Shown here: in pieces, positions 1 to 11,552 of the stretch
Position numbering within the stretch: the first letter of the stretch is position 1
How the letters are laid out: every line of letters starts with the position of its first letter
DNA from: a virus
Lineage: Duplodnaviria; Heunggongvirae; Uroviricota; Caudoviricetes
DNA: 11,552 nt
Virus record (IMG/VR): IMGVR_UViG_2529293041_000008
Direction: 5' to 3' (one strand)
Made by a program: the position numbers and the translations under genes
The notes under the pieces: generated by a model
Database searches by the model: none
What the model was told of the DNA's origin: nothing
What the model saw: only the letters and a program-made list of their open reading frames with translations

Positions 1-2741
<2,741 letters not shown>

Positions 2742-2742
<1 letters not shown>

Positions 2743-3071
2743 TGGAGACGTTTCACTGGAAAGTGCGCCCGGATATGAATGTGGTATCAGAGCCGAAAGT
2801 GGTGACAGTGAAGCTGGGCGATGGTTATGAACAGCGTCGTGCGGCGGGACTGAATAACCAGTTGTCGACTTACAGCGTGACGATACGTGTTCGTAAATGT
2901 GAACACCCATCTTTAAAAGCCTTTCTGGAACGGCACGGTGGCGTCCGCGCATTTCAGTGGACGCCACCTTATGACTGGAAACCGATTAGGGTGGTTTGTC
3001 GTAAATGGTCGGCAAGCGTGGGGGCGCTGTGGGTAACCATAACGGCAGATTTTGAACAGGTCGTGGCATAG
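2742..3071 (+). CDS. M: Minor tail protein M (tail tip assembly)
   Basis: 109 aa, the same length as lambda M. Translation METFHWKVRPDM...GDGYEQR...HGGVRAFQWTPPYDW...FEQVVA resembles lambda M from memory. Start overlaps the H stop. Confidence 0.9.
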
Positions 3072-3080
3072 GAGGCTCTG

Positions 3081-3779
3081 ATGCAGGATATTCCACAGGA
3101 AACACATCATGAGACGACACGCCTCACTCAGTCAGCCCAGGTGGTGCTCTGGGAAATCGATCTGACAGAGGTCGGTGGTGAACGTTATTTTTTCTGTAAT
3201 GAGCAGAACGAAAAAGGTGAGCCGGTTACCTGGCAGGGGCGGCAGTATCAGGCATACCCCATTCAGGGGACAGGATTTGAACTGAACGGCAAGGGCAGTG
3301 CTGCCCGTCCGACACTGACGGTTTCTAACCTGCACGGCATGGTCACGGGGATGGCGGAAGACCTGCAGAGTCTGGTCGGCGGAACGGTGGTCAGGCGTAA
3401 GGTTTACGCCCGTTTTCTGGATGCGGTGAACTTCGTCAACGGAAACAGCGACGCCGATCCGGAGCAGGAGGTGATCAGCCGCTGGCGCATCGAGCAGTGC
3501 AGCGAACTGAGTGCGGTCAGTGCCTCCTTTGTGTTGTCCACACCGACGGAAACGGATGGTGCTGTTTTTCCGGGGCGTATCATGCTGGCCAACACCTGCA
3601 CCTGGACCTATCGCGGTGATGAGTGTGGTTATCACGGTCCGGCTGTCGCGGATGAATATGACCAGCCGACGTCCGATATCACGAAGGATAAATGCAGCAA
3701 ATGCCTGAGCGGCTGTAAGTTTCGCAATAACGTCGGCAACTTTGGCGGCTTCCTTTCCATTAACAAACTTTCGCAGTAA
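3081..3779 (+). CDS. L: Minor tail protein L (tail tip assembly, Fe-S cluster protein)
   Basis: 232 aa, the same length as lambda L. AGGAGG lies 8 nt upstream of the ATG. Translation MQDIPQE...VVLWEIDLTEVGGERYFFCNEQNEKGEPVTWQGRQYQ...CTWTYRGDECGY...KCSKCLSGCKF matches lambda L closely from memory, including the C-terminal Cys cluster. Confidence 0.9.
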   Translation: MQDIPQETHHETTRLTQSAQVVLWEIDLTEVGGERYFFCNEQNEKGEPVTWQGRQYQAYPIQGTGFELNGKGSAARPTLTVSNLHGMVTGMAEDLQSLVGGTVVRRKVYARFLDAVNFVNGNSDADPEQEVISRWRIEQCSELSAVSASFVLSTPTETDGAVFPGRIMLANTCTWTYRGDECGYHGPAVADEYDQPTSDITKDKCSKCLSGCKFRNNVGNFGGFLSINKLSQ

Positions 3780-3783
3780 TCCC

Positions 3784-4527
3784 ATGACACAGACAGAATC
3801 AGAGATTCTGGCGCACGCCCGGCGATGTGCGCCAGCGGAGTCGTGCGGCTTCGTGGTGAGAACGCCGGAAGGGGAAAGATATTTTCCCTGCGTGAATATC
3901 TCCGGTGAGCCGGAGGCGTATTTCCGGATGTCGCCGGAGGACTGGCTGCGGGCAGAGATGCAGGGTGAGATTGTGGCGCTGGTCCACAGCCACCCCGGTG
4001 GTCTGCCCTGGCTGAGTGAGGCTGACAGGCGGCTGCAGGTGCAGAGCGATTTGCCTTGGTGGCTGGTCTGCCGGGGTGAGATTCATAAATTCCGCTGTGT
4101 GCCGCATCTTACCGGGCGGCGCTTTGAGCACGGGGTGACGGACTGTTACACGCTGTTCCGGGATGCTTATCATCTGGCGGGGATTGAGATGCCGGACTTT
4201 CATCGTGAGGATGACTGGTGGTGTAACGGCCAGAATCTCTATCTGGATAATCTGGAGGCCACAGGGCTGTATCAGGTGCCGTTGTCAGCGGCGCAGCCGG
4301 GCGATGTGCTGCTGTGCTGTTTTGGTTCATCGGTGCCGAATCATGCCGCCATTTACTGCGGCGACGGTGAGCTGTTGCACCATATTCCTGAACAACTGAG
4401 CAAACGAGAGAGGTATACCGACAAATGGCAGCGACGCACACACTCCCTCTGGCGTCACCGGGCATGGCACGCATCTGCCTTTACGGGGATTTACAACGAT
4501 TTGGCCGCCGCATCGACCTTCGTGTAA
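3784..4527 (+). CDS. K: Tail tip assembly protein K (N-terminal JAB/MPN-like domain plus C-terminal NlpC/P60-like domain)
   Basis: ATG at 3784 sits 4 nt after the L stop; the ORF-track start at 3742 lies inside L and was not used. HSHPGGLPWLSEAD fits the JAMM-type H-x-H-x7-S-x2-D motif. Cys in DCYTLF and downstream His residues fit an NlpC/P60 fold. The 103-nt out-of-frame overlap with I matches lambda; the shorter 199-aa lambda K annotation would correspond to Met49 here. Confidence 0.85.
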   Translation: MTQTESEILAHARRCAPAESCGFVVRTPEGERYFPCVNISGEPEAYFRMSPEDWLRAEMQGEIVALVHSHPGGLPWLSEADRRLQVQSDLPWWLVCRGEIHKFRCVPHLTGRRFEHGVTDCYTLFRDAYHLAGIEMPDFHREDDWWCNGQNLYLDNLEATGLYQVPLSAAQPGDVLLCCFGSSVPNHAAIYCGDGELLHHIPEQLSKRERYTDKWQRRTHSLWRHRAWHASAFTGIYNDLAAASTFV

Positions 4528-5072
4528 AAACGGGGGCTGAAGCCATCCGGGCGTTGTCCACACAGCTCCCGGCGTTTCGTCAGAAACTGAATGACGGCTG
4601 GTATCAGGTGCGCATTGCCGGGCGTGATGCAGGTGAAACCGAATTATCTGCCCGTCTTAATGAGCCGCTGGCAAATGGTGCCGTGATCCACATCGTGCCG
4701 CATCTGGCGGGAGCTAAAAGTGGCGGTGTGTTTCAGGTGGTGCTGGGGGCGGCGCTGATTGCGGTGGCATGGTGGAACCCTGTGGGCTGGCTGGGTGCCG
4801 CGGCTGTATCGGGCATGTATGCGGCAGGGGCCAGTATGATCCTGGGTGGTGTGGCCCAGATGCTGGCACCGAAAGCCCGGACGCCCACAGCGACCAGCAC
4901 GGATAACGGTAAGCAGAACACCTATTTCTCATCACTGGATAACATGGTTGCCCAGGGCAATGTTCTGCCTGTTCTGTACGGTGAAATGCGCGTGGGGTCT
5001 CGTGTGGTTTCTCAGGAGATCAGCACGGCAGATGAAGGGGACGGTGGTCAGGTTGTGGTGATTGGCCGCTGA
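4425..5072 (+). CDS. I: Tail tip assembly protein I
   Basis: 215 aa. GAGAGG lies about 12 nt upstream. N-terminus MAATHTLPLASPGMARICLYGDLQRFGRRIDLRV and C-terminus ...NGKQNTYFSSLDNMVAQGNVLPVLYGEMRVGSRVVSQEISTADEGDGGQVVVIGR resemble lambda I from memory. The I-J gap is 60 nt, as in lambda. Confidence 0.85.
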   Translation: MAATHTLPLASPGMARICLYGDLQRFGRRIDLRVKTGAEAIRALSTQLPAFRQKLNDGWYQVRIAGRDAGETELSARLNEPLANGAVIHIVPHLAGAKSGGVFQVVLGAALIAVAWWNPVGWLGAAAVSGMYAAGASMILGGVAQMLAPKARTPTATSTDNGKQNTYFSSLDNMVAQGNVLPVLYGEMRVGSRVVSQEISTADEGDGGQVVVIGR

Positions 5073-5090
5073 TGCAAAATATTTCATGTG

Positions 5091-5116
5091 AAACCGCCTC
5101 CGGGCGGTTTTGTCGT
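5091..5116 (+). other. Intergenic stem-loop between I and J (8-bp stem AAACCGCC/GGCGGTTT, loop TCCG, followed by a T-rich tract)
   Basis: Inverted repeat 5091-5098 / 5103-5110 followed by TGTCGTTT. Looks like a weak intrinsic terminator or RNA stability element inside the late tail operon. Function not determinable from sequence. Confidence 0.35.
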
Positions 5117-5132
5117 TTATGGAGCATGACGA

Positions 5133-8100
5133 ATGGGCAAAGGAAGCAGTAAGGGGCATACCCCGCGCGAAGCGAAGGACAACCTGAAGTCCACGCAACT
5201 GCTGAGTGTGATTGATGCCATCAGCGAAGGGCCGATTGACGGTCCGGTGGATGGATTAAAAAGCGTGCTGCTGAACAGTACGCCGGTGCTGGACAGTGAG
5301 GGGAATACCAATATCTCCGGTGTCACGGTGGTGTTCCGGGCTGGTGAGCAGGAGCAGACTCCGCCGGAGGGATTTGAATCCTCCGGCTCCGAGACGGTGC
5401 TGGGTACGGAAGTGAAATACGACACGCCGATCACCCGGACCATCACGTCGGCAAACATTGACCGACTGCGTTTTACCTTCGGTGTGCAGGCACTGGTGGA
5501 AACCACCTCAAAGGGGGACAGGAATCCGTCGGAAGTCCGCCTGCTGGTTCAGATACAACGTAACGGTGGCTGGGTGACGGAAAAAGACATCACCATTAAA
5601 GGCAAAACCACCTCACAGTATCTGGCATCGGTGGTGGTGGGTAACCTGCCGCCGCGCCCGTTCAATATCCGGATGCGCAGGATGACGCCGGACAGCACCA
5701 CAGACCAGCTGCAGAACAAAACGCTCTGGTCGTCATACACCGAAATCATCGATGTGAAACAGTGCTACCCGAACACGGCACTGGTCGGCGTACAGGTGGA
5801 TTCGGAGCAGTTCGGCAGCCAGCAGGTGAGCCGTAATTATCATCTTCGCGGGCGCATTCTGCAGGTGCCGTCGAACTATAACCCGCAGACGCGACAATAC
5901 AGCGGTATCTGGGACGGAACGTTAAAACCGGCATACAGCAACAACATGGCCTGGTGTCTGTGGGATATGCTTACCCATCCGCGCTACGGCATGGGGAAAC
6001 GTCTTGGTGCGGCGGATGTGGATAAATGGGCGCTGTATGTCATCGGCCAGTACTGCGACCAGTCAGTGCCGGACGGCTTTGGCGGCACGGAGCCGCGCAT
6101 CACCTGTAATGCGTACCTGACCACACAGCGCAAGGCGTGGGATGTGCTCAGTGATTTCTGCTCGGCGATGCGCTGTATGCCGGTATGGAACGGGCAAACG
6201 CTGACGTTCGTGCAGGACCGACCGTCGGATAAGGTGTGGACCTATAACCGCAGTAATGTGGTGATGCCGGATGATGGCGCGCCGTTCCGCTACAGCTTCA
6301 GCGCCCTGAAGGACCGCCATAATGCCGTTGAGGTGAACTGGATTGACCCGAACAACGGCTGGGAGACGGCAACAGAGCTTGTGGAGGATACGCAGGCCAT
6401 TGCCCGTTACGGTCGTAACGTCACGAAGATGGATGCTTTTGGCTGTACCAGCCGGGGGCAGGCACACCGCGCCGGGCTGTGGCTGATTAAAACAGAACTG
6501 CTGGAAACGCAGACCGTGGACTTCAGCGTGGGCGCAGAAGGGCTTCGCCATGTGCCGGGCGATGTCATTGAAATCTGTGATGATGACTATGCCGGTATCA
6601 GCATCGGCGGGCGCGTGCTGGCGGTAAACAGCCAGACCCGGACGCTGACGCTCGACCGTGAAATCACGCTGCCATCCTCCGGTACCACGCTGATAAGCTA
6701 GGTTGACGGAAGTGGCAATCCGGTCAGCGTGGAGGTCCAGTCCGTCACCGACGGCGTGAAGGTAAAAGTGAGCCGTGTTCCTGACGGCGTTGCCGGATAC
6801 AGCGTGTGGGGGCTGAAGCTGCCGACGCTGCGCCAGCGCCTGTTCCGCTGCGTGAGTATCCGTGAGAACGACGACGGCACGTATGCCATCACCGCCGTGC
6901 AGCATGTACCGGAAAAAGAAGCCATCGTGGATAACGGGGCGCACTTTGACGGCGACCAGAGCGGCACGGTGAATGGTGTCACGCCGCCAGCGGTGCAGCA
7001 CCTGACTGCCGAAGTCACCGCAGACAGCGGGGAGTATCAGGTACTGGCCCGCTGGGATACGCCGAAGGTGGTGAAGGGCGTGAGTTTCATGCTTCGCCTG
7101 ACCGTGGCAGCGGATGACGGCAGTGAGCGGCTGGTCAGCACAGCCCGGACGGCGGAAACCACATACCGCTTCACACAACTGGCGCTGGGGAACTACAGGC
7201 TGACAGTCCGGGCAGTAAATGCGTGGGGGCAGCAGGGCGATCCGGCATCGGTATCGTTCCGGATTGCCGCACCGGCAGCGCCGTCGCGGATTGAGCTGAC
7301 GCCGGGTTATTTTCAGATCACCGCCACGCCGCATCTTGCGGTTTATGATCCGACGGTACAGTTTGAGTTCTGGTTTTCGGAAAAGCGGATTACCGATATC
7401 AGGCAGGTTGAAACCAGCGCGCGCTATCTTGGCACGGGGATGTACTGGATAGCCGCCAGTATCAATATCAAACCGGGCCATGATTATTACTTTTATATCC
7501 GCAGTGTGAACACCGTTGGCAAATCGGCATTCGTGGAGGCTGTCGGTCAGGCGAGCGATGATGCGGAAGGTTACCTGGATTTTTTCAAAGGCCAGATAAC
7601 CGAATCCCATCTCGGCAAGGAGCTGCTGGAAAAAGTCGAGCTGACGGAGGATAACGCCAGCAAACTGGAGGAGTTTTCGAAAGAGTGGCAGGACGCTAAC
7701 GATAAGTGGAATGCCATGTGGGGCGTCAAAATTGAGCAGACCAAAGACGGCAAACATTATGTCGCGGGTATTGGCCTCAGCATGGAGGACACGGAAGAAG
7801 GCAAGCTGAGCCAGTTTCTGGTTGCCGCTAACCGTATCGCGTTTATTGACCCGGCAAACGGGAATGAAACGCCGATGTTTGTGGCGCAGGGCAATCAGAT
7901 ATTTATGAACGACGTGTTCCTGAAGCGCCTGACGGCCCCGACCATTACCAGTGGTGGAAATCCACCGGCATTTTCCCTGACATCAGACGGAAAGCTGACC
8001 GCTAAAAATGCGGATATCAGTGGCAGAGTGAATGCGAACGCCGGGACGCTCAACAATGTCACGGTAAATGAAAACTGTACGATTAAGGGCATGCTGGAGG

Positions 8101-8546
8101 CGACTCAGGTCAGAGGTGACTTCGTTAAAGCTGTATCCAAATCATTTCCGAAACAGGCTGGTACGTGGGGTAACACGGAAACACCAAACGGGACGGTTAC
8201 AGTCACCATCAGCGATGATCATAACTTTGACCGTCAAATCATTATTCCGCCCATTATCTTTAACGGAATAGCGTATAGCTATCCGGGAAGTGGTAATAAC
8301 CCGGGAGGTACAAGATACACGGGTTATGGTTTTGAAGTTCGCAAAAACGGTGTATTAATCGCATCCAGAGAAACTAAAGGGGCCATTCCCGGTAGCTACA
8401 GTGCGGTTATTGATATGCCGAGTGGCAGGGGAAGCGTCACTCTGGAGTTTAAGGTTTTCCATAAAGGCAATCAGTGGGCAGGTAATATCACCGACTGTAC
8501 GGTGATTGTGACCAAAAAAGCCGCTTCCGGCATCAGTATTCGTTGA
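5133..8546 (+). pseudogene. J: Central tail fibre / host specificity protein J, full length but interrupted by one in-frame amber codon (TAG 6699-6701); ORF-track pieces 5133-6701 and 6729-8546 are the same frame
   Basis: The two pieces are in the same frame and together span about 1136 codons, close to lambda J (1132 aa). N-terminus MGKGSSKGHTPREAKDNLKSTQLLSVIDAISEGPIDG is lambda-J-like. The sequence right after the stop ([29 protein letters not shown]) continues the J protein with no start codon or RBS. The last ~150 aa differ from lambda J as I recall it. Confidence 0.85.
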
Positions 8547-8566
8547 AATTGTTATAACCCATATAA

Positions 8567-8591
8567 GGGCACCAGAAATGGTGCCTTTTTT
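8567..8591 (+). terminator. Rho-independent terminator after J
   Basis: Stem GGCACC (8568-8573) / GGTGCC (8580-8585), loop AGAAAT, followed by TTTTTT (8586-8591). Confidence 0.6.
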
Positions 8592-8615
8592 ATTGCAGAA
8601 AAGCGAGAGGTAATT

Positions 8616-9218
8616 ATGCGTAAAGTTTGTGCAGCAATTTTGTCCGCAGCCATCTGTCTGTCCGTATCCGGTGCGCCTGCATGGGCGTCTGAACATCAGT
8701 CCACACTGAGCGCGGGGTATCTTCATGCCCGGACGAACGCTCCCGGTAGCGATAATCTTAACGGGATTAACGTGAAATACCGTTATGAATTTACGGACAC
8801 GCTGGGGCTGGTGACGTCATTCAGCTATGCAGGAGACAAGAATCGCCAGCTTACCCGTTACAGCGATACCCGCTGGCATGAAGATTCCGTGCGTAACCGC
8901 TGGTTCAGCGTGATGGCGGGGCCGTCTGTGCGCGTGAATGAATGGTTCAGCGCGTATGCGATGGCGGGTGTGGCTTACAGCCGTGTGTCGACTTTCTCCG
9001 GGGATTATCTTCGCGTAACTGACAACAAGGGGAAAACGCACGATGTGCTGACCGGAAGTGATGACGGTCGCCACAGCGACACCTCTCTGGCGTGGGGAGC
9101 TGGCGTGCAGTTTAACCCGACCGAATCCGTGGCCATTGATATTGCTTATGAAGGCTCCGGCAGTGGCGACTGGCGCACTGACGGTTTCATCGTGGGTGTC
9201 GGTTATAATTCTGATTAG
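8616..9218 (+). CDS. lom: Lom-family outer-membrane beta-barrel protein (Ail/PagC/OmpX family), lysogenic-conversion moron; C-terminus apparently altered by a 1-nt deletion
   Basis: GAGAGG RBS about 7 nt upstream. Signal peptide [24 protein letters not shown] followed by SEH. Alternating beta-strand pattern with ...DGFIVGVGY near the end. Sits between J and the tail fibre as in lambda and has its own downstream terminator. Ends GYNSD, lacking the family-typical terminal Phe. Confidence 0.85.
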
Positions 9219-9241
9219 CCAGGTAACACAGTGTTATGACA

Positions 9242-9267
9242 GTCCGCCGGTTCAGGCGGGCTTTTTT
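9242..9267 (+). terminator. Rho-independent terminator after lom
   Basis: Stem GTCCGCC (9242-9248) / GGCGGGC (9255-9261) with one G-U pair, loop GGTTCA, followed by TTTTTT (9262-9267). Confidence 0.6.
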
Positions 9268-9278
9268 GTGAGGTGAAT

Positions 9279-10549
9279 ATGGCAGTAAAGATTTCAGGTG
9301 TACTGAAAGACGGCACAGGAAAACCGGTACAGAACTGCACAATCCAGCTGAAAGCAAAACGTAACAGTACCACTGTGGTGGTGAACGCGCTGGCCTCAGA
9401 AATCCGGATGAAGCCGGGCGTTACAGTATGGACGTTGAGTACGGTCAGTACAGCGTTATTCTGTTGGTGGAGGGATTCCCGCCGTCACATGCCGGGACCA
9501 TCACCGTGTATGAAGATTCTCAACCCGGTACGCTGAATGATTTTCTCGGTGCCATGACGGAGGATGATGCCCGTCCGGAGGCACTGCGACGTTTTGAACT
9601 GATGGTGGAAGAGGTGGCGCGTAACGCTGAGGAGGCGAAGAAGAATGCCGGAGAGGCAGAGACGTCAGCGAGGAATGCGGGTATATCAGCCGGCCAGGCG
9701 GAAAAGAGTGCAGTAAATGCTGAGACTTCTGCAGGGGATGCATCGGAGTCAGCCCGGCAGGCGACGGAAAGTGCAGCCTCAGCAAAGCAGTCAGAGGATG
9801 CGTCCTCGTCCTCGGCTTCTGCGGCCGCTCAAAAAGCCAGTGAGTCATCACAAAGTGCAGCAGAAGCTGAATTGTCAAGAAAGACGGCAGAAAGTGCAGC
9901 CGGTAATGCATCCAGGGATGCAACGACCGCAGCAGAAAAAGCCCGGGAGTCAGCAGAAAGCGCACAGTCAGCGGAACAAAGCAGGATAGCGGCGGAAGAC
10001 GCCGTAAACCGAATCCCCACCGTGGTGGGACCTCCCGGGCCAAAGGGGGAACAGGGGCCCGCGGGTCCTCAGGGGCCGAAGGGTGATAAGGGAGAGCGCG
10101 GTGACACCGGCCCTGTCGGGGCAACCGGCGAACGGGGACCGGCAGGTGATGCTGGTCCGGCAGGCCCGCAGGGGCCGAAAGGTGACAGGGGAGAGCGGGG
10201 AGAGACCGGTCTGACGGGAAATGCAGGTCCACAGGGTCCAAAGGGAGATACCGGTGCGGCAGGCCCACAGGGACCGAAAGGAGAAACAGGTGCGGCTGGC
10301 CCGGTGGGGGCAACCGGACCTCAGGGACCGAAGGGCGACCCGGGGGAGACACAAATCCGTTTTCGTCTGGGGCCGGCGAGCATTATTGAGACAAACAGCA
10401 ATGGCTGGTTCCCGGATACAGATGGCGCACTCATCACCGGACTGACCTTTCTTGACCCCAAAGATGCCACACAGGTTCAGGGGCTGTTTCAGCATTTGCA
10501 GGTCAGGTTTGGTGACGGGCCGTGGCAGGATGTTAAGGGGCGTGGATGA
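9279..10549 (+). pseudogene. stf: Side tail fibre protein (lambda Stf-like N-terminus, Ala/Ser/Glu-rich coiled region, collagen-like repeat, C-terminal globular domain) with a -1 frameshift near codon 40
   Basis: ATG at 9279 is preceded by TGAGGTG. N-terminus [36 protein letters not shown] matches lambda Stf from memory. The frame then drifts into nonsense and stops at 9536, while the neighbouring frame continues with the Stf-like ...[60 protein letters not shown]. The shift is at the A-run in TCAGAAATCC (9396-9405). Confidence 0.75.
10028..10342 (+). repeat. Collagen-like repeat: 35 uninterrupted Gly-X-Y triplets within the tail fibre gene
   Basis: Direct translation: [105 protein letters not shown]. 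Confidence 0.9.
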
Positions 10550-10604
10550 AGTGGGCAGTGATACAGGCAGAACAGGAGAATGACATGAATATACTAAAAA
10601 ACTT

Positions 10605-10853
10605 ATGCAGCGTCTGTGTGGTTGCGGAAAGCATGATGGCCGTGAACACGTGCAGTCGCTTACAGCACAACTGCGTCTGGGGCCGGCAGACATCCTGGAG
10701 TCCGATGAGAATGGTATTATTCCGGAGCAGGACAGGGTAATCACGCAGGTGGTGATACTGGATGCAGATAAAAAGCAGATACAGTGCGTGGTAAGACCGC
10801 TGCAAATCCTGCGTGCTGACGGGGTGTGGGAAAATATTGGCGGGATGAAGTAA
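10605..10853 (+). CDS. Short ORF (82 aa) paralogous to the C-terminal domain of the upstream tail fibre; possible fibre-tip or chaperone-like module, or a remnant of a second fibre gene
   Basis: ...AQLRLGPADILESDENGIIPEQDRVITQVVILDADKKQIQCVVRPLQILRADGVWENIGG aligns with the fibre C-terminus ...[62 protein letters not shown]. An identical 14-mer CGTCTGGGGCCGGC occurs at 10364-10377 and 10674-10687. No good RBS before the ATG at 10605, so start and frame are uncertain. Followed by a terminator-like hairpin. Confidence 0.45.
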   Translation: MQRLCGCGKHDGREHVQSLTAQLRLGPADILESDENGIIPEQDRVITQVVILDADKKQIQCVVRPLQILRADGVWENIGGMK

Positions 10854-10868
10854 CCCGACAGCTTCACA

Positions 10869-10897
10869 AAACCGGAGTCCGGCTCCGGTTTTTGTTG
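10869..10897 (+). terminator. Terminator-like hairpin after the short fibre-paralog ORF
   Basis: Stem ACCGGAG (10871-10877) / CTCCGGT (10883-10889), loop TCCGG, extendable by A-T pairs, followed by TTTTGTTGT. The T tract is interrupted, so strength is uncertain. Confidence 0.5.
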
Positions 10898-11084
10898 TCA
10901 TGTCATGGTGATGTTTGTTAATGAAGGCTTGAGGGAATATTTATCCGTATGAAGGAATATGGTAATGCCTGGATTAATATCATATGTGTCATCGGCTTCA
11001 TCGTGAATGAGATGATGGAGCTGCGTCAGCAGGTAATGGAGGGGCAGATTGGTGGATTTCTCCTGGGAGGGGCTGTCTCTTATA

Positions 11085-11110
11085 CACAAATCCCCACCCG
11101 GGGATTTGTG
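11085..11110. repeat. Perfect 11-bp inverted repeat with 4-nt spacer (CACAAATCCCC-ACCC-GGGGATTTGTG) overlapping the inner part of the IS terminal repeat
   Basis: Arms 11085-11095 and 11100-11110 are exact reverse complements, read directly from the sequence. Confidence 0.8.
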
Positions 11111-11237
11111 ATGTCTGTCAGTCTGCTTTAGGGGGACTCTTTCCATCCGGTAGTTTCCTTCCTCCCCGGCAGCGATTTTTTGAACTTTTTCCTCACCCGT
11201 TGATCTTCTCTTATATTTCATTTTCTTCGGGTCTGTT

Positions 11238-11552
11238 ATGGTACTTTCTGATTGTTATTCATGGGCTAACGAGCAGTTTTGACATGCCCGTCTCGGTGAT
11301 CCGCGTCGTACACGACGCCTTGTGTCACTGGCCTCTTCTCTCGCTCAGCATGCAGGTCTTTCTATTGTGAAATCATCCCAGTCCACTGCTCAGGTTGAAG
11401 GTGCGTACCGCCTGATACGTAACCCGTCTGTGTCCCCGCAAGCCATTGCCGAAGCCGGATTTACCGCCACTGTAAGGGCATGTGAGGCTCATCCGCTGCT
11501 CCTCGCGCTGGAAGACACCACCACCATTAACTTCAGTCACAGTACGGCATCT
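11238..11552 (+). pseudogene. IS50/Tn5-like transposase N-terminal region (3' end outside window), interrupted by an in-frame TGA at codon 15 (11280-11282)
   Basis: MVLSDCYSWANEQF-TGA-HARLGDPRRTRRLVSLASSLAQHAGLSIVKSSQSTAQVEGAYRLIRNPSVSPQAIAEAGFTATVRACEAHPLLLALEDTTTINFSH aligns in frame with the Tn5 Tnp N-terminus as recalled (...DWAKSVFSSAALGDPRRTARLVNVAAQLAKYSGKSITISSEGSKAMQEGAYRFIRNPNVSAEAIRKAG...LLAIEDTTSLSYRH). The TGA falls at a sense position (Ser18 of Tn5 Tnp). Confidence 0.65.

Follow-up and report, generated by a model that had tools for sequence, protein, structure and literature searches.

Like the J genes of phages lambda and 434, the J gene described here encodes a series of Pfam domains in the same order and lies in the gene order M-L-K-I-J-lom-stf. 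It aligns collinearly with lambda J along the full length of the protein. With phage 434 J it has the length of 1137 aa in common, and aa identity is 94-99% along the protein. Codon 523 is a sense codon in lambda and 434 (Leu or Gln outside the present locus), whereas it is TAG here. Lambda J differs also in its last ~130 residues, which diverge from the J described here, while those of phage 434 J match it at 95%. Amber codons in J have long been known from the classical lambda sus J mutants, which are tail-defective and can be suppressed in a supE host. In contrast to those mutants, the present J comes from a natural isolate, is not from lambda and is not a selected conditional-lethal mutant, and its amber codon sits among non-suppressible lesions of the same prophage.

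Defective lambdoid prophages of EHEC and EPEC, such as the Sp prophages of O157 Sakai, provide another comparison. In these prophages, as in the present locus, a lambda-like tail module is followed by type III effector cargo. The portion of PMC2669165 drawn on here describes frameshifts, deletions and IS insertions as common in the morphogenesis genes of lambdoid prophages of pathogenic E. coli. Inactivation of morphogenesis genes by IS insertions and point lesions is likewise common to those prophages and the present one. The lesions given in that portion of PMC2669165 are frame-shift mutations, deletions and IS insertions, whereas the lesion in the present J is a nonsense substitution.

The stretch of DNA analysed, called the window below, corresponds from end to end to contig AFJB01000002.1 (11,552 bp) of E. 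coli DEC2B (assembly GCA_000249175.2). Within the DEC reference collection, DEC2 and DEC1 are enteropathogenic clones of serotype O55:H6. The features of the window are as follows.

1-398, plus strand: 3' end of IS100 (IS21 family; istB C-terminus at 39-332), adjoining the truncated tape-measure gene
399-2742, plus strand: tape-measure gene remnant, from about codon 239 of the 1018-aa orthologue
2742-5072, plus strand: M (2742-3071), L (3081-3779), K (3784-4527) and I (4425-5072), intact, with Pfam matches; full-length aa identity with the orthologues of DCE7 is 98.6-100%
5133-6701, plus strand: J N-terminal reading frame, 522 codons up to the amber (GenBank EHU44962.1; lambda J 1-522)
6699-6701, plus strand: premature TAG, J codon 523; CAG (Gln) in the nearest intact alleles and CTG (Leu) in most, TAG also in DEC1A
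6702-8546, plus strand: J C-terminal part, codons 524-1137, untranslated barring readthrough (lambda J 524-1131; EHU44963.1 from GTG 6729)
8616-9218, plus strand: lom (Ail/Lom outer-membrane protein), in which a 1-bp deletion at 9206 alters the last few codons only
9279-10853, plus strand: side-tail-fibre genes, with tblastn pieces in different frames
10965-11072, plus strand: 5' fragment of a type III effector gene (NleG family), broken off after ~36 codons by ISEc13
11062-11552, plus strand: end of ISEc13 (IS4 family), running off the contig edge, 99-99.8% identical to ISEc13 transposase loci

The J frame, 5133-8546, comprises 1138 codons in single-frame translation, including the natural stop at 8544-8546. 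Codon 523, at 6699-6701, is TAG (CTG ATA AGC TAG GTT GAC GGA at 6690-6710), and this is the sole internal stop in the 1137-codon frame, as a preliminary description made from the sequence alone had stated. The stop divides J into two ORFs in one frame, 5133-6701 (522 aa) and 6729-8546 (605 aa, from the first GTG past the stop). The product of the first is labelled 'phage tail fiber / phage host specificity protein J' in GenBank and that of the second 'hypothetical protein ECDEC2B_0334'. Residues 1-522 are collinear with residues 1-522 of lambda J (PDB 8iyk_J) and residues 524-1137 with residues 524-1131; intact J orthologues are 1137 aa long too. Both halves had been called lambda J-like in the preliminary description, which allowed that the pieces might align to different proteins; both match the same 8iyk_J chain. 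Since the two halves align to one protein with exactly one codon replaced, the TAG reads as a homology-anchored premature stop in a J orthologue and not as the chance stop of a random frame.

Six J-specific Pfam families were found in the expected order, each above the cut-off. Upstream of the stop are FNIII-A_GpJ (J residues 86-207) and Phage-tail_3 (330-496). Past the stop are Ig_J (610-714), Ig_J_second (716-818), Phage_Tail_Tip (845-972) and the receptor-binding Ig_GpJ_C (1001-1136). The expectation of a truncated product of ~522 aa that lacks a receptor-binding C-terminus agrees with this arrangement, as everything from the Ig-like domains through the tail-tip fibre to the receptor-binding domain at the C-terminus lies past the stop. 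An unsuppressed product would thus have nothing with which to reach a receptor or bind to it. The window J has the full-length collinear homology to lambda J, the set and order of domains and the position after I and before lom and stf (order M, L, K, I, J, lom, stf) of a gpJ/TipJ protein. It has no uninterrupted frame for one polypeptide, owing to the TAG at codon 523, and is therefore a pseudogene rather than a functional member of gpJ/TipJ. Presumably, no full-length J is made from the window allele.

Residues 1001-1137 of the window J (window 8133-8546) are 95% identical to phage 434 J and only loosely lambda-like. By this similarity the window J is classed as a 434-type host-range allele, not a LamB-type lambda J. 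The receptor of phage 434 is OmpC.

The codon at position 523 was compared among relatives. When 6560-6840 was matched against 5,426 complete E. coli genomes, the best three matches (the second prophage of DCE7, EC12 and Z1323PEC0014) were 99.6% identical, and their sole difference in 281 bp was at 6699, where they have C for T, so that the codon reads CAG (Gln). CTG (Leu) was found in O104:H4 strains, which are the next-closest group, in the first prophage of DCE7, in phage 434 and in Escherichia phage PhiR63_1. A pattern scan of IMG/VR viral contigs with codon 523 left free gave at least 120 loci with the same flanks, and 120 of the 120 among the matches listed had CTG. Overall, a sense codon was present in 125 of 125 other alleles among the matches listed, about 121-122 of them CTG and 3-4 CAG. 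None of the 5,426 complete genomes of E. coli matched 6560-6840 at 100%, and the TAG allele was thus not found among them, nor was there an exact match to it in species-representative genomes or metagenome contigs. In all of the collections searched, it occurred only in the DEC2B and DEC1A contigs.

As is expected of a nonsense pseudogene, orthologues lack the stop, and a single substitution separates it from the sense codon of the nearest allele. A stop codon used for programmed readthrough would be conserved among homologues, whereas this one is confined to DEC2B and DEC1A. Gln, the residue in the three nearest alleles, was among the four ancestral options named in the preliminary description. 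The most parsimonious path, and a likely one, would be from CTG (Leu) to CAG (Gln) to TAG, the last step being a C-to-T transition at 6699.

The 605-aa downstream J ORF is also recorded in a second strain, E. coli DEC1A (contig AIEV01000015.1; assembly GCA_000249055). When aligned with the window, this contig was 98.2% identical, with 184 substitutions and 15 gaps. These differences lie outside a 2.2-kb block, window 6372-8569, which is 100% identical in DEC1A, TAG included; the two contigs are therefore distinct sequences from two strains. The lesion is thus reproduced in an independent sequence. The base call at the TAG rests on two draft assemblies, DEC2B and DEC1A, which are presumably the output of one sequencing project. 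Past the TAG, DEC1A J is the same as DEC2B J, and the differences from other alleles are mosaic in a comparison of synonymous and nonsynonymous positions. DEC1A J has in addition a frameshift of its own, an extra A at 5204 of the DEC1A contig, upstream of the TAG. Along the whole contigs of DEC2B and DEC1A, 100% identical blocks alternate with 3-10% divergent ones (window 3858-6371 and 9368-10332). This pattern suggests that the locus has recombined with further lambdoid prophages resident in the host, or that the assembly is a chimera of paralogous prophages.

The window begins in an insertion sequence. Positions 1-398 match, at 99-99.8% identity, the istB copies of IS100kyp that occur in thousands of E. 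coli records, the product of 39-332 has the Pfam domain IstB_IS21, and prophage homology begins at 399. The DCE7 tape-measure protein matched the window by tblastn in three pieces, in frames 1, 3 and 1. The indels responsible in DEC2B are a 1-bp deletion at 935 (-1) and a 1-bp insertion at 2038 (+1). Neither is present in DEC1A, where a single open tape-measure ORF runs from the IS junction. At the other end, the stf gene with the N-terminal domain is frameshifted in DEC2B by a 1-bp deletion at 9399 and a 1-bp insertion at 10542, and the gene with the C-terminal domain has a deletion in an A-run at 10595. The phage_tail_N Pfam domain of DEC2B stf is divided between two ORFs, in contrast to DEC1A, where there is one ORF of 434 aa. 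These indels were placed by alignment to the first prophage of DCE7 and the DEC1A contig. The single-base indels found only in DEC2B (935, 2038, 9206, 9399, 10542 and 10595) may be mutations or draft consensus errors. Those at the end of lom and in the stf genes may be consensus errors, since DEC1A has none of them and most sit in short homopolymers.

Downstream of the tail fibre genes, 10880-11072 matches at 98.5-99% loci with a gene of the NleG family, the start of which lies 85 bp into the matching stretch. The first base of the DEC1A contig lies 7 nt inside the end of IS100, and the contig runs on through the identical ISEc13 junction, and so both IS junctions are common to DEC1A and DEC2B. 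Neither the IS100/tape-measure junction nor the nleG/ISEc13 junction was found in the complete genomes of the E. coli collection. The closest relative over 399 to ~6388 is the DCE7 prophage with nleH and cif behind its tail fibre genes, and by this relationship the element in the window is classed as an effector-carrying lambdoid prophage. The element has further inactivating lesions besides the amber codon, namely IS100 and ISEc13, both common to DEC1A, and the tape-measure and stf frameshifts of DEC2B. Because its tape-measure gene is cut by IS100, the prophage is predicted to be non-functional for tail assembly, whatever the state of J. The preliminary description had missed both this defective setting, apparent at the IS100 and ISEc13 junctions, and the 434-type receptor-binding end, apparent from the 95% match to 434 J.

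Taken as a whole, the TAG is very probably a real, inherited nonsense mutation in the J gene of a decaying prophage. Directly observed are the stop and its homology context, the presence of the TAG in two strains, the sense codons of the relatives and the IS junctions. A rare CAG (Gln) variant of the usual CTG (Leu) would have been converted to TAG by one C-to-T transition at 6699, and the allele would then have been inherited within the clonal enteropathogenic E. coli O55:H6 group, represented by DEC2B and DEC1A. Translation would end after residue 522, past Phage-tail_3 (330-496), so that neither the Ig-like domains nor the tail-tip fibre and the 434-type receptor-binding domain behind them would be made. 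The J amber would have joined a prophage that was already disabled by IS100 in the tape-measure gene and by ISEc13, which truncates the cargo end. The IS100 cut, the J amber and the ISEc13 cut are common to both strains, and the prophage was thus inherited in a defective state. The J amber is an ordinary lesion of prophage decay and not a regulated or recoded stop, and we infer that the mutation is neutral. The J frame of DEC2B has no second lesion besides the TAG, and so either the mutation is recent or the frame is under some constraint.

An artefact, in which the true codon is CAG or CTG and the TAG is a miscalled base or the chimeric consensus of collapsed paralogous J copies, is improbable. 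The DEC2B draft contig has at least 6 single-base indels that are missing in DEC1A, several of them in short homopolymers, which suggests an imperfect consensus. There is a median of 3 J-like places per E. coli genome, so that repeat collapse is possible, and the alternation of identical and divergent blocks between the DEC2B and DEC1A contigs fits it as well. However, the suspicious errors in the DEC2B contig are indels, not substitutions, and the TAG is an identical substitution in two separately assembled strains, within a 2.2-kb block otherwise free of differences. A random sequencing error at 6699-6701 appears very unlikely, because the TAG is present in both strains in a 100% identical block whose flanks differ at ~180 positions; the point-substitution error that the preliminary description offered as an alternative has become unlikely with the identical TAG of the separately sequenced DEC1A. 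A column-wise chimera would require that some allele have T as the first base of the codon, and as none did among the ~125 alleles in the matches listed, a chimeric consensus was rejected.

Even less probable is a conditional gene, in which the amber is read through by a suppressor tRNA or by leaky termination and full-length J can be used in trans by resident prophages. The 1137-codon J frame of DEC2B is intact apart from the TAG, and complementation between defective prophages is documented for O157 Sakai in the portion of PMC2669165 drawn on here. A supE-type tRNA-Gln would also restore Gln, the ancestral residue, so that this much of the earlier proposal that full-length J could be made in a suppressor host stands. 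The rest of the proposal is moot, since IS100 splits the tape-measure gene of DEC2B and DEC1A alike, and DEC2B has frameshifts in its tape-measure and stf genes besides; with the prophage's own tape-measure gene broken, amber suppression could not restore an infective tail. Against the conditional gene stand also the sense codon in 125 of 125 other alleles among the matches listed, the additional frameshift (extra A) upstream of the TAG in DEC1A J, and the window itself, in which no tRNA gene was found along its 11,552 nt. There is scarcely any likelihood that J is a split gene, with a tip assembled from two separately made pieces, the N-terminal 522 aa and a C-terminal part re-initiated at a codon such as GTG 6729. 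Gene callers do annotate the 605-aa ORF from this GTG, and J is annotated in two pieces in the deposited genome of PhiR63_1. However, the split in PhiR63_1 lies elsewhere, at a 2-bp gap in a G-run, and in the relatives examined codon 523 is a sense codon and the chain is continuous there, as it is in lambda J. GTG 6729 is preceded by no Shine-Dalgarno-like sequence and there is no nearby in-frame ATG; re-initiation past the stop is thus unlikely and was set aside.

If the TAG is an inherited nonsense mutation, its significance is mostly for annotation: EHU44962.1 and EHU44963.1 are the two halves of a single J pseudogene, and the contig is the remnant of a defective effector-carrying prophage. 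The TAG and both IS junctions, which the two strains have in common, could be used as lineage markers of the DEC1/DEC2 O55:H6 clone. For an apparently suppressible amber codon, the state of the neighbouring genes should be judged before a conditional function is proposed. This kind of feature is well known; as far as we found, the particular instance has no earlier description in the literature. There is a slim chance that the amber allele is kept and not merely tolerated, with the otherwise intact 3.4-kb 434-type J frame serving as a silent reservoir in O55:H6. If so, one T-to-C reversion could reactivate the reservoir J, and so could low-level readthrough or its recombination into other resident lambdoid prophages. 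The alternating blocks of the DEC1A and DEC2B contigs suggest that the J locus takes part in mosaic exchange with such prophages.

Several minor observations were made in related sequences and in the window. In Escherichia phage PhiR63_1 (PV340573.1; host given as ECOR13), J is annotated as two overlapping CDS, at 201-3612 of the region compared. The 2-bp gap that splits them is equivalent to window 7078-7079, and it is either an assembly error or a genuinely frameshifted J. The tape-measure gene of the O104:H4 2009EL-2071 prophage is frameshifted according to the RefSeq annotation, a further case of decay in this tail module. Relative to DCE7, the stf region of the window has a 9-bp in-frame deletion at 10256. 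An antisense ORF of 564 aa (6063-7757, minus strand) spans the amber site and is open both in the window and in the DCE7 allele. It is broken by a stop in phage 434, and it was therefore set aside as a gene and is probably a shadow ORF of the GC-rich J frame.

Follow-up and report, generated by a model that had tools for sequence, protein, structure and literature searches.

A phage 434-type receptor-binding domain at the end of an interrupted J gene in a lambdoid prophage

The last part of the J gene in the stretch of prophage DNA analysed here (the window, 11,552 nt), from position 8060 to 8546, encodes the C-terminal receptor-binding domain (RBD) of J in the allelic form carried by phage 434 ('h434'). 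The end of J is a homologous allele of lambda's Ig-like RBD, and its fold is assigned here by homology to solved structures. The full explanation that we favor, namely a 434-type RBD of the OmpC-type, delivered as a swapped cassette and surviving as a relic after the prophage became defective, is very probably correct (we place it at about 0.88). The module itself has been known for decades and is very common; the observation from which this analysis started, an original prediction made from the letters of the window, was right, and there is nothing new in it.

The window is identical to the complete draft contig AFJB01000002.1 (assembly GCA_000249175.2) and contains the tail-tip end of a lambdoid prophage. 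An end of IS100kyp (IS21-family; 1 to ~408) forms the left end of the contig and ISEc13 (IS4-family; 11062-11552) its right end. The genes in between comprise fragments of the tape-measure gene H (to 2742), M (2742-3071), L (3081-3779), K (3784-4527), I (4425-5072), and, on the plus strand, J, the gene of the tail tip or central tail fibre (5133-8546; 1137 codons with one in-frame stop), and lom, encoding an outer-membrane beta-barrel of the Ail/Lom kind (8616-9218); they end with a side-tail-fibre gene containing collagen-like repeats and its assembly gene (~9279-10853). A terminator-like hairpin with a T run lies on the plus strand at 8565-8598, 19 nt past the J stop codon, and is a consensus match only, in a region whose hairpin count does not exceed the shuffled expectation. 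Rfam returned zero matches across the entire window, promoter-like sites were absent from 7800-9300, and neither the minus-strand ORF at 8355-8726 nor the alternative-frame ORF at 8068-8271 matched Pfam.

The body of J and its 434-type end

The Pfam families recognized in J are FNIII-A_GpJ, Phage-tail_3, Ig_J, Ig_J_second, Phage_Tail_Tip and Ig_GpJ_C, with Ig_J, Ig_J_second, Phage_Tail_Tip and Ig_GpJ_C following one another in this order and the last of them occupying the extreme C-terminus. At the DNA level J is 94.8-97.2% identical to the J genes of lambda, 434 and PhiR49_1. Its lambda-like body (5133-8042, plus strand), which takes in the hub domains, the FNIII/Ig domains, the helical shaft and the beta-prism fibre, shows 90-100% DNA identity to lambda per 120-nt block; it is followed, on the same strand, by a junction zone over which identity to lambda decays (8043-8132; J residues ~965-1000) and then by the RBD of phage-434 type (8133-8540; PF12421, J residues 1001-1136). 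When the translated J of the window was aligned by MAFFT with the J proteins of lambda (NC_001416) and phage 434 (OL657227), identity to lambda per 50-residue block stayed at 0.90-1.00 up to alignment column 950, dropped to 0.72 in columns 951-1000, and ended at 0.42, 0.30 and 0.30 in the final blocks, the first differences from lambda falling at residues 965, 970, 978 and 980. The original prediction that J would follow lambda closely until about residue 980 agrees with this alignment, and the boundary that it drew at 8060 is right to within a few codons. It had further stated that the last ~150 residues keep only scattered identity to lambda, and tblastn indeed gave 35.9% over the last 149 residues; the protein alignment that it had proposed as a check thus found no high identity at the C-terminus.

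The same break is seen in the DNA, where blastn homology to lambda is lost at 8100 and comes back only at 9081, within lom. In 60-nt steps, identity to lambda falls from 0.87 (8020-8079) to 0.57 (8080-8139) and stays between 0.28 and 0.77 until ~9120 (0.37-0.62 just after the drop), which places the loss of homology at ~8080 and its return at ~9120. The block that is without DNA homology to lambda runs past the end of J and includes the spacer between J and lom together with the first ~500 nt of lom (8547-9120, plus strand), a stretch that the window has in common with phage 434 (86-100% identity per 60-nt block).

To which known J, then, does this end belong? Its last 149 residues are 95.3% identical to those of phage 434 J, 99.3% identical to those of Perceval (a prophage of LF82), ev099 and the Stx1a/Stx2c phages tested, and 93-95% identical to those of mEp460 and phage 2851. 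The distribution of J end identity is bimodal, with 74 phage records at 93% or higher, 169 below 60%, and none between. Clustering with 434 is accompanied by the architecture of the h434 allele, a lambda-like body to residue ~964 followed by allele-specific sequence that extends into lom, while membership of the lambda-type, LamB-binding allele is contradicted by the low identity (35.9%) to lambda residues ~990-1132 and by the lack of DNA homology to lambda past 8100. Both the profile score and the C-terminal position place the domain in the gpJ RBD family: PF12421 (Ig_GpJ_C) is matched with 93.4 bits, where the curated gathering score is 26.2, over positions 1-134 of the 135 in the profile (J residues 1001-1136), and the RBD alone aligns end to end with solved gpJ RBDs (9wca, the A8 gpJ, E=7e-26; 8xcj, E=3e-18; 8iyk, E ~1e-18). 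AlphaFold2, run in single-sequence mode on J residues 939-1137, gave an all-beta model of low confidence (pLDDT 52.7).

The J of phage 434 (OL657227, CPT_434B_21; lambda h434 imm21, OM418627) has the same length as that of the window, 1137 residues, the same lambda-like junction, and the same shared spacer and 5' part of lom. The two RBDs differ (window residue first) by S1004A, Q1008K, A1009V, N1019D, S1049D, Y1050N and R1099G, six more differences lie between residues 943 and 980, and it is the window copy that contains an amber codon at position 523 (for details, see below). An even closer group, consisting of Perceval (OV696612), PhiR49_1, ev099, phage cdtI and the O157 Stx1a/Stx2c phages (for example LC727876-LC727902), bears the same sub-allele as the window, with 99.1-99.6% DNA identity over 8000-8546 (97.3% for ev099); unlike in the window, J is uninterrupted in both genes of this group that were checked by translation. 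The RBD of lambda gpJ (~990-1132; 8xcj, 8xck, 8iyk), which binds LamB, is a homologous Ig-like domain in the same position and shares with the window RBD the motifs DDHxFDRQ, VIDMPxGRG and KKxAxGIS, but differs from it by several indels between these conserved motifs, by the low overall identity already given and, presumably, by its receptor.

How widespread this form of the domain is can be read from database searches. By megablast, 76 phage records match 8000-8546, and in 33 the identity reaches at least 99%; Stx1a/Stx2c-converting phages, Perceval, PhiR49_1 and phage cdtI are among them; to 30 phage records the identity of this DNA is 99.6%. Among complete E. coli genomes, the DNA of 8100-8546 was found in 2111 of 5426 (~39%), and at 99% identity or higher in 660 chromosome or plasmid records.

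The end of J also stands apart in base composition. Its GC content is 0.468 (8060-8546) versus 0.576 in the preceding part of the gene (5133-8059; chi-square p = 1.1e-5), and GC3 drops by 24 points, from 0.698 to 0.463. Equally GC-poor segments of 487 nt make up 2.4% of all those in the contig, and the GC-poorest of them begins at 8171, within the J end. The original prediction had described the end of J as AT-richer than upstream J, which holds, except that the onset is earlier than it stated, the fall being already under way at ~7380 (0.49-0.53 thereafter); the GC profile across J, another check that it had named, is not flat. Since the equivalent segment of lambda has a GC content of 0.546 and that of phage 434 one of 0.475, low GC is a property of the 434-type allele and not of J C-termini in general. 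Low GC and GC3 here mirror the separate evolutionary history of the cassette rather than amino-acid constraints.

Exchange of the cassette and its receptor

PhiR49_1, Stx2c phages and two E. coli prophages all have the segment 8043-8546 in their J genes at 99-100% identity, whereas the J bodies to which it is attached vary strongly. The N-terminal half of J is far more divergent in the Stx2c phages, with 54-89% DNA identity to the window per 120 nt (5133-6926), i.e. up to 46% different; the J of the L004 / E. coli EC12 prophage has a different middle block (7527-7922); and lambda J, 90-100% identical to the window until 8042, is unrelated to it at the DNA level beyond that point. The presence of one and the same RBD cassette on such divergent J bodies shows modular exchange directly, and the horizontally exchanged receptor-binding module that the original prediction had envisaged is thereby supported. 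Between the window and 434, codons 965-1137 display a dN/dS of 0.10, indicative of purifying selection. The break of J from lambda, at residue 965, coincides with gpJ residue 964, the splice point of published functional chimeras (PMC11338833). In the explanation favored here, the RBD is one of several discrete homologous cassettes that lambdoid phages swap by recombination within flanking conserved stretches, around J residue 964 on the upstream side and in lom on the downstream side. The window offers a clean example of receptor-binding cassette exchange in lambdoid J genes, with little importance beyond correct annotation. Such exchange was already recognized from the lambda h434 hybrids and today serves the engineering of delivery particles.

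Which receptor such a cassette would serve can be approached through the better studied J proteins. The lambda gpJ trimer ends in the Ig-like RBD, four bottom loops of which insert into LamB; binding to LamB spreads the three RBDs, and this change travels up the fibre and opens the tail tip (PMC11101478). When the 434 gene takes the place of lambda J, lambda binds OmpC, the receptor of 434 (PMC11101478, PMC3509688), a receptor assignment also credited to Hantke (1978). Grafting of natural gpJ C-termini onto lambda gpJ at residue 964 likewise redirects lambda from LamB to OmpC, and gpJ variants can even tell OmpC variants apart, with 1A2 separating the OmpC of EDL933 from that of K-12 (PMC11338833). 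Because the RBD of the window is 95% like that of 434 J, it would be expected, within an intact J, to bind OmpC. In a functional phage, the far end of the central tail fibre consists of three copies of this Ig-like domain, whose bottom loops bind a trimeric outer-membrane porin, and a signal passed up the fibre then opens the tail tip; with the 434 allele, this porin is OmpC and not LamB. The suggestion that the receptor is one other than LamB thus gains support, at the level of homology, from the 95.3% identity to 434, and prophages with this cassette can be predicted to use OmpC, not LamB.

A caution attached to OmpC is that seven RBD residues differ from 434, so that the OmpC variants recognized could differ as well. 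It is improbable, though worth mentioning, that the sub-allele of the window might recognize OmpC variants other than those of classical 434, for example OmpC of the O157 type; if true, it would be a naturally occurring variant in specificity that could help to predict the host range of prophages. A literature search found no receptor data for Perceval and the PhiR phages.

The A8 (9wca/9wcb) and 1A2 gpJ C-termini (Brodel et al., Nature 2024, PMC11338833) are OmpC cassettes that, like the window type, follow a lambda body ending at residue 964, onto which they were grafted. A8 gpJ provides the solved structure closest to the window RBD and aligns with it over the full length, but differs at many residues and leaves two short gaps; 1A2, as given in the supplement of PMC11338833, ends in ...VVVMKKATAGITIS, unlike the J of the window, and three strings of 20-21 nt from the window RBD had no match in this Nature 2024 supplement. 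The identification of the window RBD with either 1A2 or A8 was rejected on account of the unmatched strings, the different ending of 1A2 and the many substitutions in A8. OmpC use is already reported in the literature for three distinct types of J cassette (434, A8 and 1A2).

The interrupted J gene and competing explanations

The original prediction overlooked an in-frame TAG at 6699-6701, which is codon 523 of J. From this amber codon to the normal stop the frame is open, and the gene caller on record has split J into products of 522 and 605 residues, the truncated 522-residue product being on record for AFJB01000002.1 only; the window lacks the uninterrupted run of ~1132-1165 codons expected of a functional J. 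Codon 523 reads CTG in lambda, 434 and PhiR49_1 and CAG, in the context AGCCAGGTT, in the two closest relatives over 6500-6900, which display no other difference from the window there. Given the CCAGG context in these relatives, the amber change is read as CCAGG to CTAGG, a single C>T at the inner C of a Dcm site. Among the CCWGG sites of the contig it is the sole inner-C substitution, and the possibility that the amber is one of many Dcm-site errors was rejected for this reason. None of the complete E. coli genomes searched contains the amber codon, the best match being 99.8%. Mutation of C to T at Dcm sites by deamination of 5-methylcytosine is the classical route to amber codons, a route said to have been described by Coulondre et al. 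in 1978 and reportedly also by Lutsenko and Bhagwat in 1999.

Other genes of the contig are damaged as well. H is interrupted by IS100 and has lost one nucleotide at 934 and gained one at 2037; in lom, the loss of a single nucleotide at 9206 turns the C-terminus from ...GVGYKF into ...GVGYNSD; stf bears two frameshifts, -1 at 9399 and +1 at 10542, with an in-frame -9 between them at 10256; and tfa has a -1 at 10595. With respect to the closest relative, six single-base indels were recorded (TT>T, G>GG, AAA>AA, AAAA>AAA, +G and A7>A6); four of the six lie in mononucleotide runs of 2-7 bases, and two are single-G insertions. We consider it probable, by a comfortable margin over even odds, that J is a genuine pseudogene and the prophage defective. 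With J cut short at codon 523 and H both cut by IS100 and frameshifted, this prophage is most likely unable to build an RBD-bearing tail tip, and the RBD is most likely a relic here.

Could the J stop and the frameshifts instead be errors of draft sequencing or assembly, such that the real J is intact and its RBD sits in a tail tip that works, or did so until recently? We regard this as unlikely, though still deserving of serious consideration: the window is the whole of one 11.5-kb draft contig (AFJB01000002.1), most of the single-base indels occur in the runs just mentioned, and no genome other than this one shows the TAG. The amber, however, is a substitution rather than an error in the length of a base run, and it is the exact change expected from deamination of 5-methylcytosine; other CCWGG sites display no systematic errors, and the IS100 junction in the tape-measure gene is an independent, structural sign of defect. 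The damage raises the opposite question too, namely whether pseudogene decay following the upstream stop is what made the J end divergent and GC-poor. An interrupted J and damaged neighbors would fit such decay, but intact J genes, that of Perceval among them, carry the same sequence at 99-100% identity, dN/dS versus 434 is as low as 0.10, and the frame has stayed open from the amber to the normal stop, which makes the chance of this practically nil.

The two remaining alternatives concern the nature of the domain rather than its fate. That the J end is an unrelated, non-homologous binding domain captured from elsewhere might be supposed from its ~36% identity to lambda, the absence of DNA similarity by blastn and the 24-point shift in GC3; the full collinear alignment to the solved RBDs of lambda and A8 (E=3e-18 and 7e-26) and the Ig_GpJ_C match over 134 of 135 profile positions speak so strongly for homology that we deem this extremely unlikely. 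Somewhat less remote, but very unlikely all the same, is a lambda-type RBD that has merely drifted and still binds LamB. The domain does share both its family and its position in J with the RBD of lambda; it falls, nevertheless, into the 434 cluster at 95% identity, lambda equipped with 434 J comes to depend on OmpC, and no intermediates exist between the identity clusters.

Under the preferred reading, a 434-type cassette stranded in a defective, IS-disrupted prophage, the J of this contig should be annotated as a pseudogene. More speculatively, as its amber codon is derived from a Gln codon, translation in a supE (glnV) suppressor host would give back the ancestral protein exactly.

Exchange points and an amber codon within the tail-tip gene J

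The tail-tip gene J (5133-8546, plus strand) contains at least three mosaic junctions, each seen against a different relative: one at 6927 in comparison with J of an Stx2c phage, one at 7527-7922 in comparison with J of an E. coli EC12 prophage, and one at 8043-8080 in comparison with lambda J. J thus has several exchange points, and the swap of its C-terminal receptor-binding domain, which is of the phage-434 type, is just one among them. The gene is also interrupted by an in-frame amber at codon 523 (6699-6701), leaving ORFs of 522 and 605 aa. The nearest relatives carry CAG here, placed inside CCAGG, so that a single C>T change at a Dcm methylation site accounts for the stop. Across the collections searched, this contig alone carries it.

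Lesions in the tape-measure, Lom and side-tail-fibre genes

The tape-measure gene H (409-2742) lacks its 5' part, the place of which is taken by the end of an IS21-family element, IS100kyp (1-408, at the contig start). Measured against H of E. coli DCE7 (CP090611), where the gene is intact, it bears a -1 indel at 934 and a +1 indel at 2037, and therefore about 1.1 kb of it is out of frame. In lom (8616-9218), which encodes an outer-membrane beta-barrel, a 1-nt deletion at 9206 (AAA>AA) turns the ...GVGYKF* end common to lambda and 434 into ...GVGYNSD*, and the terminal aromatic residue, normally required when outer-membrane beta-barrels assemble, is thereby lost. Terminator-like hairpins bearing T runs lie right after the stop codons of J (8565-8598) and lom (9241-9272), a suggestive placement; the count of such hairpins is no higher than the shuffled expectation.

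The side-tail-fibre gene and the assembly gene 3' of it together span 9279-10853. The former is broken by a -1 at 9399 and a +1 at 10542, and carries a 9-nt in-frame deletion at 10256 within its collagen-like Gly-X-Y repeats, a stretch of GC content 0.67-0.70 that has a 36-nt period and is strongly skewed (A>T); the latter has an A7>A6 change at 10595. The minus-strand ORF at 9501-10352 (283 aa), which has no Pfam match, is probably a by-product of this repeat.

Insertion sequences at the contig ends

Beyond the assembly gene tfa, the short stretch 10854-11061 is unmatched by the best E. coli hits, and a minus-strand ORF at 10898-11221 (107 aa) in the tfa-ISEc13 region matches no Pfam family. 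The closest relative has nleH and cif, genes for T3SS effectors, after its tfa. The contig closes within the IS4-family element ISEc13 (11062-11552), which is very abundant in EPEC E2348/69, occupying 35 places. With ISEc13 at one end and IS100 at the other, the contig ends are explained as assembly breaks.

Follow-up and report, generated by a model that had tools for sequence, protein, structure and literature searches.

We analysed a stretch of 11,552 nucleotides (the window), in which the tail module of a lambda-like prophage begins with pieces of the tape-measure gene (H), runs through M, L, K, I, J and lom, and then reaches a side tail fibre gene. The gene order upstream of the fibre is that of phage 434 and cdtI, which places the fibre at its lambdoid tail-module location. 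The succession of J, lom (8616-9218, PF06316), fibre, a gene for a free-standing copy of the fibre's C-terminal type of domain (the PfC-only gene) and T3SS effector genes is common to phage 434, cdtI, DCE7 and DEC5E, and the closest complete genome is that of E. coli DCE7, at 98.3% over 89% of the window. The fibre region comprises the following features:

9241..9272, plus strand: terminator-like hairpin with a T-run, after lom and directly upstream of the fibre start (terminator scan)
9279..9400, plus strand: first part of the anchor domain PfN (PF08400), in the frame of ATG 9279 (profile positions 1-44, E 4e-18)
9399..9403, plus strand: frameshift site, at which one A is absent from an A-run (GAAAATCC to GAAATCC, by comparison with four relatives)
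9401..9676, plus strand: second part of PfN, in the shifted frame (profile positions 51-133, E 1e-37)
9677..10027, plus strand: Ala/Ser/Glu segment of 117 aa (PCoil), recognised by composition and lag-7 periodicity
10028..10351, plus strand: collagen domain of 36 uninterrupted Gly-X-Y triplets, 108 aa (regular-expression count; PF01391, E 7e-18)
10355..10540, plus strand: PfC, the C-terminal globular domain (PF06820, E 6e-35, profile positions 1-62 of 64)
10541..10583, plus strand: one-base insertion at ~10542 leading to a stop at 10547-10549, with the ancestral frame running to TGA 10581-10583 (alignments and repaired translation)
10585..10853, plus strand: free-standing PfC-only gene, 89 aa in relatives (PF06820, E 8e-36; phrog_576 'tail fiber protein')

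The phage 434 record has annotations of both a terminator and a ribosome-binding site where 9241..9272 would lie. Just before it, the end of lom (9205-9218) has a one-base deletion that turns the GYKF* of relatives into GYNSD* here.

From 5' to 3', the fibre gene is built of PF08400 (phage_tail_N), an Ala/Ser/Glu segment, PF01391 (Collagen) and PF06820 (Phage_fiber_C). The preliminary description had placed these four modules, in this order, in a single intact gene at 9279-10549. The modules and their order stand, on Pfam matches for the anchor, collagen and C-terminal parts and on composition for the Ala/Ser/Glu segment; the single gene does not, as the ORF list and a three-frame translation give two ORFs in different frames, 9273/9279-9536 and 9428-10549, separated by a frameshift that the preliminary description passed over unremarked. 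The second ORF as listed begins at ATG 9428; its first 83 residues match PF08400 positions 51-133, and its residues 310-371 (window 10355-10540) make up the PF06820 domain. The reading of the N-terminus as a lambda-Stf-like anchor is borne out by PF08400 and by the first 94 residues of the frame-repaired protein, which match the full chain of Ur-lambda Stf (PDB 9e7m/9mgh) with 5 substitutions (E 1e-53).

Between 9677 and 10027, Ala accounts for 29.9% of residues, Ser for 20.5%, Glu for 12.0% and large hydrophobic residues for 6.8%, and the autocorrelation of Ala over the 117 residues is 0.39 at lag 7 and 0.30 at lag 14. The collagen repeat that follows had been given as 35 triplets ending at 10342; it is indeed an uninterrupted Gly-X-Y run, of 36 triplets ending at 10351, and contains a tandem repeat of 36 nt (four Gly-X-Y units) in 2.2 copies at 10223-10302. 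Collagen and PF06820 make up the C-terminal half, in which Pfam detected neither Pf2 repeats (PF03406, unmatched throughout the fibre) nor a gp37-like distal receptor-binding part. The domain search thus supports the earlier view that the lambda Stf distal region is absent and that the C-terminus is a different module.

We aligned positions 9200-10900 with phage 434, phage cdtI and the E. coli DCE7 prophage, and positions 399-10920 with the O55:H7 DEC5E prophage. The window copy lacks the single continuous reading frame of a functional EPclA allele (the published type to which we assign it below): a one-base deletion at ~9400 falls inside the anchor domain, and a one-base insertion, an extra G, lies at ~10542. 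The gene end at 10549, as first described, is the stop that this insertion creates; in intact relatives the fibre runs 11 codons further, to the equivalent of window position 10583. Compared with the relatives, the window also lacks one copy of the 9-nt direct repeat CGGCAGGYC at ~10257, inside the 36-nt tandem repeat, a loss that keeps the frame and removes one triplet. Reversal of both single-base changes yields a protein of 434 aa with 97.7% identity to WP_072132910 of E. coli DCE7 and 96.6% to the side tail fibre of phage 434, and the missing triplet is the only gap between this repaired protein and its relatives. When an 81-nt stretch over the ~9400 site was compared with 5,426 complete E. 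coli genomes, and one record at 99% or more was left aside, the best full-length matches still differed from it (97.6%). The 373-aa second ORF had no exact match in the assembly collection.

The prophage around this gene is a decayed, IS-flanked remnant. On the left, an IS21-family IstB fragment (39-332, PF01695) abuts the tape-measure gene (399-2742), and the window is homologous to the tail regions of related prophages only from 399 onward. Against the DEC5E prophage, seven single-base indels occur in 399-10920, at 935, 2037, 3778, 9209, 9400, 10542 and 10596, those at 3778 and 10542 lying outside homopolymers. The first two are in the tape-measure gene, which also has a 9-nt length difference at ~2374-2388. 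J is split by an in-frame TAG at 6699-6701 into ORFs of 5133-6701 and 6729-8546; since alignment of J to the DEC5E prophage revealed no indel, the TAG is a substitution. On the right, a pseudogene of an nleG-family (DUF1076) T3SS effector starts at ~10965 and ends at ~11072, with 98.9% identity to E. coli copies, and ISEc13 (IS4-like) adjoins it from ~11062. The effector slot of the relatives holds nleH/cif, nleB/nleC or nleG/nleD. Exact patterns from across the fibre frameshift site and from the nleG-family remnant found no match among species-representative genomes. Because it sits in such a remnant, the window copy of the fibre gene is probably a pseudogene.

We therefore read the locus, with a probability of roughly 85%, as a lambda-like prophage side tail fibre gene of the published EPclA type whose copy in the window is disabled by frameshifts; we met no evidence that contradicts the family assignment. 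The claim of inactivation depends on the accuracy of the sequence, because several of the seven indels lie in short homopolymer runs, where sequencing error would look alike. A less probable reading, which nevertheless has to be weighed, is that the real genome has an unbroken gene and a functional fibre, the indels at 9400, 10542 and 10596, like those elsewhere in the window, being errors of sequencing or assembly. Seven single-base indels in 10.5 kb, several of them in one-base runs (the A-runs at 9400 and 10596), would suit this reading, as would the observation that these three indels are each private to the window among the 5,426 complete E. coli genomes and that the coding sequence is otherwise well conserved, the repaired protein retaining the identity given above. 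It accounts poorly for damage of other kinds: the nonsense substitution in J is beyond homopolymer error, the indels at 3778 and 10542 lie outside one-base runs, the IS21-family fragment abuts the 5' end of the tail region at the point where prophage homology begins, and ISEc13 adjoins the truncated nleG-family remnant. So damaged a prophage is no longer under selection for upkeep of its fibre, and frame-loss alleles of EPclA are on record in finished genomes (Table 2 of PMC3368898). What speaks for real decay is thus the nonsense codon, together with the IS insertions and the non-homopolymer indels, and the window copy, as a frameshifted allele in a decayed prophage, is not to be annotated as an intact fibre.

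The architecture of this disabled gene is already known: it is that of EPclA, described by Ghosh et al. (2012, PLoS One 7:e37872; PMC3368898), who recognised the same Pfam/InterPro families, PfN as PF08400/IPR013609 and PfC as PF06820/IPR009640. Their PCoil has 116 aa (Ala 32%, Ser 19%, Glu 13%), and the common form of EPclA has 437 aa with a collagen domain of 111 aa (PMC3368898). Recombinant EPclA was found by AUC, SEC-MALLS, CD and EM to be a trimer with a true collagen triple helix; the collagen CD signature has a Tm of 42 C, the helical PfN-PCoil part melts at ~50-52 C, PCoil and PfC are modules for trimerisation, the latter also renucleating the collagen helix, and the particle is a hinged dumbbell of ~50-62 nm (PMC3368898). 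From the 97.7% identity between the repaired protein and the intact EPclA-type fibre of DCE7, we infer that the window protein would likewise form a trimer with a collagen triple helix. EPclA genes such as ECs2717 of O157:H7 Sakai Sp14 and Z0982 of EDL933 have the same domain order, a PCoil of 116-117 aa, the same tail-module position and a composition like that of the window copy (Ala ~30%, Ser ~20%, Glu ~12%). The window has 36 triplets (108 aa) against the 37 (111 aa) that are commonest in EPclA and, as it carries two frameshifts, groups with the defective EPclA* alleles.

The type is also very common. Of 5426 complete E. coli genomes, 4805 contain sequence from the fibre region and 693 match at least 80% of the 1.7-kb query; one genome has matches in up to 18 places. 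Matches to the region occur in 383 phage records, including 434, cdtI, VT1-Sakai, 2851, 2B8 and many Stx-converting phages. The preliminary description had held the combination of modules worth recording, a judgement that we do not share since the EPclA architecture is both published and widespread. As a discovery the locus has little weight, EPclA having been characterised biophysically in 2012 and Pfam models existing for every globular part; rather, this type of fibre gene ranks with the most frequent prophage genes in pathogenic E. coli. What PfC binds and what the PfC-only gene does both matter for the spread of lambdoid phages that carry effectors or Shiga toxin.

The proposal that the fibre contains swapped-in parts was upheld, and the question put with it, whether repeat length varies among relatives, is answered in the affirmative. 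Proteins with the same PfN-PCoil part, with or without collagen, end in Peptidase_S74 (PF13884) in place of PfC (P0070-P0112, from Shigella boydii, S. dysenteriae, S. flexneri, S. sonnei and some E. coli), which is direct evidence that the C-terminal module is exchanged. Among 120 homologues the number of Gly-X-Y triplets ranges from 5 to 38, with 37 typical of the relatives; collagen domains of 63-144 aa had already been tabulated for EPclA (PMC3368898).

Comparison with individual phages separates what is shared from what is particular to the window. The side fibres of phage 434 (UMO75288.1), cdtI (orf20), VT1-Sakai (H0004) and 2B8 (lateral fibre) show ~95-97% DNA identity over the fibre, the PfC-only gene and lom; these copies are intact, encode 437 aa and belong to viable phages, whereas that of the window carries frameshifts and has one triplet fewer. 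Ur-lambda Stf and the window fibre both continue from the N-terminal collar domain into a coiled-coil rod. Further on they differ: lambda Stf has a long coiled coil, a hinge, a T4 gp37-like distal part and an OmpC-binding tip, in contrast to the collagen helix and 62-aa PfC of the window. Lambda Stf has a Tfa chaperone. Tfa has no counterpart in the window, where the gene downstream of the fibre matches only PF06820 and phrog_576 and not a Tfa-type assembly chaperone. The EPclB fibres of short-tailed Stx phages (L0121 of 933W, ORF67/ECs1228 of Sp5 and gp61 of phi24B) share the PCoil, collagen and PfC modules, and that of Sp5 likewise precedes an 89-aa PfC-only gene (ORF68). Unlike the window fibre, EPclB has two collagen domains split by a Pf2 repeat and sits on a podovirus tail.

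In an intact phage of this type, three chains would make up one fibre. By analogy with Ur-lambda, the N-terminal domains would become part of a collar of 12 members where the tail tube meets the tail tip, giving four fibres per virion: cryo-EM of Ur-lambda showed twelve StfN domains forming a collar at the gpV/gpM junction, with flexible linkers to four trimeric fibres (PMC12617516). We propose this attachment because so few of the 94 N-terminal residues differ from Ur-lambda Stf. The Ala/Ser/Glu segment would then form a trimeric alpha-helical rod, followed by a hinge and a collagen rod of ~31 nm (108 residues at the canonical rise of ~0.29 nm per residue). A trimer of PfC would close the fibre, set the register of the collagen helix and serve as the presumed host-binding tip. 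Slippage between short direct repeats could add or remove Gly-X-Y units and so change the length of the fibre, and the 9-nt unit lost at a direct repeat inside the 36-nt tandem repeat fits slippage as a source of length variation. The window copy itself would be unable to make a fibre, the deletion at ~9400 breaking the anchor and the insertion at ~10542 truncating the tail.

That the C-terminal module sets receptor specificity, as the preliminary description had it, is a presumption; what has been demonstrated for PfC is trimerisation. Several reports on related phages touch on it. The lateral fibres of lambda_2B8, which has 96% DNA identity to the fibre region, are reported not to recognise BamA; EPclB was formerly credited with BamA binding, which is now doubted, and the tip of phi24B gp61 could be neither resolved nor modelled. 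Phage phi330, whose DNA is 95% identical in the fibre region, requires OmpC, a contact that its authors model on the phage's lambda-J-like central tail fibre.

Another reading, which we consider very unlikely, is that the protein is a bacterial collagen-like surface adhesin or virulence factor that serves the host cell, and not a phage structural protein. The Gly-X-Y region has sub-threshold NCBIfam similarity to the streptococcal Scl and Legionella Lcl adhesins, T3SS effector genes adjoin the locus in relatives, and Ghosh et al. left a bacterial role open (PMC3368898). The NCBIfam scores are far under the cut-off, however (77 vs 325 bits), and concern the collagen repeat only; outside it, neither Pfam nor NCBIfam gave a match to a cell-surface adhesin. 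At its N-terminus the protein has the virion collar domain whose structure was solved in Ur-lambda Stf (PMC12617516), the gene follows J and lom in the tail module of the free phages 434, cdtI and 2B8, and an antibody to the related EPclB fibre labels the tail ends of Sp5 (PMC5155283). It is scarcely credible that programmed or phase-variable frameshifting in the A-run explains the break at ~9400 and turns the side fibre on and off: although the site is a short A-run and laboratory lambda lacks side fibres owing to an stf frameshift (PMC12617516), the run has only 3-4 A's, the shorter form occurs in none of the relatives, so that populations show no switching, the gene carries another, unrelated frameshift at 10542 that is not in a homopolymer, and programmed frameshift signals were sought at the junction of the Sp5 fibre gene and PfC-only gene and none were found (PMC5155283).

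The disabled side tail fibre gene is followed by the PfC-only gene, which the preliminary description had overlooked and whose protein has 39% identity to the fibre's own PfC. One A is missing from its A-run at 10596-10601, and the ORF 10605-10853 still holds the whole domain. The gene is widespread, occurring in E. coli, E. albertii and Citrobacter rodentium. It fits the description of Sp5 ORF68, an 89-aa protein with a PfC domain only, encoded beside the fibre gene, which is non-essential and has been suggested to serve as a store of sequence for varying the fibre (PMC5155283). In the phage 434 record it is labelled a tail fibre assembly chaperone without a supporting note, unlike the neighbouring genes. 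It seems to us doubtful, though worth stating, that the PfC-only protein is a working partner of the fibre, either templating or capping the PfC knob as a chaperone or tip subunit, or swapping in and so altering the binding surface. Two homologues of 494 aa (P0008 and P0009) had been considered as natural fusions of the fibre with the PfC-only protein; we rejected them as frameshift products, because inspection of P0008 revealed out-of-frame read-through of the fibre's PfC region.

PfC itself belongs to a narrow family, in that its profile found only 87 clusters, mostly fragments, among 1.84 billion representative proteins; the identifiable sources of its homologues are Escherichia, Shigella and Citrobacter. 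A PDB sequence search matched only collagens and the Ur-lambda StfN chain, with no solved PfC among the matches. An AlphaFold2 model of the PfC monomer, made from a 25-row alignment, reached a pLDDT of 71.7 and a pTM of 0.48, a mediocre result to be expected of an obligate trimer with a shallow alignment, and a Foldseek search of the PDB with this model matched no solved fold (best E 1.5). The PfC profile also matches nine repeats in a protein of 993 aa (P0261) that is built of CarboxypepD_reg-like domains (PF13620), a family that PfN matches weakly as well. PfC may possibly be a remote relative of the PF13620 beta-sandwich fold, or the two may share a short motif.

Two antisense ORFs of 283 and 299 aa (minus strand, 9501-10352 and 9968-10867) extend across the Ala/Ser and collagen regions and most likely arise merely from codon content that is repetitive, rich in G+C and poor in stops. 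In phage cdtI, a hypothetical protein (orf22) is annotated on the minus strand of this region.

Follow-up and report, generated by a model that had tools for sequence, protein, structure and literature searches.

The stretch of viral DNA analyzed here (IMGVR_UViG_2529293041_000008, one strand, 11,552 nucleotides, hereafter the window) raises the question of why the C-terminal domain of a phage tail fibre should be encoded twice in a row, once at the tip of the fibre gene and once more, in the same orientation, in a short open reading frame of its own just downstream. An earlier note, made from the sequence alone, drew attention to this second copy and to a strong ribosome-binding site that seemed to serve a start codon in a different frame. 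It offered three readings, namely the remnant of a second fibre gene, an alternative tip cassette for recombinational switching, or an independent domain that would serve in trans as a factor for folding or trimerisation. From the comparisons below, the feature in the window is a gene copy inactivated by a frameshift. It belongs to a family that is known and annotated in many places, and both the nature of this family as a tandem paralogue and the idea of an 'alternative tip' are already present in the literature and in database notes. The question then becomes what the intact gene does.

The window represents the last part of a lambdoid prophage, bounded by IS elements. Its relevant features are:

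39-332: IS21-type istB fragment, followed by pieces of the tape-measure gene and then by M, L, K, I and J
8616-9218: Lom
9273-10583, plus strand: collagen-like side tail fibre gene of the EPclA type (PfN, coiled coil, collagen, PfC; Pfam PF08400, PF01391, PF06820)
10355-10540, plus strand: PfC (Phage_fiber_C) domain of the fibre, the trimerisation knob (PF06820 at residues 310-371 of ORF 9428-10549, E 6e-35)
10364-10377, plus strand: first copy of a 14-mer shared by the two modules, coding for the conserved RLGPA motif
10542-10549, plus strand: extra G at 10542 leading to a premature fibre stop at 10547-10549, from alignment with three related loci (L001, L002, L003)
10574-10578, plus strand: Shine-Dalgarno sequence AGGAG of the small gene, within the final codons of the intact fibre gene
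10585-10853, plus strand: small PfC gene of 89 codons, homologue of Sp5 ORF68 and of the small fibre gene of 933W and phi24B; a pseudogene here
10596-10601, plus strand: run of six A (A6) where relatives have seven (A7), the frameshift that parts the ATG at 10585 from the PfC frame
10665-10850, plus strand: PfC domain of the small gene (PF06820 at residues 21-82 of ORF 10605-10853, E 8e-36)
10674-10687, plus strand: second copy of the shared 14-mer
10868-10897, plus strand: terminator-like hairpin (11-bp stem, 3-nt loop) and U-run, closing the fibre/small-gene unit
from about 11062: left end of ISEc13

The closest relative among complete E. coli genomes is NZ_CP090611, which is 98.3% identical to the window. 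Measured against it, the tape-measure gene has single-base indels at 934 and 2037 and lom has one at 9206, while J carries an in-frame stop at 6699-6701 where CTG has become TAG by two substitutions. Homopolymer sequencing errors may lie behind some of the indels in the window, but the nonsense codon in J is unlikely to be a sequencing artefact, and for that reason the prophage looks truly degraded. The fibre gene, whose type was defined by Ghosh et al. (2012; PMC3368898), is itself broken twice, through the loss of one nucleotide near 9399 and the gain of one at 10542, and spans two frames (9273-10549); an intact orthologue of 437 amino acids is present in a related locus (L003). The extra G at 10542 costs the fibre its conserved C-terminal tail, the ancestral stop being the TGA at 10581-10583. 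In the relatives inspected, Lom and type III secretion (T3SS) effector genes flank the locus, and no recombinase is annotated among the flanking genes.

The observation that the second ORF encodes a copy of the fibre C-terminal domain withstands proper alignment. PF06820 scores 119.8 bits on the fibre copy and 122.7 bits on ORF 10605-10853, for which the gathering score is 25 bits, and BLASTP aligns the two domains with 24 of 61 residues identical (39%, E 8e-15), very near the 40 percent that had been judged by eye. At the DNA level the overall identity of the two modules is 52%. The 14-mer CGTCTGGGGCCGGC occurs exactly twice in the window, as the earlier note had it, and none is expected from shuffled sequences; it is the core of a 27-nt direct repeat with 78% identity and a spacing of 310 nt. 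It is nonetheless no conserved feature, because the longest word common to both modules in most relatives is only 9-11 nt. There are no long inverted repeats in the window, and a weak one flanking the small gene, the sole one near it with 18 nt at 78%, was considered and judged to be within chance.

The apparent conflict between start signal and reading frame is also accounted for. The AGGAG at 10574-10578 and the ATG at 10585 are indeed there, the ATG is indeed in another frame than 10605, and the 10585 frame ends after 51 codons in the window. However, the junction itself is exactly as in the relatives: the ATG begins one base past the fibre TGA at 10581-10583 and seven bases past AGGAG, and of 85 related loci retrieved on protein similarity, 83 share the arrangement AGGAG-AA-TGA-C-ATG. 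What differs is the homopolymer run shortly after the start codon, A6 in the window for A7 in the relatives. Both this loss and the extra G at 10542 are 1-nt changes private to the window when it is aligned with its relatives, so that the frame conflict reflects a 1-nt deletion peculiar to the window and the true gene is 10585-10853. A frameshift linking the two frames, which the earlier note had suggested looking for, is thus found. With A7 restored, a single 89-codon frame runs from the ATG at 10585 to 10853, and the ATG at 10605 becomes an internal Met8.

The repaired product is 100% identical to intact IMG/VR copies (L004-L006) and matches PHROG 576 over positions 1-89 of 89 (E 3e-59), and RefSeq annotates a 270-nt CDS at the same position in relatives as 'phage tail fiber C-terminal domain-containing protein'. 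The copy in the window agrees with PHROG 576 in profile and position and departs from it in lacking an uninterrupted 89-codon frame. Among 120 copies sampled by DNA pattern, 117 have A7, and A6 recurs in two (L137, L154). Neither the fibre gene nor the small gene is functional any longer in the window. The terminator-like hairpin proposed for the unit is borne out by folding, with -17.2 kcal/mol and z -3.4 for positions 10868-10892, though a simple terminator scan missed it; a Salmonella locus (L086) retains the stem with a different loop. In RefSeq, a tail assembly gene downstream of the small gene is reduced to a 23-codon relic.

The arrangement is not unusual; it is the rule for these phages and has already been annotated and discussed. 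Among 5,426 complete E. coli genomes, 698 contain a fibre 3' end followed by the small gene, and the median copy number per genome is 12. In the phage collection, the small-type and the fibre-type PfC each match 296 records, with identical organism breakdowns and all matches at 80% identity or more. These records include siphoviruses (434, 2B8, cdtI, VT1-Sakai) as well as short-tailed podoviruses (933W, VT2-Sakai/Sp5), and the small gene itself is ORF68 of the Stx2 phage Sp5 and is present in 933W, phi24B and 434. In E. coli lambdoid and Stx phages, every PfC-tipped fibre gene has a small gene behind it. Beyond them the family is narrow: its profile matches only 83 clusters (50% identity) among 1.84 billion proteins, and these come from E. 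coli, E. albertii, Citrobacter rodentium and Salmonella enterica. The Salmonella-type small protein, when compared with the phage collection, matched only the same E. coli phage records, and a PDB sequence search, NCBIfam (with the repaired 89-residue protein) and PADLOC returned no matches. We also note that some loci carry partial third copies, and that damaged copies of the small gene are common in prophage-rich genomes, for example in a cluster with 762 members (P0052).

The small gene is intact in all 85 loci fetched by protein similarity, a sample that is biased toward conserved proteins. A much less biased sample of 120 stretches, fetched by the DNA pattern at the start codon, gives nearly the same result, with 114 of 118 complete copies intact (97%). 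The corresponding pN/pS values are 0.12 for the protein-sampled and 0.20 for the DNA-pattern-sampled loci; within the latter set the PfC part has 0.16 and the linker codons 13-22 have 0.64, while two shifted-frame controls give 1.0-3.5. The fibre's own PfC has a pN/pS of 0.23. These ratios indicate that the small gene is under purifying selection. The reading as a remnant of a second fibre gene hence holds for the window only in the sense that its copy is a pseudogene, and fails for the family.

A Salmonella prophage homologue extends the comparison. It has 79 amino acids, is 47-59% identical to the E. coli proteins, shares their N-terminal pattern M-x-I-[LF]-K-K-[IL], and follows a non-collagen fibre that likewise ends in a PfC-like domain. 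Its ATG overlaps the end of the fibre gene by 14 nt and has AGGAGG in front, and because a TAA in the same frame precedes this ATG by 6 nt, initiation there must be independent. From its N-terminus onward, the small protein consists of a short basic helix, a linker that varies and the PfC domain. We considered the N-terminal LCGCGKH as a lipoprotein or metal site and rejected it, since charged residues precede the Cys and neither Cys nor His is conserved in Salmonella (KHYLSGGDK, P0200). Between E. coli and Salmonella, small-type PfC domains are 60-63% identical and fibre-type domains only 35%, with 29-37% for cross-type comparisons. These figures make the duplication an old one, after which the two paralogues have been kept separate, with stronger conservation of the small one; they have been distinct since before the E. 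coli and Salmonella lineages parted.

Published work bears on the function from several sides. Ghosh et al. (2012) showed that the isolated PfC is a trimer by SEC-MALLS and hence an autonomous trimerisation domain, and that a recombinant fibre trimerises and refolds alone; the small gene is nowhere mentioned in their paper (PMC3368898). In the systematic gene deletions of Sp5 by Mondal et al. (2016), the fibre gene ORF67 is essential, its deletion giving non-infectious phage, while ORF68 is listed among the non-essential late genes, with infection of K-12 as the readout; the same authors detected no signal for frameshifting and proposed an 'intragenomic reservoir' from which fibres might vary (PMC5155283). 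The GenBank entry KU977420 labels the feature 'alternate tail fiber tip' and predicts a slippery sequence and a pseudoknot for a +1 shift; a search of the literature on this term and on AU6Stx1 found no paper in which the annotation is described.

In a 2026 preprint on phi24B (10.64898/2026.04.10.717836), the main text is silent on the small gene, but the part of the supplementary peptide table considered here lists two peptides from purified virions, ADGTWENIGGMK and VITQVVILDADKK, that are unique to the small gene. Each has 3 counts, compared with 38-181 for fibre peptides. The authors treat them as ambiguous, mapping them either to postulated fusions with the fibre or to 'gp59_start' and remarking 'Spike or just gp59?'. 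In that part of the table the small-gene peptides are all internal to the gene, none spans a junction, and the normal fibre C-terminal peptide has 47 counts. The low counts make a stoichiometric tip component unlikely, and carry-over contamination is possible; a frameshift fusion would produce the same peptides equally well.

On balance, and with somewhat more confidence than an even bet would deserve, we favour the view that the intact small gene encodes a separately translated, probably homotrimeric and non-essential accessory of the fibre system that acts in trans. Specifically, the gene would be translated independently, by coupling to translation of the fibre, and its product would build a homotrimeric knob of its own. 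Being dispensable, this knob may associate with fibres or virions at low occupancy, and the association may in turn modulate adsorption or host range. In such a role the small gene would not be a DNA cassette, nor would its product be required for folding. The earlier suggestion of a free-standing domain in trans is thus the one that fits best, given the Shine-Dalgarno sequence and ATG, the selection and the virion peptides, but stripped of the proposed role in folding or trimerisation: the fibre needs no partner to form its trimer (PMC3368898), and in Sp5 it is the fibre and not the small homologue that cannot be spared (PMC5155283). As to the activity of the protein, we infer tip docking, adsorption modulation or an aid to assembly. 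A structure model is of limited help here, since it is weak (pLDDT 57-71, with one of five models usable), and its fold matches are non-significant, the best being the Mu tail fibre crystallised with its chaperone.

Four other explanations have to be weighed against this view. Programmed +1 frameshifting near the end of the fibre gene would give the fibre a second PfC knob taken from the small gene, as the note in KU977420 implies. The small gene does lie in the fibre's +1 frame in both E. coli and Salmonella, 99 of 120 contexts keep this frame open over the 46 codons that precede the ATG, and the scarcity of the peptides in the portion of the phi24B table considered, for which the authors themselves searched for fusions, would suit a rare event. 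But the frame is closed by the TAA 6 nt before the ATG in Salmonella and is open for only 13 codons in 15 of the 120 E. coli contexts; RNA structure at the junction, considering nested folds only, is no greater than in shuffles (z +1.5), and the Sp5 study found no signal of the kind (PMC5155283). A strong Shine-Dalgarno sequence and ATG, both conserved, would also be superfluous for a fusion, and in the portion of the phi24B table considered the normal fibre C-terminus is abundant (47 counts) and junction peptides are absent, all of which makes frameshifting improbable in our view. Simple read-through of the fibre TGA was rejected separately, because another TGA follows about a dozen codons on (by eye), and hence no PfC fusion would result. 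We give still less credence, and in fact very little, to the idea that the small gene is a functionless leftover of an old tip replacement whose decay is still to come. The frameshifted copy in the window, the damaged copies elsewhere (the 762 members of P0052) and the partial third copies at some loci would all agree with it. For the family as a whole, however, it is largely refuted by the selection tests, the pN/pS of 0.12-0.20 being specific to the frame; 97% of complete copies in the DNA-pattern sample are intact, the Salmonella orthologues keep the same architecture, and the part of the phi24B table considered contains peptides of the protein.

The remaining two explanations make the second module useful either as DNA or as a transient helper. 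A silent reservoir, in which a spare tip module recombines with the fibre gene and varies its C-terminus, was suggested for Sp5 ORF68 (PMC5155283) and resembles the switching cassette of the earlier note. It can point to rare recombinants, namely a collagen domain fused to a small-type PfC by deletion (P0064) and a small/fibre chimera inside a triplicated arrangement (P0121 in L087). Yet these are singletons of 1-4 sequences, against hundreds to thousands in each standard cluster, and the chimera is 10 residues out of register. The modules lie in direct orientation, so that exchange between them amounts to deletion; their DNA identity is 52%, with common words usually of 9-11 nt (14 nt in the window); and neither long inverted repeats (in the window) nor an annotated invertase or reverse transcriptase (in the relatives inspected) provides any machinery. 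Purifying selection that includes codons 1-20, which have no counterpart in the fibre, would be unexpected for a reservoir, as would the conserved Shine-Dalgarno sequence and ATG, and the paralogues have stayed distinct since before the two host lineages split. Switching in the sense of the earlier note therefore finds no support, and we regard the reservoir as decidedly improbable. A diversity-generating retroelement was likewise set aside, on the repeat identity of 52% and the lack of an annotated reverse transcriptase in the relatives inspected. Alternatively, the small protein could be a Tfa-like assembly helper, standing where lambda tfa, Mu U and T4 gp38 stand, that briefly helps the fibre tip to fold, after which most of it is set free. 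Its place directly downstream of the fibre gene, with coupled translation, would suit this, as would the low virion abundance in the part of the phi24B table considered, the best (non-significant) fold matches to the Mu tail fibre with its chaperone, and the RefSeq annotation, in which the tail assembly gene that follows is a relic of no more than 23 codons. However, Pfam finds only PF06820 in the 82-residue ORF and NCBIfam finds nothing in the repaired 89-residue protein, so that neither search connects the small protein with families of tail-fibre assembly; the recombinant fibre can trimerise and refold in its absence (PMC3368898), and Sp5 loses infectivity without ORF67 while ORF68 is among the non-essential late genes (PMC5155283). 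We consider such a helper doubtful.

Returning to the accessory that acts in trans, a more specific version can be put forward, which we think unlikely as stated but worth spelling out: the small protein would be a free, self-trimerising copy of the fibre knob that is released with the progeny and acts on adsorption in trans. It might, for example, cap fibre tips at low occupancy, or it might occupy a conserved ligand on the cell surface and in this way keep new Stx phages from being wasted on debris or lysogens. If true, this would explain at once why the small gene is conserved above the fibre tip between E. coli and Salmonella, why it is dispensable on K-12, and why its product is scarce in virions. 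For the window itself the outcome is mundane, a decayed copy of an annotated gene in which the oddity of ribosome-binding site and frame is a one-base deletion. The family matters more, since in practically every E. coli prophage of the Shiga-toxin-converting and related kinds the small gene accompanies the tail-fibre tip. It marks the boundary beyond which type III effector cargo is inserted, and knowledge of its role would bear on the adsorption and spread of Stx phages.

Known systems help to place it. In the G segment of Mu (with Gin) and the C segment of P1 (with Cin), a second fibre C-terminal module adjoins the expressed one, as it does here. The copy described here differs in being direct, in having its own start codon and Shine-Dalgarno sequence and in sharing only 52% DNA identity with the first; the locus has no crossover sites, and no invertase is annotated beside it in the relatives inspected, so that it does not qualify as an invertible cassette. 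Lambda Tfa, Mu U/U' and gp38 of T4 or T2 are likewise encoded directly after the fibre gene and co-expressed with it, and some of them remain on the fibre tip; but they have no sequence relationship to the small protein, which is a paralogue of the fibre tip and, in Sp5, dispensable for infectivity. The PfC domains of the EPclA and EPclB fibres themselves (PMC3368898) belong to the same PF06820 and have been established experimentally as trimerisation knobs that nucleate the collagen helix. The small-type domain is only 29-39% identical to them, the short basic helix and linker of the small protein replace the collagen shaft, and it lacks the C-terminal motif FGDGxWQDxK..L..VG and the tail of the fibre type. 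The closest relatives are ORF68 of Sp5 (VT2-Sakai), ST933Wp60 of 933W, 'gp59' of phi24B and PHROG 576, which are the same family: the repaired product of the window is 92-99% identical to them, and the genes of Sp5, 933W and phi24B have the same position one base past the fibre stop and the same terminator. In contrast to these, the copy in the window is a pseudogene, its A7 run having lost one A, and it lies behind an EPclA-type siphovirus fibre where the short-tailed Stx phages have an EPclB fibre.

Between positions 532 and 10853 of the window the prophage remnant carries many inactivating changes, as judged against an intact relative that is 98.3% identical (in the complete E. coli genome NZ_CP090611):

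934 and 2037, 1-nt indels in the tape-measure gene
6699-6701, in-frame stop in J (CTG to TAG)
9206, 1-nt indel at the 3' end of lom
9399 and 10542, 1-nt indels in the fibre gene
10596-10601, 1-nt indel in the small gene

IS elements lie at both edges of the remnant:

39-332, 3' fragment of an IS21-family istB, left edge, truncating the tape-measure gene
11062-11552, ISEc13 (IS4-like), right edge; its end at 11073 (CTGTCTCTTATACACA) resembles that of Tn5

Where the window has ISEc13, relatives carry effector genes of the NleG/NleH type.

The indel of the small gene falls in a run of seven A residues in relatives (window 10595-10601), which there reads in phase as cuA AAA AAA, a heptamer of the X XXY YYZ type. 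The frameshift to six A residues seen in the window is also present in two unrelated IMG/VR copies (L137 and L154) out of the 120 sampled by DNA pattern. The run is slippage-prone, whether the slippage is mutational or sequencing-related. Further into the same gene, codon 81 (10825-10827) encodes five different residues among related copies (T, R, V, K and A), inside a PfC domain that is otherwise conserved, and may possibly mark a surface hot spot.

Immediately 3' of the small gene, and overlapping the terminator, the RefSeq annotation of L001, a related locus, places a 23-codon "tail assembly protein" relic (4556-4624, equivalent to about 10855-10923 of the window), for which no NCBIfam match was found. 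In locus L085, a contig of 725 nt from an assembly of Xanthomonas pisi, there is a 92% identical small gene (295-561); it most likely represents E. coli DNA contaminating that assembly.

Additional PfC copies occur in several arrangements. In L005 a third, partial copy of the small type (3954-4100; residues 37-85, about 75% identical, with no intact ORF) lies ∼950 nt downstream, preceded by an inserted LuxR-like gene and followed by an NleG gene, and 13 more of the loci L001-L085 have such a partial third copy. Cargo insertion seems to use the 3' half of the small gene as an anchor or boundary. In a single E. coli assembly (L087, 1382-3246) the fibre gene is followed by a 92-aa chimera and then by a normal small gene. 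The chimera joins the N-terminus of the small gene to the PfC and tail of the fibre, with the joint 10 residues out of register, and the arrangement is the product of unequal crossover between the two paralogues. Deletion fusions, where a small-type PfC directly follows a collagen domain or the J protein, are seen in the proteins P0064 and P0066; their joints fall at GPAD/AAD microhomologies, and fusions of this type are rare (1-4 sequences per cluster). A further protein, P0147, is a 565-aa collagen-containing chain with four tandem repeats similar to the C-terminal half of PfC (…VVVLDAD…GILRVRxADGTWxEI…), and one chain can therefore hold several PfC-like modules.

Follow-up and report, generated by a model that had tools for sequence, protein, structure and literature searches.

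The window analysed here, which comprises all 11,552 bp of draft contig AFJB01000002.1 (assembly GCA_000249175.2), ends within an insertion sequence (IS) that has entered a prophage gene. The features at its right-hand end are as follows:

10965–11072, + strand: 5′ fragment of a prophage nleG-family effector gene, recognized by comparison with E. coli O55:H7 CB9615, where nleG is uninterrupted.
11073–11552, + strand: left 480 bp of a copy of ISEc13 (IS4 family, IS50 group), cut by the contig end.
11073–11091, + strand: left terminal inverted repeat of the Tn5 outside-end type.
11085–11110, + strand: perfect 11-bp palindrome with a 4-nt loop, recognized by arm complementarity and fold stability and by a homologous stem-loop in 28 relatives.
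11108–11175, + strand: lineage-specific insertion of ~68 bp from alignment A4, with boundaries uncertain by about 3 bp.
11176–11186, + strand: T-run (6 T) followed by TTGAACT, a block that lies next to the hairpin in the relatives.
11202–11217, + strand: GATC (Dam) site (11202–11205) and candidate −10 element TATATT (11212–11217), from comparison of leaders.
11238–11552, + strand: 5′ part of the transposase gene, with its ATG at 11238 and a TGA at 11280–11282 (codon 15, G to T at 11280).

Window positions 11073–11552 are identical at 479 of 480 nt (99.8%) to RefSeq-annotated ISEc13 copies, and 1761 E. coli records among the complete genomes match this stretch under genes annotated "IS4-like element ISEc13 family transposase". 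Judged by this match, what lies here is the left (outside-end) terminus of a known and common element, together with the stretch upstream of its transposase gene; the element occurs in roughly one in three complete E. coli genomes. An intact ISEc13 of 1550 bp lies between mog and satP in E. coli E2348/69 (locus L001, 2501–4050), a strain with 29 ISEc13 copies, and its transposase gene begins at element position 166. An earlier note on this DNA had called the terminus IS50/Tn5-like, and this is borne out by the transposase of the intact copy, which matches the Tn5 transposase of the PDB with E = 7e-83. The DDE and YREK residues of the two proteins align, with the blocks EDTT, CDREADI, and YxxRWxIEExHKxWK. 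The same protein scores above the Pfam cut-offs for PF14706 (Tnp_DNA_bind, 1.4e-19) and PF01609 (DDE_Tnp_1), just under the cut-off for PF02281, and at 511 bits for NCBIfam NF033590 (IS4 family).

The copy in the window interrupts nleG about 108 nt into the gene, between TTTCTCCTGGGAGGGG and AGAGGG, at a site with only a weak hairpin. Its right end and target-site duplication were looked for and not found in the window, as the contig ends within the IS, and the junction between nleG and the IS occurs in no complete E. coli genome. The 8 bp preceding the element (11065–11072, GGGAGGGG) are predicted to be the target-site duplication, and the predicted right junction would read GATCAAGAGACAG followed by GGGAGGGG and AGAGGGTTAG. 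About position 11001, one T is missing relative to CB9615 (GGCTTCA-TCGTG), which shifts the nleG frame independently of the IS. On the minus strand, a 107-codon ORF (10898–11221) runs from the IS leader outward across the IS end into nleG; it is called as a gene in the public assembly, has no Pfam match, and is probably spurious.

The first 105 transposase codons lie in the window. The frame from 11238 reads MVLSDCYSWANEQF up to a stop codon and then resumes as transposase, with PF14706 carried by the post-stop frame. The responsible change of GGA to TGA, which went unmentioned in the earlier note, is all that separates these 480 nt from an intact copy. Among complete E. coli genomes, none gave a perfect match to the 480 nt, and the TGA is absent from every genome that matched. 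The copy in the window is likely to be non-autonomous, unless the TGA represents an assembly error in a multi-copy repeat. For annotation purposes, the copy in the window should be marked as nonsense-bearing and nleG as disrupted.

The left terminal repeat, CTGTCTCTTATACACAAAT (11073–11091), agrees with the Tn5 outside end, CTGACTCTTATACACAAGT, at 17 of 19 positions, just as had been noticed before, with mismatches at positions 4 and 18; the outside-end string itself is present in a paper on Tn5 termini (PMC3347997). A matching repeat exists at the other end of the element as well, since the right end of intact copies, CTGTCTCTTGATCAGATCT, agrees with their own left end at 13 of 19 positions, which is the outcome that the earlier note had required of the element. 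This right end is identical at 19 of 19 positions to the Tn5 inside end, as it is to the corresponding end of a close IS50 variant (L005). The terminal repeats of ISEc13 are thus ~19 bp long, begin with CTG, and are of the outside-end and inside-end types, the right end having been read in L001.

Two further observations concern the ends. At the right end of the intact copy (L001, 4016–4050), the last transposase codons (...SLD/E...) pair with the inside end as an inverted repeat of 9–14 bp, for example GTCTCTTGATCAG-gagat-CTGATCAAGAGAC, at about −23 kcal/mol. This repeat is kept across the clade, at L001, L003, L004, L009, and L013 among many loci. Where the end has a G/C change at position 15, the inner copy shows the mirror change, and no T-run follows the repeat. 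In some relatives (L021, L026, L027, L032, L043, L060, L061, and L083), GG...CC occurs just outside CTGTCT...AGACAG, and the apparent duplications are 11–13 bp or imperfect. Either the true termini of these elements lie 1–3 bp further out, or their boundaries are blurred by palindromic targets.

The ATG at 11238 is element position 166, preceded by 165 nt, and RefSeq places the start of the ISEc13 transposase there. The leader is indeed longer than that of IS50, as the earlier note had stated, with 91 nt before the start codon in the close IS50 variant (L005). What had been described as an unusually long leader is thus real as a distance, and it is attributable not to a special, long 5′ untranslated region but to an insertion of ~68 bp upstream of a promoter-like block. 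The inserted segment lies between the stem-loop and the ancestral T-run in ISEc13-type elements and in a fossil of such an element in E. coli K-12, and alignment A4 shows it to be absent from relatives in Scandinavium (77%) and Pantoea (73%). ISEc13 is collinear with these two, its closest relatives without the added DNA, through the hairpin and again from the T-run/TTGAACT block to the ATG. The distance of 165 nt is therefore due to the insertion.

Possible origins of the inserted segment were also considered. No duplication from the downstream leader, or from elsewhere in the IS, was detectable, as local alignments were no better than those of shuffled sequences (p = 0.27). A mini-element flanked by GATTTTTTG repeats was set aside, the candidate signals consisting of one 9-mer and weak CTGYC/GCAG ends. 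A second stem-loop within the segment (11123–11172), tried as a terminator preceding the T-run, proved no more stable than shuffles (z = +0.29), and the T-run of ISEc13 has no significant hairpin of its own.

Downstream of the insertion, TTGAAC could serve as a −35-like hexamer, a promoter role suggested by sequence likeness. The GATC site occupies the position of the GATCNGATC block in relatives and in IS50. Putative assignment of TTGAAC, GATC, and TATATT to a promoter, and with it the placement of the hairpin upstream of that promoter, would follow from the conserved TTGAACT and GATC blocks. No sigma-70 promoter passed a consensus scan of the + strand of the ISEc13 leader or of those of the relatives included (L004, L009, and the K-12 fossil).

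The inverted repeat reported in the earlier note is exact: its 11-bp arms, CACAAATCCCC (11085–11095) and GGGGATTTGTG (11100–11110), are 100% complementary around a 4-nt loop, and the repeat begins inside the 19-bp terminal repeat, as does the stem-loop across the clade (element position 14–16). A conserved core, AAATCCCC-ACCC-GGGGATTT (11088–11107), which starts at element position 16, can be distinguished from the outer three pairs (CAC/GTG), which are specific to ISEc13. As RNA, the palindrome folds at −17.5 kcal/mol (z = −5.2), none of 200 dinucleotide shuffles folds as well, and the hairpin has an ensemble frequency of 93%. It is the sole perfect 11-bp hairpin with a loop of 3–8 nt in the window, where 0.017 would be expected, against 0.0002 in 165 nt, and such a hairpin appeared in only 1% of whole-window simulations under a first-order Markov model. 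The palindrome is not due to chance. Nor is it absent from other copies of the element, which the earlier note had named as a refuting result: the terminal 50 nt, in which it lies, occur exactly in 1084 of 1668 matching E. coli records. Variants of ISEc13 keep the hairpin or its core stem, with a changed loop (L008), a G·U pair (L007), or a shorter stem (L090). An Rfam scan of 10850–11552, with E up to 1, gave no match. CRP-like half-sites (TGTGA), visible in the palindrome arms when read from the sequence, were rejected on account of their wrong order and spacing.

A protein-guided scan of one genome per species yielded 80 loci with transposase identities of 42–99%, and at least 28 relatives (about 48–77% transposase identity) possess a stem-loop at the same place in the left end. 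The hosts of these 28 distinct hairpin-bearing left ends include Vibrio, Photobacterium, Shewanella, Alishewanella, Xenorhabdus, Photorhabdus, Providencia, Pantoea, Scandinavium, and others. Their stem-loops consist of 10–14 pairs with energies of −7 to −22 kcal/mol, and directly 3′ of the stem there is a run of 6–9 T followed by TTGAACT, which is invariant in all 28 aligned. IS50 and several relatives (L006, L014–L016, L028, L044, L047, and others) are without the hairpin, among them elements of 50–56% identity (L014–L016 and L028). The hairpin must be dispensable, because these elements lack it.

The 28 left ends were aligned with a covariance model, a MAFFT alignment of the hairpin having been out of register in several rows. 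The outer pairs, AAAUCCC/GGGAUUU, are conserved, while each of the inner five positions shows three to six pair types. In the alignment, 95.3% of pair cells are paired, as against 76.6% in shuffles, and changes on both sides occur at nine of the 13 pairs. The covariation score was 0.515, which none of 500 shuffles reached (0.178 in shuffles), and it fell to 0.02–0.16 when partners were slid by 1–3 columns; these figures are upper estimates, being inflated both by an alignment built to fit the modelled structure and by relatedness among the sequences. Among wobble cells, there were 20 G·U or U·G and 3 A·C or C·A, an asymmetry that fits a selected RNA read inward, from outside into the element. 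Across the clade, the comparison shows the stem-loop to be a structured RNA element maintained by compensatory changes, and it identifies the palindrome of ISEc13, with high confidence, as the homologue of a putative left-end terminator.

In K-12 MG1655, a fossil left end of the ISEc13 type, 76% identical and with the same insertion, occurs at L087 1501–1681 and likewise in L088 and L089. It is located between rluA and yabQ/yabP, 35 nt downstream of rluA, is annotated as a frameshifted transposase fragment, and is present in about 1680 E. coli records. Its hairpin, AAATCCCCG-AGTC-CGGGGATTT, is followed by TTTGTTTCTG, and a terminator scan flags it as terminator-like. In ISEc13 proper the same tail reads GTGATGTCTG, the U-tract is gone, and the stem gains the three CAC/GTG pairs. 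By this comparison, the perfect 11-bp palindrome is a derived state of the 8-bp conserved core. The fossil hairpin with its U-rich tail lies 35–70 nt past the rluA stop codon, and it may serve as the present rapA–rluA terminator.

A G+C-rich stem with an immediate U-tract, as in intrinsic (Rho-independent) terminators, is found in most of the 28 relatives and in the K-12 fossil, but not in ISEc13. Here the stem is followed by AUGUCUGU, or by UUUGUGAUG when counted from the G+C core, with no immediate U-tract, and the scan did not call the hairpin a terminator. An approximate terminator index of the d'Aubenton-Carafa type, suitable for ranking only, gave 39–58 for six of the seven relatives scored and 0.1 for L017 of Xenorhabdus innexi. 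The K-12 fossil scored 48, ISEc13 a marginal 10, and its L090 variant −5. The scan also left the hairpins of relatives L004 and L009 uncalled, having extended the stem through A/U pairs so that 4 T remained in the tail, and their reading as terminators rests on counting U after the G+C core. Elsewhere in the window, a strong hairpin and T-run at 10868–10895 (AAAACCGGAG-TCCGG-CTCCGGTTTT-TGTTG) follows a gene for a tail-fibre C-terminal domain and scores 35. It looks like an intrinsic terminator and is unlisted by the scan, which probably extended the stem into the T-run.

Together these comparisons suggest that the left end of ISEc13 carries its clade's stem-loop, that the version in the relatives is a terminator shielding the transposase, and that the version in ISEc13 is at best a weak one, a reading to which a probability of roughly 60% may be assigned. 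In the relatives, a terminator placed between the transposon end and the transposase promoter would stop transcripts arriving from the DNA around it, and the transposase would not be switched on when the element lands behind an active gene. In the Escherichia lineage, ~68 bp were inserted between the stem and the T-run, and the ATG came to lie 165 nt inside the element. The sequence following the stem then went from U-rich to GUGAUG in ISEc13 proper, adding three base pairs to the stem and leaving a stable stem-loop that could now act, at best, as a weak terminator or pause site. The last point, that the ISEc13 hairpin is at most a weak terminator or pause element, is put forward with moderate to low confidence. 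Counting against the reading as a whole are the tail of ISEc13 without a T-run and its marginal index, the hairpins of L004 and L009 that the scan left uncalled, the promoter scans that gave no hit, and the relatives that do without the hairpin. The terminator function of the relatives' hairpin, like any residual function in ISEc13, is proposed on the strength of the structures and their flanking sequence.

The nearest competitor is the possibility that the ISEc13 hairpin is a mere relic, i.e., a decayed terminator without present function that persists only through the youth of the ISEc13 copies (at least 94% identical), with the CAC/GTG pairs being accidental. This is rather unlikely, yet it merits more weight than any other alternative. 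Separation of the T-run from the stem by ~68 bp would be in keeping with decay, as would the low index values of ISEc13 and L090, the hairpin's passing unflagged by the scan, and the existence and spread of related elements without a hairpin. However, the core stem survives in both insertion-bearing branches, ISEc13 and the 76%-identical K-12 fossil, and every change that did away with the U-tract lengthens the stem, whose stability stays at −17.5 kcal/mol, where random decay predicts otherwise. Variants L007 and L008, moreover, differ by G·U pairs or in the loop and not by stem-breaking changes. A different kind of explanation would place the structure in the DNA, with hairpin or cruciform potential at both ends modulating end recognition or mimicking preferred hairpin targets. 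The conserved inverted repeat of 9–14 bp formed at the right end by the inside end and the last transposase codons is compatible with this, and so is insertion into loops of CCCC...GGGG-type hairpins that resemble the element's own left-end hairpin. The asymmetry between G·U and A·C cells nevertheless favours RNA, and the adjacent T-run is left unexplained. In the Tn5 synaptic complex, Tn5-type transposases are known to contact only the 19-bp ends, which also counts against a role for DNA structure, and such a role seems improbable.

Slightly less credit still is due to a duplex protein-binding site, which the earlier note had offered as one option and which would have the palindrome bind a dimeric host factor or the transposase beside the 19-bp end. 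The sequence is exactly palindromic and overlaps the transposase-binding end, and in Tn5 the host factors DnaA, Fis, and H-NS bind at or near the ends (see also PMC3347997). The inner stem and loop, however, are not conserved in sequence but change in a compensatory way, with three to six pair types per position, and the tolerance of G·U but not of A·C points to RNA copied from one strand and not to duplex DNA; a protein site is accordingly disfavoured. Least tenable of all is a fold-back of the IS10/IS50 type, in which the terminal sequence of a read-through RNA would mask the ribosome-binding site or start codon by pairing and so prevent translation of the transposase. This mechanism is established in IS10 and IS50 (bioRxiv 10.1101/2025.01.24.634351), and ISEc13 is a relative of IS50. 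The palindrome, though, is self-complementary and forms its own hairpin at the 93% ensemble frequency given above; it lies 128 nt upstream of the ATG, the start region is unpaired with the terminal sequence in minimum-energy folds of read-through RNAs, and the start-proximal segment has no significant structure (z = −1.2). The proposal of the earlier note that the hairpin limits outside-driven transposase expression is consequently retained in part: a hairpin acting on incoming transcripts fits the comparative data, but the analogy with IS10 and IS50 does not hold, since the hairpin is self-contained.

Target choice may be connected with the preferred reading of the left-end hairpin as a terminator, or former terminator. 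Target sites were read from the element flanks at loci L001, L003, L004, L013, L017, L031–L046, and L092–L096. The empty sites reconstructed for 16 distinct insertions of the hairpin clade are G+C-rich hairpins whose loop falls within the duplication; as a rule, an A-run precedes the hairpin and a T-run follows it. The sites fold with a median energy of −17.9 kcal/mol, versus −7.5 kcal/mol in 110 control windows taken from these flanks (p = 2e-8). For ISEc13, exact 8-bp duplications were found in all six insertions, located after mog, ybaY, symE, yqfB, and aaeR, and near ibsE. Five of these six sit in the loops of terminator-like hairpins; the hairpin at yqfB is weak, at −10.8 kcal/mol. Duplications are 8–10 bp in the relatives and 9 bp in IS50 (L005). 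Where the flanks are annotated, the gene preceding the left end is in most cases directed into the element.

An element that splits host terminators is each time exposed to read-through, and it would for that reason have cause to carry a terminator of its own. It is tempting to suggest, if only tentatively and with the odds somewhat against it, that the Tn5-like clade including ISEc13 prefers the loops of terminator hairpins, that its own terminator, which begins within the outside end bound by the transposase, replaces that of the host and insulates the transposase gene, and that ISEc13 is a derived, uncoupled member. The uncoupled hairpin of ISEc13 may then act as a pause site, as a stabilizer of RNA 3′ ends, or as a structure occluding the transposon end. 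A preference for terminator hairpins would affect how insertions change the expression of neighbouring genes.

The analysis accounts for what had seemed an odd-looking IS end, and it suggests that part of the IS50 group guards its transposase by a terminator, the solution known from IS200, and not by the textbook fold-back of IS10 and IS50. Three points may be new, namely, that some members of the IS50 group have a covarying left-end terminator, that this terminator has become uncoupled in ISEc13, and that terminator loops are preferred as targets. No description of them was found in the literature searched, where ISEc13 received passing mentions only, none concerned with its ends, its hairpin, or terminator targeting. 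For a strategy coupling target choice with insulation, no description was found for the IS4 family in the literature searched.

Among known elements, the closest is naturally the reference ISEc13, so named in ISfinder, which has the same end, palindrome, and start codon as the copy in the window; the latter differs by the G to T change that creates a TGA at codon 15 and by its truncation at the contig end. The ISVa18-type elements of Vibrio, with relatives in Shewanella, Pantoea, Scandinavium, and others, share with ISEc13 the terminal 22–23 bp, the hairpin position, and the TTGAACT and GATC blocks. Unlike ISEc13, they have 6–9 T straight after the hairpin and a leader of 100–106 nt, without the 68-bp insertion.

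IS50/Tn5 resembles ISEc13 in its homologous transposase, in its ends (17 of 19 positions on the left and 19 of 19 on the right), in having the transposase stop codon within the right end, and in the GATC sites at the promoter region and the inside end. It differs in lacking a left-end hairpin, in having about 91–92 nt before the start codon, and in meeting read-through by sequestering the translation start (bioRxiv 10.1101/2025.01.24.634351). Its duplications are 9 bp, as opposed to 8 bp in six of six cases for ISEc13, and its right end contains an internal direct repeat where that of ISEc13 has an inverted one.

The functional parallel is provided instead by IS200, whose left-end stem-loop (nt 12–34) is a Rho-independent terminator that shields against impinging transcription (PMC4513863). 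As in the hairpin clade, the stem-loop lies a few nucleotides inside the left end, just upstream of the region where the transposase starts. IS200 belongs to the unrelated IS200/IS605 family, with another transposition chemistry, so the likeness is one of function and not of descent; its terminator has been tested experimentally, whereas that of the ISEc13 clade is read from sequence.

Follow-up and report, generated by a model that had tools for sequence, protein, structure and literature searches.

Transposases of the Tn5/IS50 type act preferentially in cis. ISEc13, an already known insertion sequence (IS) of the IS4 family, is IS50/Tn5-like, and the mentions of it that we found in the literature are limited to survey listings. 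Nonsense mutations in IS transposase genes are ordinary. Functional read-through of UGA is known in E. coli from phage Qbeta A1, and UGA followed by C was reportedly ranked as the weakest terminator of E. coli by Poole, Brown and Tate in 1995 (cited in PMC9841425). Tn5 also makes Inh, an inhibitor of transposition that is devoid of the N-terminal DNA-binding region (PMC2632911).

The window that we analyzed, a stretch of 11,552 nucleotides, represents draft contig AFJB01000002.1 (assembly GCA_000249175.2) in full and ends within a copy of ISEc13. This copy shares the left inverted repeat, start codon and reading frame with the ISEc13 of EPEC O127:H6 E2348/69, and codon 15 of its transposase gene is TGA rather than GGA (Table 1). 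The likeness of ISEc13 to IS50/Tn5 extends to full-length homology, three shared Pfam domains that follow one another identically (with Dimer_Tnp_Tn5 below its cut-off), a left end resembling the outside end, a right end resembling the inside end and a target-site duplication (TSD) of ~9 bp, whereas the sequence identity with Tn5 transposase is only moderate.

The ISEc13 copy and the surrounding prophage

Table 1. Position of the features of the ISEc13 copy and of the neighboring prophage within the window
Feature	Position	Strand	Remarks
IS21-family istB 3' end and IS end	1-398		ORF 39..332; Pfam IstB_IS21, E=3.5e-43
Tape-measure frameshift	~935		1-bp deletion, TT to T, compared to phage cdtI and E. 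coli DCE7
Tape-measure frameshift	~2037		1-bp insertion, G to GG, compared to phage cdtI and E. coli DCE7
In-frame amber TAG	6699-6701		Splits lambda-J-like host-specificity gene (5133..8546) into ORFs of 522 and 605 aa
Remnant of nleG-family T3SS effector gene	10949..11072	+	Interrupted by ISEc13 after codon 36
Target TGGGAGGGG adjoining the IS	11064..11072		Expected target-site duplication; right junction beyond the window
ISEc13, left 480 bp of a 1,550-bp copy	11073..11552	+	Truncated by the end of the draft contig
Left terminal inverted repeat, 19 bp, CTGTCTCTTATACACAAAT	11073..11091	+	Similar to Tn5 outside end
Transposase ATG and first 14 codons, MVLSDCYSWANEQF	11238..11279	+	W9, A10, F14 invariant or nearly so
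UUU-UGA-C created by the mutation	11277..11370	+	+1 frame (ORF 11200..11370) ends at TGA 11368-11370
Opal TGA, codon 15	11280..11282	+	IS position 208, G-to-T, Gly15 to stop; C at 11283
Transposase codons 16-105	11283..11552	+	Open to contig end; Tnp_DNA_bind, Tn5 alignment, conservation
GTG29 (Val29)	11322..11324	+	First possible in-frame restart; no Shine-Dalgarno; caller start of 429-aa product
GTG44 (Val44)	11367..11369	+	Weak, badly spaced AGG 10 nt upstream; caller start of 414-aa product

Over 11073-11552, the window is identical to annotated ISEc13 copies at 479 of 480 bases. When compared to the copy inserted at araH in E2348/69 (WP_000244358.1, 457 aa), the sole difference over the 480 bases is the G-to-T substitution at 11280. 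Because the change from GGA to TGA is all that separates the IS part of the window from an intact annotated copy, TGA stands in for a sense codon, as the initial annotation had proposed. The transposase frame reads MVLSDCYSWANEQF, the stop and then HARLGDPRRTRRLV. Its residues 6-104 align across the stop with residues 9-108 of Tn5 transposase (PDB 1MUH, 3ECP and others; E=1e-24), with codon 15 opposite Tn5 Ser18, and Tnp_DNA_bind is detected in codons 1-105 (Pfam E=9e-17). This domain spans residues 8-65 of the intact protein and the stop falls inside it. Intact ISEc13 copies pass the Pfam cut-offs for Tnp_DNA_bind and DDE_Tnp_1, their Dimer_Tnp_Tn5 match (24.1 bits) is below the cut-off of 26.7, and the intact protein aligns with Tn5 transposase over its full length (E=6e-84). 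Both the assignment of the gene to a Tn5-like transposase and the presence of an in-frame TGA followed by C, with Tn5 alignment on either side, are borne out by these comparisons.

The left inverted repeat of ISEc13 is CTGTCTCTTATACACAA, and full copies elsewhere end on the right with CTGTCTCTTGATCAGATCT, which contains two GATC sites and which we take to be the equivalent of the Tn5 inside end. Other ISEc13 copies have TSDs of 8-10 bp, and the intact nleG target without the IS is visible in O55:H7 CB9615. ISEc13 has a marked preference for small palindromic targets, in which a short TSD of 8-10 bp lies between CCC(T)C and G(A)GGG (flanks of loci L013-L032; window 11055-11072), and the same yccJ site has been taken by ISEc13 in several lineages.

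The contig contains the tail module of a lambdoid prophage, with ~98-99% identity to phage cdtI and with extensive damage. The tape-measure gene of this prophage is cut at 398/399 by an IS21-family element. With an IS21-family end at one edge and ISEc13 at the other, the contig is therefore bounded by ISs on both sides. The two frameshifts break the tape-measure gene into ORFs 532..1005, 1008..2078 and 1993..2742. In the lambda-J-like gene, phage cdtI has CTG (Leu) in place of the amber codon, which implies two adjacent substitutions, and no other contig in the protein collection carries the sequence of the 522-aa fragment. The gene encoding a tail-fibre N-terminal domain (9273-10549) also appears to be frameshifted, with ORFs 9273..9536 and 9428..10549 lying in different frames, while its relatives are one unbroken gene of 437 aa. 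The nleG remnant shows a further 1-nt deletion near codon 12 when compared to O55:H7 CB9615.

Occurrence of the TGA codon in ISEc13

We searched 5,426 complete E. coli genomes, as well as plasmids, using a 61-mer centred on the stop. None of the 1,688 places retrieved from the genomes was 100% identical to the query (best match 60/61), nor was any of the 133 places on plasmids, and the exact TGA-bearing 35-mer returned 0 matches in 185,579 species-representative genomes and in IMG/VR. A pattern with NNN at codon 15 recovered GGA as the sole codon, and all 29-30 ISEc13 copies of E2348/69 are non-TGA. Column 15 holds a sense codon in each of 113 full-length homologs (G62 Q21 S14 H4 A4 L3 Y2 N2 E1), in which the neighboring W9, A10, F14, L19, G20, D21, R23, R24, R27 and L28 are invariant or nearly so. 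Decayed relatives of ISEc13 also keep Gly15 and have stops at codons 68, 240, 248 and ~395. Since nearly all other copies have a sense codon, ISEc13 neither has TGA by design nor conserves it. A relative of ISEc13 with ~96-97% identity is widespread in E. coli (~1,500 genomes); the two copies of it that we inspected (L008 in FDAARGOS_497 and L009 in O157:H7 MB9-1) are decayed, one being an annotated pseudogene with internal stops and the other a split gene.

Further TGA copies were retrieved through the exact look-up of the products that gene callers predict from an early-stop copy, starting either at Val29 (429 aa) or at Val44 (414 aa). Both products are present in a collection of 15 billion proteins. 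The look-up of the 414-aa product recovers all TGA copies and few GGA copies; on the latter, the calls are caller artefacts due to host ORFs fused into the IS. The identical G-to-T substitution at IS position 208, with the rest of the ORF intact, was found in E. coli 2362-75 (ADUL01000074), in a Logan short-read contig from SRR24987651 (locus L012) and at four chromosomal sites of GCA_900448265.1 (UFZD01000005; L013-L016). Overall, the allele is present at no fewer than 6-7 sites in 3-4 related strains and 4 assemblies, including the window and six other loci (L011-L016). GCA_900448265.1 also holds a GGA copy of ISEc13 in tauD.

The lack of matches in complete genomes, plasmids, species representatives and IMG/VR had suggested a mutation private to the window copy, and look-ups with the window junction and with the partial protein returned its own contig as the one match. 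The TGA copies in three other assemblies overturned this suggestion. The initial annotation had also considered a private nonsense mutation: a sense codon is indeed present in nearly all other copies, but an allele found at about 7 sites in 4 assemblies is not private. An error of base calling or assembly near the contig end is ruled out by the same base change in three other assemblies from independent projects. Complete-genome collections alone were misleading in this respect, and the answer changed once draft and long-read assemblies from the relevant lineage were included. As judged from these sequence comparisons, ISEc13 has a real opal nonsense allele, TGA, that is heritable and restricted to a lineage. 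As a proxy for abundance, we compared the contigs indexed for the intact protein (1,261 blocks) with those indexed for the truncated calls (25 blocks and 2 contigs), and estimate that the TGA allele may account for roughly 1-2% of ISEc13 copies at most.

Spread of the TGA allele

Three of the four TGA sites in GCA_900448265.1 (L014, L015 and L016) each have their own TSD of 8-10 bp, and both inverted repeats are intact in L012-L016. None of the 5,426 complete genomes has the junctions of the window copy or those of L015, L016 and L011, whereas the empty flanks of those sites are nearly universal in them. The junction of the GGA copy in tauD is also absent from complete genomes, yet it is common to at least 4 draft assemblies; since it is equally absent, this control does not discriminate between old GGA insertions and new TGA ones. 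Over 1,550 positions, position 208 is the sole difference between the TGA copies and the GGA haplotype of the E2348/69 type, with L012 lying on another background.

The remaining site of GCA_900448265.1, L013, has no TSD and joins a yeh-fimbrial left flank to a yccJ/wrbA right flank. The mismatched flanks and the missing TSD identify it as a recombinant between two ISs. Its yccJ-side junction is identical to E2348/69 at 700 of 700 positions, so that the strain and E2348/69 belong to one EPEC1 clade. The ancestral yccJ copy in E2348/69 is non-TGA and, together with the absence of the TGA junctions from complete genomes, this indicates that the allele arose after the split from O127:H6 E2348/69. 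We also observed that ISEc13 joins the metG/yeh fimbrial region to yccJ-wrbA-rut-putA in this assembly (L013/L034, 364763-386007), and the lack of a TSD at the junction implies that two ISEc13 copies took part in a large rearrangement of the chromosome.

The explanation that ranks first is that the TGA copies, a lineage-restricted opal allele with intact ends, multiplied most likely by means of transposase that GGA copies in the same cell provided in trans, and we give this account about an even chance of being correct. The G-to-T change at IS position 208 would have arisen in an EPEC1-related clade after the split from O127:H6 E2348/69. Translation from the ATG at 11238 would stop after 14 residues, ahead of all conserved DNA-binding residues, and so TGA copies would make essentially no transposase. 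They would behave as non-autonomous passengers whose ends are recognised by the transposase of GGA copies, and the allele would have spread through the transposition of TGA-bearing copies, among them the one in the prophage nleG gene. A minor share of read-through at UGA-C may add to this, with Trp at the tolerant position 15. The TGA copies show the pattern of elements mobilised in trans, namely a defective gene, intact ends and several sites with TSDs, and a GGA helper is seen in GCA_900448265.1. The cis preference of the family speaks against mobilisation in trans, as copies moved in this way should be disadvantaged; yet four TGA copies are found in one genome. In addition, the substitution could be carried from copy to copy by gene conversion or by IS-IS recombination, with no need for transposition. 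Recurrent identical mutation is not a credible source of the TGA copies.

Alternatively, and second in our ranking, the TGA element could be autonomous and attenuated. Low-level read-through of UGA-C by tRNA-Trp would yield a little full-length G15W transposase acting in cis, the stop serving to throttle translation. We consider this unlikely. The presence of TGA copies at several new sites with TSDs is consistent with it, and so are the weakness of UGA-C as a terminator, which the initial annotation had pointed out in agreement with established knowledge, and the Qbeta A1 precedent. The cis preference of Tn5-type enzymes would favor self-made transposase, and the variability of column 15 in the 113 homologs suggests that the substitution may be tolerated. 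The ORF past the stop is also intact in all six full copies, but with a single base of difference the copies are too recent for decay, and the intact ORF is uninformative on autonomy. All homologs lack the stop, as do ~99% of ISEc13 copies, which argues against a conserved regulatory design, and GCA_900448265.1 has a GGA helper in the same genome. We detected no SECIS or other Rfam family at E<=10 in 11000-11552, and the local RNA fold around the stop is unexceptional (z=-1.05), with no sign of a stimulatory structure; selenocysteine insertion or another recoding RNA is thus not supported. The UUU-UGA-C created by the mutation resembles the CUU-UGA-C site of the prfB +1 shift and may be prone to such a shift, which would be unproductive for the transposase because the +1 frame soon ends (Table 1). 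The regulatory read-through envisaged by the initial annotation is possible, with the spread of the allele as its sole positive evidence, but it finds no support in conservation of the stop or in RNA signals. Evolved read-through regulation of the transposase is unlikely, and we found no read-through-regulated bacterial transposase in the literature. A more specific form of this explanation holds that the TGA variant is an autonomous, low-activity ISEc13 lineage, throttled by read-through, that has been the source of new insertions in a sub-clade of EPEC1 and may have arisen twice (TGA on the 873A/1440A background, with GGA at that site in NZ_CM142663.1); it is more doubtful than both read-through as such and the gene conversion considered below.

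The third explanation is that the allele was passed on among IS copies already in place, through gene conversion or homologous recombination as in concerted evolution, and not by transposition. The recombinant L013 shows that IS-IS recombination did occur in that genome. Moreover, L012 and a GGA copy at a DUF6056-gene site in a Thai blood isolate (L045; NZ_CM142663.1 57217-59153) occupy the same site and are identical at 1,936 of 1,937 bases, differing at position 208. L012 thus has TGA on the 873A/1440A background, and all four combinations of alleles at positions 208 and 873 are seen. However, L012 is possibly chimeric, given that it is a short-read contig with a 2-nt left flank unlike that of NZ_CM142663.1, and its TGA could stem from chimerism of the contig, from a mixed sample, from conversion or from a second origin. 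Conversion would also have had to hit position 208 at least five times, at sites that are all lineage-specific, and it is more parsimonious to assume that a single founder allele transposed. For these reasons we judge conversion improbable as the route of the spread.

A further proposal, compatible with the others as an addition to them, is that TGA copies act as inhibitor loci, where re-initiation at GTG29 or GTG44 gives a truncated, Inh-like protein that poisons the transposase of other copies. These are the only in-frame restart candidates within the window, and gene callers do predict the 429- and 414-aa products from TGA copies. The conserved L19, G20, D21, R23, R24, R27 and L28 fall between the stop and GTG29. 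Products from either GTG would lack conserved DNA-binding residues, and that from GTG44 would lack most of the DNA-binding domain, in an Inh-like manner. Tn5 Inh likewise has no N-terminal DNA-binding region, and its structure (PDB 1B7E) aligns from ISEc13 residue 54 onward. The initial annotation had suggested a downstream start as used by Tn5 for Inh; in its homologous form this is not supported, as the position of Tn5 Met56 corresponds to Gln52 (CAG) in ISEc13, and the two GTGs have poor or no ribosome-binding signals (Table 1). The G-to-T change makes a perfect sigma-70 -35 hexamer, TTGACA, at 11279-11284, but the promoter scan detected no promoter-like site on the + strand and no -10 after the hexamer, which rules out a new internal promoter. 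Inhibition would also leave the spread of the TGA copies themselves unexplained, and we regard it as having a small chance of contributing.

Finally, a private inactivating mutation or an error in the window copy would fit a draft contig that ends 270 bp past the stop inside a multi-copy IS, that carries several further gene lesions and whose allele occurs in no complete genome, but it is highly improbable given the same base change at six other sites in three other assemblies.

Relationship to known systems

When compared to Tn5 Inh, any truncation in the TGA copies would come from a nonsense mutation and fortuitous GTG codons, whereas Tn5 uses a dedicated promoter and start. With non-autonomous ISs and MITE-like elements, the TGA copies share intact ends, a defective gene, TSD-flanked insertions at several sites and co-residence with an intact relative; they differ in being full length and a single base away from the autonomous form, and in belonging to a family that prefers to act in cis. 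The UGA in a weak context is common to the Qbeta coat/A1 and prfB systems, but here the stop is not conserved and there is no upstream Shine-Dalgarno stimulator at a prfB-like spacing.

What makes our observation slightly unusual is the presence, at about seven sites, of a full-length element that has an early stop, is one base away from the active form and belongs to a family of cis-acting transposases. If the read-through explanation were true, it would represent a new mode of IS regulation and, to our knowledge, the first bacterial IS with its activity set by stop-codon read-through. The TGA copies of ISEc13 therefore offer a natural test case for how strict cis preference is in multi-copy genomes, and for whether transposition may be sustained by a leaky UGA-C.
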